This document shows, piece by piece, positions 1 through 64,000 of a DNA stretch of 64,000 nt. The stretch spans positions 928,001-992,000 of the forward strand of contig NZ_CP186926.1 of the NCBI RefSeq assembly GCF_049554935.1, in the 5' to 3' direction. The stretch comes from Methanocaldococcus indicus (GTDB lineage: Archaea; AGJL01; Methanococci; Methanococcales; Methanocaldococcaceae). The translations under genes were made by a program, and so were the position numbers. Below the pieces are notes generated by a model. The model saw nothing but the letters and a program-made list of their open reading frames with translations. It was not told where the DNA came from and did no database searches. Within the stretch, counting starts at the first letter, position 1. Each line of letters opens with the position of its first letter.

Positions 1-999
1 TGCTTTATTTACAATAACTCCATCTATATTCTTTAATAAATTATATGCTAAATTACTTCTCTTTTCATAAAGTTTATTTCTTTCTTTTAGATAGTTCTTA
101 TATCTTCTATCTCCAAAAATCTTAGGTATAACTTTCTGGGGTAGTGTGGTTGAACACACCTCTATCAATTTAGCTCTATAAATACTATCTATGTATCTTT
201 TAAATTCTTCATCTTTATCAGAATTATATACTTCAATCCAGCCACATCTTGCTCCTGGCCAAGGTAGTTCTTTTGAAATTCCTTTCAATGCTATTCCAGG
301 CACATCATCAATAACATCACTTAACAATACTTGTTTTTTGTTGTTATATATAATATTACAATATATTTCATCAGAGATAATAAATAAATCAAATTCATTG
401 GCTATATCAACTATCTCATCCAATATCTTTTTTGGATAAACAGCCCCAGTAGGATTGTCAGGATTGATTATTAGAATTCCACTAACAGCTGGGTTATACT
501 TAATTCTTTTATATAAATCATCCATATCTGGGTACCAACAATCATGAGGATTTAAATAGTAGGTTAATGGAGGAGCTCCTGCATGTGCTGCCTCAGCAGA
601 TGAATGGGTTGAATATGAAGGGGAAGGATTTATAACTCTAATCTCTCTCCTTAATAGTCCATATATCTTGGCTATTGCATCCCCTAATCCATTGAAAAAT
701 ATAATATCTTCCTTATTTATTTGAGCTTTTCCTCTTTTATTCACTTCATTAGCTAAAAATTCTCTTGTCTCTTCTAACCCTTTTGTTGGAGAATATCCAT
801 AACTTGAATCATCTTTAACTTCAGATATTATTATCTCTTTAATCCAATCAGGAATTTTTTCTCCTTTTGCTATTGGGTCTCCTATGTTTTCCCAAATTAT
901 TTCTTTACCATAATTTTTGACTTTCTTAGCTATCTCTACAATTTCTCTAATCTCATAACTCAACTCCTTAGCTCCAATATCAATAATTGGATTTCTCAT
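1..999 (-). CDS. PLP-dependent class I/II aminotransferase (alanine aminotransferase-like), 3' end outside window
   Basis: Not in the ORF track because it runs off the edge. Read manually from ATG at 999: MRNPIIDIGAKELSYEIREIVEIAKK...WENIGDP; later INPDNPTG and SDEIY motifs of class I aminotransferases. Confidence 0.85.
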   Translation of the reverse strand, partial: MRNPIIDIGAKELSYEIREIVEIAKKVKNYGKEIIWENIGDPIAKGEKIPDWIKEIIISEVKDDSSYGYSPTKGLEETREFLANEVNKRGKAQINKEDIIFFNGLGDAIAKIYGLLRREIRVINPSPSYSTHSSAEAAHAGAPPLTYYLNPHDCWYPDMDDLYKRIKYNPAVSGILIINPDNPTGAVYPKKILDEIVDIANEFDLFIISDEIYCNIIYNNKKQVLLSDVIDDVPGIALKGISKELPWPGARCGWIEVYNSDKDEEFKRYIDSIYRAKLIEVCSTTLPQKVIPKIFGDRRYKNYLKERNKLYEKRSNLAYNLLKNIDGVIVNKA

Positions 1000-1010
1000 T
1001 TTTTCTCACT

Positions 1011-1787
1011 TTAATCAATGTTTTCAGCTAAGTATTTTAGAGCATCTTCTTCCATAAAGTGTAATTTTCCAGGAATTATAATACAGTGTAATGGCTTTCC
1101 AAAGTCATAATTTATAAGATTCTTTATTTTTCCATAAACAATTTTAGGATTTAAAGAGCCAGCTCTTGCTAAGACAACAACTTTCATATCTTCATTAATA
1201 ATATTTCCTTTCTCTTTTTTTTCCATATCTAACAATATCTTTAAAGCTTCATTAGCAGTCATAAACTTTTGAGTATCTTTCTCAACTACAATATCTAATA
1301 AACATAGTGTGTGTAGTCCTCTCTCTAAATTTTCTTTAATAACCTTGTAAGGTGTTGTTGGGAAATAGTTTTCAGATGGATAAACAATTGAAGCAGTTCT
1401 TCCAAATTTATAGAGTTGTAGGCCAGTAACTCCAACTGCTGAATATATGGAGGAGGAATGAATAACAACTGTCTCAACACCTCTTTTTTTTGCCTCAATA
1501 GCTAAATCAACATGTGTTGTTGCAACCATAGGGTCTCCAGCTGTAAGAAACATAATATTCTTATTTTTTGCTTCTTCAACTATTTTATATCCTTCCATCT
1601 CTACTTTTTCTCTATCTAATAGAATAATTTTTTTACCTAAAATTTTCTCAATTTTTTCAATAGTAGTTCCTGTTAATGTAGATGTGTAGAATTCAGCATA
1701 TATTTTATCTGCTTTTTTGGCAAATTCTACTGTTTTTAGTGGCATATCTAACTCATCATAAAGCCCTAATCCAGCAAAAATTAACAT
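1011..1787 (-). CDS. dph5: diphthine synthase
   Basis: GLGLYD, EFYTS, TAGDPMVATTH, GLQLYKFG, HTLCLLDI motifs. Confidence 0.95.
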   Translation of the reverse strand: MLIFAGLGLYDELDMPLKTVEFAKKADKIYAEFYTSTLTGTTIEKIEKILGKKIILLDREKVEMEGYKIVEEAKNKNIMFLTAGDPMVATTHVDLAIEAKKRGVETVVIHSSSIYSAVGVTGLQLYKFGRTASIVYPSENYFPTTPYKVIKENLERGLHTLCLLDIVVEKDTQKFMTANEALKILLDMEKKEKGNIINEDMKVVVLARAGSLNPKIVYGKIKNLINYDFGKPLHCIIIPGKLHFMEEDALKYLAENID

Positions 1788-1793
1788 GTTTTT

Positions 1794-3020
1794 TCACTCT
1801 TCAACTCTTTTAAATTTATCTTTTTTATCTAATGGGACAGTTGCATCAATCCCTATTTTTGTTGTTGTCTTCTCTGCTGATGGGTCTAAGGATGAACCCT
1901 TACATCCAGGAATTATTATAATATCTCTATCTCCCTGGACTCTTGTGGCTATTGCATACTCAACATCATTAATATCAAATATATTTATGTCTTCATCTAC
2001 AACAACTACATGCTTTAAACTTGGATGAGCAGCTAATGCTGCTAATATTGCATTTTTTCCATCTCCATCAGTTCTTTTTTCTATTTGAACAACTGCATGT
2101 AACCAACAACAACCTCCTTCTGTTAAAACAACATTTTTAACTGTTGGAATTGTATTTCTTATAAATTTTAACATTCTTGGCTCTTGTGGTAGTCCCATTA
2201 AAGCTTTATGCTCTACCCCACCAGGAAGGAGAGCATGGAATATTGGTTTTTCTTTTCTTAAAAGATAATCTATTTCAATGATTGGCTGTTTTCTAACTTT
2301 ATCATAAGTTCCTGTTATATCAACAAATGGGCCCTCATCATCTAACTTATCTAAAATTCTACCTTTTATAATAAATTCTGCCTCAGGAATTAACATTCCA
2401 TCTAACTCAAAAACCTTTAAACCATTAGCTAATGTAGAGGCAAATTTTAGCTCATCAAAGTATATATCCCCAGATGTTGAAGCTGCTAATAAAACAGCAG
2501 GATGACAACCAATAGCTATAACAACATCTAAATATCCTTTCTCTTTCAAAGCTTTTGTATATAAAAAGTGTAAATGTCTCTGCTCAACCATTCTTATAAC
2601 TAAATAGTTATCCTTAACTAAAATTCTATGTATTGACAAATTATATCCATATTCCTCATCTTTAACAATAACTACTCCACTTGTTATATAACATCCAGGG
2701 TCATTCTTATAGTATTTTGGAATTGGCCATTTTTTTATTGAACTATCATTAATATATAAATCTCTTAAAGAATTGTCTATAATAAACTTCTCTTTCAAAT
2801 TTTCCATATTTTTGAGCATAAAAAATATAAAATCTTCTTTTTTTACATTAAAAAATTTAGCTAACCTTTCTCTATTCCATAAATTTCCAACAACTTCAAA
2901 ACCATCAACATCCTTTATATATACAGGAGAGTTATATGTTTTTAATATCTTTGCTATCTCATTTCTGTTTGCTTTATCTATAACAATTGGATTTAGCTTT
3001 TCAACTATCTCTCTTAACAT
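1794..3020 (-). CDS. UbiD-family (prFMN) decarboxylase, probably anhydromevalonate phosphate decarboxylase of the archaeal mevalonate pathway
   Basis: EGPFVDITGTYD, GGCCWLHAVVQI, VVVVDEDINIFD, GSSLDPS, KIGIDAT motifs. Specific function is inferred from the archaeal UbiD subfamily. Confidence 0.8.
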   Translation of the reverse strand: MLREIVEKLNPIVIDKANRNEIAKILKTYNSPVYIKDVDGFEVVGNLWNRERLAKFFNVKKEDFIFFMLKNMENLKEKFIIDNSLRDLYINDSSIKKWPIPKYYKNDPGCYITSGVVIVKDEEYGYNLSIHRILVKDNYLVIRMVEQRHLHFLYTKALKEKGYLDVVIAIGCHPAVLLAASTSGDIYFDELKFASTLANGLKVFELDGMLIPEAEFIIKGRILDKLDDEGPFVDITGTYDKVRKQPIIEIDYLLRKEKPIFHALLPGGVEHKALMGLPQEPRMLKFIRNTIPTVKNVVLTEGGCCWLHAVVQIEKRTDGDGKNAILAALAAHPSLKHVVVVDEDINIFDINDVEYAIATRVQGDRDIIIIPGCKGSSLDPSAEKTTTKIGIDATVPLDKKDKFKRVEE

Positions 3021-3045
3021 TACAATCCCTCAAAAGTGATTATTT

Positions 3046-3978
3046 ATGATAAATCCTATTATATTATATTTAGCTGTTATCTTTGATATTGTTATTGGAG
3101 AACTTCCAGAAAAGATACATCCCACAGTATTAATTGGAAAACTTATTTATTTCTTAGAGGAATTATTTCCATCAACAAATTCAAAGAATAAATTTAGAGA
3201 TTTTATTTTTGGGTGTTTTATAACATTGATAACAGTTTTATCTGTTTTTATTGTTAGTTATTATATTGAGAAGGTAATTATTTCCTTAACTTTCCCAATT
3301 AATATTTTACTATATTCTTTTTTATTATCTACAACAATAGGATATAAATCTTTAAAGGAATTTTGTATAAAACCAATTGAAAATATAGAAGATTTAGAAA
3401 AAGCAAGAGAGTTAGTTAGTTGTGTTGTAAGTAGAAATACAAAAAATTTGGATAGAGAGCATATCTTATCAGCAGCAGTTGAAAGTTTATCAGAGAATAT
3501 CCCAGATAGTATAATTGCACCTCTTTTTTATGCTATATTCTTTGGACTACCAGGAGCTTTTGTTTATAGAGCTGTTAATACATTAGATGCTATGATAGGC
3601 TATAAGAATGATAAATACTTATATTATGGAAAATTAGCAGCAAGATTGGATGATATATTAACATTTATTCCTGCAAGGATTTCTGCATTTTTGTTAATTC
3701 TATTTGCTCCTTTATATTCAGGAGATATAAAAAAAGCTATAAAAGGGTTAAAGGAAGCTAAAAATGTTGATTCTATAAATTCAGGATATACTATGGCAGT
3801 TGTAGCAAATGCTTTAAATATTACATTAGAAAAGATAGGTTACTATAAATTAGGAAATGGAAAAATAACAAAAGATAAAGCTCTTAAAGCTTTTAAAGCA
3901 GTTGATTTTACAGTCTTTGGATTTTTGTTGTTATATACATTAATTTATATACTTAGTCATGGATACCTTTTTCAGTGA
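3046..3978 (+). CDS. cbiB: cobalamin biosynthesis protein CobD/CbiB
   Basis: [36 protein letters not shown] motifs; membrane segments. Confidence 0.95.
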
Positions 3979-4915
3979 TTCTAAAAGTAGCTTCTGCATC
4001 AGGGAGATGAGGGGAATCATAAAGTTTAGCTATTCTTTTATCTCCTTTAGCTTTCTTTAAGAATAATCTAAAAGTTGCGGCGTGTCCTACAATATTTCCA
4101 CCAATAGCTTGCTCAGCAGGACCAAAGAAAGCATCAGGTCTTGCGGCAACTTGGTTAGTTACTATAACGATACAGTTATATATATCAGCTAATTTATTAA
4201 GGGTGGCCATGTGTCTTGCAAGTTTTTGCTGTCTTTCTGCGAGCTTACCCATTCCTGTAAATTCAGTTCTGAATGTAGAGGTTAAGGAATCAACGATTAT
4301 TAATTTTATGTTATGTCCTTCATTTATTAAGTTTTCAACGTTCTCAGCATAGAGCATCTGCATATCGGAGTTATATGCTCTTGCTACAAAAGTATTCTCT
4401 AAAACTTTTTTGCCATCTATTCCAATAGCCTCAGCCATTTGTAAAATTCTTTCTGGTCTAAAAGTTCCTTCTGTGTCAATATAGACAGCTTTTGGCTCAT
4501 TTAATAAGTCATCTTTTATATTGTCATCTGCAATAATTCTCTCAGGACATTGTAAATTTACACATGCTTGATGTGCAATTTGTGTTTTTCCAGAACCAAA
4601 AGCTCCCGCAAATTCAGTTATAGATTGACTTTCAAAACCTCCTCCTAATATACTATCTAAATTTTTACTTCCAGTTGATAAGTGCCATATATATTTTCTT
4701 TGTTCTAATATATCAGTTCCTTTTTTGAATCCTAATTCACACATCTTCTTTGCAGCTTCTATAATCTTAGCAGCTGCTTTCTCACTAATTCCTTCTACTT
4801 CTGTTAGTTCTTTTATAGATGCAGTAGCAATTTTCATAAAATCAGTATATCCAGCTTCTCTTAATTTTTCAGCAGTTGATGGACCTACTCCTGGTAGTTC
4901 TGTCAAATCATCCAT
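3953..4915 (-). CDS. radA: DNA repair and recombination protein RadA (no intein)
   Basis: N-terminal HhH ([12 protein letters not shown]), Walker [29 protein letters not shown]. Confidence 0.97.
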
Positions 4916-5136
4916 AAAATAATCACCAGTAAATTTTAATTAATAAATGTAATATGGTGTATAATCTATATCTACCTTATAGATAATAAAGATTACTAAA
5001 AAATATTTGTTATATTTGGATATATTAAATTTACTTTAAATATAACTTTTGTGTAATTTAAATATACTTCTTGCCTTCTAATTTAGTATAAAATATTTAG
5101 GATTATTATATAATATAAAGTGATTAAAGTGAAAAA

Positions 5137-5763
5137 ATGAACAAGAAAGTAGCAATATTGGTCGATTGGGAAAACTTAAAAAATACTCTTATAGATTGTA
5201 GAAAAGAACTTAATAGGAGCAAAAATGACATTTCAGTATTTAGTGCAAGTAAATTATTAAAGTTGATTAAGAGGATAATAAATCCAGATGAAGAAATATT
5301 TAGGATTTATGTATATTTATCTGAACCTTTAAGAGAAGCAAAATGTGGAAAAGAAATATATTGTATTGAACAAGACGAACACGGAAGGAATTTATATTTA
5401 GAAACTATAAATTTTATAAATGATTTAAAAGCTGAAGACTATGTATTAATAAGAAAAGGAAAAACTGTATTTAGGGGTTTTAATAGAAACAATAAGCCAA
5501 TATTCATTCAAAAACAAGTTGATTTGTTAATAGGATTAGATATGTATAAGTTAAGTAGTGACAAGATTGTTGATAGAATTATTTTATTGTCATTAGATAC
5601 AGATTTAATTCCAGCTATTAAAGTTGCAAGAGATAATGGTGTCCAGATAGTGTTACCAGAATATATTCTAAAATATAGACCATTAAGTCTTATGCTAAAA
5701 GAAAATGCTGATATTATTAGAAAGATTGATATAGTTAAACTATTTAAAGAAATATATCTATAG
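5137..5763 (+). CDS. NYN (PIN-like, LabA/DUF88) domain protein
   Basis: ILVDWEN, QKQVD, SLDTDLIPA conserved acidic motifs. Confidence 0.85.
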   Translation: MNKKVAILVDWENLKNTLIDCRKELNRSKNDISVFSASKLLKLIKRIINPDEEIFRIYVYLSEPLREAKCGKEIYCIEQDEHGRNLYLETINFINDLKAEDYVLIRKGKTVFRGFNRNNKPIFIQKQVDLLIGLDMYKLSSDKIVDRIILLSLDTDLIPAIKVARDNGVQIVLPEYILKYRPLSLMLKENADIIRKIDIVKLFKEIYL

Positions 5764-5767
5764 AAAT

Positions 5768-6469
5768 TTACTTTATTGAAAAAGAGATTCCTCCTTTTTT
5801 ACATGAGCTTTTACATTCAAAGCATCTTATGCACTCTTTTTGATTTACATTTTCAGTTATTTTTATTTGCATAGGACATTTAAATTCACACAATCTACAT
5901 TTTACACAGTTATTGTTAGTTTTTAGGATAAATAGTGGTCTTATTGAGAATATGCTTAAAAATGCCCCTAATGGGCAGAAATATCTACAAAAAGTCATTG
6001 GTAGGAAGAATGATGCTATCAAGAAAGTAATTAAAATAATTAAAGAGATAACTGTTCCATAAAGATTAGTTAAAAATCCTATTGGACATACCTTACAGAA
6101 GGCATAGGTAGCTAAGTAATAAGTTAAAACAAGTGATAAAATCATAACTAAATATTTAAAATATATAAGTTTGTTATGTAGTTCTTCACTAACTTTTGGT
6201 AATTTCTTTAATTTATATATCTTAGCTCTTAACTTATATGAAAGTTCCATTAAAAAACCAAATGGACACATCCATCCACAAAAAACTCTACCAAACAATA
6301 ATGTTAGAACAATAATTACTACTAATTTTAAAACTAAACTACCAAAAGAACCTTTTAATATAAACTTTTCAATTAATCCAAAAAAACAGAGGCAAAAACT
6401 TGTAAAAAATATAAAATAAATAAAAAAGAATATTTGAGATATTTTCCTCAATATCTGCACTTTATCCAT
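5768..6469 (-). CDS. membrane 4Fe-4S binding protein (NapH/MauN-like)
   Basis: [12 protein letters not shown] and FCRYFCPLG motifs, two C-terminal CxxCxxCxxxC clusters, TM helices. Confidence 0.85.
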
Positions 6470-7055
6470 TCAACCACCCAAACAATAAATCTCTTAAATT
6501 TATTGTTGAGAATAGGAAAGATATAATTTTGTCTATTATTGACTCATTATTGTTTTTAGCAGTGGTATTAGTAATTTTATTATTATTTTCAACTTTTATT
6601 TTACCCTCATCTATTAAACATTCAACAATAGCTCTTTTTACAACACTTGGAGATATTCCATATCTTTCTTTTATTTCTTCAATTGTGGTATCTAATGGAA
6701 CATTTATTTTTAATTTTTTCTCAAGGTCTTCAGGATTTATATTATATTTTTCACAAATCTCTTTTATTGTATATTTTTTCAGCTCTTTTCCAGGGATATT
6801 TACATATTCATTTATAAGTTCATCAGTTATCTCAATTTCTGTATTTGTTTGTGAGTCTATATTATTGTTGTTAGATTGTTCATTTGTTGTTGGAGCTGGC
6901 TCACTATGGTCACATATTCCATTGTTATTAGTGTCTATATATCTTCCACACTCCCCTGGATATGTGCAATTCACTCTACCAAAAGGACAGTCATTCCATG
7001 CAAATGCTATATTTGTTAGCATTAGTATAACAATAATGGCTATTGCTATTCTCAT
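6462..7055 (-). CDS. exported Cys-rich hypothetical protein
   Basis: Signal peptide (AFA site), [24 protein letters not shown] motif, hydrophobic C-terminus; overlaps the downstream 4Fe-4S gene. Confidence 0.7.
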
Positions 7056-7188
7056 ATCCTCACCAACCTAATATGTAGTATTTTTACTACATATTGAATT
7101 TAAATTTTTATTATATAAATATTAAGTATATTATAATAATTTAAATATTTAAGTTATTAGATTAATATATGTAAAAACTTATATTAAA

Positions 7189-7703
7189 TTAGTTATCCTC
7201 CAAGAGGCTCGATTTTAACAATATTTAAAAGGTATAAATGGTGAATGAAATGGATTACGTTTCCATCCTCCAAGAGGCACGATTTTAACTATTAACCATT
7301 TCCTATTTGAAAATATCAATATGTGTAAATGGTTTCCATCCTCCAAGAGGCACGATTTTAACCATTTTTGTTTTATTTGTTGATTTAAATTTATTAATTT
7401 GTTTCCATCCTCCAAGAGGCACGATTTTAACGAGTGTTGAAAAAATTGAACTCATCAAAAATAACATTGGTTTCCATCCTCCAAGAGGCACGATTTTAAC
7501 GTGATTACACTCCCCAAATTACTGTTGATGATGTCCAAGTTTCCATCCTCCAAGAGGCACGATTTTAACAATGAAAAAGTTAAATGGAGAATTAATTACA
7601 ACAAAGTTTCCATCCTCCAAGAGGCACGATTTTAACCCAACATAAAGACTTTACAGTAAATAAGACAGCAGAGTTTCCATCCTCCAAGAGGCACGATTTT
7701 AAC
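7189..7703 (-). CRISPR. CRISPR array, 8 repeats / 7 spacers; repeat GTTAAAATCGTGCCTCTTGGAGGATGGAAAC (31 nt)
   Basis: Repeats start at 7189 (degenerate, leader-distal), 7259, 7332, 7401, 7470, 7539, 7606, 7673. Spacers are 39, 42, 38, 38, 38, 36, 36 nt. CCTC/GAGG hairpin and GAAAC 3' end on the minus strand; leader on the right. Confidence 0.98.
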
Positions 7704-8095
7704 AGGAATATTTTAGACATAATAACATTAACGACCTTCTCATATATAAGCTTTTCTACATAAAAATTTTCGAAGGGTAGGTTTCCCTATTCATTTATAA
7801 TTCATTTATATACCTTCGAACTTTTATAAAAATCTTTCTATTCTCAATTATTCAATTAAAAATTTTTTATATCTAAAAACTAAACCAATTTATTAGGGAT
7901 TTTCAAATATTAAAAGAAACAACTTAAAACTCCAAAAAATCCCAATAAATTATATAATCAAAATATATAAAATATTCAAAATATAGACTCCCTCTGAATT
8001 TTCCTAAAAATCCTTTAAATTAAAAATAACCAACTAAAACTCAATAAAATTAAAAAATAAAGATTTTTAGCGTGATAATTGTTATCTGAATATTT
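7704..8095 (-). promoter_or_regulatory. CRISPR leader (long-repeat element) with BRE/TATA
   Basis: AT-rich, ~390 bp, alignable by eye with 39329-39710. Minus-strand GAAAAG-CTTATATAT at 7741-7756. 11-bp tandem duplication attcatttata at 7789-7810. Confidence 0.9.
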
Positions 8096-8099
8096 AAAA

Positions 8100-8744
8100 T
8101 TATAAACCTGTGTAGATATTATATCTATCATCCCTTAGAAATCCAATTAAAAGAATATTATGTTTTTTTGCAAGTTCAATAGCTTTGTATGTTGGAGGAG
8201 ATTTAGAGATAACAACAGGAATATTTGTGTTAATAACCTTCTTCATAATCTCTGAGTTTATTCTACCACTGTATCTTAAAATTAATTCATTCAAGTTATA
8301 TCCTTTCCTATAACAGTAGCCTATAACTTTATCAACTGCATTATGTCTCCCAATATCTTCCACAAATACAATTAAATCATCTTTAAACATTGTTGCCCAA
8401 TGAAAAGCTCCTGTTAATTTCCAATACTTTGGTTCAATTTTATAGGATATAGCTCTTTTTAAGCTCTCTTTAGATATCTTAACTTTATTTTGTCTATATT
8501 CTTTCTTATATCCAAATATACAAATGTCATTTTTATCTATTTCAACTCTATCAACAACATTTAAATATCCCTCAGAAATAGCAAAACCATAAGCAAAATC
8601 TTCTAAGTTATTTGGAGACAAAATAGAGGATGTTATATATTTATTATTAATATATATATTAACTTCAAATTCATCTGCCACATAATCATCATCTTCTATT
8701 AATCTATTGTTTATAAATCTTAATACTCTCACTTTTCTAATCAT
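8100..8744 (-). CDS. fdhD: formate dehydrogenase accessory sulfurtransferase FdhD
   Basis: TGAFHWA, EDIGRHNAVDKVIG, SGRI, SKSPPT motifs. Confidence 0.92.
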   Translation of the reverse strand: MIRKVRVLRFINNRLIEDDDYVADEFEVNIYINNKYITSSILSPNNLEDFAYGFAISEGYLNVVDRVEIDKNDICIFGYKKEYRQNKVKISKESLKRAISYKIEPKYWKLTGAFHWATMFKDDLIVFVEDIGRHNAVDKVIGYCYRKGYNLNELILRYSGRINSEIMKKVINTNIPVVISKSPPTYKAIELAKKHNILLIGFLRDDRYNIYTGL

Positions 8745-8817
8745 CTACACCACAAATTATATATAAATCTTTAATAGTTATTATCATAAAACAAATTTAA
8801 GGTTTTGGTGGTGAAAC

Positions 8818-9066
8818 ATGGAAAGAATATATACAATATCTTTTAGAGATATAATCAATAAATCAGTTAGAAAAAAAAGAGCTCCAAGAGCAATAAAAAA
8901 GATAAGAAACTTTTTAAAAAGACATATGAAAGCTGAAATAGTTAAGATAGACAATGATTTAAATGAGAAAATTTGGGCAAGAGGTATAGAAAAACCACCA
9001 GCAAGAGTAAGAATTAAAGCAATTAAAGAAGATGAGAATGTTGTTGTTGCTAAATTGGCAGAGTGA
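8818..9066 (+). CDS. rpl31e: 50S ribosomal protein L31e
   Basis: [27 protein letters not shown]. Confidence 0.97.
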
Positions 9067-9071
9067 TTTTT

Positions 9072-9749
9072 ATGATAATAAAAAAATACTTCTCAGGAAT
9101 TCCTACAATTGGAGTTCTATCTTTAACTAATGAAGACATAACCTTACTACCTATTTTTTTAGATGAGAAAGATATTGATGAGGTTAAAAATGTTTTAAAG
9201 ACAAATGTTTTAAAAACAAATATTGGAGGTAGCTCTTTACTTGGTTCATTGGCTGTTTTAAATAAATATGCTCTTCTCTTACCAAAAATTGTAGATAAAG
9301 ATGAATTAAGAATTTTAGAGAACTTCTTAGATGAATATGATATATTAATCCACATATTAAAATCTAAAAATACTGCCTTAGGTAATCTAATCCTTACTAA
9401 TGATAAAGGGGCTTTAATATCTCCTGAATTAAAAGAGTTCAAAAAAGAAGTTGAAGATGCTTTAAATGTTCCTGTTGAGGTTGGAGAGATAGCAGAGTTG
9501 CCAACTGTTGGAAGTAATGCAGTTGTAACTAACAAAGGTTTGTTAGTTCATCCACTAACAGAAGATGATGAATTGGAATTTTTAAAAGATTTGTTTAAAG
9601 TAGAATATTATGGAAAAGGAACAGCAAATAAAGGAACTACATCTGTTGGGGCTTGTATAATTGCCAATTCTAAGGGAGCAGTTGTTGGTGGAGATACAAC
9701 TGGGCCAGAGTTGTTAAGAATTGAAGATGCATTAGGATTAATTGAATAA
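9072..9749 (+). CDS. eif6: translation initiation factor aIF6
   Basis: Pentein repeats (NTALGNLILTND, VGSNAVVTNKG, GGDTTGPE); follows rpl31e. Confidence 0.95.
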   Translation: MIIKKYFSGIPTIGVLSLTNEDITLLPIFLDEKDIDEVKNVLKTNVLKTNIGGSSLLGSLAVLNKYALLLPKIVDKDELRILENFLDEYDILIHILKSKNTALGNLILTNDKGALISPELKEFKKEVEDALNVPVEVGEIAELPTVGSNAVVTNKGLLVHPLTEDDELEFLKDLFKVEYYGKGTANKGTTSVGACIIANSKGAVVGGDTTGPELLRIEDALGLIE

Positions 9750-9763
9750 TGAGGGCATAGAAA

Positions 9764-11320
9764 ATGTTGGAAGTTGTAGCTTATGATATTGGTAGAGTTT
9801 GTAAAGATAAAAATAACAATGAAACTCCTTCTTTAATCTCTTTTGATTTTGATGACTATATAGCTATGCCTTATGACTGTGAAGATATATATGAAAAGTT
9901 TGAGAAATCTTTTATTTTTGAGAAAGATAACATTAAATATCAGATTTTGAACTATGGAAAATATTTAGAAAAAGCTGAAATAAAAAAAGCAGATATTTAT
10001 GTATTAATAGATAGTAGAATATTAATTCAAAGGAAAGAGCTAATACATATAAAAGAGATTAGACAAAAGATTTCTCCAAATTCAGCTATTTTATTTCCAT
10101 CAGTTTATCCTTGGGAAATTCCTCTTTTAGTTTATCTTGGTGTAGATTACTTTACAGATTTATCTGACTATTTAGCTTCATTAGGATATAGATTAACAAA
10201 AAATAGGGCTATAAAATCAGATTTAGATTTTGAAGAATTGAGAGAGATAAATAAAAAAGTATATGAAGATATCCTTTTAGAGGTTAGAGAAGCTATAAAA
10301 AATGGATATTTAAGGAATGTTGTTGAGGAAACCTCTATATCACACCCATACCTTTGGGCAAATTATAAAAGATACAAACCTGATTTAAGATTTATCCCTC
10401 TATCAAAAGAAAACAAAGTTATTGTTACAGCAAATATTAATGTTCCTGAGGTTGAAAAGTATCTTGAAAGATTGGAGTTTTATGAGCCATTTTCAAATGT
10501 TGTAGTCCTTTTACCCTGTTCAGCTAAAAAACCTTATTCAACATCAAAGTCACATAGAATATTTAAAGAATATTTGAAAGGTTTTACTGTTGAGGAAGTT
10601 GTATTAACATCTCCTTATGGTTTAGTTCCAAGGGCTTTGGAGAGAGTAGTTAATTATGATATTCCTGTTACAGGAGAATGGAGTTATGAAGAAAAAGAGT
10701 TAATAAATAGGTTATTAAAATCTTTTATAGAAAATGTTAAGAAAAAATTTGGAGATTGTATTGTTATTGCTCATCTTCCTAAACATTACTATGAAATTTT
10801 AGAGATTGATTGTATAAAGACAGGAGACAATCCTCTAAGTAAAGAATCTCTTAATAACTTAAGGAAAATACTAAATGAATATAAAGATATTACAAAAAAT
10901 AAAAGTAAGAAAGAGCAAATAATTCACAACATTAAAGAGCTTGCTAAGTTTCAATTTGAAATTGACTTTATTCCAGATGATATAAAAATAAACAGAAAAG
11001 AACAAATATTTTATAATAATAGGCAAATAGCATCTATAAATCAAAAGAATGGGTTATTAGTTTTAACTTACTATGGTGGAGAGCTATTATGGAATAAAGG
11101 TTTTAAAGATAGTTATTATATAGAGGTTAGCTATGATATAAAAAAAGGAACATTATTTCCTCCAGGATTTGTAGATTGTAATGACTCTATCTCTTATAAA
11201 GATGAAGTTATTTTCATTAAAGAAGATGAATATTTAGGAGTAGGAAGAGCATTAATGCCAGGAATTGAAATGAAAAAAGCTGAACATGGAGGATTAGCTA
11301 TTATAAGAAAGGTGAAATAA
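9764..11320 (+). CDS. arcS: archaeosine synthase subunit ArcS
   Basis: LLPCSAKKPYS.SKSH, TSPYGLVPR.LE, YDIPVTGEW; C-terminal PUA domain. Confidence 0.9.
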   Translation: MLEVVAYDIGRVCKDKNNNETPSLISFDFDDYIAMPYDCEDIYEKFEKSFIFEKDNIKYQILNYGKYLEKAEIKKADIYVLIDSRILIQRKELIHIKEIRQKISPNSAILFPSVYPWEIPLLVYLGVDYFTDLSDYLASLGYRLTKNRAIKSDLDFEELREINKKVYEDILLEVREAIKNGYLRNVVEETSISHPYLWANYKRYKPDLRFIPLSKENKVIVTANINVPEVEKYLERLEFYEPFSNVVVLLPCSAKKPYSTSKSHRIFKEYLKGFTVEEVVLTSPYGLVPRALERVVNYDIPVTGEWSYEEKELINRLLKSFIENVKKKFGDCIVIAHLPKHYYEILEIDCIKTGDNPLSKESLNNLRKILNEYKDITKNKSKKEQIIHNIKELAKFQFEIDFIPDDIKINRKEQIFYNNRQIASINQKNGLLVLTYYGGELLWNKGFKDSYYIEVSYDIKKGTLFPPGFVDCNDSISYKDEVIFIKEDEYLGVGRALMPGIEMKKAEHGGLAIIRKVK

Positions 11321-11321
11321 A

Positions 11322-11777
11322 TTGTTAGTGATGATAGCTGAACTAATTTTAATGAACGAGAAAGATGATGAACTAAAAGATATCTTAAAAGAATACTTAC
11401 AACTAAGGGATGAAATCAGCTATTTGGAGGATATTTTAGATAATTTATATAAGATAAATGTATCAATAAGTGAGATTAAAAGACATAGCAACATTATAAA
11501 AAATATACTTCCTAATATTTCAAAATCTACTGATATTCCTGATTATCATAATATTGTTAATTTTATTGATTGTATTGATAAGTATAATTTTAAAAATTTT
11601 GAGGAACATATAATTAAACTAAGTGGAGAAATAGAATCTTTAAAAGATAAATTTAAAAAGAAAGAAAAAGAATTAGAAAATATATTATTAAAAAAATCTA
11701 TAAGAGATATTGGAACTGGAAATTTAGAGAAATACTTTGAGTATCTTAAAAGACATAGAGATAATTATCAGGTTTAA
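11322..11777 (+). CDS. hypothetical coiled-coil protein
   Basis: 151-aa ORF directly after arcS with host-like codon usage; start uncertain. Confidence 0.6.
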   Translation: MLVMIAELILMNEKDDELKDILKEYLQLRDEISYLEDILDNLYKINVSISEIKRHSNIIKNILPNISKSTDIPDYHNIVNFIDCIDKYNFKNFEEHIIKLSGEIESLKDKFKKKEKELENILLKKSIRDIGTGNLEKYFEYLKRHRDNYQV

Positions 11778-11941
11778 GTATATAGTCATACTATTTTAAA
11801 TCTATGTCCTTAACTTATGCTAATATATATAATTTTTTGTATTAATGAGTATTTATATATTCATAATAGTAGATTATATGTTAAAATTATTATATTAGAT
11901 TAAAACTTATTTTATCTAATTAAAAAATAAAAGTGAGAGTT

Positions 11942-14227
11942 ATGATAACTAAATGTCCTATATGTGATGGTACTGGAAAGAAGATAGTTGGTTATAAAAC
12001 ATGTCCTGTATGTGAGGGGACAGGGTATATTGATGAATTTTCACCAAAGAAACACATGAAGAGAGTTTCTAAGAGAGCTACTTATGATTTAGATTATGGT
12101 GAAATTCCATGTCCTAAATGTAAAGGAGAAGGAAAAATTCCAATATATGGAAAATGTGATTTTTGTGGAGGTAGTGGTAAGGTAGTTAAATGTGATAGAT
12201 GTGGTGCTATAATAGGTAAATATCCTGATTTTAAAGATAGAACTTTATGTGATAAATGTTTAAAAGAAGAAGAAGAAAGAAAAAAAGGTTTAAGAAATGT
12301 TTATATCTTTGATGAAGTAGCCACTTTCCATGATGTTGAGCCAGGAAAATTCTATAAAGGGGTTGTAACAAGAATAGAAAAATATGGAGCATTTATTAAT
12401 TTAAATGAAAAAGTTAGAGGATTGCTAAGACCAAGAGATATGGTCAGTTTGAGGTTGGAGAATTTAAAAGTTGGAGATAAGATAATAGTTCAAGCTATTG
12501 ATGTTAGACCAGATAAGAGAGAGATAGATTTTAGATATATTCCTCTATCTACCTATGACTTAGTTCAGTATGAGAAAGAGGTAGAACTATACAAGATTAA
12601 GGATATTGTTGAGAAGTTAGTAGAGATGAGAGACCAAGTAGTTAGAGTTATTGGTGAAGTTGTCCAAATAGTTCAAACACCTGGTCCTACAATATTCACT
12701 ATAACAGATGGAACTGACTTTACATGGGTAGCTGCTTTGGAAATAGCAGGATTAAGAGCTCATCCAGAGGTTAAAGTTGGAGATATTATTGAAGTTGTAG
12801 GTAGAGTAAATATAAGAGATGGAAGATTACAAATTGAAAGATTAAAGCTTAAAAAATTAGAAGGAGAAGAAGCTGAAAGAATTAAAAAAGAGATAGAGAA
12901 AGAAATAGATAAAAGAGCTGAGCCATACAATGTAGAGTTTTTAGTTAAAAGTGAAGTATTAGAGAAGTTAAGACCTAAAATGTTAGATGTGGCTAAGAGA
13001 ATAAGAAAAGCTGTTTTAGATGGAAGACCTATAATTATTAGGCATCATGCAGATACTGATGGATATTCAGGAGGATTAGCATTAGAAAAAGCTATTCTTC
13101 CAATTATTGATAAATTTGCAATTGATGTAGATGCTATATGGCACTTCTTTAAAAGAAGACCTTCAAAAGCTCCATTTTATGAGTTAGAAGATGTAACAAA
13201 AGATTTAGTATTTTCCATAGAAGATTCTTTAAAATTTGGGCAAAAACTTCCTTTAATAGTTCTTATAGATAATGGAAGTACTGATGAAGATATTCCAGCA
13301 ATTTCAAAAGCAAAGGCATATGGTATTGAAGTTATTGTTATAGACCACCACTATCCTGGAGAAGTTAAAGATGGAAAAGCTGAGATAGACGATTATGTTG
13401 ATGCACATGTTAATCCTTATTTAGTTGGTGGAGATAGCAATTTAACAGCAGGGGTTTTAGGGACAGAAATAGCAAGAATGATAAATAAAGATGTTGAAGA
13501 AGAAATAAAGCATCTTCCAGGAATTGCTGTTGTTGCAGACCATGCAAAAGGAGAAGAAGTAGAGAACTATATAAAAATTGCCTTAGATAGATTAACAGAA
13601 CTAAGTCAAAAGTATGGTAAAAAAAGAAAATATACAAGAGAGTATTTAGAAAAAATTGGATTGTGTATGGATTTTGAGGCATTCTATTTAAGATTTATGG
13701 ATGGTAAGGGAATAGTTGATGATATCTTAGCAACTAATATAAAGGACTTTGGAAGACATGAGGATTTAATTGAGATTTTATATGAGCAAGCTATGAAGAT
13801 GGTAGAAAGACAAATGAAAGCTGTTATTCCAGCTTTAAAAACAAGAGAATTAGAAAATAAAATTATTCTTAATACTTTGGATGTCGAAAAGTATGCACAT
13901 AAATTTACCTTCCCTCCTCCAGGAAAAACAACTGGATTTGCTCATGATTATATAGTCCAAAAATATGGAGAGGATAAGCCAATATTAACTCTATCTTATG
14001 GGCCTGATTTTGCTGTTGTCAGAGCAACTGATGCAGTTCATGAAAAATACAACTTCAATCTAAATCTAATAGTTGAACAACTTATGGAAGAAATTCCAGA
14101 GGCTTCTATTGATGGAGGAGGACATGAATGTGCAGGTAGCTTAAAGTTTGTTGAAGGGTATAGAGATAGAGTAATTAACAGATTTATAGAGATTATTGAA
14201 AAATTAACTCCAAAAGTAGATTTATAA
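11942..14227 (+). CDS. RecJ-like DHH phosphoesterase with DnaJ-type Zn finger, S1 and OB domains
   Basis: CxxCxGxG repeats, S1 (GVVTRIEKYGAFINL), HHADTDG, DNGS, DHH and GGGH motifs. Confidence 0.9.
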   Translation: MITKCPICDGTGKKIVGYKTCPVCEGTGYIDEFSPKKHMKRVSKRATYDLDYGEIPCPKCKGEGKIPIYGKCDFCGGSGKVVKCDRCGAIIGKYPDFKDRTLCDKCLKEEEERKKGLRNVYIFDEVATFHDVEPGKFYKGVVTRIEKYGAFINLNEKVRGLLRPRDMVSLRLENLKVGDKIIVQAIDVRPDKREIDFRYIPLSTYDLVQYEKEVELYKIKDIVEKLVEMRDQVVRVIGEVVQIVQTPGPTIFTITDGTDFTWVAALEIAGLRAHPEVKVGDIIEVVGRVNIRDGRLQIERLKLKKLEGEEAERIKKEIEKEIDKRAEPYNVEFLVKSEVLEKLRPKMLDVAKRIRKAVLDGRPIIIRHHADTDGYSGGLALEKAILPIIDKFAIDVDAIWHFFKRRPSKAPFYELEDVTKDLVFSIEDSLKFGQKLPLIVLIDNGSTDEDIPAISKAKAYGIEVIVIDHHYPGEVKDGKAEIDDYVDAHVNPYLVGGDSNLTAGVLGTEIARMINKDVEEEIKHLPGIAVVADHAKGEEVENYIKIALDRLTELSQKYGKKRKYTREYLEKIGLCMDFEAFYLRFMDGKGIVDDILATNIKDFGRHEDLIEILYEQAMKMVERQMKAVIPALKTRELENKIILNTLDVEKYAHKFTFPPPGKTTGFAHDYIVQKYGEDKPILTLSYGPDFAVVRATDAVHEKYNFNLNLIVEQLMEEIPEASIDGGGHECAGSLKFVEGYRDRVINRFIEIIEKLTPKVDL

Positions 14228-14551
14228 TTTATCCTTAATTTTAAGTAAGATATAAATAGCTTCTCCAATTTCTTTAATTCTACTAACTTCATCCTCTTTT
14301 TCCAACTTATCAATTAAATATATTATTTTATTATTAATTATTCTATTCATATTATTAGATAGTTCTATATTATCATATTTTTTAAGTTTAATATCTTTAT
14401 TTGTGGATTTTTTACTTATACTTTCACAAACTACACAGTAAATTCTACCATTCTTCTCTAATAGAGGATATCCACACTTTTCACAGTGTTTTGATAGCAT
14501 CTTAGCTCCTTTTAATAACTCTTTTGAGATTAGTTTCATCTCTTCATTCAT
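14222..14551 (-). CDS. UPF0148 / autoantigen p27-family Zn-ribbon protein
   Basis: LLKGAKMLSKHCEKCGYPL...YCVVC signature. Confidence 0.85.
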   Translation of the reverse strand: MNEEMKLISKELLKGAKMLSKHCEKCGYPLLEKNGRIYCVVCESISKKSTNKDIKLKKYDNIELSNNMNRIINNKIIYLIDKLEKEDEVSRIKEIGEAIYILLKIKDKL

Positions 14552-14708
14552 AATATCACCAATAATCATAATAAATAGTAATAATAAAGAACATTTTTGA
14601 ACATATTTGAAAAATTACTCCCTTATATTTATTTTTTTAAAGTCAATGAAAATATAAATCTTTTTTAATAAAGTTATAGATATAACCAGGATTATTGAGG
14701 TGTCTATT

Positions 14709-15917
14709 ATGGAAATTAGCCCAACAACAAGACATGAAGGGCATGGTAAATTAATTTTAGATGTTGATGATGATGGAATAGTAAAAAAAGCTTATTTTAT
14801 AAATACTACACCTGTAAGAGGATTTGAGACAATAGTTAAAGGTAAGCCAGTAGAATTTGCACCTATTGCCGTTATGAGAATCTGTGGAATTTGTCAAACA
14901 ACTCATGCAATAGCAAGCTGTGAAGCTATTGAGCATGCATTAGATATTGAAGTTCCAGAAGATGGTTTATTGTTAAGAGAATTAGTAGGATTAGGAAATA
15001 GAATGCATTCACATCCATTACACCACTTCTTAACATTTGATGACTTTGTTAAGAGTGATGAAGAAAAAATAGAATTAATAAAATTAGTCCAAAAGATGAG
15101 AAGAGTTGCTCAGTTAATTGTTGATGTTGTAGGAGGAGAAGGAATACATCCTCCAAATATAGTAGTTGGAGGAATGAAAGAAAATATAACTGAAAGAGCA
15201 AAATCTAAAATCTACTATGCATTAAAAGAATTTGAAAAAGATGCTTATACTATTTATGAGAAATATGTTGAAATGATAGAGAACTATTTAGAAGAAATTG
15301 GAATTCCTGACTTAGGAGCTCATAATTATCCATATATTGCAACTCACACAACTTATGGAGACAGATATGCAATAGATTGGAACAATGTTGTTGAGATTCC
15401 TCCACAAAGATACTATGAAGATAAAAAAATAGCTCTTCAAACATCTGTAAATATCCCATTATATAATGGAGTTCCATGTGAAGGAGGACCAAGAGCAAGA
15501 TTAGCTAAATTTGCCAACTTTAAAGTTGGTGGTAGTGCTTTAGATATTAACATAGCAAGAGCAAAAGAGAACTTAGGGGCAGTTTATAGAGCATTTGAGA
15601 TTTTAGATGAATTAAACATTTATGGAAAAACAAGAGCAGAATATGACTACAAAGATGGGTTTGGAATAGGTGTTCATGAAGCTCCAAGAGCAACTAACAC
15701 ACATATGGTAGAAGTAGGTAAAGATGGAAAAGTTAAAAGCTACAACATCATAGCTGCTTCAACATGGAACTTCCCAATAGTTGAGAAAGCAATTGAAGGT
15801 TATCCTCATCAATATGCAGAAGTAATTCTAAGAGCTTATGATATATGAGCTTCATGTGCAACCCACATAATAGTTAAAGAAGATAATAGAGTTATAGAGA
15901 AAAGAGAGTTCTTATAA
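14709..15917 (+). CDS. fruA: F420-reducing [NiFeSe] hydrogenase alpha subunit (selenoprotein; UGA at 15846-15848 = Sec)
   Basis: RICGIC L1 motif. The ORF track stops at RAYDI*, but the frame continues [23 protein letters not shown] to TAA at 15915-15917, completing the L2 motif DxUxxCxxH. SECIS directly downstream; GAGGTG SD before ATG 14709. Confidence 0.95.
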
Positions 15918-15918
15918 G

Positions 15919-15954
15919 TCCCAAAGGGGAACCCTATATAGGGACCCTTTGGGA
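15919..15954 (+). promoter_or_regulatory. archaeal SECIS element of fruA (3' UTR)
   Basis: TCCCAAAGGG-GAA-CCCTATATAGGG-A-CCCTTTGGGA: 10-bp lower stem, GAA/A internal loop, C-G upper stem. Confidence 0.95.
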
Positions 15955-15975
15955 AAAACCTTTTGGAGGAAAAAG

Positions 15976-16467
15976 ATGATTCCTGACTATCTTAACAAAG
16001 AAATTTTAATTCTTGGATGTGGAAACTTATTATTTGGTGATGATGGATTTGGATATTTTGTAGTGGAGAAATTAAATAAAATTCTTTCTGAGAAGGAAAA
16101 AGAGAATATCTCTATATTAGATGTTGGTACTGGGGCTGGAAGTATTTTAACACTCTTAGACAAAGATACCAAAGTAAAAAAGATTATTGTTGTAGATGTT
16201 ATAGATTATGGACTAAAACCTGGAGAAATAAAAGTTTTAGATGTAAATGATTTGCCAGATATTGAATATGACAGAACAGATGCACACGGTTGGAAACTAT
16301 CATCAATATTGAAAGATATTCATGCAACATTAGGAATAGAGATTAAAGTTATTGGCTGTCAAGCTAAATACATTCCTGCCCCAGATGTTAAAATAGGATT
16401 AAGTGAAGAAGTTGAAAAAGCTGTTGATAAAGCTGTTGAGATAATACTCAAAGAATTAGGTGATTGA
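15976..16467 (+). CDS. fruD: hydrogenase maturation protease FruD/FrhD
   Basis: [32 protein letters not shown] before ATG 15976; the track's start lies inside the SECIS. Confidence 0.92.
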
Positions 16468-16468
16468 T

Positions 16469-17152
16469 ATGGTTAAGGTAGTTTATCTACAATTATCAAG
16501 TTGTTGTGGATGTTTAATATCCTTAACAGATACTTATGAGAAGTTATTAGATGTTTTAGGAAAGATAGAGCTAATATACTGTCAGACAATAATGGATGAA
16601 AGAGAAATTAAAGAGTGTGATATAGCATTAGTTGAGGGTAGTGTTTGTTTAGAAGACCATCATTCAGTTGAATTAGCAAAAGAAATAAGAGAAAAAGCTA
16701 AGATAGTTGTTGCCTTAGGAGCTTGTGCAGCTTTTGGTGGAGTAACAAGATTCTGTAAAGGTAATCAACCACCTAAGCCAGTCCATACATCATTTTTACC
16801 ATTATCAAGAGTTATAAAAGTAGATTTAGCTATTCCAGGTTGTCCTCCATCACCAGAGCAAATAGTAAGAGTTATTGAGGCAGCATTATCAGGAGATACT
16901 GTTTATTTAGAGCCATTTGTAGAGTTAGCTAAAAATCCAGAAGTATGTGGATGTGATTTAATAACAAAGGTAGTAAATAAAGCTAAATGTATGGGCTGTG
17001 GAACTTGTTCTGCTGCATGTCCTACAAGAGCTATTGAAATGATAGATGGAAAACCAGTTGTAACCACATCATTGTGTATAAAATGTGGAGTTTGTTCATT
17101 CCAGTGTCCAAGAATTAAGTTTCCAGATTTCTTAAATGAAATAGAGGGATAA
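16469..17152 (+). CDS. fruG: F420-reducing hydrogenase gamma subunit
   Basis: [19 protein letters not shown], two ferredoxin motifs. Confidence 0.93.
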
Positions 17153-17154
17153 AT

Positions 17155-17994
17155 ATGGAAGTATTAGGAAAATATAGAAAGATAATATCAGCTAAATCAA
17201 CACTTCCAGAAGTTTTAAAAAGAGCTCAAGATGGAGGAATAGTATCAACAGTATTTATTTATGGTTTAGAGAACAATATATTAGATGGAGTTATTGTATC
17301 TAAGAATTATGATGAATTCTATCCAATCCCAGATGTAGCCACAACTCCTGAAGAGGTTTTAGAAGCTGCTGGAACAAAATATTCAATATCTCCGAATATA
17401 TCAGTTTTAAAAAAAGCTGCAAGAGTGTATGGATGTGAAAAAATAGGAGTTGTTGGAACTCCATGTCAAATAAGAGCTACAAGAAAACTAATGGCATATC
17501 CAGCAGGATTTAGACATATATCTGATAAAATTGCTTTATTGATTGGTATATTCTGTATGGAAAACTTCCCTTATGAAGGTTTAAGAATAATTGTTGAAGA
17601 GTTATGTGGAGTTAAAATGGAAGATGTTGTTAAGTTAGATATAGGAAAAGGTAAGTTTTGGGTATATACAAAATGGGGAGAAACAAAAGCAATAAAATTA
17701 AAAGAAACTCATGCTTATGAGTCATCTGCATGTCATGTCTGTACAGATTATACAGCAGAATTAGCAGATATTTCAACAGGTTCAGTTGGAAGTCCAGATG
17801 GATGGAGTACTGTAATTATAAGAACAGAAAAAGGAGAAGAAATTATAAATAGTATGATAGAACAAGGTTATCTAAAAGTTAAACCAATTGAAGAAGTTAA
17901 GCCAGGAATAGGATTAGTAGAGAAGTTGGCTAAAACTAAAAAAGAGAAAAATATGAAAGAGATAGAAGAAAGAAAATCATTAGGCATCTTCTAA
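17155..17994 (+). CDS. fruB: F420-reducing hydrogenase beta subunit
   Basis: [44 protein letters not shown]. Confidence 0.95.
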
Positions 17995-18020
17995 TAATAA
18001 ACTTTTTTTTGGTTTTTTAT

Positions 18021-18587
18021 ATGTATCCAAAAAGGATAGATATAATTAAAAAAATAGTTGAAAATGTTAAAGATGATATAATTGTCTCAAATATTGGATT
18101 TCCTTCAAAGGAACTGTATAAAATTAAAGACAGAGAAAGAAATTTTTATATGCTTGGTTCCATGGGATTAGCTTCATCTATTGGATTAGGTTTAGCTTTG
18201 AATGTTAAAGATAAAGTTGTTGTTATTGATGGTGATGGCTCTATTCTTATGAACATGGGCAGTTTATCAACTATCTCCTATTTATCTCCAAAAAATCTAA
18301 TTTTGGTTGTTGTTGATAACTCAGCCTATGGCTCAACAGGAAATCAGAAGACACATACTACTAAAATTGATTTGGAAAAAGTGGCAAGAGGTTTTAATTT
18401 AGATGCAACAACAACAAAAACATTGGAAGAATTTGAAAGAGAATTCAAAAAAGCTTTAAAAGAAGATAAATGTAAAGTTATTATTGCAAAAGCTATCCCA
18501 TACAATGAAAAATGTGAAAATATAAAATTAAGTCCAATAATGATAAAAGAGAGATTTATGGAAGCTATAAAAGATAGTAGTATTTAG
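18021..18587 (+). CDS. comE: sulfopyruvate decarboxylase beta subunit (coenzyme M biosynthesis)
   Basis: NFYMLGSMGLASSIGLG and TPP motif GDGSILMN...DNSAYGSTGNQ. Confidence 0.9.
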   Translation: MYPKRIDIIKKIVENVKDDIIVSNIGFPSKELYKIKDRERNFYMLGSMGLASSIGLGLALNVKDKVVVIDGDGSILMNMGSLSTISYLSPKNLILVVVDNSAYGSTGNQKTHTTKIDLEKVARGFNLDATTTKTLEEFEREFKKALKEDKCKVIIAKAIPYNEKCENIKLSPIMIKERFMEAIKDSSI

Positions 18588-19080
18588 ATAACCAATCAAC
18601 TATTCCTTTTCTTTCTTTTTTATGCTTTATTGCATCTAAGATTTCATCTACAATTTCATCTACTTTTTTGTTTGTTGTATCTATTTCATAAACCTTTCCT
18701 TTACTTTCACATAAACAAACATCTAATAATTCTGCCTGAACATTTTCCATAACTTTCTTCTTATTATAATTTCTTTTTTCTAATCTTTCTTTTATAATTA
18801 AAGGATTACATCTTAAAACAATTGTATAATCTACATCTAAAAGATGAGAAACATGTCCATCTAATATAATAATATCTTCATCTTTAAACTTTTTTAAAAA
18901 ATCTTTTAGTTTTTCAAAATCTATTAAATAACTATCCATATCTTCACAGTACTCTTTATACAGCTTATATTTTTTAACCACTTCAGTTATATCTATATGC
19001 TTAGCTTTTAATTTCTTAGCTAATTCTTTTGATATAGTTGTTTTTCCTACTCCTGGAGTGCCAGTTATTGCTATTATCAT
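18565..19080 (-). CDS. atypical adenylate kinase (AK6/Fap7 family)
   Basis: ITGTPGVGKTT P-loop, DGH motif, RNY.KKKV.EN. Confidence 0.9.
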   Translation of the reverse strand: MIIAITGTPGVGKTTISKELAKKLKAKHIDITEVVKKYKLYKEYCEDMDSYLIDFEKLKDFLKKFKDEDIIILDGHVSHLLDVDYTIVLRCNPLIIKERLEKRNYNKKKVMENVQAELLDVCLCESKGKVYEIDTTNKKVDEIVDEILDAIKHKKERKGIVDWLSKYYYLL

Positions 19081-19541
19081 TATTCAACACATTCAGCGTC
19101 ATTTACAATATTTGATACATACTTATCAATTTCAGCATCTTTATAGGCAAGTATAACATTTTCAGCAATAAATCCTAATTTATATCCTAATATTACCATA
19201 TAGTCCTTAAAATCAATCAATTCTTTTGCTATTGCTTCTTCAGGAGCTTCTTCCAAGTTTATTAAAATTATGTTATATTTATCTACTTTTCTCTTTATTT
19301 CTTCAAAATCTAATGGATGCTTAATTCTTACAACATAGATTTTTGGTGGTATTTTAACTTCTTTAACAACTTCTTTAATTATCTCTTTAGGTTTTTCTTC
19401 TTCAACTTTTTTTATTATTAAAGGTTCTTTGTCTTCCTCAGGAGTAATTTCAATTGTTTCATACTCCTCGCTTTCTACTGGAACTGGTTTAGGAACATCT
19501 TTATTCCCTTTTAAAATTTTTAAGATATTTTTTAAAGCCAT
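19080..19541 (-). CDS. hypothetical protein with a divergent SepF-like C-terminal domain
   Basis: Amphipathic N-terminus, charged linker, and a C-terminal pattern (IYVVRI..PLDFEEI...NIILINL...LIDF..GFIAENVIL) resembling SepF. Confidence 0.55.
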   Translation of the reverse strand: MALKNILKILKGNKDVPKPVPVESEEYETIEITPEEDKEPLIIKKVEEEKPKEIIKEVVKEVKIPPKIYVVRIKHPLDFEEIKRKVDKYNIILINLEEAPEEAIAKELIDFKDYMVILGYKLGFIAENVILAYKDAEIDKYVSNIVNDAECVE

Positions 19542-19545
19542 AATA

Positions 19546-21336
19546 TCACTCCACAGTTACACTTTTAGCTAAACCTCTTGGTTTATCTACATCTCTTTTT
19601 AGTTGGACTGCTTTATAATAAGCTAAGAGTTGGTATGCAGGTGCATAAACTATTGGAGAAATCTCTTCTAAAACATTAGGAACTGTTATATTATCACAAT
19701 CATTTATTTTTATAGGAGTTACTGCAATAACTCTACCATTTCTTGCTCTTACTTCTTCAATATTTGATAATATAGAACTAAAAACTTTTGAATCTTTTGG
19801 AGGAACTATTGCAATAGTGTCAAAATTCTCATCTATTAGTGAGATAGTTCCATGCTTTAACATTCCTGCACTCATACCTTCAGCATGTAAATATGTAATC
19901 TCCTTAAATTTTAAAGCACCTTCTAAGGCACTTACTAAGTTAATACCTTTTGAAATAAATATATAGTTTTGTGCTTTTAAACTTTCTGCTATATTTTTTA
20001 TATGCTCACTTTGATTTAATACCTCTTTTATGTAGTTAGGAATTTTATTTATAACCTGTTCATATTTATTCATATTCCTATCTTTTATTTTTCCATACTC
20101 TAAAAATAATCTATATATTATCATTAATTGAGATGTAAATGTTTTAGTTGCACAGACAGCTATCTCTATTCCTGCCCCCATCAATATAGGGATATCTACA
20201 ATTCTTGTAGCAGTTGAACCAATAACATTAACTATTGCAGCAGTTTTGGCTCCTTTTTCTTTTGCATATTTTAAAGCTTTTAATGTATCATAAGTTTCTC
20301 CACTCTGAGTAATTCCTACAACTAATGTGTCATTATCTACAACACTCTTATTTAAAAATTCAGATGCATCCTCAGCTTTAACTAATTTATTTAATTTAGA
20401 AAACAGATATTCTGCATATAAACAGGCATGATAAGATGTCCCAGCCCCAACAAAATAGACTTTATTAAATTTATCTATTAATTTAGCTACTTCTTTAATT
20501 TCTTCACTTGATATTTTGGCAGATACTTTTATAGTTTCTGGTTGTTCAAAAATTTCTTTAAGCATGAAATGAGGAAATCCTTGCTTTTCTGCTTGTTCAA
20601 TATTCCATTTAATCTCTATTTCTTTTCTTTTAACTATTTTGCCATTGTTTTCAATATAATAACTATTATTTTTTACAACAACTATATCTCCATCTTCTAA
20701 TGGAACTGCTCTATTTGTGTAATCTAAAAAAGCAGTTACATCACTACCTAAGAAAAACTCATTCTCACCAATACCTAAAATAAGAGGACTCTCATATCTT
20801 GCTCCAATCAACAAATTAGGAAAATCTTTGTTAATTATTGATAGAGCATAACTTCCTTTAATCTTCTTTAATGCATTTTTAACAGCTTTTATATAATTCT
20901 CTTCATTGTATTCATCAAACTTATTTAATTCTTCCTCTATTAAATGAGCTATAACCTCTGTATCTGTCTCTGATTTGAATTTATGACCTTTTTTTATTAA
21001 TTCTTCTTTAAGTTCCTTATAGTTTGTTATAATTCCATTATGAACTATTGCTATCCTATCTAAACAATCTGTATGTGGATGTGCATTTTCTTTACTAACC
21101 TTACCATGTGTAGCCCATCTATTATGTCCTATCCCTATATTTCCTTCAATTTCTAAAAATCCTTCTTTTTTAGCAACCTCCTCAACTTTCCCAACATCCT
21201 TCTTAATAATTAACTTATTATTATTTACAACTCCAATACCACAACTATCATAACCTCTATACTCCAATCTTTTTAATCCTCTATATAATACTTCTGAGGC
21301 TTTTCTTTTTCCAATATATCCAATGATACCACACAT
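19546..21336 (-). CDS. glmS: glutamine-fructose-6-phosphate transaminase (no intein)
   Basis: MCGIIG, LEYRGYDS, RWATHG, QSGET, PRGLAKSVTVE. Confidence 0.97.
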   Translation of the reverse strand: MCGIIGYIGKRKASEVLYRGLKRLEYRGYDSCGIGVVNNNKLIIKKDVGKVEEVAKKEGFLEIEGNIGIGHNRWATHGKVSKENAHPHTDCLDRIAIVHNGIITNYKELKEELIKKGHKFKSETDTEVIAHLIEEELNKFDEYNEENYIKAVKNALKKIKGSYALSIINKDFPNLLIGARYESPLILGIGENEFFLGSDVTAFLDYTNRAVPLEDGDIVVVKNNSYYIENNGKIVKRKEIEIKWNIEQAEKQGFPHFMLKEIFEQPETIKVSAKISSEEIKEVAKLIDKFNKVYFVGAGTSYHACLYAEYLFSKLNKLVKAEDASEFLNKSVVDNDTLVVGITQSGETYDTLKALKYAKEKGAKTAAIVNVIGSTATRIVDIPILMGAGIEIAVCATKTFTSQLMIIYRLFLEYGKIKDRNMNKYEQVINKIPNYIKEVLNQSEHIKNIAESLKAQNYIFISKGINLVSALEGALKFKEITYLHAEGMSAGMLKHGTISLIDENFDTIAIVPPKDSKVFSSILSNIEEVRARNGRVIAVTPIKINDCDNITVPNVLEEISPIVYAPAYQLLAYYKAVQLKRDVDKPRGLAKSVTVE

Positions 21337-21395
21337 ATTTATCCCAAATAAAAAAATAGAGTATGATATTGAATTTATAAAATTATTAATGATTG

Positions 21396-21977
21396 TTAAT
21401 ATATAAAATTAAATGAATTAAAATTTTCTTTATTTTTTATGATATATTTTATAACTTTTTCTAAATTCTTTATTAAATCTTCATAATTATCTTCATTCAC
21501 AATCATAAAATCAGCCAGAGCTATTACCTTCCCTATCCCAAAATTCAACTCTCTCTTATCCCTCTCAACAAACTTGTCCCAACTTTTTACATCATCTTCT
21601 CTATCTCTCTCTTTGATTCTATTGAATCTTGTTAATGGGGATGAATGAATAGCTATCAAAACAAGAGGATAATGTTTCCTAAAATAATTTAACTCATCTA
21701 AGCTCCTAATTCCTTCTACAATAACAATATCTTTATTTTTAAATCTTTCTTCAATTGTTCTTAAACAAACAACTGCAATAGCTTCTTTCCCAAATTCTTC
21801 TCTTAACTTTATAGCTGTCTCACCAACATTTTTAGGATTAAGCTCTAAACCTCTTTTTATAGTCTCTTCTCTGACAACATCACCCATTGATATAATTGGA
21901 ATATTAAATTTATTTGCCACTTCAAAAATACCACTTTTTCCAGCCCCTGGCATTCCTGTTATGCCTATTAGAAGCAT
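21396..21977 (-). CDS. UPF0200 P-loop kinase (dephospho-CoA-kinase-like)
   Basis: [26 protein letters not shown] motifs. Confidence 0.8.
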
Positions 21978-21998
21978 AATCTCACTAAAAATTAAAAT

Positions 21999-22988
21999 TT
22001 AGTCTCCTCTAATTTGAAGTTTTTCTTCTAATTTCTCTATTTCTAAACCTTTCATTGGCATTCCTAACTCTCTACTAACTTCTGCTACAATCTCTGGTTT
22101 GTCATAGTTGTAAGTAGCTTCAACTATTGCCTTAGCCATTTTCAATGGATTAGATGATTTAAATATTCCTGAACCTACAAATATTCCATCACATCCTAAC
22201 ATCATCATTAAAGCTGCATCAGCTGGAGTTGCTATTCCTCCAGCAGCAAAATTAACTACTGGTAATCTACCTATCTTTTTAATTTCTAATAGTATCTTAT
22301 AAATTCCCTCAATTATCTCATTTAATGTAAAGTTATGATAAATTGGCTCACAGTCTAAGATTTCTCCTCCTAAACCTAAACTTTCTCTAACTTCTTTTGT
22401 TAATTGAGCATATCTATTAGCAAAGTTTTTAGCTATTTCATGTATAATCTCTTCATCATCAATTCTTTGTAGTTGTGAAATTGCTTCATTCATTAATCTC
22501 ATATGTCTTACAGCTTCTACAACATTTCCAGTTCCTGCCTCTCCCTTAGTTCTTATCATTGCTGCTCCTTCCCATATTCTTCTAACTGCCTCTCCTAAAT
22601 TTCTTGCTCCACATACAAATGGAACAGTGAAATCTTTTTTATATATATGGAAGTATGGGTCTGCTTGAGTTAAAACTTCACTCTCATCTATCATATCTAC
22701 TCCTATTGCCTCTAAAACTCTTGCCTCTGCAGTATGACCAATTCTACATTTAGCCATAACAGGAATTGAAACAGAGTCCATAATCTCCTCTATCAACTTA
22801 GGGTCAGACATTCTTGCTACTCCACCTTCTTTTCTAATATCTGCTGGCACTCTTTCCAAAGCCATAACTGCAACTGCTCCAGCTTCCTCAGCTATTTGAG
22901 CTTGCTCAACATTAGTAACATCCATAACTACTCCATGTTTAACCATTTTAGCAAATCCTTTCTTTAATAAATCAGTTCCTTTTTTCAT
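21999..22988 (-). CDS. pdxS: pyridoxal 5'-phosphate synthase lyase subunit
   Basis: [40 protein letters not shown]; carries an internal insertion. Confidence 0.97.
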
Positions 22989-23073
22989 AATATCCCTCCA
23001 AAAGTATTCCAAAACTTATATAAATTTAAATTAACATAAGAAATATATATAAATAACCATTTGGGTGAGTAAA

Positions 23074-23982
23074 ATGATTCTATTTGAATGGGGAACATAC
23101 AATGCATTATCAACTTTAAAACAAGCTGCTTTATTGGGGACAAGAATAACAGAGATTCCTCCAGCAATGTTATCTAAAAAAATGGCTCCTGGATATTATG
23201 AAAGCTATAAAGCTTATGGAAAAGAGTTTTTTACAACCATCTTAGCTCATGGACCTTACTATCATCCTTTATCAGAAGGTGGTTTAAAAGGACATCTAAC
23301 TGCTATAGAGAGAGCTTCATTAGCTGGAGCGGAAATTTATAACTATCATTTAGGTGTTAGAAAAGGTAATGATTTTGATAAACATTTAGAAGTCTTAAAA
23401 AAATTCTATGAGAAAAATAAAGAAATGATTTACTCTATTGAGCCAGCAACTAATTATAATGAATTTGGAACTTTGGATGAATTAGAAGAGCTAATAATAT
23501 CTGCAAATGAGTTAGGAATTAAAGCTATTCCTGGCTTACAGTTAGAGAATATATTTTTAAGTGAATTAAATGTATATGAAACAGATGACTGGGAAGATGC
23601 AAAAGAAAAGGCAGATGTTAAGTTTTGGTTAAATATTTTTGAGAGATTTGATAAAATATCTAATATTATGCATTTTAGATTCTCACAAGTTATTGGGCTA
23701 AAATATAAAAACAGATTCTTTAAAAAGAGAGTCCCATTAGGTTATGGCTATCCTCCAATTGAACCATTATCTGAGGCATTAGCTATATATTTAGTGGATA
23801 ATGCATTAAAAAGAGGATTTAAAAAAGTAATCTTTGTATATACTGGACTACCAGAAGTTAAATATAAGGATTTAATAGATATATATGCATTAGTTATGAA
23901 AAAGGCAGTAGATAAGTTAATGAGAAGAGATGAGCAAATAGAATTTGGAGAATTTTACAAAAAAATGATTGAGGAGGAATAA
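23074..23982 (+). CDS. endonuclease IV-like TIM-barrel protein (degenerate metal site)
   Basis: HGPYY, YHLG, IEP, MHFRFS resemble archaeal Nfo motifs; several ligands appear substituted. Confidence 0.55.
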   Translation: MILFEWGTYNALSTLKQAALLGTRITEIPPAMLSKKMAPGYYESYKAYGKEFFTTILAHGPYYHPLSEGGLKGHLTAIERASLAGAEIYNYHLGVRKGNDFDKHLEVLKKFYEKNKEMIYSIEPATNYNEFGTLDELEELIISANELGIKAIPGLQLENIFLSELNVYETDDWEDAKEKADVKFWLNIFERFDKISNIMHFRFSQVIGLKYKNRFFKKRVPLGYGYPPIEPLSEALAIYLVDNALKRGFKKVIFVYTGLPEVKYKDLIDIYALVMKKAVDKLMRRDEQIEFGEFYKKMIEEE

Positions 23983-23983
23983 G

Positions 23984-24847
23984 ATGGGAATTAGTGATAT
24001 AAATAAGATTCCTGAAACTGTTGAACAGATGAGTAGTATTGATAAACTCTACTACAAAAGACTCTTACAATATATAAAAACTACACTAAAAATTGATGTT
24101 ACTCAATACAAAGATAATTATATCATTAGAAGATTAAAGGTTAGAATGAAAGCAACAAAGTGTAGCTCATTTAAAGAGTACTATGAATATTTAAGAACTC
24201 ATCCAGAAGAGAAAGAAAAATTAGAAGAAACATTAACAGTTAATGTAACTGAATTCTGGAGAGATATAACTGTCTATAAAGAATTAATGAAGATTATAGA
24301 CAATTTTATTAAGGATAAGAGTAGAAGAAAATTAAGAGTTTGGAGTGCAGGATGTTCTTCAGGAGAAGAGCCTTATGGAGTAGCTATAATAATTTTAGAG
24401 TCTATGAAAAAGAACAACAGAAAAATGTTTGATGCAAAAATAACAGGAACTGATATTGACAAAGAAGTTTTAAATAAAGCAAGAAGAGGAGTATATCATA
24501 TAAAACAATTAAGAAATCTTCCTGCCAATATTATTCAAAAATATTTTACTAAACTAAATGATGAGGAGTATATGATTAAGCCAGAAGTTAAGAGATTAGT
24601 AACATTTAAGATTCATGATTTGATTAAAGACCCTCCATTAAAAAATATGGATATTGTTATGTGTAGGAATGTTATAATCTACTTTGATAAAAAAACACAA
24701 GCTGAATTATTTTTAAAGTTCTATGAAGCCCTAAATCCAGGAGGGTTTTTAATATTAGGAAAAACTGAAATACTACATGGAAAAGCAAAAGAATTATTTA
24801 AGACATATAATGCAAGAGAAAGAATCTATCAAAAACCTTTAGAATAA
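23984..24847 (+). CDS. cheR: chemotaxis protein-glutamate O-methyltransferase CheR
   Basis: LTVNVTEFWRD, VWSAGCSSGEEPY, GTDID, CRNVIIYF. Confidence 0.95.
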   Translation: MGISDINKIPETVEQMSSIDKLYYKRLLQYIKTTLKIDVTQYKDNYIIRRLKVRMKATKCSSFKEYYEYLRTHPEEKEKLEETLTVNVTEFWRDITVYKELMKIIDNFIKDKSRRKLRVWSAGCSSGEEPYGVAIIILESMKKNNRKMFDAKITGTDIDKEVLNKARRGVYHIKQLRNLPANIIQKYFTKLNDEEYMIKPEVKRLVTFKIHDLIKDPPLKNMDIVMCRNVIIYFDKKTQAELFLKFYEALNPGGFLILGKTEILHGKAKELFKTYNARERIYQKPLE

Positions 24848-25447
24848 TTTATCTAATCTTTCTAGTGATTCTGGTTCAATAATTATTAATAGATAACATT
24901 TTAATGGAAATCTTCCAATAATCTCAATTTTATTATCAAACAATAGGACAATATCAGTCTTTTCAGCAACTTCAGCAATTAATGCCTCTACTATACTAAA
25001 ACCAATATCTTTTATAAATTCTGGAGGAGTTATGTTAATAGTTCCATTCAATCTGTTTGCAAATACATTTAAGAATGAGGATATTACAATATTTCCAACT
25101 TCATTAATTAATGATTTCTCCATCTCTTCATAATCAGGTAGTTGTTCTTTATGAACTAAGCTATCCCATAATATATCTAATAAAAGTAATTTTTCTAACT
25201 TTACAGAATCTTGCTCAGGAATTAAAATTAAACTTTTACCTTTTAATATCCCATTAAAGTCAATTCTTGCGGCTTTATAATTTATATCACCAAATTGTTC
25301 TGGAACATATTCAATTAGTGCAAATCTTAACCCTAAGAAATAGACCTCTACATTTTCCCCAGTCAATTCCATAAATGCATTTGCCATATTTTCAGAAGCT
25401 TCCCTTCCAATCTCAATAAGTTTATTTATAGGTTCAAGCAAACTCAT
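24839..25447 (-). CDS. cheC: chemotaxis phosphatase CheC-family protein
   Basis: SLINEVGNI active-site motif, ITPP motif, CheC length and fold pattern. Confidence 0.8.
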   Translation of the reverse strand: MSLLEPINKLIEIGREASENMANAFMELTGENVEVYFLGLRFALIEYVPEQFGDINYKAARIDFNGILKGKSLILIPEQDSVKLEKLLLLDILWDSLVHKEQLPDYEEMEKSLINEVGNIVISSFLNVFANRLNGTINITPPEFIKDIGFSIVEALIAEVAEKTDIVLLFDNKIEIIGRFPLKCYLLIIIEPESLERLDKLF

Positions 25448-25519
25448 AACAAACCCCACACATCAATAATCTTTTTTACATTTAACTCTTTTACTTTTAG
25501 ATTATATAAAATTTGTGTT

Positions 25520-26497
25520 TTATAGTCCAATTAATGCTAATATATAAGCTAAAGCTCCAATAATAATTAAAGTGAATGAGACATTATAGAGTTCCTTAAA
25601 TGTTAAGAATGGAGAAAATGCCTTAACAATGCCAGCAAATATAGCTAAAATTAATGAAACAACTATATTAATAATTAGAGATATAGGATTTTCAAATGTT
25701 GGAGGACAACCTAAATAGATAGTTGAGAATAAAGAACCTAAAACAATAATTAAAAATTCATATCCACATAAATATAGAGCTCTATATTTAGCTATTAACT
25801 CCATACTTGTTCCATCTATTACATCAGCTTTTGTGTGAGTTATTGAAAATGGATACTCTTTTATCATAATTAAGTAGCTAATGAAAAAAATTAATGCTCC
25901 TAATAACCCAGATAAAGAAAGTATAAATGGAGTTTTTAAATTTGATAGATATATTGTCTTACTTACAAAGAATGGTAAAAATAAGGATATATAAAATGGA
26001 AATGAGGCAATTGTTATAAATTTGTAGTTTCTAATAGCAGATAACTGCTCTAAGGATATTTTATTTATTCCAATATATTTAGCTCCTTTACATTCATCAA
26101 TATAAGGCATTCTAAATCCCATAATTGAGCAAGATAGAGAACCTTTAATTACATAAAATAACTCTTCAAGCTTTAAAATTCCTGCAATAAAGATAATATT
26201 TGACAAAATAGATATATTAAGAGTAGTTGCAACTAATAATACCCATAATATGATAATGGATAACATTGGAAAAATATTATAAACATTTGGAAGTATGGCA
26301 TCTGGCTTTTTTATTTCTTTATATATAAACTTAAAAAATGCCCAAAATCCAGGGGCTAATATACTTGGTCCTACTCTCCACTGTATTCTTGCTTGAATCT
26401 TTCTCTGAATTCCTGGAATTAATGTTGATAAAACAAAATATATTGATGGAATACCGACAATGGATAAGAAATAGTAAAGATAATAGTAGAGCTCCAT
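25520..26497 (-). CDS. ehbO: energy-converting hydrogenase B membrane subunit (NuoH-like)
   Basis: RKIQARIQWRVGP motif, multiple TM helices, adjacent to the small subunit. Confidence 0.8.
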   Translation of the reverse strand: MELYYYLYYFLSIVGIPSIYFVLSTLIPGIQRKIQARIQWRVGPSILAPGFWAFFKFIYKEIKKPDAILPNVYNIFPMLSIIILWVLLVATTLNISILSNIIFIAGILKLEELFYVIKGSLSCSIMGFRMPYIDECKGAKYIGINKISLEQLSAIRNYKFITIASFPFYISLFLPFFVSKTIYLSNLKTPFILSLSGLLGALIFFISYLIMIKEYPFSITHTKADVIDGTSMELIAKYRALYLCGYEFLIIVLGSLFSTIYLGCPPTFENPISLIINIVVSLILAIFAGIVKAFSPFLTFKELYNVSFTLIIIGALAYILALIGL

Positions 26498-26943
26498 TAT
26501 TTCTCCTCTAAGAGTTTTTTAACAGCTTTAACAATTCCACTAATAATTTCTTCTGGACTTGGAGAGCATCCTGGGACTTTAACATCAACAGGAATAATAT
26601 TTTCCAAAGGTCCATCAATAAAATCTGATGTTCCTAAATCCCCTCCAATGTTTTTATACACTCCTCCCATAATAGCACATGAACCAATAGCAACAACAAC
26701 CTTTGGCTCAGGAATCTTTTCATAAATCTTTTTTAATGAGTTAGTAACAAACTTTGTTATACATCCACTAACTATCAAAATATCTGCTTCTCTTGGATTA
26801 AATGTTAAAAAAACATTGTATTGTTCTGCATCATAGTAAGGAGAAAAAACTGCATTGACTGTTTCAATATCACAAGCATTACATCCTCCAGTAGATACAA
26901 GCATTATATGAATACAGTTTTTCCGTGATGTCTTTTTTAGCAT
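26497..26943 (-). CDS. ehbM: energy-converting hydrogenase B small subunit (NuoB-like)
   Basis: GGCNACDIE, NPREADIL, AIGSCA, VPGCSP. Confidence 0.85.
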   Translation of the reverse strand: MLKKTSRKNCIHIMLVSTGGCNACDIETVNAVFSPYYDAEQYNVFLTFNPREADILIVSGCITKFVTNSLKKIYEKIPEPKVVVAIGSCAIMGGVYKNIGGDLGTSDFIDGPLENIIPVDVKVPGCSPSPEEIISGIVKAVKKLLEEK

Positions 26944-27137
26944 AAATATACCCAATCTGTCATTATTAATAATGATAATTTTACAGTAACATTATTTATA
27001 TTTTATTTCCAATTATATTTATAAATCCAATTATATAAAAATATGCTATTAGGAAATCTAAATAGTAATTGTTATATTCTATAATCTAATTAAATTTATA
27101 ATACCTACATTAAATTTCTTAATGTAGGTGATAGCTA

Positions 27138-28712
27138 ATGAAAAAGATAGGGATTGTCGCAGTATTTGTAATGATTCTACTCTCTGTTTTTACAGCAGGT
27201 TGTGTAGGAAATCAAAGTAACTCAAAAGTAGAAATAAATGAAATGCCTGCTAAAAGTATAGAAGCTAAAAGTGCAGAAAATAACATTCCAAAAGCTAAAA
27301 GTGTTATTATCTTCATTGGAGATGGGATGGGAATAAATCAAGTATATTTAGCAAACAGATATTCTGAGGAGGTTTATGGGAAGAATTTAACATTTCCATA
27401 TGTAACTAATAATACTGGATTAATGACAACATACTCATTAGGACATGATGTTACAGATTCTGCAGCTGCAGCAGTAGCAATGTTCTCAGGATATAAGACC
27501 AAAAATAGAATGGTAAATATGCTTCCTGATGGTAAAATACCTAAAAAAATCTTATCAGAAATATTTAAAGAAGAAGGTAAGTCAGTTGGAATTATAACAA
27601 CTACAAGAATTACACATGCTACACCAGCAGCAATGTATGCACATGTAAAAGATAGAGGGGAAGAGGATAAAATTGCTGAACAGCTTTTAGAATTTGAGCC
27701 AGATGTTGCACTTGGTGGAGGATTAGAGTACTTTATACCAAAAGATGAAAAAGGAAGTAAAAGAAAAGACAATAAGAATCTTATTGAAGAATTTAAAAAG
27801 AAGGGTTATACTATTGTTTATAATAAAGAAGAGTTAGAAAAAGTAAATCCAGAAAATACTAAAAAATTATTAGGATTGTTTTCAATGTCCCATATGGCTT
27901 ATGAGATAGATAGAGAAAATATTCCTGAATATCAAAATCAACCATCATTGGCTGAAATGACTAAAAAAGCATTAGAAATATTAGATAAAAATCCTAATGG
28001 TTTTATCTTAATGGTTGAAGGAGGAAGAATAGACCATGGATATCACACTCATGATATAAAAGCAGCAGTTGTAGATGTTAAAGCGTTTGATGACGCTATA
28101 AAAGTAGCTTTAGATTATCAAAAGAAGCATCCAGATACTCTAATTGTTATAACAGCAGACCATGAGACTGGTGGTTTATCTATTGGTAGAGGTACATGTT
28201 CTTATGCAGATTCCTCATCAGGGGCAGTAAGTTATAAAGAAAATGTTAGTGCAGTTAAGAATGTCAAATGTAGTGTAAAGTATTTAGTTAAAAGGATATT
28301 AGCAGATAACTTAAGTAAGGATGAAACTGTTAAGTTTATTGAAAAAATGTGGGGTACTAAACTAACAGACAAAGAAAAAGAACTCTTATTTAAATATCCA
28401 TTAGATTCAAAAATAACAGATAAGGTAATATTAAGTTATTATCCAAGAGTTAATGAATACTTAGATAACTGGGGAGAGTATGCTTTATCTAAAATAGAAA
28501 GTGATAGGTCAAGAGTCTATTGGACAGCTTATGGACATACACAAAATCCTGTAGCTGTTTGGGCTATTGGTCCAGGTGAAGAGTTGTTTAGAGGATTCTA
28601 TGACAATACAGATATATATACAAAAATCCTTGAAGCTTCAGAAGGAAACTATACTCACATTCCTTGCTCATCTTGTGTAGATTCAGCTCTTCTAATAGCA
28701 GCAGTTAATTAA
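27138..28712 (+). CDS. phoA: alkaline phosphatase, lipoprotein-type signal
   Basis: IFIGDGMG, VTDSAAAA (catalytic Ser), THATPA, VEGGRIDH, TADHETG, GHT; TAGC lipobox-like motif. Confidence 0.92.
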   Translation: MKKIGIVAVFVMILLSVFTAGCVGNQSNSKVEINEMPAKSIEAKSAENNIPKAKSVIIFIGDGMGINQVYLANRYSEEVYGKNLTFPYVTNNTGLMTTYSLGHDVTDSAAAAVAMFSGYKTKNRMVNMLPDGKIPKKILSEIFKEEGKSVGIITTTRITHATPAAMYAHVKDRGEEDKIAEQLLEFEPDVALGGGLEYFIPKDEKGSKRKDNKNLIEEFKKKGYTIVYNKEELEKVNPENTKKLLGLFSMSHMAYEIDRENIPEYQNQPSLAEMTKKALEILDKNPNGFILMVEGGRIDHGYHTHDIKAAVVDVKAFDDAIKVALDYQKKHPDTLIVITADHETGGLSIGRGTCSYADSSSGAVSYKENVSAVKNVKCSVKYLVKRILADNLSKDETVKFIEKMWGTKLTDKEKELLFKYPLDSKITDKVILSYYPRVNEYLDNWGEYALSKIESDRSRVYWTAYGHTQNPVAVWAIGPGEELFRGFYDNTDIYTKILEASEGNYTHIPCSSCVDSALLIAAVN

Positions 28713-28717
28713 TGAAT

Positions 28718-30013
28718 CTATTTTATTTTATTTTTAATATTAAATGTTCTTTTACATCTATATTTATAGCATATTTCAAATATTAAAGCTCCTAAAAATA
28801 CAACAACAGTTCCTATGAATGATTTTATATTATTTGTTAGTTGATAATATTGTAAGATTAAAAATATAGACAATATAACTATAAAGTTGAATAATATAAT
28901 TTTTCTATTTCCACCAACTTCATCAGCAAGTTTATAGTGGGAGAGAATAACACATAAGTAAATAACCATAAATACACTACTAATTATATTTGCTACTCCT
29001 CCTATTTTAAATAATAGTGCAAACAACAATCCTAAAATTGCAGTTATATATAGTCCTTCAGTTGATTTGAACCATACTTTTCTCTCAAAAAATTCAGGGA
29101 GTTCTCCATCTTTTGCTAATGAATATGCTACATTTGCACCTCCATATATAGTAGCATTCATAGCTGATGATATAGAGAAAATAGCTCCAATAGATATAAG
29201 TAAGAATCCTAATTCTCCTAAAAATGGCTTTGCAGCAATAGCAAGAGCATTCTCAGAGTATTTTATAATCTCTTCTATTGGCAAATTACCTATTGCAGTT
29301 ATAGCTACTCCAACATAAATAAACATAACCAATAGAATACTTATATATATAGCTAAAGGAACATTTTTAGTAGGATTTTCAATATGTTCAGATGCATTGG
29401 TTACAACACCAAATCCCATATATGATAAAAAGAATACAGCAGATGCAAATAAAGTTCCATAAAGATATTTTGGCTCTGTTGAAGGAATTAGATATGATAG
29501 ATGTAGAGTAAATAATCCACCTATAATGAACAATAGTAGAATAGTTAGTTTAATCAAAACTATAAAAAATTCAGCTCTTCCAACAGCTTTAGAACCAAAA
29601 AAGTTTAATGCTGTGAATAAAGCAACAATTCCAACCTCAGCCAAAGCTACATTTAGTGGAGTATATGGTAAATTAACTAATGGTAAGAAGTATCCAGCAA
29701 AACCATGAGCAAATAGAGCTATAGATATAACATAACTTAACCATAGTAATATACTTAATACCCCTGTTATAATAGAATCTCCAAAAGCTTTATGGATATA
29801 GGCAATAGGACCAGCATTTGATACAATTTTACTTCCAAGTTTTCCATATGAATATGCAACTAAAAGAGCATATATTCCAGAAAGAATAAAGGATATTGGT
29901 AAATTTCTACCAGCTATTTTTACACCAACACCAAAAATAGAGAATATACTTGCACCAATCATAACTCCAACAGCCATTGCAACTGCTTCATATAATGTCA
30001 ACTTTTTGGACAT
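28718..30013 (-). CDS. APC-family amino acid transporter (ApcT-like)
   Basis: AVGVMIGASIFS, FLSYMGF, AKDGELP; ~12 TM segments. Confidence 0.9.
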   Translation of the reverse strand: MSKKLTLYEAVAMAVGVMIGASIFSIFGVGVKIAGRNLPISFILSGIYALLVAYSYGKLGSKIVSNAGPIAYIHKAFGDSIITGVLSILLWLSYVISIALFAHGFAGYFLPLVNLPYTPLNVALAEVGIVALFTALNFFGSKAVGRAEFFIVLIKLTILLLFIIGGLFTLHLSYLIPSTEPKYLYGTLFASAVFFLSYMGFGVVTNASEHIENPTKNVPLAIYISILLVMFIYVGVAITAIGNLPIEEIIKYSENALAIAAKPFLGELGFLLISIGAIFSISSAMNATIYGGANVAYSLAKDGELPEFFERKVWFKSTEGLYITAILGLLFALLFKIGGVANIISSVFMVIYLCVILSHYKLADEVGGNRKIILFNFIVILSIFLILQYYQLTNNIKSFIGTVVVFLGALIFEICYKYRCKRTFNIKNKIK

Positions 30014-30120
30014 ATTATCACAATTTTTAGAATTTTAGAGATTTTATTTGGATTATTTAATTATTTATTTAACATATGAACTATATAATATATATTAATG
30101 AAATTTTAAAGGTGTAAATT

Positions 30121-30879
30121 ATGAGAATTGAACTAAAACTAAAAACTGATAAATTTACAGTTATTCCATACAACCATCAATACTACTTAGCATCAGCAAT
30201 ATATAATAAGTTGCAATCAGCCAATCCAATTTATGCTGAAAAACTTCATAACTACAAAAAATTCAAATTTTTTACTTTTTCATTACTACAAGTAAAGAGA
30301 AGAGTTATAAGAAAGGAAGGTATTGAAACAATTGATGGTAATGTATATTTATATTTATCATCTCCAAAAAGTGATTTTATTGAGAACTTTGTTTCTGGAT
30401 TGTTAGATGATGGCTCTTTAAAAGTAGGAAATATTAATTTTTATGTTGATAAAGCAAAGGTTTTAAAAGTCCCTGAAAAATTTGAGATATTTAAAACAAT
30501 ATCTCCTATATATCTAAAAACAAAAATTGAAGACAATGGAAAATTAAAAGATTATGACCTACTTCCAAATCATTCTAAATTTTATGAAAACTTAAAAAAC
30601 AATTTAAAGAGAAAATATGAGCACTTTTACAATAAAAAGTGTGATTTGGATTTTGATTTTGAAATTTTAAAGTATAAATCTAAAAGGATGAAAATTAAAA
30701 ATGTTTATTGTAGATGCTCAGAATTAGTTTTTAAAGTTTGGGGAGATTATGAGCTTTTAAAATTTGGATATGAATGTGGATTTGGAGAAAAAAATAGTAT
30801 GGGATTTGGAATGGTTGTTAATACAAAAGATAAAGACACTGTCAAGTTAACGACTTCAACCAATTGTAGAACATCATGA
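30121..30879 (+). CDS. cas6: CRISPR endoribonuclease Cas6 (last residues supplied by IS6 sequence)
   Basis: IPYNHQY, FKFFTFS, G-rich loop [11 protein letters not shown]. Confidence 0.95.
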
Positions 30880-31536
30880 AACTTTTAATCCAGCTAACAA
30901 CTGTATCGAATTTGCTGTTATTAGGAAACCTATTATAAAATGCTTTAGTTCTTCGTTTGAGTAGTGAGAAAAAGCTTTCTACACAATTTCTCAGTCCGAA
31001 TCTGACTCTTTCAAATTCTAAACCCAATCTTTGCAATGCCCACGGATACCATCTTCCACCATCGACCAAAATCTTCGGCTTATTAGAGCAAAATTTTAAT
31101 ATACTCTTAACGAATAATATAGTATCGAGGCAGTTTCTTGTTTCAGAAACATAAACTCCCAAGCACTCTTTCGATTCAACATCAATAGCAGACCATACGT
31201 AAATATTTTCATTTCCAATCTTTAGTTTGGTCTCATCGATTGCAATTGCGTATCTTTCCTTTCTTTTAGGTTCGTTTAAAACATCTTTAATCTTGTGATA
31301 ATAAGTCCTAACCGACTCATGGCTTATACTTTCGAATTGGGAAAGAAACAAACTTACCTTCCTCAACGATAGTCCAAGATAATACAAAATCCCAGCTAAG
31401 ATTTTAACTTCTATCGACTTCTTATTCCTTTTAAAAATCTTCTCCTCTTCGATTCTCTCCTTTAAGACTTCTATCGTGAGCTTCATATTTTATTATTTTT
31501 TATCAATTATTAATAAAAGCTTAACTTGACACTCTC
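30835..31536 (-). mobile_element. IS6-family insertion sequence, 702 bp
   Basis: 16-bp TIRs GACACTGTCAAGTTAA (30835-30850) and TTAACTTGACACTCTC (31521-31536), 2 mismatches; direct repeat AAAGATAAA at 30826-30834 and 31537-31545. Confidence 0.95.
30842..31486 (-). CDS. IS6-family DDE transposase
   Basis: [22 protein letters not shown] triad; LSLRKV HTH. Confidence 0.93.
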
Positions 31537-31640
31537 AAAGATAAAAATAGAAAAAGATAAATAGATATGAATATAACATAAAATTATAATAACAACAAAA
31601 TCATTTAAATTAACAAATTATAATTATATTTGGTGAATTC

Positions 31641-33194
31641 ATGGAAATAAAAACTGATGAGATTATTAACCAAAATTATGATAAAAGTGAAAAAAACTAT
31701 AATATTGAAAAATCTAAAACTTTTATGTTTGAAGTTTCAATTTACCATGATGTATGGATGGACAATGCATTAGAAAATTTTTATCGAATTTTAAAAAAGA
31801 TAGACAATGAAGACCTTAATGTTACACTAACCAGTGATAAACTAATCTTTGAATTCGATAACTTTGAAGGGTTCAAAAATGCACTGATTCAACAAATTAA
31901 GCATAAATATAAAAATATGATTGTAATTGGAGAAGATAAAAAGACAGGAATTACAAAAGAGATTAAGAAGGACTTTATTCTGCTTCAAGAAGGTAAAAAG
32001 GAAGGAGGAACTGTAAAATTAAAAGAAGAAGTATTTGACTGGAATAAATTGCCTAAGATATTGGATGAGTTAAAAGAAAATAAAAAAGGAGATAAAATCT
32101 GTATAATGTGTGGAGGTAAGTATAAAAAAAGTTATACATTAAAGCAGGCGATTTATCCATTTGTAACAAAAAATAAAAGTTTAAGTGGGATTAGAACTAT
32201 TAAATCACTTCCAGAGTATCATAAAAACTTGTGTTTAATGTGCTATTTGTTGGGGGTTTTGGAATGGACTGATGAGGGGCTAATATATTACACATTAAAA
32301 GAAAAGAAAACATTTTTATTCCTTCCAATATTTGAGAACTTAATAGAACTTAACAAGTTTAAGGAAGAGACATTAAACGCAGGAATTTTAAAAGTATCAG
32401 AAAGGTATGGAAATTTACTTAAAAAACCAAATTCCAATGACATTGAAGAAATTTTTGGGGAATATACAACCTTATTAGCATTTTATGAGAAATTCATTGT
32501 TAATGTAAAAGAAAGTGAAGTATTATGCAATAAGTGGGGAGTTTTGCACATCCCATTGGGTAAAGTTAAAAATATCAAGTTTGAGACCATAAATGTTGAT
32601 AAAGGAATTTTGGAGGTGATAAGTAAGTTAATAGAAGATAGCTACTTAATATATAATGATATGGTAAAAGGAATATATTTCAAAAAGAAAACCAGCAAAG
32701 GATTTGTTACTGATTGGGATATTACCACTGAAATTAAAGAAAATTTGGCAAAATCATTATTAATAGACGATTTCAGAACCTTTTCAAAGCAGTTGATGCC
32801 AAGAAAAGGAGGCTTTGTTATTTTATCATCAGATGCCTATGAAATTTTAGATGAACTTATCTATCTATGGAGGTTGGTAAATATGGGAATTCCTAAGGAG
32901 AAATTACACACAATAAAAAGTGTTGGAAACATTATTGCGAAAATATCCCTTGGAAATTCTTCCCTACTATATAAACTTGATAAAGTTAGGACTATTGATG
33001 AGTTTTGGAGTGTTTTAAGAGAAATATCAAGAAAAATGGATGGAATGGAGAAAGATGAACTTAGAGAGATAAAACCGACTGCAATAGATGAACTTGTAAT
33101 TATGGTTAAAGAACATGAGAAAATTTGGAAAGAGATTAGAGATTTATTAGTTATCTACTCATCCATTTATCTTGCCATTAAAAAAATTAAATGA
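31641..33194 (+). CDS. cas8b: type I-B large subunit Cas8 (Cst1/CXXC-CXXC type)
   Basis: Position before cas7; CIMC...CLMC pairs; helical C-terminal domain. Confidence 0.8.
   Translation: MEIKTDEIINQNYDKSEKNYNIEKSKTFMFEVSIYHDVWMDNALENFYRILKKIDNEDLNVTLTSDKLIFEFDNFEGFKNALIQQIKHKYKNMIVIGEDKKTGITKEIKKDFILLQEGKKEGGTVKLKEEVFDWNKLPKILDELKENKKGDKICIMCGGKYKKSYTLKQAIYPFVTKNKSLSGIRTIKSLPEYHKNLCLMCYLLGVLEWTDEGLIYYTLKEKKTFLFLPIFENLIELNKFKEETLNAGILKVSERYGNLLKKPNSNDIEEIFGEYTTLLAFYEKFIVNVKESEVLCNKWGVLHIPLGKVKNIKFETINVDKGILEVISKLIEDSYLIYNDMVKGIYFKKKTSKGFVTDWDITTEIKENLAKSLLIDDFRTFSKQLMPRKGGFVILSSDAYEILDELIYLWRLVNMGIPKEKLHTIKSVGNIIAKISLGNSSLLYKLDKVRTIDEFWSVLREISRKMDGMEKDELREIKPTAIDELVIMVKEHEKIWKEIRDLLVIYSSIYLAIKKIK
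32883..33194 (+). CDS. cas11: putative Cas11 small subunit translated internally from cas8 (103 aa)
   Basis: In-frame ATG (Met415) preceded by GGAGG at 32869-32873, at the start of the helical C-terminal domain. Confidence 0.6.
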   Translation: MGIPKEKLHTIKSVGNIIAKISLGNSSLLYKLDKVRTIDEFWSVLREISRKMDGMEKDELREIKPTAIDELVIMVKEHEKIWKEIRDLLVIYSSIYLAIKKIK

Positions 33195-33210
33195 AGAAAG
33201 GGGGGATTAG

Positions 33211-34116
33211 ATGAAAGGTATAGAGATAGTTTGGTTATCAAAAACTGATCTAACAAACCTTAACTCTGGTGAAGGAGAGAGTAACTTTATTGATGTTAAG
33301 AAATTTAAGAAAAATGGTGTTGAATATCCTTACGTTTCGGGGCAGGCGATGAGATATTATATAAAAGAGGCAATTAGAAGGAATTTAGATGAAAATGAGT
33401 TTATGTGTGTTCCAGATGATAAAGGGGAGACATGTGGAAATATAAAAGACTGTATAGGATGTGACCTCTTTGGATTCATGAAGCCAGAGAAAAATGTTGG
33501 AGCAAGGACAAGAATCTCTCCAGTAAAAGTGTCTCCAGCAATAGGATTATTGCCATTTGATGAAAACTCAGCAGTTGATTTTTTAACAAGAAAATATAGA
33601 GGGGGAGAAAAGGCAGAGGGGGATATAGTAAATGTAGAGATTGGAGTTAATATCTATAAGGTAGGTGTAGCAATCGATGTTAAAAGGGTTGGAGGCGAAG
33701 AAAAGATTGAAAATGGAGCTGTTAAAATTGATTATGCTATAGATGAAGATGAACGTAAAAATAGGATTTCAAAGGTTATTGAATCCTTGAGATATTTATC
33801 AGATTATTCAAAGCAGGCAAGATTGCTAACCGATTTTACACCAGATTTTATAATAATTGCATTCCAAGAGATATACTCTCATAGATTACAAAAGGCAATA
33901 GATTTGAAAGATAACAGGATAAATATTGGTGTATTAAAGATAATTCTTGAAGATGTTTCAGAATATTCACCAAAAATATTTGTTGGGCTTGTTCCAAACT
34001 TCTTTGAAAATGAAGAAGAAGTTAAAAATCTATTTAAAGATTTAAATATAGAAGTTAAAGCTCCTCATGTGGCAATAAAAGATGCATTGAGCTATTTAGA
34101 TGAAATTAACTTATAA
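33211..34116 (+). CDS. cas7: Cas7 (Cst2/DevR family)
   Basis: [33 protein letters not shown]. Confidence 0.93.
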
Positions 34117-34131
34117 ATTATTGGTGTTTCT

Positions 34132-34908
34132 ATGTGGGGGTTAAAGTTTAGAGTTGAAGGAATTTACTTTGTAAGTTTTAGGAAACCAGTTACAACCTCT
34201 TTATCTTTAACCTATAAGTTACCACCTTTTACAGCAATTAGGGGGATGATAGGAAACGCTTTAGGAATGCCAAGAGATTCATTTGAGATTCAAAATTGGT
34301 TTAAAATTGGAATGAGAATTGAAGGCAAAATAGAGATTGGCAAGGAGATGGCTAAATTCTTAAAGATGATTTCAAGAAAATCATGTTATAGATGTAAGAG
34401 TTGTGGATTTGAGAAAATATCTGACTCAAAGCCAAAAAAATGTCCAAACTGTGGAGAAGGGAATATTATAAAAGTAGAGAAGGTGATTTATGATAGGGAG
34501 TTTCCATCTTCACCAATGCATAGAGAGTTTCTAATAATGCCAAAGTATTGGATTTATCTTGTAGGGGAAGAGAAGAAAATAAAAAAGAGTTATAATGCCT
34601 TAAAAAATCCAAAAAGACCATTGTATCTTGGAACATCTGATGATTTGGTAGATATTGAGGTATTTGAGCCAGTTATAGTAAAAGAAGTGGAAGAAAATAA
34701 AATATATAGTATCTTAGATGGGGTTTATGAAAAATGCATACTTGAAAAATTGCCATATAAATTTATCCCAATAAAAGACAGAAAAGGCAAGTTAAAAGAG
34801 GTTTATTCTGAATATAAACTTGTCTCTATCCCAACAAAGTTTCCATATTCAACTGAAAAGCCTTTAAAAGTTTGGGATTTTGGAGATGAGTTTATTAGGG
34901 TGTTTTAA
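34132..34908 (+). CDS. cas5: Cas5 with an inserted Zn-ribbon
   Basis: SFRKP...TYKLPPFTAIRGMIGNALG, PLYLGTSDDLV. Confidence 0.93.
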   Translation: MWGLKFRVEGIYFVSFRKPVTTSLSLTYKLPPFTAIRGMIGNALGMPRDSFEIQNWFKIGMRIEGKIEIGKEMAKFLKMISRKSCYRCKSCGFEKISDSKPKKCPNCGEGNIIKVEKVIYDREFPSSPMHREFLIMPKYWIYLVGEEKKIKKSYNALKNPKRPLYLGTSDDLVDIEVFEPVIVKEVEENKIYSILDGVYEKCILEKLPYKFIPIKDRKGKLKEVYSEYKLVSIPTKFPYSTEKPLKVWDFGDEFIRVF

Positions 34909-37271
34909 TGATTCTTGCTAAAAAGGAAGGAAAAGCATTTCAAACATTAAAAGGACATACTTATGACGCATTAAAAATCTACAAAGAATATTTGAGAAGA
35001 AATTTTGATGTAGTTGATGATTTTTGCAATAGGTGGGAAATTCCCACTGAAAAATTTATAAAAAATACTTTTTTCACTATTTATTTACATGATATTGGAA
35101 AAATAACAAAAGAATTCCAAAACAACATTAAAAAAGGAAATAGAAGCAATAAACATCCCCATCCACTTTATGCCCTTTCAATTATAAACAACATTGAGTT
35201 TGATTATTTGCTTGATGTTCCAATTGAGGTTTTTGCTATTTTGTCTCATCATACACAACTTTATGATAACTTATATGCTGATTATCAACAATACAAAAAA
35301 GGAACTTTTTTAGTGGATGAAATTAAAGATTTTATAAAAAATACTGAAGATGCTTATAATACCCTTGGATTTTCGAAATTTTTTGAATTTAAAGAACTAA
35401 AGATACATGAAATTCCAAAGGATGCAAAACCTTTAAAATTATACAAACTGAGAAGAGACCTTTGGATAATAACAAAAAAATATATAAATTCATTAAGCTT
35501 TAATGAAAAAATAAAAATAAAATCAATATTTTCGTTTTTATTTTCCATTCTTCAATTATGTGATGATTTTGCAAGTTTAAACTTTAGTGAATATGCAAAG
35601 AATAAAGAAGGAACTTTTGATGATATTTTGGAAAATTCAGAGATTTATGTTCCAACCTTGAATATTAAAAGTCCATTATTGTTTATCTTAAAAGATTATA
35701 AGCCATACAAATTCCAAAAAGAGCTTTATAACACAAAAAATAAGTTTGTGATGTTATTTGCCCCTTGTGGAAGGGGAAAGACAGAAGGGGCGTTACTTTG
35801 GGCATTAAATGCATTAAAAAACTTTAAAAGAAATAAAATCATCTTAGCAATGCCTACGCAAGTAACAAGCAATGCAATGTATGATAGATTGGTAAAGATT
35901 TTTGGAGAGGAAAATGTTGGTTTGTTTCATGGAAAGAGTTTTATTAAATTGAAGGATTCAAAAGATATAGAGGATGAAGAGGACTTAGAAGAGATTAGGG
36001 ATGAAAATTTTAAAGGAAACGTATTCTTTAAACCAATAACAATAACAACCATTGACCACGTTATATATTCTTTTGTTCATGGATTTTCTCATGCAGATTT
36101 TGCTTTAGGGAATATTCAGAGTTCAGTTATAATCTTCGATGAAGTCCATTACTATGAAAAATTCACATTAGAGCATTTATTAACACTTTTTGATATTTTA
36201 AGGAAAATGGATATTCCCCACTTACTTATGAGTGGGACACTGCCAAGCTTTTTAATTAACTGTTTTGAAGGTTATGAGATTATAGTTGATGAAGAGGGAT
36301 TAAATTACAAACCTTTTAAACTTGAATATTCAGAAAATCATTTAATTTGTAAAGAAGGAGATAAATGGAAAGTTAATGGAGACATAATCAATGAAATAAT
36401 AGACAACTACAAAAAAGGACTTTCCCAAGCGATTATTTTAAATACTGTTGAAAGGGCAAAAGAATTTTATAAGGCAATTAGAGATAAAGTCCCAGCAATC
36501 CTTTATCATTCCCAGTTTGCTTATAAGGATAGAGTTAATAAAGAAAAAGAAATTTTTAACTTAGAAAAAATGAGAAACAGACAAAACAAGCCTTATGTTA
36601 TAGTTGCTACACAAGTCATTGAAATTTCTCTTGATATGTCCGTTGATATTATGTATTCTGAGTTATCACCACCAGATGCCCTTGGACAGAGAGCTGGAAG
36701 ATTACATAGAAAAGGAAGAGATTGGAAAGAAAATGGAAAAGAGTATAAGCTAAAAATATTCTTGCCATATAAACACTTGCCATATAGTAAAGAACTGATA
36801 GAAAAAACACTAGACTATATAAAATTTTATGAAAAACCTTTGAATTATAGAGATATTAAGGATTTTGTTGATGATGTTTATAAAGATTATAATTTGAGTA
36901 TTCCAAGTGATTTAAAGTTATTTTTTGATGAGGCAATATTATTTGGAAGGCATTGGACAGATTTAGCAACGATAGATGATGAAGGAAAATTCTTTAAAGT
37001 TAGAGATGATAAATTTATGAAGATTGAGGTAGTTCCAAAAGTTTATTTTGATGAGTTGGGAGAGAATGCATTGAGAGCAGAATATATGGCAAAAATCCCA
37101 GTCTATTTAATTTTAAATGAAATAAAAAATGAGGAGGGGTTGATTCATTTTTATCCTTATGAAAAAAGAATTGGTAAAAGAACCAGAAGATATTTAATTT
37201 GTCTATTTAAATATACTTATGAAATAGGGTTTGACTACAGAGAGGAAGAAGAGTTTGAAGACATCTTATAG
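34908..37271 (+). CDS. cas3: Cas3 HD nuclease-helicase
   Basis: LHDIGK, SHH, APCGRGKTE, DEVH, MSGT, QRAGRLHR. Confidence 0.96.
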   Translation: MILAKKEGKAFQTLKGHTYDALKIYKEYLRRNFDVVDDFCNRWEIPTEKFIKNTFFTIYLHDIGKITKEFQNNIKKGNRSNKHPHPLYALSIINNIEFDYLLDVPIEVFAILSHHTQLYDNLYADYQQYKKGTFLVDEIKDFIKNTEDAYNTLGFSKFFEFKELKIHEIPKDAKPLKLYKLRRDLWIITKKYINSLSFNEKIKIKSIFSFLFSILQLCDDFASLNFSEYAKNKEGTFDDILENSEIYVPTLNIKSPLLFILKDYKPYKFQKELYNTKNKFVMLFAPCGRGKTEGALLWALNALKNFKRNKIILAMPTQVTSNAMYDRLVKIFGEENVGLFHGKSFIKLKDSKDIEDEEDLEEIRDENFKGNVFFKPITITTIDHVIYSFVHGFSHADFALGNIQSSVIIFDEVHYYEKFTLEHLLTLFDILRKMDIPHLLMSGTLPSFLINCFEGYEIIVDEEGLNYKPFKLEYSENHLICKEGDKWKVNGDIINEIIDNYKKGLSQAIILNTVERAKEFYKAIRDKVPAILYHSQFAYKDRVNKEKEIFNLEKMRNRQNKPYVIVATQVIEISLDMSVDIMYSELSPPDALGQRAGRLHRKGRDWKENGKEYKLKIFLPYKHLPYSKELIEKTLDYIKFYEKPLNYRDIKDFVDDVYKDYNLSIPSDLKLFFDEAILFGRHWTDLATIDDEGKFFKVRDDKFMKIEVVPKVYFDELGENALRAEYMAKIPVYLILNEIKNEEGLIHFYPYEKRIGKRTRRYLICLFKYTYEIGFDYREEEEFEDIL

Positions 37272-37280
37272 AGTGGAATT

Positions 37281-37776
37281 ATGGATAATTATTTAGAAGA
37301 TGAGCTTATAATTAGAGGAATTGAGATAAATTATCTCTATGTATGCAAAACAAAGCTATTTTATTTTATAAAAGGTATAACAATGGAACAAGAGAGTGAT
37401 TTTGTTGATTTAGGAAAATTTTTGCATAGAAAAAGTTACTTTGGAGAAGAAAAAGAAGTTCAAATAGGTAGTATAAAGATAGATTTTATTAGAAATTCAA
37501 ATGGAATTATTGAGATACATGAAATTAAAAAAAGTAAATCAATGGAAAAAGCTCATATTATGCAAGCTCTTTACTATATTTACTATTTAAAAAAATTAGG
37601 TTTAGAATCAATAGCAGTAATAAATTATCCAAAACTTAAAGAAAAGAAGATAGTAGAATTAACTCAAAAAGATATTTTAGAGTTAGAAAAGGCTTTAAAT
37701 GAAATTAATAAAATAAAATCAATGAAAGAACCACCAAATCCAGAATATAAAAAAATTTGTAAGAATTGTGCATACT

Positions 37777-37796
<20 letters not shown>
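37281..37796 (+). CDS. cas4: Cas4 nuclease
   Basis: N-terminal Cys plus CKNCAYYELC 4Fe-4S ligands; KIDF, HEIKK, QALYY RecB motifs. Confidence 0.95.
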
Positions 37797-39105
<1,309 letters not shown>

Positions 39106-39163
39106 AAAATCATCTTTTTATCATAGTTATCGATAAATTAAAAGAAAATCTTAAAAAAATTGA

Positions 39164-39328
39164 ATTTCCATACCGGGACGGTCTTATTTTAACAGGAGGC
39201 ACATTTTCAATCTGGCAGATAATAACGAGCATCATAAGAACAATGACGGTCTTATTTTAACAAAACATTTATTTATGTGCATACTTCAATATTATAGATC
39301 ATAAGAACAATGACGGTCTTATTTTAAC
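39164..39328 (-). CRISPR. aberrant mini-array: one canonical repeat plus two identical chimeric repeats
   Basis: 39164-39193 = GTTAAAATAAGACCGTCCCGGTATGGAAAT (minus strand). 39231-39261 and 39298-39328 = GTTAAAATAAGACCGTCATTGTTCTTATGAT. Intervening segments are 37 and 36 nt; leader follows. Confidence 0.88.
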
Positions 39329-39710
39329 AGGAGGCACATTTTAGACATAATAATATAGCAACATAATATAGCAACGTTCTCATATATAAGCTTTTCGGGA
39401 CAAAAATTTTCGGAGGGTAGGTTTCCCTATTCATTTATATACCTTCGAACTTTTATAAAAATCTTTCTATTTAGTATTATTCCACTAAAAACCGTCTATT
39501 CTTAAAAACTAAACTAATTTATCAGGGATTAACCTAAAACTCATAAAAATCTCAGTAAATTATATAATCAAAATATATAAAATATTCAAAATATAAACCC
39601 CCTATGAATTTCTCTAAAAATCCTTTAAATTGAAAATAATCTTCTAAGACACTATAAAATCAAAAAATAAAAATTTTTAGCGTGATAATTATCATCTGAA
39701 TATATAAACT
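39329..39710 (-). promoter_or_regulatory. second CRISPR leader (paralog of 7704-8095) with BRE/TATA
   Basis: Shares blocks ttctcatatataagcttttc, gggtaggtttccctattcatttata and tttttagcgtgataatt with leader 1; 13-bp tandem duplication at 39350-39375. Confidence 0.9.
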
Positions 39711-39792
39711 TATGCAATAAACTAAATAACATTCAACAAAAAACGATACTTTTTTATAACTTTACAAGGAATACTACTTAAATGTGAGATAT

Positions 39793-40488
39793 ATGGATAA
39801 AGTTGTTAGATATATTTTAGGAGATATAGTTCTTTCAGATAATCCTGGAAATGCAATGAAAAAATGGAGAAAACTTTTTAATATTCAACAGAATGAGTTA
39901 TCTAAACATATGGATATAACTCCTTCTGTAATTAGTGACTATGAAAGTGGAAGGAGAAAAAATCCAGGAGTTAGTATAGTAAAAAAATATGTTCTATCTC
40001 TAATTGATATAGACAAAGAAAAAGGAGGGAAAACTGTTAATGCTTTAAAAAGGTTGTTAGATAGAAGTCCTAATATGGATGCTATCCTCTCAATTAAAGA
40101 ATATCCTAAACCTATTCCAATTGATAAGTTTATAGAGTGTATTGATGGAGAGCTAATTGTTGGTAACATAAATGGTGAAATCTATGGGCACACTGTTGTT
40201 GATAGTATAAAAGCTATTTTGGAGATGAGTGGAGAAGATTTCTATAACCTTTATGGATGGACTACTGAGAGAGCTCTAATTTTTACAAATGTCTCATCTG
40301 GTAGGAGTCCATTAGTTGCTATAAGAGTTAGTTTATTAAAACCTAAAATTGTTGTTTTACAGGGATTAAGAAGAATAGATAAATTAGCTATAAAATTGGC
40401 TGAAGTTGATGGCATTCCAGTTATAAAGACAGAGTTAGAAGTTGATGAACTAATAAATAGATTAAATAATTTGGTGGAAAAATGGTAG
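39793..40488 (+). CDS. XRE-family HTH transcriptional regulator (archaeal, precedes HMG-CoA synthase)
   Basis: [29 protein letters not shown]; [12 protein letters not shown]. Confidence 0.85.
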
Positions 40489-41519
40489 GAATTGTAGGTT
40501 ATGGTGCTTATATCCCAAGATATAGAATAAAAGTTGAAGAGATTGCAAGAGTTTGGAATAAAGACCCTGAGGCAATAAAAAAAGGATTGTTAGTTTATGA
40601 AAAAGCTGTAGCTGGTTTAGATGAAGATACTGCAACAATAGCAGTTGAAGCTGCAAAAAATGCATTAAAAAGAGCTGAAATAGATAGTAAAGATATAGGA
40701 GCTGTTTATGTAGGGAGTGAAAGTCATCCTTATGCAGTTAAGCCAACAGCTACAATAGTTGCAGAGGCAATAGATGCTACTCCAAACTTAACAGCTGCTG
40801 ATTTAGAATTTGCATGTAAAGCAGGGACAGCTGGTATTCAGATATGTTTAGGATTAGTTAAAAGTGGAATGGTCAAATATGGTTTAGCTATTGGAGCAGA
40901 TACTGCTCAAGGTGCTCCAGGAGATGCATTAGAATTTACAGCAGCTTCTGGAGGAGCTGCCTATATTATAGGAAATAAGGATGTTATAGCCCATATAAAT
41001 GATACATTTAGTTATACAACAGACACACCTGACTTTTGGAGGAGAGAAGGAAAACCTTACCCAAGACATGGAGGAAGATTCACTGGTGAGCCAGCATATT
41101 TTAAACATGTTATTAATGCAGCTAAGGGACTGATGGAAAAGGTAGGAACAAAGCCAGAAGATTATGATTATTGTGTCTTTCATCAACCAAATGGAAAATT
41201 CTACATTAGAGTTGCTAAAATATTAGGATTTAAAGAAGAGCAATATAAATATGGATTATTAACTCCATATATAGGAAATACTTATTCAGGTGCTGTTCCT
41301 TTGGGATTATCAAATATATTAGATAAATGTGAAGGTGGAGAGAAAATATTAGCTGTCTCCTATGGTAGTGGTGCAGGTAGTGATGCTTTTGATATAATTG
41401 TAGATGAAAAAATTAAAAAAGTTAAGGATAGAGCTAAAAAAACTAAGGAATATATTGAAGAGAAAGAGTATATAGATTATGCAATTTATGCCAAATTTAG
41501 GAAAAAGATTAAAATGTGA
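40482..41519 (+). CDS. hydroxymethylglutaryl-CoA synthase (archaeal)
   Basis: [40 protein letters not shown]. Confidence 0.95.
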
Positions 41520-41525
41520 CTAAAA

Positions 41526-41901
41526 ATGCTTAATGAAGTTAAAAAAGATTTTGAAGAATTTAAGGATAAAGTTTTTGGTGTATTGATTTATGGTTCTTAT
41601 ATAAAAAATGAACACACAAAAAGAAGTGATATAGATATATGTTTAATTAAAGTGGATAAAGATACATATTTTAAAATTTTAGGAAAGTTAGGAAACAAAT
41701 ATGATATAAAAATCTTTGAAGAACTCCCTCTGTATATAAAAATAGACATTATTAATAATCATAAAGTAATTTTTGGGGATGAGTTAGAGATTTCAGAATA
41801 CTTTTACAAATTTAGGAAAATTTGGAAAGATATGGAAAAGAGAATTAAAGAAAATCAATTCAATAGTGTCAAAGAAAAGGTTATGTTGAGGAGAAGATTT
41901 A

Positions 41902-41930
<29 letters not shown>
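41526..41930 (+). CDS. minimal nucleotidyltransferase (MNT antitoxin)
   Basis: GS-X10-DxD motif (GSYIKNEHTKRSDID); overlaps the HEPN gene. Confidence 0.88.
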
Positions 41931-43429
<1,499 letters not shown>

Positions 43430-43452
43430 AAAAATTAAATTAAGTGAGAATC

Positions 43453-43623
43453 ATGTGCAACTTCAACCTCTACTATAAAGGAGAAAAAATTATGGAAGAT
43501 GTTGTATTAATTGAAAAAAAAGATAATAAAGTTATAGCTATTGATTTATTTGGAGAAAGGAAAGAATTAGAAGGAGAAATTAAAAAAGTTGATGTAAATA
43601 ACAACAAAATTGAGGTTGAATAG
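43453..43623 (+). CDS. CooT-family small nickel-binding-like protein (56 aa)
   Basis: Below the ORF-track cutoff. MCNFNLYYKGEKIMEDVVLIE...IDLFGERKELEG: the MC start and IMEDV...D.FGE pattern fit CooT. Confidence 0.75.
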   Translation: MCNFNLYYKGEKIMEDVVLIEKKDNKVIAIDLFGERKELEGEIKKVDVNNNKIEVE

Positions 43624-43625
43624 AT

Positions 43626-44021
43626 ATGGAAGTTGTAAGAAGTTGGAGACATATAAAAGAGAGATACAACTTAATAGGAGTTAAATGTCTAAACTGTGGA
43701 ACTATATACTTCCCCTCAAGAGTAATATGTCCAAAATGTAGAAGAAAGACTAAATTTGAAAAAATAAAGTTGAGTGGGAGAGGAAAAATATATTCCTATT
43801 CAGTTGTTCATGTTCCACCTAAGGACTTTGAAAAATTAGCTCCTTATGTTATAGCAATAGTTGAATTAGAAGAAGGTACAAAAATAACAGCTCAAATTGA
43901 CTGTAAGCCAGAAGATGTATATATAGGAATGCCAGTTGAAGTAGTATTTAGAAGAATAAAAGAAGATGGAGATGATGGAGTTATTGTTTATGGATATAAG
44001 TTTAAACCTGTTAAAAACTAA
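43626..44021 (+). CDS. DUF35 Zn-ribbon/OB-fold scaffold of the thiolase-HMGCS complex
   Basis: CLNCG.IYFP.R.ICPKC, GKIYSYSVVH, YGYKF; operon context. Confidence 0.92.
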   Translation: MEVVRSWRHIKERYNLIGVKCLNCGTIYFPSRVICPKCRRKTKFEKIKLSGRGKIYSYSVVHVPPKDFEKLAPYVIAIVELEEGTKITAQIDCKPEDVYIGMPVEVVFRRIKEDGDDGVIVYGYKFKPVKN

Positions 44022-44051
44022 GTAAAAATTAATAAAAAAATTTAATTTTTT

Positions 44052-45296
44052 TTACATAATCTCTTCTTCTGGATATGCTGGCATTTTGTGCTCAGCTAAA
44101 TCTAATCCTTTTAGCTCTTCTTCTTCACTAACTCTTAATCCCATTATCATATCTACTATTTTAGCTAAGATAAATCCTAATCCAGTTCCATAAACAATAC
44201 AGAATATTGATGCAATTATTTGGTCTATTAAACTAACTCCTCCAGCTCCTCCAAACATTTTCATTCCAAAGATTCCTGCCAATATTGCACCAACAACTCC
44301 TGCAGTTCCATGAACTGGAACAACTCCACAGACATCATCTAATCCAGCTTTTTCAACCAATCTATAAACAATTGGGACTTGTAATCCAGCTGCTAAACCA
44401 ATTAATAACCCTCCAATAGGACTTACAACATCTGTTCCTGAACAGATAGCAACTAAACCAGCAACTATTCCATTAGCTGTAAAGAGAACATCATTTTTAG
44501 AAGCTATTAATGCTCCAATTCCTCCCCCAGCCATTGCCATTGTTGTTGTTGCACAAACTAACCCAGAAATATCTCCTAAAGCTAATGAACTTCCTACGTT
44601 GAATCCATACCATCCAATAGCTAATGCAAAAGCCCCAAAAACAGCCATTGGTATATTATGTCCTAATATTGGAACTGGTTTTCCATTAACAAACCTTCCA
44701 ATTCTTGGACCTAATGCTAATATTGCCCCTAAAGCTAAAAATCCTCCTAAACCATGGACAACTAAACTTCCTGCATAGTCATGCCATGGAACAATTGAAG
44801 CTCCCCAAGGACCTAAATATACAAACAATGGATATAAAAATGCAGTAATTATTAAAGAAATAATAACATAAGCACTGAATTTAATTCTTTCTGCAACTCC
44901 TCCAGATACTATTGTTGCTGCTGTTGCACAGAAGACAAGTCCAAAGAACCAGCTTGCTAAATCTAAACCATTATTTGGCCAATTTGAACCTAATATTTTA
45001 TGCCACCAATCAATATATGCTGAAATATCAAAACCAGAAGATGCTAATATACCACCAATAAACAACCAAGAAACACAACCAATAAGCCAATCAACCATAT
45101 TTTTCATCATAACATTATTAACATTTTTCTTTCTAACTTGACCTCCCTCAAGCATTGCAAAGCCCCACTGCATCATGAAGACAAGAACACCCATAACAAC
45201 AAGGAAAAATACATCTGAAGCATTTGCTAAATGCACCAATGCCTGAACAATGGAATGAATATTGTTTGCATTTGCAAATAAATCTGCTGTTGCCAT
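44052..45296 (-). CDS. amtB: ammonium transporter Amt
   Basis: GFAMLEGG, ATIVSGGVAER, HDYAGSLVVH, GWYGFN, DDVCGVVPVHG. Confidence 0.96.
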   Translation of the reverse strand: MATADLFANANNIHSIVQALVHLANASDVFFLVVMGVLVFMMQWGFAMLEGGQVRKKNVNNVMMKNMVDWLIGCVSWLFIGGILASSGFDISAYIDWWHKILGSNWPNNGLDLASWFFGLVFCATAATIVSGGVAERIKFSAYVIISLIITAFLYPLFVYLGPWGASIVPWHDYAGSLVVHGLGGFLALGAILALGPRIGRFVNGKPVPILGHNIPMAVFGAFALAIGWYGFNVGSSLALGDISGLVCATTTMAMAGGGIGALIASKNDVLFTANGIVAGLVAICSGTDVVSPIGGLLIGLAAGLQVPIVYRLVEKAGLDDVCGVVPVHGTAGVVGAILAGIFGMKMFGGAGGVSLIDQIIASIFCIVYGTGLGFILAKIVDMIMGLRVSEEEELKGLDLAEHKMPAYPEEEIM

Positions 45297-45315
45297 TTGT
45301 TTTCACCTCTTCTTA

Positions 45316-45760
<445 letters not shown>

Positions 45761-45761
<1 letters not shown>

Positions 45762-46384
45762 TACATTTTAAAAATATATTTGAATTCTTTAAATATTTTG
45801 TTTTTGTCTTTCTCTAAAAGTTTATCTAAGATGTATATATTACAATTTTTTGAGATTTCTTCTTTATCTAAGTTCCATTTAAATTTTTTAGTTGTTGCAA
45901 TAACTCCATTTTTTATATTTAGTAGGTTCATAACTCCAAGAAGTTTTAAAAGAGTATTAGAGCCAACAAATTTATTTTTGCACTCAAAAATTATTATTTT
46001 GTTGTTATACTCTACTAATAAATCAATTTCTGTTAATCCACTATCTTTGTATTTAACATCTAAGTTTCTTACTACTTTAACATCTTTTTTAGATTCTCTA
46101 AAAAACTCTAAGACAGTGTAATACAACCAAAATTCAAATATCATTCCTGGATTTAAATTAGGTTTTTTACAAAAATGTAAATCAAGAATATTTTTTAATT
46201 TATTTATATATTCACATTCTTCTAAGGTTAAAAGGACTTTTCTATAACTAACCTTATTTAATGATTGATTAAACAATTCATTTAATGTATTTTGAAATTT
46301 CTCACAGGAGTATCCTCTTAATAGATAGTTATTAATTTTTATTTTAACTTCTTTTTCATCCTTTAATCTTAATGAGTTTAACAT
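45761..46384 (-). CDS. PD-(D/E)xK nuclease-fold protein (DUF1887/Card1-like nuclease domain)
   Basis: G.IFE...EIDLLVEYNNKIIIFECK motif. Confidence 0.65.
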
Positions 46385-46460
46385 TGTTATAACTCCACAT
46401 AATAATTTTATATTAATAAGTTAGTTGTTCATTAAATAAAAAAATTTTGAGGAGATATGT

Positions 46461-47366
46461 ATGTTAAATATTGAGCTTTGTGGAGTCAAGTTTAAAAATC
46501 CTGTATTTTTGGCAAGTGGAATAATGGGCTCAACAGGAAAATCTTTATTAAAAATGGCTAAATGTGGTGCTGGGGCAGTTACTACAAAATCAATATCTCT
46601 AAATGAAAGAGAAGGTCACAAGAATCCAACAATTGTAGAGTTAGATGATAGTTTATTAAATGCTATTGGATTATGTAGTCCTGGAGTAGATGAATTTTTA
46701 GAAGAAATAAAAGAAATAAAAAGTTATCTAAATAAGATGAATACTAAGTTAATTGTATCTATTTTTGGAGAAAATGAGGAAGAATTTAAAGAAATTGCTA
46801 AAAAAGTTGAACATCTTGCAGATATTATTGAGTTAAATATTTCTTGTCCTCATGCAAAAGGAGTAAATAAAATTATAGGGCAGAATCCTGATTTAACTTA
46901 TTCAATATGTAAGGAAGTAAAAAAATCTGTTAAAGTTCCTGTTTTTGTTAAATTAACTCCAAATGTAACTGATGTGATAGAAATTGCCTCAGCTGCAAAT
47001 GATGCTAAAATTGATGGATTTACAGCAATAAACACTGTTAGAGGTCTCGCAATAGATATAAAAGCTAAAAAACCAATATTGGCAAATAAATTTGGGGGAT
47101 TGAGTGGAAAGGCAATAAAACCTATTGGATTAAGAGTAGTTTATGAACTTTATGAAAACTTCAATAAGCCAATTATAGGAGTGGGAGGTATCTTTTCTGG
47201 ATATGATGCTATTGAATATTTCTTAGCAGGAGCTTCAGCTGTGCAAGTAGGAACAGCTGTATTAAAAGATTATGAAATTTTTAAAAAAATAAACAAAGAA
47301 ATAGAAGAGTATTTGTTAGAAGAAAATTTAACTTTAAAAGATATTGTAGGATTAGCTCATGAATAA
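46461..47366 (+). CDS. pyrD: dihydroorotate dehydrogenase catalytic subunit
   Basis: NPVFLASG, TTKS, ELNISCPH, VKLTPN, GGLSG, VQVGTA. Confidence 0.95.
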   Translation: MLNIELCGVKFKNPVFLASGIMGSTGKSLLKMAKCGAGAVTTKSISLNEREGHKNPTIVELDDSLLNAIGLCSPGVDEFLEEIKEIKSYLNKMNTKLIVSIFGENEEEFKEIAKKVEHLADIIELNISCPHAKGVNKIIGQNPDLTYSICKEVKKSVKVPVFVKLTPNVTDVIEIASAANDAKIDGFTAINTVRGLAIDIKAKKPILANKFGGLSGKAIKPIGLRVVYELYENFNKPIIGVGGIFSGYDAIEYFLAGASAVQVGTAVLKDYEIFKKINKEIEEYLLEENLTLKDIVGLAHE

Positions 47367-47383
47367 AAAAAAAGTTTTTTGAT

Positions 47384-47692
47384 TTATCCAAATAAAGCTG
47401 CCAATCCTGCAGCTGCAGCTCCAACATCTTCCTCTTTCTTCTCTTCTTTCTTCTCTTCTTCTTTTTTCTCCTCTTCTGCTGGTGCAGGAGCAGCAGCTGG
47501 AGCAGCTGCAACTGGCATTGCTGCATTTGCTATTGCTTCTTCAATATCTACTCCTTCTAATCCAGCAACTAATGCCTTAACTCTTGCTTCATCTACTTCT
47601 ACACCTGCTGCAGATAAAACTGCTTTTAAGTTTTCTTCATTTATTTCTTTTCCAGCTGCATGTAATAATAATGCTGCATATATGTATTCCAT
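47384..47692 (-). CDS. rpl12: 50S ribosomal protein L12 (P1)
   Basis: [11 protein letters not shown], Ala-rich hinge, acidic tail, GLAALFG. Confidence 0.97.
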
Positions 47693-47799
47693 TTTTTACA
47701 CCTCCAAAGTTGTATTATGTGTTTTTATATTTTTCAAACCTAAATAGAAAAAATGTTTAAGGAGTTTATATATTTTAAATAGTTATAAATAATTTTCGG

Positions 47800-48816
47800 T
47801 TAGAACAAGAAAGCCAAACCAGCTGCGGCAGTTTCTTCTTCTTTCTTCTCTTCTTCTTTTTTCTCCTCTTCTTTTGGTGTTTCTTCTTTTTTCTCTTCTA
47901 CAACTGGTTGTGAAGATAATTTTTCTTTAATTTCTTCATCTAATGCTTCATCTGGAAGTTTAGATGCTAATGCTAATGCTTGTGCATAAGCTTTTGCTAA
48001 GATATCTGGAGCAGTATCTTTACTTACATAGCAAGCTTCAATAGCAACAGCTTTTGCATTGATAAATGCTTTTTGTAAGAGGAGTGGTAAAACTTCCTTA
48101 GCTGGATATGCTATATTAAATGCTAAGTTCATTGCTTGTTGATAAGCCAACTGAATATCATTGTATAATTTTTCTTCATCAACTTTTAAAGTATCTGGTG
48201 TATAAATAATTCCATCTTCATAAACAGCTAATATATCTAAACCAACTTTAATAGGCTTTATACCCAATTTGTTTAATACATTAGCAACTTCTTGAGAAAC
48301 TACTTCTCCTTTTTTAACAACAACTTTGTCCTCTTTTATAGCAATTTTACCTTTTTCTATTGCTGCTGGAATTCCTACTCTTTTTAATTCAGATAAGAAA
48401 GGCCCTGGAGGAATTCCAGTAGAACCTTTTTCAACTTTTATATCACAAGGAGCAATTTGTCCTGCTTTAACAGGAGCAGGACTTTTATTTTCTTCTAACA
48501 TTTTGTAGAGTTTGAAAGGATTCATATCAGTAACTAAGATAGCTGCCCCTCTTTCTATATAATTAGCTAATTCAGCTAATTTTGGATTGTTCAATTCTTG
48601 AGCAGCTTCTTTTAAAGCTCTCTCTATTAAAGTGTTTCTTGACATTCTTAATTTAACTTTATCTCTTATTTTGTCTCTTATTTCTTGTAATTGAGGGGCT
48701 GGAACATCCATCATATCTACTAATGCAACAACAGGCTTACTTTTAATTAGCCCCTTTAATGTTTTTACTTCCTCAAACTTCCAAGGGGCTACATGAGCTT
48801 TAACTTTTGTCTCCAT
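47800..48816 (-). CDS. rpl10: 50S ribosomal protein L10 (P0)
   Basis: HVAPWK, MSRNTL, TGIPPGP, acidic tail, GLAFLF. Confidence 0.97.
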
Positions 48817-48830
48817 AAATTATCCCCTAT

Positions 48831-49496
48831 TTATTTTTTCTTTTTCTTATCTTTGTCTTTTTCTATTTTTATAGCTGGTCCCATTGTTAATTTTACATAA
48901 GCATCTTTTATATGGTAGAGTCCTTTTTCATACTTTTGTGCAACAACATTTAAAACAGCTTCAATATTATCAACTATCTGCTCATCAGTCATTTTTTCAT
49001 TTCCTACTAATACTTGGAAGTAAGGTTTATCTCTTGTGTTTATAACAACTGTCTTTTTTAATCTTTCAACTAATGGTTTTATATTTGCATTTGCTGGAAC
49101 TGGCTTAGGCATTTTACCTCTTGGACCTAAAATAACTCCCCAATATCTACCAATTAGAGGCATTAAATCTGCCTGAGCAATAAAGAAGTCATGAGCTTTT
49201 GCTAATTTTCTTAATTCTCTTTTATTTTTACCAAGTTCTTCAATTTGTTCCTTTCTAATAGCAGTTAATCCTAATTCTTCTGCCTGTTTTATTAAATCTC
49301 CTGTACCAATAACAGCTATTCTTGCTGGTTTTCCTCTACCATGAGGTAAGACAACTTCTGCTTTTATTCTGTTTTCAGGTTTTCTCATATCAATTTCTTT
49401 TAATGTAGCAATAAATTCAAAGGATTGTGTGAAGTTTCTCGGCTTCGCCTTTTGGCGAGCCTCCTTCACTGCTTGTAAAATTGCTTCTCTGTCCAT
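48831..49496 (-). CDS. rpl1: 50S ribosomal protein L1
   Basis: [26 protein letters not shown]; GGGAGG SD before ATG 49496. Confidence 0.97.
49429..49469 (-). promoter_or_regulatory. L1 autoregulatory mRNA binding site inside rpl1
   Basis: GC-rich GUGAAG-GAG-GCUCGCC-AAAA-GGCGAAGC-CGAGAAA-CUUCAC about 30 nt after the start codon; matches the established position of the Methanococcales L1 operator. Confidence 0.85.
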
Positions 49497-49736
49497 AGAT
49501 TCCTCCCTGTTTATTTTTTGTTTCAAGAAAAGAGAAAACAAATATTTGCTAAGATTCTATTATCTTAGATTTTATGTAGTAAAAAGCACACACTATATAT
49601 AAAACTTTCTATAATTAATATTTGTGGTAATTTATATAATGAAATATACAAATATTAGGTAAGTTATAACCCATTATATTCAATATATTCTTAAATTCTT
49701 ATTCAAAATTGAAATTATGGAAAAAATAAAAAAATT

Positions 49737-50228
<492 letters not shown>

Positions 50229-50424
50229 AATTCACTATAAATTATAACAACAATATAAAAATTTTGCGATTTTAATTTACTAATTTAGATATAAAAATTA
50301 AAGTTAATTTTAAATATAATAAAACTAATTTTAATATTGATTATTAAATAATGATAATAAATTATAAATATTAGTTATTACATGATATTATTTACAACTT
50401 GAATTGTATTACTACGGTGATAAT

Positions 50425-50613
50425 ATGGATGAGATAGATAGAAAAGCCGTATCCATATTATTAAATGCTCCAACAGTAAATGAGCAAGAACTAAAAATTA
50501 TATTAAGAGAATTAAGGAACTTAGCTAAATATAAAAGAAAAAAAGAAAATTTATCAAAACATGTTAATGAAATTTTGGATTATTGGGCATCTATTGCTTA
50601 TAAGATGTGTTAA
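50425..50613 (+). CDS. small hypothetical protein
   Basis: GGTGA SD before ATG 50425; host-like composition. Confidence 0.65.
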   Translation: MDEIDRKAVSILLNAPTVNEQELKIILRELRNLAKYKRKKENLSKHVNEILDYWASIAYKMC

Positions 50614-50628
50614 ATTTTTAAATATTCC

Positions 50629-51207
50629 TTATTGTTGTTTTTCTTCTTCTTTTGCTTTTTTGTAAGATTCTTCTAATTTTTTAATAGCTAACCTAACTCC
50701 TTCTTCTATTTCTGCATGGAAGATATTTCCTAAATTGATTAATACAATAACAGCCCAGATAACAATTAATATTAAAACAATTCCAGCAATAACTGGAGCT
50801 ATTCCTGCTAATATTGGCAATGCAAATATATAGGCAATTATTACAACTATTAAGTATGCTAATCCTCTAAAACCTCTTCTATACTTTTTTAATTTTTCAT
50901 CAGTTATTCTTTCTCCTGCAATTATTGCTGCTATAATATCAGCAATACCATCCATTAATTCTCCAAAATCTTTTGCTATTCTTAAAAATATAAACAACAA
51001 AGCTAAACCTATAATTATAGAAATTATAGGTTTTAGAGCAGTTAATCCAAATAAATAAGGATTGCCTAACATATCAGCCAATGGAATAAATACCAAAACC
51101 CCAAATAACCAAATTAAAGCAGCTACTACTAAACTTACTATTATTTGTGGAGCATTTTCTTTTAATTTTAAAATTCCTTCTTCATATACTTTTTCAGCAA
51201 TCTTCAT
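50629..51207 (-). CDS. hypothetical membrane protein (4 TM)
   Basis: Four hydrophobic segments; GAGGTG SD. Confidence 0.75.
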   Translation of the reverse strand: MKIAEKVYEEGILKLKENAPQIIVSLVVAALIWLFGVLVFIPLADMLGNPYLFGLTALKPIISIIIGLALLFIFLRIAKDFGELMDGIADIIAAIIAGERITDEKLKKYRRGFRGLAYLIVVIIAYIFALPILAGIAPVIAGIVLILIVIWAVIVLINLGNIFHAEIEEGVRLAIKKLEESYKKAKEEEKQQ

Positions 51208-51459
51208 GAATAACACCTCTTATATTTTTTTTATATTTATATTCTTATTTTTTAATGTCAATTTCTAATCAATCTAATATATATAATTTACTGCAAATGA
51301 ATTCATATAAATATTAAACAGAATATAAAAATATAATGATTCAATAGTATATAATAAATAATTGAAATAAATAATTTAATGAGGATATCTAACATTTAAA
51401 TAGCTTTAATAATAATTTAGGAATAATGAAATAATAATATAAATAATTTTGGTGAAAAT

Positions 51460-51903
51460 ATGTATAAGAAAATAGTTATTCCTACTGATGGCTCAGATGT
51501 TTCTAATGAAGCACTTAAGCATGGATATTATATAGCAAAAAAGATGGATGCAGAAGTTTATGTTATATATGTTGTTGATATCTCACCATTTGTAGGTTTG
51601 CCTGCTGAGGGTACTTGGGAAATGATTGAACAGATGTTAAAAGAAGAAGGAGAAGAAATTCTAAAAAAATCTAAAGAAATTGCCAATGAATATGACTTAG
51701 ATGTTAAAACTGAACTTTTAGAAGGAATTCCTGCTAAAGAGATTGTAGAATTTGCTGAAAAGATTAAGGCAGATTTAATAGTTATGGGAACAACTGGAAA
51801 AACAGGTTTAGAAAGAATTTTATTAGGAAGTGTAGCTGAAAGAGTAATTAAGAATTCCCACTGTCCTGTTTTAGTTGTAAAAAAACCAAAAAAAGAAGAA
51901 TAA
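51460..51903 (+). CDS. universal stress protein
   Basis: IVIPTDGS, ADLIVMGTTG..GL..ILLGSVAERV, PVLVV. Confidence 0.95.
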   Translation: MYKKIVIPTDGSDVSNEALKHGYYIAKKMDAEVYVIYVVDISPFVGLPAEGTWEMIEQMLKEEGEEILKKSKEIANEYDLDVKTELLEGIPAKEIVEFAEKIKADLIVMGTTGKTGLERILLGSVAERVIKNSHCPVLVVKKPKKEE

Positions 51904-53076
51904 TTAAATTAAATCTTTAAAGTATTTTAATAATTTTGGTTTTACTATAATTTTTTTAATAAACTTTTTTAAATCAATATCATCTAACTTCTCTCCTAAG
52001 GTTTTAGCTAATTCATCTAACTCTTCATCATCCATTTTTTCTAAGATTTTTCTATATTTTAAATGAGATATTAGATAATTGTAATGTCTCTCTTTCCATC
52101 TATCCTCATAAACTTTGAGATATTCTTCCGACCAATTTTTATTTTTAATGGCTTCTCCAGCCACTTCACCAGCTATAAATCCACAATCCATAGCTAAATA
52201 TATCCCTCCACCAGTAAGAGGACTTATTTGTCCAGCTGCATCTCCAACTACCAAAACTCCATCAGTATATGTCTTCTCTATTGGCCCAGAAACTGGAGCT
52301 CCTCCAACTTTAAACTCTATTGGGGTAGCCTTATCTAATCTATCTTTAACTAAGTTATACTCTAAAAATTCATAAAGATAATCTATTGCTTTTTTCTTTT
52401 TGTCTCTAACACCTAAACCAACATTTGCTGTTTCTCCCTTAGGAAATATCCAAGCATAACCTTTTGGAGCAATATCATTTCCAAAATAAAACTCCATCAT
52501 CTCATTGTTTATAAATTTAACATTAACCATCTCAAACTCTGCACATGAACAAACTTCTAATGGTTTCTTTTTACATTTTAAACCAGCATACTCTGCTATA
52601 TTACTCTCAACCCCATCAGCTGCTATAACTATCTTACTTCTAACTTCATACTCATCTCCTAAGTATTCAACTACAACAATCCACTCATCTCCATCTCTTT
52701 CCAATCTTAGAGCTGTTGATTTTATAGAACATTTAGCTCCAGCTTTTACTGCTCTTATTGCAAGATATTTATCAAAAATTTTCCTTTCTACAACATAACC
52801 TTGTGCTTTGTCTTGTCTAATCTCTATTCTATACCCTGATGGAGAAAATAAATATCCTCCAACTATTTTGTTTCTTATAAATTCTTCTTTTGGTTCAATA
52901 CCAAAATCTTCTAAAAAAGGAATTGCCTCTGCACATCTTACAGGTTCTCCTATCTCTTGGCTTTTTTCAATTAAAAGTGTTTTAGCACCTTTCTTAGCTG
53001 ATGAGTATGCTGCACAACTACCTCCAGGTCCTGCTCCAACTACAACTACATCATAACTCTCTTTAAGCTCTTTCAT
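51904..53076 (-). CDS. digeranylgeranylglycerophospholipid (geranylgeranyl) reductase
   Basis: [37 protein letters not shown]. Confidence 0.9.
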
Positions 53077-53245
53077 TATCTCCCTCTAATGCATTTAAAG
53101 GACATATAATTACACAAGATAAGCAGTTGTTACACTTATTTTTATCAATAATTATTGTTTCTTCAATTAGTTGGATAGCTAATCTTTCACAAACTCCTAC
53201 ACAAGCTCCACAATGGCCACATCTTAGAAAATTAAATTTAACCAT
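53063..53245 (-). CDS. 2[4Fe-4S] ferredoxin coupled to the reductase
   Basis: [11 protein letters not shown] and [12 protein letters not shown]. Confidence 0.9.
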
Positions 53246-53756
53246 AATCTCCCTCTAAGAAGTATTTTATATCAATTAAAGAGTTATTTTCATCTAATAA
53301 ACAAAGCAATAATTTTTTGTATGGTTTATTAGGAACAGGTATTTCTAAGGTTATTGTTCTTTCTTCATTTGGTTTAAGAGTTATAAAATCTGACTCTTTT
53401 GGATTATATACATATCCATTTCCTATATCAAATGTAGCATAAACCTTAAACTTTCCTGTTCTATTTCCAAAGTTTTTTATTTTGAATACAAACTTTACAA
53501 ACTTATAATTTCTCTCTGTATATAAATAAGCTTTACAGTCCCAGACATAAAGAGGTTTATTATATGATATAACAAAAATTTTAGATTTTTTGTTTAAATA
53601 TTCTTCTGGAATATCTCCAATCTTCCAACCTTGTGATGTTGTTTCAATATAGTAGTAGTGTTTATTGTTATAAGAATAATAATATCCAGGAGAATTGTTT
53701 AAAGCTATTCCTACTGTAATATGGTTATTAAACTCTATCAAAGCTACATCATAACC
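53238..53756 (-). pseudogene. 5'-truncated transglutaminase-like protein with C-terminal beta-sandwich
   Basis: Frame reads GYDVALIEFNNHITVGI...YYYIETT..GW.IG directly after an in-frame TAG; the catalytic-Cys half is absent. Confidence 0.55.
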
Positions 53757-53840
53757 CTATGTTATTAAGAAATTATTCCACAACATTTATAAACTTAGTT
53801 ATTATTATACTAACTGAAATAAAATTATAATGGTGATTGA

Positions 53841-54653
53841 ATGTCTTTATTGTATAAAGAAATCCAAAAATATGAGTCTATACTCAATGAAATAAAAAAG
53901 TTCCCTGGAATACTAAATATTGATGTTATAGATAAAGATACAGGAGAGCCTGTACTTTCACATAATTATAATAGTGAAAGATTGCATATAATTCCTCTAT
54001 TAAATAGTTTAGTATCTGACATGTTAAATAAAGAACTATGTAGTACTGACGAAATAGTAATAAAAAATAAGGATAAAAAGTATTTAATTAAACCATTAAA
54101 TAATACAATAATCATTATTGAGTATTTATTGGAATTTGAATCTGAAGTTTTTAATATTATTAAAAAATTTGAAGGTATTATAAATAAAATTGACAAATTA
54201 ACATATAAAAATTTATCAGTTATTCCTCTAAAATCTATTTTAGATAATTCAAAGAAAAAAAAGGTATCTGTAGCATTATTCAGATTATTTAGATTTGTTG
54301 ATTTTGATAAGTATTTTAATATTTCCAATGAGAAGATAATGTTTTATTTTGGAAAAGAAATTATAAGTTCTCTAAATTTAAGAAAATTTGAGGATTTTGT
54401 AGAATTTTTCAAAGAGTATGATATTGGAAAGATAGATATAACTAATAAAAACCCAATAACTGTAGATGTATATGATTGTATATCATGCTCAGGTATTGGT
54501 AATATAAATAGGACCCTATGTTACTTTGAAGCAGGACTAATTTCAGGATTTTTTGAAGAACAAAAAAATATAAAATTTGATATAACAGAAGTAAAGTGTT
54601 GTGGTTTAGGAGATAATTTTTGTAGATTTTTATTAACTTCCAAAAAAATTTAA
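53841..54653 (+). CDS. V4R (4-vinyl reductase) domain protein with N-terminal roadblock-like region
   Basis: VYDCISC, LCYFEAGLISG, EVKCCGLGDNFCRF. Confidence 0.85.
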   Translation: MSLLYKEIQKYESILNEIKKFPGILNIDVIDKDTGEPVLSHNYNSERLHIIPLLNSLVSDMLNKELCSTDEIVIKNKDKKYLIKPLNNTIIIIEYLLEFESEVFNIIKKFEGIINKIDKLTYKNLSVIPLKSILDNSKKKKVSVALFRLFRFVDFDKYFNISNEKIMFYFGKEIISSLNLRKFEDFVEFFKEYDIGKIDITNKNPITVDVYDCISCSGIGNINRTLCYFEAGLISGFFEEQKNIKFDITEVKCCGLGDNFCRFLLTSKKI

Positions 54654-54674
54654 AATATTTTTTGGTGTTGTAAA

Positions 54675-57600
54675 TTGTTAAAGAGAATTGTATTAAAAAA
54701 TTTTAAGTCATTTAAGAATTTAGAGTTAGAGATTCCAGAAGGTTTTACAGCAATTGTAGGACCAAATGGCTCTGGAAAAAGTAATATTGTAGATGCTATT
54801 TTATTTGTTTTAGGAAGAAGTTCTGCAAAAAAACTTAGGGCTGATAGATTTAAGAATCTAATAACTTATCATAATGGTAGAAGAGCAGACTATGCAGAAG
54901 TTGCTATTTTCCTAAAAAATGATAAAATTAAAGATTTACCAGAAGAATTTGGTATTTTGAGAAGAATAAAAAAATCTGGTGAGACTGATTATTATTTAAT
55001 CTTAGAAGATAAAAGAAAGAAATTAACAAAAACTGAAATAATTGATATATTCAGAAAAATGAATTTATTGAATAATAATGTTATCTCTCAAGGAGATTTA
55101 GCAAAAATAATAAATATTTCTCCAATAGAAAGGAGAAAAATTATAGATGAAATTAGTGGAATTGCTGAATTTGATGAGAAAAAAAAGAAAGCAGAAGAAG
55201 AGTTAAAAAAGGCAAGGGAATTAATTGAGATGATAGATATAAGGATTAGTGAAGTTAAAAATCAACTTAATAGATTAAAGAAAGAGAAAGAAGATGCTGA
55301 AAAATATTTAAAATTAAAAGATTTATTAAATAGAGCAAGATACACACTATATTTAAAAAAAGTTGAATATTTAAGAGAAGTAATTAACAATATAAACAAC
55401 AATATAACTCATCTAAAAGAAAAAAAAGAGAAGTTAAATAAGGATATTAAAATTATTGAAGAAGAAATTTCTAAGAAAAATAATGAATTAAAAAATATTT
55501 TAAGCAAATTAGAGGATAAAGAAGTTATATCATTATATAAAGAAATAAAAGAGTTGGAGTTAGAGATAGAGAATGACAAAAAACTTTTATCTAAACTTAA
55601 AGATGAAGCTAAGAATATAAATAAGGATATAATTAAAAAGAATGAAGAGCTAAAAGATACTATAAAAAAATTGGAAGAATACAAGGAAATAATAAAAAAT
55701 AAAGAAAAGATTTTAGAGGATATTAATAAAAAACTTTATGATTTAACAAAATTAAGAGATGATTTAATAAATAAAATTAAAGATATTAATGAAGAAATAA
55801 ATTCTTTAAAGGAGAAAGAGAATATTCTTAATAGAAAGATTAATGAGAAACAAAATCTATTATATAGCTATAAAGAAAATCTAAGTCAGATTGAGCTAAA
55901 AATAAACCAATTAAACTATGAGCTAAAAAGAAACATTGAAACAATAAAAAAACTAAAAGATGAAATTGACAACATCAAAGAATATGATACAAAAGAACTA
56001 TATTTAAAATTAGAAAACATAAAAGTAGAGATAGAATTTAAGAAAAAGCAAATTAAAGAATTAGAAGAAAAAGAAAAGGAGATTAGAGAAAAACTAAATA
56101 AGTTATATGTAGAATATACAAAGGAAGAAACTAAGATTAAGGCATTGAAAGAACTTGAAGATATACATTTAGATAGAGCAATAAAAGAAGTTTTAAAACT
56201 TCCAGGAGTTATTGATGTTGTAGGTAACTTAGGTAAGACAAAGAAAGAGTATAAATTAGCTATTGAAGTAGCTGGTGGTAATAGATTAAATTATGTTGTT
56301 ACTGAGGATATTGATTCAGCTATAAATGCCATAAACTATTTAAAAAAACACAAATTAGGAAGAGTTACATTTTTACCATTAGATAAGGTTAAAGGTAGAA
56401 AAGCTAAGAATATTTATGAAGATGGAGTTATTGGTAATGCTATTGATTTAGTTGATTTTGATGAGAAATATAGGAATATATTTGAGTTTGTATTTGGAGA
56501 TACTGTTATTGTTGAGAATATTGAGATAGCAAAAGAACTCTCTAAGAAATATAATGTTAGATTTGTTACATTAGAGGGAGAGGTAATTGAAAGTTCAGGA
56601 GCTTTAATTGGTGGAACTTTTAAAAGTAGAGCTAAAATTATGATAGATGTTGATGAAAATAAAATTAAATCAATAGCTAATAAAATTAAAGAGTTAGATA
56701 AAGAATTAGAGAAAATTAAAAATGAATTATCTAATAACAACAAATCTCTAAAAGAACTATTAGCAAAGAAAATAGAATTAGAGAACAAATTAGAATTCAT
56801 TAAAAAAGAAAATTTAAGATTAGAGAAGCTAAAAGAGACAAATAAAAAGAAGATTAATGAGCTAAACTTTATTAATAAAGAACTTAATTTGAAACTTGAA
56901 AATCTTAATAAAGAGAGAAACGATTTAGTTGAAAAGATTAAAGAATTGGAAGATGAGATAAAAACATTAGTTAAAGAAAGGGATGAAATTTTAGCTCAAT
57001 TAAAACAATATGAAAATAGAGAAGAATTTATAAAATTAAAAGATATTGAAAATGAGATAAATGAGCTTTCTATTAAGAAGAACACTATACTTAATGAAAT
57101 TAACAAATATAAAACTTTGGTTGATGAAATTTTAAACCAGAAAATTGAAGAATTAACTTTAAAAATAGAGGAACTAAATAAAAAATTATTCTCCATTAAT
57201 GAAAATATAAAAATATATGAAGAAAATATAAATAAAAACTTAGAGATATTAAAAGAGAAAAAAGATAAGTATGAAAAAATATCAAAAGATTTAAAGGAAC
57301 TAAATAATAAAAAGATTCAAATAGAGTCTGAAATAAGTTCCCTAAAATCTAAAAAATCTGATTTATGGAATGAAATAAATAAGATAGAGAATGAAATAAC
57401 TAAACTTCTATTAGATAAGACAAAATTTGAGACAAAACTTGAAGAAGAAGAGAGAAATCTATATTTATGTGAGATTAAGGAAGTTGATAAAGAACTTTTA
57501 CAAAAACCAATTAAAGATATAGAACTAACAATATACAAAATTGAAGAAGAAATTAGACAATTAGAGCCAGTAAATATGAAGGCAATTGAAGACTATAATT

Positions 57601-58142
57601 TTATTTATGAAAGATTTAATGAACTAATAAAAAAGAGAGAAATTTATGAAATAGATGAAAAGAAATATTTAGAAATGTTAAGAGAGATTGAAAAAAAGAA
57701 AAAAGAAGTATTTTTAGATACATTCAATAAAATTGCTAAGAACTTTGAGGAAGTTTATAAACAAATTGGAGGAATTGGAAAACTTAGGTTAGAGAACAAA
57801 AATAATCCATTTGAAGGAGGATTGTTGATAGATGCATCTCCAAAAGGTAAAAAACTTATTAGCTTAGAAAGTATGAGTGGGGGAGAAAAAGCTTTAACTT
57901 CATTAGCATTTTTATTTGCAATTCAAAAATTAAATCCTTCCTTATTCTATGTGTTAGATGAAGTAGATGCTCCATTAGATGTAAAAAATGTCTCATTAAT
58001 TGCTGAAATGATTAAAAATCAGTCAAAACAAAGTCAGTTTATTGTTATTAGCCATAGAGAACAGATGATTAATAAGGCTGATACAGTTTATGGAGTATAT
58101 ATGGAAAATGGATTAAGTAAAGTTGTAGGAATTAAATTATAA
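54675..58142 (+). CDS. smc: chromosome segregation protein SMC
   Basis: GPNGSGKSN, coiled coils, hinge GRVTFLPL/GGT, MSGGEK, LDEVDAPLD. Confidence 0.97.
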   Translation: MLKRIVLKNFKSFKNLELEIPEGFTAIVGPNGSGKSNIVDAILFVLGRSSAKKLRADRFKNLITYHNGRRADYAEVAIFLKNDKIKDLPEEFGILRRIKKSGETDYYLILEDKRKKLTKTEIIDIFRKMNLLNNNVISQGDLAKIINISPIERRKIIDEISGIAEFDEKKKKAEEELKKARELIEMIDIRISEVKNQLNRLKKEKEDAEKYLKLKDLLNRARYTLYLKKVEYLREVINNINNNITHLKEKKEKLNKDIKIIEEEISKKNNELKNILSKLEDKEVISLYKEIKELELEIENDKKLLSKLKDEAKNINKDIIKKNEELKDTIKKLEEYKEIIKNKEKILEDINKKLYDLTKLRDDLINKIKDINEEINSLKEKENILNRKINEKQNLLYSYKENLSQIELKINQLNYELKRNIETIKKLKDEIDNIKEYDTKELYLKLENIKVEIEFKKKQIKELEEKEKEIREKLNKLYVEYTKEETKIKALKELEDIHLDRAIKEVLKLPGVIDVVGNLGKTKKEYKLAIEVAGGNRLNYVVTEDIDSAINAINYLKKHKLGRVTFLPLDKVKGRKAKNIYEDGVIGNAIDLVDFDEKYRNIFEFVFGDTVIVENIEIAKELSKKYNVRFVTLEGEVIESSGALIGGTFKSRAKIMIDVDENKIKSIANKIKELDKELEKIKNELSNNNKSLKELLAKKIELENKLEFIKKENLRLEKLKETNKKKINELNFINKELNLKLENLNKERNDLVEKIKELEDEIKTLVKERDEILAQLKQYENREEFIKLKDIENEINELSIKKNTILNEINKYKTLVDEILNQKIEELTLKIEELNKKLFSINENIKIYEENINKNLEILKEKKDKYEKISKDLKELNNKKIQIESEISSLKSKKSDLWNEINKIENEITKLLLDKTKFETKLEEEERNLYLCEIKEVDKELLQKPIKDIELTIYKIEEEIRQLEPVNMKAIEDYNFIYERFNELIKKREIYEIDEKKYLEMLREIEKKKKEVFLDTFNKIAKNFEEVYKQIGGIGKLRLENKNNPFEGGLLIDASPKGKKLISLESMSGGEKALTSLAFLFAIQKLNPSLFYVLDEVDAPLDVKNVSLIAEMIKNQSKQSQFIVISHREQMINKADTVYGVYMENGLSKVVGIKL

Positions 58143-59285
58143 TTTTTCTATTATCTCCCAACATATCTTTTTTTCTAATTCAACTGCTGGCTGGTTAAAA
58201 GCATCTACATTGTAAAGTTCTCCCATAAATCCAACTTGATACATATACATATATAGTAATTTACCTAAGTTTTTCTCATCTATCTTATTTAGTTCAATTT
58301 TTAAGTTAGGAATATTGTTAATTGTTAATGCCTTTTCTGTTGCTAATTGCTCAGATTTTATAATATCTGAGAGATATAGCTCTTTTCCATTTAATACAAC
58401 TTTGTCATCTTCTCCATATTCTTTAACACTTAGAAAAGTTACTATTTTATCTTTCTTTCCATCTAAATACAGTTGTAAAATGGAATGTTGGTCCTTAGCT
58501 CCTAAGGATATTAAAGGAGTTATTCCCTTCCCATCTTTTCCTAAACTTTCAGCTAACAACTGTTTATACCACTCTCCAAAATATTTTAATCTTTCAATAT
58601 AAATAAATAGAACTGAAATATCAAAACCTTTCAAATCATTTAGGTAGTGAATAACACCATTTAAAACAGCTGGATTTTTATAATCTTTTTGAATTTCTTT
58701 ATCTATCTCAATAGCTCCTTTTAATATTTTTTTAATATTTACATTTAAAGCACTTAAAGGAGCTAATCCAACAGAGGTAAATACAGAATATCTTCCAGGA
58801 ACATTTTCAGGAATATTTAATATTGGATAATTCTCTTTTTTTGCAATTTCTTTAAGTTTTCCACCATTTGTTATAAAAATAAACTTTGGATTTTTACATT
58901 TTCTTTTTATATATTGGTAATTTACTAATGTCTCTAATGTATTTCCTGACTTACTAACAACAAAAATTAATGTGTCATCATCTATCTCTTTAATAATTTT
59001 CAAAGTTTTTTCAGGGTCAGAGTTATCTATAAAATAACTACCTTCCAAATTTAAAGAGTGATATAGTGTCATAGTTCCTAAGATAGAGCCTCCCATTCCC
59101 ACAACAACTATCTTGTTGGATGAAAAATCATAACTATAATCATTATAGATAGATTCTCTAATTCCAACATCATTTTTTAGCTTTTTCTCAAAAGAATCTA
59201 TATACTTTTTAAAATCAAAGTTATTGAATTCTTCATGCACATATATTAATGAATTTTCATAAAAAAAATCCATAATCTCAACCAT
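58137..59285 (-). CDS. pgi: glucose-6-phosphate isomerase
   Basis: GMGGS, SKSGNTLET, GRYSVFT, QLLAESLGK, DQHS, FNQPAVE. Confidence 0.95.
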   Translation of the reverse strand: MVEIMDFFYENSLIYVHEEFNNFDFKKYIDSFEKKLKNDVGIRESIYNDYSYDFSSNKIVVVGMGGSILGTMTLYHSLNLEGSYFIDNSDPEKTLKIIKEIDDDTLIFVVSKSGNTLETLVNYQYIKRKCKNPKFIFITNGGKLKEIAKKENYPILNIPENVPGRYSVFTSVGLAPLSALNVNIKKILKGAIEIDKEIQKDYKNPAVLNGVIHYLNDLKGFDISVLFIYIERLKYFGEWYKQLLAESLGKDGKGITPLISLGAKDQHSILQLYLDGKKDKIVTFLSVKEYGEDDKVVLNGKELYLSDIIKSEQLATEKALTINNIPNLKIELNKIDEKNLGKLLYMYMYQVGFMGELYNVDAFNQPAVELEKKICWEIIEKL

Positions 59286-60512
59286 TTATGTCTCTATTTT
59301 ATGAATCTTTAATATTCTATTAACATCTTTTTCTTTAGCTCTAAATGTTATTATATGTTTATCATTTTCCTCTATATCTTCTAATATTTCTGTGTTCTCA
59401 TATAAATATGATATAAGTTTTGGATTATCAGTTTCAATAGTGCCAATTGATAGATTTAGGTTATCTAAAATCATTTTCTTTAATTTTTCAATATTTATAT
59501 TGTATTTAGCAGATACAAATATTGGATTTATTAAATATCTATCTAACTCGTTCAAAATTTCTAATTTTTTCTTCTCATCAATTTTATCAACTTTGTTTAA
59601 AACTGTTATAATTTGGGACTTACAATTAATTTTCTCTAAAATTTCATGATTAACTATAAGTTTTCTCTCAATTTCTTTTATATCTTCTGAGGCATCTACA
59701 ACTAATAAAATTAGGTCATTATTAGCACTTTCCTCAATTGTTGATAAAAATGCCTCAATCATAAAAGGAGGTAAGTCATCCATAAATCCAACTGTATCAG
59801 TTATTAATATCTTTCTTTTAATTCCTCTAATTCTCCTTGTTGTTGTAGTTAATGTAGTAAAAACTTGATTTTTAGCTTCTTTATTTTCTCCAGTTAATGC
59901 ATTTAATAAACTTGTTTTACCTGCATTTGTATATCCAACTAAACCAACAGAGTCATATTTTTCTCTCCTTTTTCTTAAAATTTTTCTATGCTCTTTTAAT
60001 TTTTCAAGCTTGTTTTTTATACTTTTAATTTCTCTTTTTATTTTTTGGTAGTATTTTTCAACTTCATAATCTCCATATCCACCAAATCCAGGCTGTTCTC
60101 CTTGCTTGGCTAATCTAACTTTTTCTTTTGCTCTTGGGAGTTCATATTGTAACTCTGCTAATTTGACTTGTAGTTGAGCTTCCTTAGTTTTAGCATGCTT
60201 ACTGAAAATTCTTAAAACTAATTCAATCTTATCAATAACTTCAACTTTAAACTCTTTAGCTAAATTATACTTTTGAGTAGGTGTTAAAGTATTACCAAAA
60301 ATAACAATGTCTATATTTTTATCTTTAACAATTTTAGAAAGTTTTTTTACAAAACCTTCTCCAATTTGATACTTACTATCTGGCTTTCTAATTTGAATAT
60401 ATGTTCCTTCAACCTCATACAGAACTTCAGCCAATTCTTTTAACTCTTCAATACTTTTTCTATCTTTTTTATTGTCCTTTCTTAATACTAATAAAGCTTT
60501 TATTAATATCAC
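59286..60512 (-). CDS. hflX: GTPase HflX
   Basis: EAQLQVKLA, GYTNAGKT, DTVGF, NKVD, SAK. Confidence 0.96.
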   Translation of the reverse strand: MILIKALLVLRKDNKKDRKSIEELKELAEVLYEVEGTYIQIRKPDSKYQIGEGFVKKLSKIVKDKNIDIVIFGNTLTPTQKYNLAKEFKVEVIDKIELVLRIFSKHAKTKEAQLQVKLAELQYELPRAKEKVRLAKQGEQPGFGGYGDYEVEKYYQKIKREIKSIKNKLEKLKEHRKILRKRREKYDSVGLVGYTNAGKTSLLNALTGENKEAKNQVFTTLTTTTRRIRGIKRKILITDTVGFMDDLPPFMIEAFLSTIEESANNDLILLVVDASEDIKEIERKLIVNHEILEKINCKSQIITVLNKVDKIDEKKKLEILNELDRYLINPIFVSAKYNINIEKLKKMILDNLNLSIGTIETDNPKLISYLYENTEILEDIEENDKHIITFRAKEKDVNRILKIHKIET

Positions 60513-60604
60513 CCAAAAATCTTATCAATTATATGGTTATTTAACACAATCTATATTAAATAAAAATAATCATAAAATAAGTTTATAGTTAATTATATTT
60601 AAAA

Positions 60605-61027
60605 TTATTTTAACTGTTCTAAAATAATAGCAGGGCAAATTTTCTTTACACCTTCTATTTTTCCTAACTTATTAAATATTAAGTCAGAGAACTCTTTACC
60701 ATCTTTTGCCCAAATTTCTGCCATAATCATATGGTCTCCTGTAGATGTAAAAACTTTTTTAACTTCATCAAATTTGCATAACTCCTTAGCAACATATAAA
60801 AATTTATCAGGTTCAGTATCAAATCCTGTTAATGCAACTACATTATATCCTAATTTAGATGGATCAATAATAACACTATATCCTTTAATAATTCCTTCTT
60901 CTTCCATCTTTTTTACTCTTTTTCTAATTGAGCTCTCACTTGTATTTAACTTTTTAGCTATTTCAGTATATGACATCCTACCATTTTCCATTAAAATTTT
61001 TAGTATTTTTAAATCTTTCTCATCCAT
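60605..61027 (-). CDS. ptr2: Lrp/AsnC regulator Ptr2
   Basis: MDEKDLKI...[32 protein letters not shown]. Confidence 0.88.
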
Positions 61028-61185
61028 AAATATCACATATAGTTTTTGATTTATTTGATATTTTAATTAAAGATATTTAAAGGTATATAATTTTAAAATA
61101 TTTTTCGTTAATTGTCGTATTTTAAAAATGTTTTTATAGTAATAATAAAATTTATAATGATTAATAATGACAAATTGGGAGGAGT

Positions 61186-61725
61186 ATGATAGAAGTAAGA
61201 TTTCATGGTAGAGGAGGACAAGGTGTTGTTACAGCGGCTCAACTGTTAGCTTATGCAGCTTTTTATGATGGAAAATATTCTCAAACATTCCCTTTTTTTG
61301 GAGTTGAAAGGAGAGGGGCTCCTGTTATGGCATTTACAAGAATAGATAAAGAAAAAATATTATTGAGATGTCAAGTTTATGAGCCTGATTATGTTGTTGT
61401 TCAAGATTCATCATTATTGGGAATTGTTAATATCTTAGAGGGTTTAAAAAAGGATGGTGTTGTTGTTATAAACACTGTAAAGAAAAAAGATGAGTTAAAT
61501 TTAGATTTTGAAAATGTCTATACTATTGATGCTACAAAGATAGCATTAGATGTTTTAGGAGTTCCTATTGTTAATACTGCAATGATAGGAGCATTAGCTG
61601 GAATAACAAAAATTGTAAGTTTAGATGGAATAAAAAAAGCAATATATAACAGATTTCCAGAAAAGTTGGCTGAGAAAAACTACAAAGCTGCTGAAATAGC
61701 ATATAAAGAAGTTAGTGGTGAATAA
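61186..61725 (+). CDS. porC: pyruvate:ferredoxin oxidoreductase gamma subunit
   Basis: [19 protein letters not shown]. Confidence 0.93.
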
Positions 61726-61728
61726 GTT

Positions 61729-61989
61729 ATGGTAAATATTGCAGCAGTAATATTTGAACCAGGTAGTTCTGTAAGAAATAAAACAGGTGGATGGAGAGTT
61801 TTCAAGCCTATTTTAGATGTTGAAAAATGTATAAAGTGTGAGATATGCTATATTTTCTGCCCAGAACCAGCTATTTATGAGGATGAAGAAGGAAATTTTA
61901 GAATTAACTATGAGTTTTGTAAGGGATGTTTAATCTGTGAAAATGAGTGTCCAGTTAATGCAATAACACATGTAAGAGAAGAGAAATAA
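61729..61989 (+). CDS. porD: pyruvate:ferredoxin oxidoreductase delta subunit
   Basis: KTGGWRVFKP, two CxxCxxCxxxCP motifs. Confidence 0.93.
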   Translation: MVNIAAVIFEPGSSVRNKTGGWRVFKPILDVEKCIKCEICYIFCPEPAIYEDEEGNFRINYEFCKGCLICENECPVNAITHVREEK

Positions 61990-62003
61990 AAAAAGGTGAA
62001 GTT

Positions 62004-63164
62004 ATGAAAAAAATTATAACAAGAGGAACTTATGCAGCTGCTGAGGCTGTTAGATTGGCTGATGTTGATGTTGTTGCTGCTTATCCAATAACTCCCCAAA
62101 CTGAATGTGTTGAAAAGATAGCTGAATTTATTGCTAATGGAGAGTTAGATGCAGAGTATATTAGAGTTGAAAGTGAGCATTCAGCAATATCTGCATTAGT
62201 TGGTGCTTCAGCTGCAGGAGCAAGAACTTTTACAGCAACAGCATCACAAGGTTTAGCATTAATGCATGAAATACTCTATATTGCCTCTGGTTTAAGATTA
62301 CCAATAGTTATGGCTAATGTTAATAGAGCTCTGTCAGCTCCTATCAATATATGGTGTGACCATCAGGATTCTATTTCTGAGAGAGATACAGGATGGATTC
62401 AGTTTTATGCAGAAAGTTGTCAAGAAGTATTTGATTTAGTATTACAAGCTTTTAGGATAGCTGAGGATAAAGATGTTCTTCTTCCAGTTATGGTTAATTT
62501 AGATGGATTTATACTTTCACATACTTATGAGCCAATTGAAATGCCAGAAAATGATGAAGCTAAGGAATTTGTTGGAGTTTATGAGCCACCACACTATTGT
62601 TTGAATCCTGATAATCCTGTTACTGTTGGAAGTGTTGGAGTTCCTGAATGTTATATGGAAACAAGAAAACAACTAAATGATGCAATAGAAAACTCAAGAA
62701 AAGTTATAAAAAAAGTTCATAAAGAGTATGCTAATAGATTTGGAAGAGTTTATGATTTTGTTGAAACATACAACTTAGAAAATGCAGATACTGTTTTAGT
62801 GGCTATGGGTTCTGTGTGTGGAACTATAAAATATGTTATAAGCAAATTAAAAGAGAAAGGAATTGTCAATGTTGGTTTATTAAAAATTAGTTGTTATAGA
62901 CCATTTCCAAAAGAAGAAGTAAAGAAATATCTAAAAGATGTTGAAAATATTGCTGTTTTAGATAAAAATGTATGTTTTGGATTTGATATGGGTAGTTTAG
63001 GATTGGATATTACTGCAACATTAAGAAAATATGATAATAAAATATGCAACTATATTGTTGGTTTAGGTGGGAGAGATATAAAAATTGAAGATATCAATAA
63101 AATTATTGAAGATGTTCAAAAAGCAAAAGATGATAAAACAGAGTGGATTGGACTATTAGAATAA
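62004..63164 (+). CDS. porA: pyruvate:ferredoxin oxidoreductase alpha subunit
   Basis: [29 protein letters not shown]. Confidence 0.95.
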
Positions 63165-63183
63165 AAATTTTGGGGGATATTAT

Positions 63184-64000
63184 ATGAGATTTCCAAGAGA
63201 TGAACTATTTGCTCCTGGACATAGAGGTTGTGCTGGTTGTGGAGCATCAATGGTTGCAAGGATGGTTTTAAAAGTAGCTGGTAAAGACACAATAGTTGTC
63301 ACACCAACAGGATGTTTAGAGGTTTTTTCAACACCATATCCTGAAACTGCTTGGAGAGTTCCTTGGATTCATGTTGCTTTTGAAAATGCTGGAGCAGTAG
63401 CAAGTGGTGTTGAAGCAGCTATAAAGGCTCTAAAAAGAAAGAGAGGAAAATCTAAGGACAGAAAGATTAATATTATTGCAATTGGAGGAGATGGAGGAAC
63501 AGCAGATATTGGATTTCAATCATTGAGTGGAGCTATGGAAAGAGGGCATGATATACTATATATAATGTATGATAATGAGGCATATATGAACACAGGAGTC
63601 CAAAGAAGTTCAGAAACTCCATTATTTGCACAAACAACTACATCTCCTGCTGGAAAATGTAGTAAAGGAGAAAATAGGCCTAAAAAAGACATGGCATTTA
63701 TAATGGCAGCTCATGGCGTTCCTTATGTTGCAACAGCTTGTATATCTTATCCAGAAGATTTTATGAAGAAAGTTAAAAAAGCTCTTTCTATTGAAGGCCC
63801 TAAATTCATACATGTCCTACAACCTTGTACAGTTGGTTGGGGTTTTCCATCTAACAAAACAATTGAAATAGGTAGATTAGCAGTTGAAACAGGAGTATTT
63901 CCACTATTTGAGATAGAAAATGGAAAATTTAGATTAACTTATAAACCTTTAAAAAGAAAACCAGTTAAAGAATATATTAGAATGCAAAAGAGATACAGAC
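63184..64000 (+). CDS. porB: pyruvate:ferredoxin oxidoreductase beta subunit (runs off window end)
   Basis: Read manually from ATG 63184: [20 protein letters not shown]...TGCLEV...GGDGGT...[10 protein letters not shown]. Confidence 0.93.

What the first reader, a model, noticed from the sequence alone, without database searches (positions are those of the whole stretch)
39164..39342. Birth of a new CRISPR repeat recorded as two nested 31-bp duplications
Seen: duplication A, gacggtcttattttaacaggaggcacatttt (17 bp of repeat + 14 bp of leader), at 39177-39207 and 39312-39342. Duplication B, atcataagaacaatgacggtcttattttaac, at 39231-39261 and 39298-39328. Inference that reproduces the sequence exactly: step 1, a 37-bp spacer (39208-39244) integrated 14 bp off-register into the leader and duplicated A. 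Step 2, a 36-bp spacer (39262-39297) integrated at the normal leader-repeat junction and duplicated the adjacent 31 bp, i.e. half-repeat plus 14 bp of the earlier spacer. The new repeat lacks the hairpin and GAAAN handle. This implies the second integration site is set by length rather than sequence, and shows a route to abrupt repeat replacement or array inactivation.
Basis: partly seen in the sequence, partly recalled or inferred. Interest (0 to 1): 0.85.

Follow-up and report, generated by a model that had tools for sequence, protein, structure and literature searches.

The report
Misplaced spacer insertions created chimeric CRISPR repeat
A three-unit CRISPR array beside cas2 preserves the scars of one spacer insertion made 14 bases out of register and a second, in-register one that together created a hybrid, probably useless repeat; it is a natural record of a measuring mechanism already known from laboratory work.

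Summary
On the transcribed (-) strand the locus reads leader, chimeric repeat, 36-nt spacer, chimeric repeat, 23 nt, a 14-nt copy of the leader end, canonical repeat, cas2. Removing one copy of each duplication plus its insert restores the canonical leader-repeat junction exactly: 51 of 51 nt match another array. The 14 nt are the leader end of 8 of the genome's 12 arrays.

The two-step reading is well supported: an insertion about 14 bp into the leader, then one at the normal junction, each duplicating about 31 bp. I found four more scars in the same genome, with 31-33 bp duplications around 34-39 nt inserts. One insert matches a protospacer over exactly its 37 nt, which fixes that duplication at 31 bp. 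A relative holds an array where a different chimeric repeat occupies 8 of 9 units.

No ancestral state and no protospacer for the two window spacers was found.

The ruler principle, leader-shifted aberrant repeats and off-target paired cuts 30-31 bp apart are already published for E. coli, Haloarcula and Pyrococcus. This is therefore a well-documented natural example, not a new mechanism. Interest is moderate.

The parts
39343..39783 (-). CRISPR leader (about 440 nt), transcribed towards lower coordinates
   Evidence: Matches the 11 other leader copies of the genome at 79-84% identity. All 12 leader copies precede arrays.
39350..39375 (-). Exact 13-bp tandem duplication (2 x ATAATATAGCAAC on the + strand) at leader positions -22 to -47; unique to this leader
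   Evidence: One search gives the exact extent. The duplication is absent from the other 11 leaders shown.
39312..39342 (-). Duplication A, leader-proximal copy: last 14 nt of the leader (39329-39342) plus the first 17 nt of the repeat (39312-39328)
39298..39328 (-). Chimeric repeat 1 (duplication B, leader-proximal copy): 17 nt of repeat plus 14 nt derived from spacer 1
39262..39297 (-). Spacer 2, the younger one: 36 nt (35-37 nt, given the edge ambiguity)
   Evidence: No protospacer found.
39231..39261 (-). Chimeric repeat 2 (duplication B, distal copy)
39208..39244 (-). Reconstructed spacer 1, the older one (37 nt). Its first 14 nt (39231-39244) now form the 3' part of chimeric repeat 2.
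   Evidence: Reconstruction. The length falls in the normal range. No protospacer found.
39177..39207 (-). Duplication A, distal copy: a 14-nt copy of the leader end (39194-39207) plus the first 17 nt of the terminal repeat
39164..39193 (-). Canonical 30-nt terminal repeat GTTAAAATAAGACCGTCCCGGTATGGAAAT
   Evidence: Identical to the repeat of five other arrays.
38842..39105 (-). cas2
   Evidence: PF09827, E 1.5e-22; TIGR01573.
37856..38845 (+). cas1, type I-B, the only cas1 in the genome. The true start is probably the ATG at 37876.
   Evidence: TIGR03641, 448.9 bits against a cut-off of 304.1. Single genome-wide match. The start is inferred by comparison with relatives.
37281..37796 (+). cas4, the only one in the genome
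   Evidence: PF01930, E 1.6e-54; single genome-wide match.
37777..37881 (+). 33-bp direct duplication (37777-37809 and 37849-37881) around a 39-nt insert with 51% G+C (37810-37848) at the cas4-stop / cas1-start junction. This is a candidate off-target spacer integration.
   Evidence: All 5 relatives that carry both genes on the fetched locus have one copy and no insert.

Best explanation
The locus is the leader-proximal remnant of a type I-B CRISPR array that had collapsed to a single canonical repeat. It then took up two spacers through the genome's only Cas1-Cas2(-Cas4) module. In the first uptake the integrase docked out of register. Its two strand-transfer sites lay about 14 bp inside the leader and at repeat position 17, and gap repair duplicated the 31 bp between them (A) around a 37-nt spacer. 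The leader|repeat junction (..CCTCCT|GTTAAAAT..) survived in the leader-proximal copy. The second uptake therefore docked at the normal junction, and its distal cut, again about 31 bp away, fell 14 nt into spacer 1. Repair duplicated 17 nt of repeat plus 14 nt of spacer (B) around a 36-nt spacer. That duplicated stretch is now the first repeat and would be copied at each further uptake. The two cuts behave as a rigid caliper of about 31 bp that can slide along CRISPR DNA. The distal cut does not need the 3' half of the repeat. Because the chimeric repeat lacks the 3' tag and the small hairpin, neither new spacer is likely to give a functional crRNA, so the array is effectively dead. Shown: the sequence anatomy, the exact reversibility, the leader identity of the 14 nt, parallel scars of the same size, and one scar whose insert equals a protospacer. 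Inferred: the enzyme, the order of the cuts within each event, and the loss of function.
For: (1) Deleting 39262-39328 and then one A copy plus 39208-39244 gives a leader plus one repeat. This is identical over 51 of 51 nt to the junction of the C1:441167 array.
(2) The 14 nt at 39194-39207 equal the leader end that abuts the first repeat in 8 of 12 arrays. Homology to the leader stops exactly there.
(3) The inserts are 37 and 36 nt. The 80 normal spacers have a median of 37 nt, and 82.5% lie within 34-40 nt.
(4) A genome-wide scan for exact direct repeats of at least 20 nt at 50-400 bp spacing, leaving out full repeats, found the same signature four more times:
- C1:441345/441410: 31 bp, made of 23 nt of spacer plus 8 nt of repeat; insert 34 nt.
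- C1:401153/401221: 31 bp, made of 15 nt of repeat plus 16 nt of spacer; insert 37 nt.
- C1:400903/400972: 31 bp, wholly in a leader; insert 38 nt.
- Window 37777/37849: 33 bp; insert 39 nt.
(5) The 37-nt insert at C1:401184-401220 matches C1:1171348-1171384 at 37 of 37 and C2:9761-9797 at 35 of 37. The flanks differ on both sides. That insert is therefore exactly spacer-sized and its duplication is exactly 31 bp.
(6) The genome has one cas1 and one cas4, and the Cas1 is type I-B.
(7) Published behaviour of related integrases fits:
- P. furiosus Cas1-Cas2 makes paired off-target cuts 30-31 bp apart in vitro (PMC6698737, passages read).
- E. coli gave aberrant repeats shifted 2 nt into the leader at a fixed distance (PMC3737337, passages).
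- In H. hispanica I-B the distal cut is sequence-independent (PMC4872114, abstract and Discussion).
(8) In relative G006 (L036), 8 of 9 repeats are a different chimera (24 nt of repeat plus CTAATA) and only the oldest repeat is canonical. This shows that a chimeric first repeat is propagated.
Against: No ancestral (single-repeat) or intermediate allele was recovered:
- The held genomes carry one genome per species, and the nearest cas2 match is about 80% identical.
- The best metagenome Cas2 is 82% identical.
- Contigs of a related strain in runs X2 and X3 stop inside the terminal repeat.

No protospacer was found for either window spacer in the own genome, the phage or plasmid collections, 40 genomes of the order, or IMG/VR by one exact 23-mer. 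Spacer 1 is therefore not independently shown to be one 37-nt unit.

Canonical repeats are 30 nt, whereas the scars show 31-33 nt of identity. A ruler that gives 30 bp in register and 31 bp out of register is unexplained.

The off-register target sites show no common sequence and no in-register likeness to the repeat, so the cause of the slip is unknown.

No RNA data exist, and non-function of the chimeric repeat is untested.

The scan of relatives (30 fetched loci, two of them overlapping; 370 repeats; only about 1.5 kb of each array) found no duplication-type scars. The cluster in this genome is therefore unusual and unexplained.
Confidence: 0.87

Rival explanations
1. Illegitimate recombination or deletion produced the structure. 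For example, two tandem arrays or a duplicated leader-repeat block were later cut down, leaving a 14-nt leader stub in front of the terminal repeat, and the two odd repeats are a degenerate pair.
For: The genome has 12 homologous leaders and many identical repeats that could recombine. Identical neighbouring spacers in two arrays show that repeat-mediated duplication does happen.
Against: Three things would have to be coincidences: two nested duplications of the same 31 bp, each enclosing a unique insert of normal spacer length, and exact restoration of the canonical junction on reversal. Homology with the leader ends sharply at -14. Four other scars share the same dimensions, and one has a protospacer exactly as long as its insert.
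Confidence: 0.05
2. Replication slippage or tandem duplication, without any integrase, created the repeated blocks.
For: A pure 13-bp tandem duplication lies 8 bp away in the same leader, so slippage does occur here.
Against: Slippage gives head-to-tail copies with nothing between them. Here each pair is separated by 35-37 nt of unrelated sequence found nowhere else in the genome.
Confidence: 0.03
3. The chimeric 31-mer is a separate repeat family acquired by transfer, and the 14-nt match to the leader inside the 'spacer' is a chance match or a genuine protospacer.
For: The genome does hold two repeat families behind one type of leader, so repeat diversity exists.
Against: The chimeric junction has 0 exact hits in 185,579 species representatives (the own record may be left out). 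It has only 2 copies in the own genome. Its first 17 nt are identical to the canonical repeat. The 14-mer is expected 0.07 times in the window and sits exactly in leader-repeat register. No foreign match covers 39194-39230.
Confidence: 0.02
4. Assembly artefact in a repetitive region.
For: Duplication A is exactly 31 nt, the k-mer size of Logan's graphs, so contigs break there.
Against: Independent contigs of run X1 span 39178-39260 and 39233-39327 with 0 differences, at depth 26-27 against 28.5 in the flank. The internal 135-bp segment is therefore present once per genome and can only lie between the two A copies.
Confidence: 0.02

Closest known systems
Aberrant CRISPR-spacer insertions in E. 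coli I-E with a mismatched leader/Cas combination (Diez-Villasenor et al. 2013, PMC3737337; passages read)
   Same: The first cut was displaced into the leader and the second cut lay at a fixed distance. The new repeat contained leader bases and lost its distal end. The ruler mechanism was proposed from this.
   Different: The shift there was 2 nt, in an engineered plasmid system. Here the shift is about 14 nt in a wild archaeal genome, and it is followed by a second uptake that fixes a half-foreign repeat.
Off-target full-site integration by Pyrococcus furiosus Cas1-Cas2 in vitro (Grainy et al. 2019, PMC6698737; abstract and passages)
   Same: It involves a related euryarchaeal integrase and a 30-nt repeat of the same GTT...GAAA style. 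The paired cuts on opposite strands lie 30-31 bp apart at non-repeat sites.
   Different: The Pfu off-target sites resembled the repeat and had G/C at their borders. The scars here do not resemble the repeat in register, and four of the five aberrant target sites (excluding the in-register duplication B) overlap or lie within 5 bp of a real repeat. The Pfu data come from naked DNA in vitro; these are heritable products.
Aberrant repeat-duplication sizes in Haloarcula hispanica type I-B (Wang et al. 2016, PMC4872114; abstract and Discussion)
   Same: It is the same subtype (I-B). The distal cut is sequence-independent, and duplications of 29-33 bp were seen instead of 30 bp.
   Different: There the leader-side cut stayed fixed and the distal cut was measured from a mid-repeat motif. 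Here both cuts move together (offsets about -35, -23, -14 and +15). In step 2 the distal cut was placed without the 3' 13 nt of the repeat. This fits a whole-length caliper better than a mid-repeat anchor.
Neo-CRISPR arrays from off-target integration in E. coli (Nivala, Shipman and Church 2018). The paper is not held; it is known here only through citing passages in bioRxiv 10.1101/148544 and PMC6698737.
   Same: Non-canonical integration duplicates a non-repeat target and so creates new 'repeats' that can seed an array.
   Different: Those events were at non-CRISPR genomic sites under Cas1-Cas2 overproduction. The window's main case happened inside a native leader and array. The scar at the cas4-cas1 junction is the closer analogue.
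Ectopic spacer acquisition in Streptococcus type II-A arrays (PMC7999890 and PMC5338259, search listing and abstracts only; McGinn and Marraffini as described in bioRxiv 10.1101/2022.05.19.492656)
   Same: Spacers are inserted away from the normal leader-proximal site, and this is linked to leader defects.
   Different: Ectopic events there are in register at internal repeats and leave normal repeats. Here the register itself is lost.

Membership tests
CRISPR array of a type I-B CRISPR-Cas locus | Direct repeats of about 30 nt separated by unique spacers of similar length | tested here: met
   There are three repeat-derived units with spacing of 67-68 bp. The terminal unit is identical to the 30-nt repeat of five other arrays.
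CRISPR array of a type I-B CRISPR-Cas locus | Adjacent cas genes, including cas1, cas2 and subtype signature genes | tested here: met
   The window carries cas6, a 517-aa protein with no family match, cas7 (I-B Cst2/DevR, over the cut-off), cas5, cas3, cas4, cas1b (over the cut-off) and cas2 at 30121-39105. No Cas8b model matched the 517-aa protein.
CRISPR array of a type I-B CRISPR-Cas locus | A conserved leader on the side where new repeats are added | tested here: met
   The 441-nt leader matches 11 other leaders at 79-84% identity. Degenerate repeats lie at the opposite end of the other arrays.
CRISPR array of a type I-B CRISPR-Cas locus | Repeats carry the conserved 3' tag that becomes the crRNA 5' handle | tested here: not met
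   Two of three units end in ...CUUAUGAU instead of ...AUGGAAAU. Only the terminal repeat has the tag. That the tag is needed for function is established knowledge recalled, not tested here.
Scar of non-canonical (off-register) Cas1-Cas2 integration | A direct duplication of about repeat length flanks the insert | tested here: met
   A is 31 bp and B is 31-32 bp, against a 30-nt repeat.
Scar of non-canonical (off-register) Cas1-Cas2 integration | The insert has spacer length | tested here: met
   The inserts are 37 and 36 nt; the 80 normal spacers have a median of 37 nt and a range of 32-48 nt.
Scar of non-canonical (off-register) Cas1-Cas2 integration | Removing the insert plus one copy of the duplication restores an intact target | tested here: met
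   51 of 51 nt are identical to a canonical leader-repeat junction.
Scar of non-canonical (off-register) Cas1-Cas2 integration | The insert is traceable to a protospacer with matching boundaries | tested here: inconclusive
   No protospacer was found for either window spacer. The feature is met for the parallel scar at C1:401184-401220: 37 of 37 match, with flanks that differ on both sides.
Scar of non-canonical (off-register) Cas1-Cas2 integration | Catalysis by the resident Cas1-Cas2 integrase | not testable with these tools
   An intact cas1, cas2 and cas4 are present, each of cas1 and cas4 as a single copy. Activity would need biochemistry.
Transposon / IS / MITE insertion | A short target-site duplication and an element with terminal inverted repeats or a transposase | tested here: not met
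   The duplications are 31-33 bp. Transposon duplications are at most about 9-12 bp and casposon duplications 14-15 bp (PMC4872114 Discussion). The inserts are 34-39 nt, unique and unrelated to one another. Terminal inverted repeats were not searched for separately.
Neo-CRISPR (a new array seeded at a non-CRISPR site) | The target lies outside any CRISPR array or leader | tested here: not met
   Both window events lie in the leader or first repeat of a native array. The separate scar at 37777-37881, at the cas4/cas1 junction, does meet this feature.

The most novel reading that the evidence does not exclude
In this lineage, out-of-register integration may be a recurrent process with evolutionary consequences, not a rare accident. 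The integrase would act as a rigid 31-bp caliper that is recruited to CRISPR DNA but docks loosely. This would produce (a) abrupt repeat replacement, as in the array of relative G006 where a chimera fills 8 of 9 units, and (b) a survival filter. In that filter, spacers taken from the cell's own DNA persist only when misplaced, because a misplaced spacer yields no working crRNA. In support of (b), the one scar with a traceable source is a perfect self-match to a chromosomal HEPN gene, whereas 0 of 80 in-register spacers have a full-length self-match. A further untested possibility is that the 13-bp tandem duplication unique to this leader displaced an upstream positioning element (a histone or promoter-factor site). 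That would have set the first cut 13-14 bp upstream, meaning the site is partly measured from the leader.
Probability: 0.3. Interest if true: 0.65.

Novelty: new member of a known kind. Interest (0 to 1): 0.5.

Why it matters
Spacer integration fidelity has been worked out mostly on plasmids and in test tubes. Fixed scars in a wild genome show what the enzyme does in vivo and what selection tolerates.

This locus records both the slip and its consequence in the right order. Together with four sister scars, it shows that the two cuts stay about 31 bp apart while the pair slides by -35 to +15 bp. It also shows that the distal cut is placed correctly without the 3' 13 nt of the repeat. That argues for a whole-complex caliper in a type I-B system, where the published Haloarcula model invokes a mid-repeat anchor.

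It further shows a concrete route by which an array can be silenced or its repeat replaced in one step. It hints that misplacement may rescue cells from self-targeting spacers.

None of this overturns current models. It supplies natural test cases and defined templates for integration and Cas6 assays.

Tried and rejected
Ancestral or intermediate alleles were not found.
- A search of 41 related genomes and 17 genomes of the genus found no conspecific genome.
- The metagenome scan with Cas2 gave at best 82% identity.
- Runs X2 and X3 hold a related strain's cas2 and terminal repeat, but their contigs end in the repeat. The single 'joint' 39207>39363 in X2 is explained by the ordinary leader junction shared by all arrays.
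- No RNA holder was listed.

Protospacers for the two window spacers were not found.
- Own genome: the best non-self match was 16 nt.
- Phages and plasmids gave only hits with E >= 0.3.
- The 40 genomes of the order gave only matches to the repeat part.
- IMG/VR was searched with only one exact 23-mer, which gave 0 hits. That is a weak search.

Site preference: I looked for likeness between the off-register target sites and the repeat, and for a common border base. I found none.

PAM: it could not be derived. Only 1 of 80 normal spacers has any match outside arrays in the own genome (25 nt at 92%).

The relatives' scan is limited.
- Its flagged oddities were looked at in detail only for L036, L044 and L050.
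- L016 (a 60-nt spacer), L017 (a 252-nt gap), L022, L025, L034 and L041 were not inspected further.
- For L014, L018 and L031 the consensus repeat was cut short by my script, so their gap flags are artefacts.
- L013 and L032 overlap and count one array twice.
- The scan sees only exact duplications of at least 20 nt, so old, mutated scars would be missed.

Leader hypothesis: the 13-bp leader duplication may have caused the -13/-14 slip. I keep this only as a low-odds idea, because step 2 used the normal junction in what was presumably the same leader.

Nivala et al. 2018 is not held. Supplementary files were not requested; those of PMC6698737 and PMC13748974 may list off-target sites or Methanococcales leader motifs that bear on the leader idea.
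Full report
**What is there.** The window carries a complete type I-B cas operon on the + strand:
- cas6 at 30121-30879;
- a 517-aa protein with no family match;
- cas7, cas5, cas3 and cas4;
- cas1 at 37856-38845.

cas2 lies on the - strand at 38842-39105. Between cas2 and a non-coding stretch of about 440 nt lies the feature.

The window is G000:C1:928001-992000 in a 1.44-Mb genome with 28% G+C. On the - strand, which is the transcribed orientation, the locus reads in this order:
- leader (39783-39343, ending ..TCTAAAATGTGCCTCCT);
- chimeric repeat (39328-39298);
- 36-nt spacer (39297-39262);
- chimeric repeat (39261-39231);
- 23 nt (39230-39208);
- a second copy of the 14 leader-end bases (39207-39194);
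- the canonical 30-nt repeat (39193-39164);
- the cas2 upstream region.

**Checking the observation.**
- A is 31 nt, and the flanking bases differ on both sides.
- B is 31 nt with one further identical base, giving 32 nt.
- The repeat core occurs 3 times in the window against 0.02 expected. The 14-nt word occurs twice against 0.07 expected.
- Logan contigs of run X1 span 39178-39260 and 39233-39327 without a difference. Their depth is 26-27 against 28.5 in the flank, so the 135-bp internal segment is present once per genome. X1 may be the source sample, so this excludes an assembler artefact but is not an independent strain.

**Is the 14-mer really leader?** The genome has 12 arrays in two repeat families. 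Six carry GTTAAAATAAGACCGTCCCGGTATGGAAAT and six carry GTTAAAATCG[A/T]GCCTCTTGGAGGATGGAAA. All 12 lie behind homologous leaders. The exact 14-mer abuts the first repeat in 8 of the 12. One further array has a single mismatch and three are divergent. The orientation follows from two facts: the leader always lies on the GTTAAAAT side, and the degenerate repeats lie at the far end.

**Reconstruction.** I deleted the leader-proximal B copy plus the 36-nt spacer, and then one A copy plus 39208-39244. This yields a leader followed by a single canonical repeat. Over the last 21 leader bases plus the 30-nt repeat it is identical (51 of 51) to the array at C1:441167.

The nesting fixes the order. B contains 14 nt that exist only because of the first insertion, so A preceded B. 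The inserts of 37 and 36 nt fit the 80 normal spacers of the genome (median 37 nt, range 32-48 nt, 82.5% within 34-40 nt).

Because single-base identities at an edge can arise by chance, the true duplications could be 30-31 bp for A and 30-32 bp for B.

**Independent replicates in the same genome.** I scanned the genome for exact direct repeats of at least 20 nt at 50-400 bp spacing that do not contain a full repeat. Besides ordinary tandem repeats, the scan returned four more cases of the same signature.
- (iii) C1:441345/441410. The duplication is 31 bp, made of 23 nt of a spacer tail plus the first 8 nt of repeat 4. The insert is 34 nt.
- (iv) C1:401153/401221. The duplication is 31 bp, made of the last 15 nt of repeat 3 plus 16 nt of the next spacer. 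The insert is 37 nt.
- (v) C1:400903/400972. The duplication is 31 bp and lies wholly inside the leader of the 401004 array. The insert is 38 nt. That array's leader-repeat junction is itself mutated.
- (vi) Window 37777-37809 / 37849-37881. The duplication is 33 bp around a 39-nt insert with 51% G+C, exactly at the cas4-stop / cas1-start junction.

For (vi), all 5 relatives that carry both genes on the fetched locus have a single copy of the junction and no insert. It is therefore an insertion in this lineage.

For (iv), the insert matches C1:1171348-1171384 at 37 of 37 and plasmid C2:9761-9797 at 35 of 37. The bases flanking the protospacer differ from the array on both sides. The insert is therefore exactly the 37 nt that the duplication delimits, and that duplication is exactly 31 bp. 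This validates reading such structures as target duplication plus spacer.

The protospacer of (iv) lies in a HEPN gene of a nucleotidyltransferase-HEPN pair. None of the 80 in-register spacers has a full-length match in the own genome outside arrays.

**What the scars say about mechanism.** Across the events the pair of cuts sits at offsets of about -35, -23, -14, 0 and +15 relative to a repeat start, yet the spacing stays at 31 bp (33 bp at the non-CRISPR site). The out-of-register target sequences do not resemble the repeat in register.

The two cuts therefore behave as a rigid caliper. The complex is recruited to CRISPR DNA: five of the six duplication-plus-insert events (the two in the window and scars iii-v) lie in arrays or leaders. 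Even so, it can dock out of register.

In step 2 the distal cut was placed although repeat positions 18-30 had been replaced. The genome has one cas1 and one cas4, so the same module presumably made all of these scars.

The chimeric repeat loses the weak 4-bp hairpin (-3.1 kcal/mol, no better than shuffles) and the AUGGAAAU 3' end. Loss of crRNA function is a reasonable inference but is not shown.

**Relatives.** The cas2-adjacent arrays of same-genus genomes are long and regular. I scanned 30 fetched loci from relatives, two of which overlap. They hold 370 repeats, and only about 1.5 kb of each array was seen. No duplication-type scars turned up.

L036 (G006) is different. It holds an array in which the eight leader-proximal repeats are a chimera (24 nt of repeat plus CTAATA) and only the oldest repeat is canonical. 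It did not arise in the same way as the window's chimera, because no leader bases precede the terminal repeat. It does show that a chimeric first repeat is copied at each later uptake.

**What was not found.** No ancestral or intermediate allele was recovered. No protospacer for the two window spacers was found. The chimeric junction has no hit among species representatives.

**Comparison with what is known.**
- A ruler for the second cut was proposed in 2013 from E. coli insertions shifted 2 nt into the leader (PMC3737337, passages).
- In H. hispanica I-B the distal cut is sequence-independent, and duplications of 29-33 bp can be forced (PMC4872114, abstract and Discussion).
- P. furiosus Cas1-Cas2 makes off-target paired cuts 30-31 bp apart in vitro (PMC6698737, passages).
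- Leader motifs and histones position integration in Thermococcales, and similar motifs exist in Methanococcales (PMC13748974, abstract and passages).
- Off-target integration can seed new arrays in E. coli (Nivala et al. 2018). I know this only from citing passages, because the paper itself is not held.
- Searches for 'chimeric repeat' together with CRISPR terms returned no paper that uses the phrase. Searches for ectopic integration and for Methanocaldococcus arrays showed no report of natural nested scars of this kind. Only listings and the cited passages were read.

**Verdict.** The principle it illustrates is established, so this is a new natural member of a known kind. Three things add value:
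- the cluster of same-sized scars in one genome;
- the indication that both cuts slide together;
- the single traceable misplaced spacer being a self-match.

The idea that the unique 13-bp leader duplication (39350-39375) caused the 13-14 bp slip remains speculative.

Noticed in passing
window 37777-37881: A 33-bp direct duplication flanks a 39-nt insert with 51% G+C exactly at the cas4-stop / cas1-start junction. Five relatives have one copy and no insert. It looks like an off-target spacer integration inside the cas operon that left both genes intact. The true cas1 start is probably the ATG at 37876 (MRKKSL.., as in relatives).
   Followed up: yes
window 39350-39375: An exact 13-bp tandem duplication lies in the leader between the TATA-like element and the repeat-adjacent motif. 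It is absent from the 11 other leaders. Its length is close to the 13-14 bp offset of the first misplaced integration.
   Followed up: partly
G000 C1:441345-441440, C1:401153-401251, C1:400903-401002 (outside the window): There are three further out-of-register integration scars. Each is a 31-bp duplication around an insert of 34-38 nt. One straddles a spacer/repeat border, one a repeat/spacer border, and one lies wholly in a leader whose junction with the repeat is mutated.
   Followed up: yes
G000 C1:401184-401220 versus C1:1171348-1171384 and C2:9761-9797 (L135, L136): The misplaced 37-nt insert is a perfect match to a chromosomal HEPN gene of a nucleotidyltransferase-HEPN pair. It matches the plasmid copy at 35 of 37. 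None of the 80 normal spacers has a full-length self-match. This suggests that misplacement neutralises self-targeting spacers.
   Followed up: partly
L036:1895-2453 (G006:C1:758129-761317): This is an array of nine units. The eight leader-proximal repeats end in CTAATA instead of GGAAAC and only the oldest is canonical, so a chimeric repeat has taken over the array. Six of the eight following spacers begin with C, which may mean that some duplications were 31 bp.
   Followed up: partly
L050 (G011), reverse strand 1864-1991: The two leader-proximal spacers are only 20 and 18 nt long and lie between perfect repeats.
   Followed up: no
G000 C1:753653 array, spacer 2; L013/L032 (G010), spacer 8: These spacers end with the first 8-9 nt of the repeat directly before the next repeat (GTTAAAAT GTTAAAAT.. 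and ATTAAAATA ATTAAAATA..). This may be another kind of imprecise integration.
   Followed up: no
window about 7190-7703 (C1:935190-935703, - strand) and C1:1004095-1004859: A second array (the other repeat family) lies in the window. Its third spacer is nearly the same as spacer 6 of the C1:1004095 array of the first family. Both repeat families therefore took up the same target, apparently through the single cas1.
   Followed up: no
G000 C1:441167 array spacers 9 and 10; C1:1004095 array spacers 9 and 10; L010 spacers 5-7, 9, 11-12: Identical spacers are repeated side by side or nearby, which points to repeat-mediated duplication within arrays.
   Followed up: no
G000 C2:1863-2060 and C2:966-1380: The 22-kb second contig, presumably a plasmid, carries runs of 30-bp tandem repeats and 190-bp spaced repeats that look like iterons. 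It also carries its own six-unit CRISPR array.
   Followed up: no

Follow-up and report, generated by a model that had tools for sequence, protein, structure and literature searches.

A private 13-bp leader duplication beside an off-register spacer integration in a type I-B CRISPR array of Methanocaldococcus indicus

The leader of the CRISPR array that adjoins cas2 in Methanocaldococcus indicus carries a perfect 13-bp tandem duplication which, on alignment with its paralogues, is a private spacing mutation in the leader of a type I-B array. The short array behind this leader can be rebuilt as the product of two successive spacer integrations, the first of which entered the leader itself. We lean slightly towards attributing this first, off-register event to an error-prone integrase combined with a local choice of cutting site, and we weigh that explanation below against one in which the leader measures the position of integration.

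The window (the whole 64-kb stretch of DNA analysed, to which all coordinates without a prefix refer; those with the prefix C1 or C2 refer to the two contigs of the genome) holds two CRISPR arrays on the minus strand, each with a leader of ~370 nt on its right side. Array 1 (7196-7703) consists of eight regular repeats, while the second is a mini-array (39164-39343) beside cas2 with one full repeat only. The cas genes upstream are cas6, a 517-aa gene in the cas8 position, cas7, cas5, cas3, cas4 and cas1, with cas2 on the opposite strand (Table 1). Pfam matches were obtained for Cas6, Cas7 (DevR/Csa2), Cas5, Cas3, Cas4, Cas1 and Cas2, and the 517-aa protein had no Pfam or NCBIfam match. By its gene content the locus is type I-B CRISPR-Cas, the putative cas8b being assigned by position. 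The cas1 start that is conserved in relatives is the ATG at 37877. The leader-array-cas2 order is shared with four of the five relatives checked (G011, G016, G010 and G006), whose cas2-adjacent arrays hold 46, 21, 13 and 5 repeat cores, respectively, which argues for a collapse of the array here to its single remaining full repeat. In G010 and G006 cas2 adjoins the array but cas1 lies ~6 kb off, so that something appears to have been inserted between them. A related strain, represented by runs X2 and X3 of another study, has the same cas2 and terminal repeat; its cas2-repeat spacer region has diverged (7-8 changes, 19 gap letters), and it has many different spacers with the same repeat.

Table 1. 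Coordinates of features at the cas2-adjacent CRISPR locus, in window positions
Feature	Position	Strand	Basis
Sixth off-register event: 33-nt perfect direct repeat (37777-37809, 37849-37881) around 39-nt insert, 51% G+C	37777..37881	.	
cas1, type I-B Cas1b, sole cas1 of the genome	37856..38845	+	TIGR03641, 449 bits vs cut-off 304
cas2, downstream of the array, same strand, convergent with cas1	38842..39105	-	Pfam PF09827, TIGR01573
Full 30-nt repeat, same sequence as in five large arrays at other sites of the genome	39164..39193	-	Sequence comparison
Older copy of 31-bp target duplication, integration 1 (17 nt repeat + 14 nt leader)	39177..39207	-	
Spacer S1, 37 nt, insert of integration 1	39208..39244	-	Two-step integration model
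Older copy of integration-2 target duplication (14 nt S1 + 17-nt truncated repeat)	39231..39262	-	
Spacer S2, 35 nt, insert of integration 2	39263..39297	-	
Leader-proximal copy of integration-2 duplication; ends at canonical junction TGCCTCCT/GTTAAAAT	39298..39329	-	
Leader-proximal copy of integration-1 31-bp duplication	39312..39342	-	
Leader 2, read toward lower coordinates; member of 12-leader family	39329..39700	-	Leader alignment
Perfect 13-bp tandem duplication in leader 2	39350..39375	-	Direct read, Tandem Repeats Finder, alignment of 12 leaders
Proximal promoter-like block: CCCGAAAAG (BRE-like) then CTTATATA, minus strand; includes TTCTCATATATAAG	39377..39399	-	Sequence
Conserved distal leader element: TCGGAGGG, TAGGTTTCCCTATTCA, TTTATATA, CCTTCGAA; inverted-repeat arms around TATA box	39410..39449	-	Cross-genome comparison

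The genome has 12 leaders, which form one family and are 80-84% identical. Those of the closest genomes are merely ~70% identical, so that no orthologous allele of leader 2 (the leader of the mini-array) is available for comparison. In the alignment of the 12 paralogues, leader 2 is distinguished by two private indels, the 13-nt insertion, which the 11 others lack, and a deletion of ~19 nt further upstream (alignment gap at ~39525). The bases absent there, TTTCAAATATTAAAAGAAAC or similar, are present in all 11 other leaders. Two further leaders have private changes: leader 1 has an 11-nt tandem duplication, ATTCATTTATA twice (7789-7810), inside the conserved distal element, with a regular array of eight repeats, and the leader at C1:400901 has an insertion of 69 nt. 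The second contig (22 kb, plasmid-like) has its own six-repeat array at C2:10700-11510 with a leader of the same family. Alongside the one leader family and a single cas1-cas2, the 12 arrays contain three repeat variants (30 or 31 nt), which have identical first eight bases, a similar end and different middles; the array at C1:299407-300317 changes variant part-way. Perfect 30-nt tandem repeats in several copies at C1:635689-635870 and C2:1863-2060 are iteron-like and unrelated to CRISPR.

The 13-bp unit, ATAATATAGCAAC, forms a perfect head-to-tail pair at 39350-39362 and 39363-39375, where the original prediction had placed it. Both a direct read and Tandem Repeats Finder (39350-39375: period 13, 2.0 copies, 100% matches) bear this out, and the window contains no exact copies of the unit other than these two. 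Counted upstream from the first repeat, the pair occupies nt 22-47, with the repeat-adjacent leader segment on one side and the proximal BRE/TATA block on the other. Both copies are perfect, border homology amounts to an ATA run before the first unit and nothing else, and, given its absence from the 11 other leaders and the outlying spacing described below, the duplication is in excess of chance occurrence. From the run that is probably the source, the contig pieces listed cover 38850-39327 and the region from 39444 onward, and among those listed none spans 39350-39375, as would be the case if the duplication or the mini-array were an artefact of assembling a repeat-rich region. We regard such an artefact as so improbable that it can almost be disregarded: the run contigs agree with 38850-39327 without differences and at the depth of the flanks (26-28.5), supporting the mini-array; the duplication (26 bp) has units shorter than the 31-letter words of those contigs, and so is not the usual collapse or expansion error; and the genome is in 2 contigs with a completeness of 99.25%.

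The distances from which the original prediction argued are correct. The start of TTCTCATATATAAG is the 34th base from the repeat in leader 1 (repeat end 7703, start 7737; 33 bases between) and the 49th in leader 2 (repeat end 39328, start 39377), or the 36th once the duplication is subtracted, and it is the 35th base from the off-register boundary at 39342/39343. Across the 12 leaders, the TATA block lies 33 nt from the repeat in two, 35 nt in five and 36 nt in three, giving 33-36 nt for the ten undisturbed leaders, with leader 2 at 48 nt and the leader bearing the 69-nt insertion at 102 nt. Since spacings of 33 and 36 nt both accompany in-register arrays, any ruler acting on this distance would have to be inexact.

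A more distal motif, TCGRAGGG, is spaced still more regularly. A pattern search for this motif and the repeat in 40 genomes of the order, with distances of 53-83 nt allowed, gave 71 matches, 70 of them leader-like; the remaining one (in G018) was unlike a leader and was left out of the count. In these 70, which come from 10 genomes and two families, the distance was 66 nt in nine, 67 nt in 16, 68 nt in 43 and 69 nt in one. Leader 2, at 81 nt, is the sole exception to the range of 66-69 nt found in the other 69. No second spacing variant was found in the 40 genomes: at distances of 83-113 there were 6 matches and at 23-53 there were 2, none leader-like, with 3 and 4, respectively, in the reversed-pattern controls. 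The premise that leader-repeat spacing does not vary freely therefore holds for the TATA block within this genome and for the distal motif across genomes. From the off-register cut the distance to TCGRAGGG is 67 nt, and that from the block to the cut is 34 nt. Of the suggestion that an anchor sits at or upstream of the promoter block, the upstream half alone would fit: the TATA-like block actually named lies ~20 nt from the repeat in another genus (G028), so that any anchor would have to lie in the distal element or in something phased from that element.

In the distal element, TCGRAGGG is separated by ~16 variable bases and a TATA box from a second, complementary arm. Over its 42 nt the element is 69-93% identical between genomes, compared with 54-75% for the segment from the element to the repeat. 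Its arms around the TATA box (39409-39449) are TTCGAAGG ... CCTTCGAA; as an inverted repeat, the element could be the binding site of a dimer or form a hairpin. In the leaders of G012 and most of those of G016 (loci L018-L057) the arms read TTCGGAGG ... CCTCCGAA, and this change on both arms may be a single evolutionary event. The proximal block, in which CTTATATA matches TWTATATA at 7/8 positions, is predicted to act as a promoter. In M. jannaschii, transcription is described as starting 23 +/- 2 nt after a TWTATATA box (PMC2699501). By this rule, transcription from the proximal block would begin ~18 nt short of the repeat in a normal leader and ~31 nt short of it in leader 2, and that from the distal TATA box, read toward the array, at the TCGRAGGG element. 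The conserved 66-69 nt could thus alternatively be a feature of the transcript.

The mini-array itself is best read as a record of integration. Next to the full repeat (39164-39193) stand the first 14 bases of the leader, and a model of two integrations into a single repeat rebuilds 39100-39420 base for base. According to this model, the cas2-adjacent array would have collapsed to a single repeat before both events. Integration 1 nicked the DNA 14 bp upstream of the repeat, within the leader, and after repeat base 17, thereby duplicating 31 bp around a 37-bp spacer; the boundary at 39342/39343 corresponds to its off-register leader-side cut, TTATGTCT/AAAATGTG on the minus strand (a slash between sequences denotes the cut). 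Integration 2 nicked the normal leader-repeat junction, with the far nick ~31 bp off, inside S1, adding a 35-bp spacer and duplicating the last 14 nt of S1. The run shared by the two copies of this second duplication is 32 nt (14 of S1, 17 of the repeat and one leader base), or 31 given a cut at the canonical junction. The mini-array thus has the footprint of integration, with duplications of 31 and 32 nt and unique inserts of 37 and 35 nt.

Read in this way, the reconstruction demonstrates the integration history and a nick spacing of ~31 bp regardless of the sequence at the far end. Since the repeat was down to 17 bases at integration 2, the far cut was measured from the junction side rather than read from the distal repeat. 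Integration 2 is therefore an in vivo demonstration of a far nick ~31 bp from the junction although the distal 13 repeat bases were missing, and it directly supports a far cut set by distance. Neither S1 nor S2 had a match elsewhere in their own genome.

Mis-registration is not confined to this locus. When repeat pairs were scanned across the 12 arrays of the genome (94 repeat cores), five target duplications proved to be off register, and an identical script found none in 49 arrays (689 repeat cores) of seven related genomes, where it flagged whole-unit duplications and two short partial-repeat runs, nothing else. At C1:400903, 31 bp lying wholly within another leader are duplicated around a 38-nt insert; the leader-side cut, 32 bp into this leader, is separated by 1 nt from its TATA block, as is the far cut from the junction. 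At C1:401153, the duplicated 31 bp comprise 15 repeat bases and 16 of an older spacer, around a 37-nt insert, and the leader-side cut is 15 bp inside the repeat. At C1:441345, 8 of the 31 bp come from the repeat and 23 from the spacer next to it, the insert measures 34 nt, and the leader-side cut is 23 bp upstream of an internal repeat. A sixth event is found exactly where cas4 stops and cas1 starts. None of the five relatives compared has these 72 bp, their sequence there being single-copy, and the insertion resembles a spacer that has entered the cas operon. Copy 1 of the duplication keeps the cas4 stop and copy 2 the cas1 start, and so both genes are intact. Neither this insert nor S1 matched anything in the plasmid collection. 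The shared runs of the six events are 31, 32, 31, 31, 31 and 33 nt and the inserts 34-39 nt; neighbouring canonical repeats share 30-34 nt by chance extension, and the gaps between exact canonical repeat copies in the genome are 32-48 nt.

One of these inserts has an identifiable source. That of C1:401153 (C1:401184-401220) matches 37/37 nt at C1:1171348-1171384 and 35/37 nt on the plasmid at C2:9761-9797, with ACCA on the 5' side, and by these matches it is a true spacer. Since the match ends exactly at the borders of the duplication, the target duplication is fixed at 31 bp. The chromosomal protospacer site is within a stretch of ~900 bp that is 79% identical to C2. A self-match outside arrays was seen for 0 of 81 canonical spacers and for one of the six mis-registered inserts, and this one case suggests that mis-registered self-matching spacers may survive because they are unprocessed. 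Overall, mis-registration amounts to ~5 in roughly 90 spacers, and the six events indicate that this one strain is far more error-prone than its relatives.

Might these structures have arisen without an integrase, by replication slippage or recombination among repeats and leader copies, the 13-bp duplication being a product of the same local instability? Small tandem duplications do occur in 2 of the 12 leaders, and whole repeat-spacer units are duplicated in several arrays. We nevertheless consider such an origin very improbable, since both events at the mini-array and the four others show a duplication of ~31 nt around a unique insert of spacer length, one off-register insert has a protospacer, and slippage would not import new unique sequence of that length. 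The whole-unit tandem duplications are located in two arrays here (C1:441768 and C1:1004150) and in 8 arrays of relatives (L002, L010, L017, L046-L049).

What, then, placed the first nick 14 bp into the leader? The true junction is CCT/GTT, the cut of integration 1 is TCT/AAA and that of C1:401153 is CCT/CTT on the transcribed strand. A pyrimidine-C-T (Y-C-T), which occupies 3.5% of genome positions, thus precedes the leader-side boundary in two of the four array events that are off register; the boundaries at C1:400903 and C1:441345 do not follow it. The junction reads CCT/G in 11 of the 12 leaders and is changed in the leader at C1:400901. A pyrimidine at leader position -3 before the nick is found at the junction (CCT/G) and at the slip (TCT/A). 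Within the 48 repeat-adjacent bases of the leader, Y-C-T occurs only 0, 3 and 14 nt from the junction, so that a miss on the leader side leaves position 14 as nearly the sole option. A local sequence preference can explain the position of the slip without a ruler. Another local explanation was rejected. Mimicry of the repeat, GTCTAAAAT resembling GTTAAAAT, would have led to a nick before GTCT, 18 nt from the junction and not 14. A shared mid-repeat nick (after base 17 in integration 1 and base 15 at C1:401153) is noted as no more than a remark, because the repeats differ in sequence there.

By the explanation that we favour, the error-prone integrase of this strain would have missed the junction and nicked after a pyrimidine-C-T, as at the true junction. 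The duplication would not have measured the site and at most would have loosened the guidance given by the leader at this locus; this weaker causal role carries about half of the weight that we assign to the explanation as a whole. It draws on the leader-side cut offsets, which differ among the six events, four of them outside this locus and without a leader duplication. Moreover, by analogy with P. furiosus, an insertion at -22 leaves the essential proximal determinants in place, and so should lower fidelity rather than shift the site. Three considerations count against it. The leader with the slip is also the sole spacing outlier, and the slip brings the distance back to the conserved value, which is unlikely by chance: at a mis-registration of ~5% per spacer, the rough chance that one of two events would be off by exactly this much is 1-3%, with no correction for post-hoc selection. 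Y-C-T does not precede the boundary in two of the four array events that are off register. Finally, the lone error-proneness of the strain is not explained.

The alternative is that a leader-anchored ruler, either an upstream element or a protein architecture on the leader, sets the leader-side nick; candidate anchors are phased histone tetramers, on the model of P. furiosus, and the TCGRAGGG/TATA element that is conserved here. The 13-bp insertion would then have split the distance signal from the junction sequence, integration 1 following the distance and the next one the junction motif. We hold this to be a possibility of perhaps one in three. It would account for a distance kept at 66-69 nt in 69 of 70 leaders despite the 54-75% identity of the intervening sequence, and for the single leader at 81 nt having its off-register cut at 67; the block-to-cut distance of 34 nt likewise compares with 33-36 in normal leaders. 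Mis-registration is otherwise rare, at the rate given above, the genome encodes 3 histone-fold genes, and a related I-B integrase is reported to be guided by histones, whose proximal site extends into the repeat (PMC13748974).

Against such a ruler, integration 2 used the canonical junction although the duplication was presumably present, and the four other slips, which lack a leader duplication, must have arisen in another way. Taken literally, the 31-bp duplication gives an offset of 14 instead of 13, and leaders spaced at 33-36 nt all have in-register arrays. The 11-bp duplication in leader 1 (7789-7810) accompanies a normal eight-repeat array, which would confine the anchor to the leader segment ~35-85 nt from the repeat. 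The determinants essential in P. furiosus are reported to lie at -1 to -19, with upstream elements changing efficiency ~2-fold only (PMC13748974). Furthermore, the slip is at the very position that local sequence would pick, the coincidence was noticed post hoc, and the order of duplication and slip cannot be read from the sequence. Nor did other strains yield that order, the run contigs breaking at every repeat; the sole contig joint, from 39207 to 39363, is as expected from a normal leader elsewhere that lacks the duplication, and two exact-pattern scans of metagenome contigs, for the slip junction and for the normal leader, gave no match. The original prediction that the duplication pulled integration into the leader thus keeps its geometrical support, the off-register cut restoring the distance, but is weakened by the canonical site of integration 2 and by the four slips elsewhere.

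A true measuring device in the leaders of Methanococcales I-B systems, able to override the junction sequence and plausibly built from phased histone tetramers, is accordingly a view that we put forward only tentatively. If true, it would be the first genetic evidence in archaea that leader spacing sets the position of integration and not only its efficiency. The ruler is a live and easily tested hypothesis, undemonstrated, and all components of the locus are of known kinds. Indeed, the genome is a ready-made spacing test, having in each cell twelve near-identical leaders, one with an additional 13 bp and one with an additional 11 bp further upstream, together with a sequence record of the sites at which spacers were inserted. 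The natural case is a single one: 13 extra bp, with one nick at +14 and one at 0.

In type I-E and I-F systems, changes of leader spacing reduce integration and are not known to shift its site. The IHF-folded leaders of these systems (bioRxiv 10.1101/2023.05.26.542337) are like those here in having conserved upstream motifs at set distances, which there help to deliver the integrase to the first repeat, with a different host factor; in the present leaders, conserved motifs stand at a fixed distance in 69 of the 70 leader-like matches. The original prediction left the archaeal positioning factor open, which is outdated: histones are reported in this role in Pyrococcus furiosus (PMC13748974), where their tetramers bind three leader sites of ~60 bp, the proximal one overlapping the repeat by 7-10 bp. 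There, histone-mediated integration depends on positions -4 to -19 and is insensitive to the sequence at -20 to -30 (PMC13748974; PMC6698737), and the authors leave open that the proximal sequence serves histone placement. PMC13748974 also describes motifs M3, M1, M7, M2, M5 (BRE/TATA) and M6 (repeat-adjacent) as shared by most Methanococcales leaders. The way in which archaeal integrases locate the first repeat is under current study with histones in P. furiosus; from the main paper of PMC13748974 the words insertion, helical, distance and register are absent, so that changed spacing, on which the natural variant described here bears, is not addressed there.

The I-B system of P. furiosus (PMC13748974) resembles the present one in its Cas1b-type integrase with Cas4 and Cas2, in its long conserved leader with BRE/TATA and repeat-adjacent motifs, in a leader that ends in CCT before GTT (a pyrimidine at -3) and in the presence of histone genes; it differs in that here histones are known as genes, and their binding to the leader would be a prediction. 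Its integrase requires the pyrimidine at -3 and prefers CCCT/GTTA (PMC6698737; PMC13748974), whereas the junction here is TCCT/GTTA. As described for P. furiosus Cas1-Cas2 (PMC6698737), paired nicks fall 30-31 bp apart, also at non-CRISPR sites, with off-targets that are repeat-like; the last four bases of the repeat are dispensable, which fits integration 2. Those events took place in vitro on plasmids; the ones here have become part of a genome, where five are in arrays and the sixth is in the cas operon. In the Haloarcula hispanica I-B (PMC4872114) and E. coli I-E (PMC5039180) systems, the leader-side cut is likewise made at the junction and the far cut is placed by distance, not by the bases at the cut, with aberrant duplications of 29-33 bp. 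The far cut of H. hispanica is measured from a motif at repeat positions 18-22 (PMC4872114). These positions were absent at integration 2, and the cut ~31 bp from the junction was thus measured from the junction or from the first 17 bases.

In E. coli, 'neo-CRISPR' formation by off-site integration reportedly leaves repeat-length duplications of non-repeat DNA. Misplaced integration in the leader-anchoring mutants of type II-A systems (PMC6895254, PMC4330368) leaves such duplications too, as do the events described here. Unlike either case, however, the six events here are natural, belong to a single archaeal genome and include one between cas4 and cas1.
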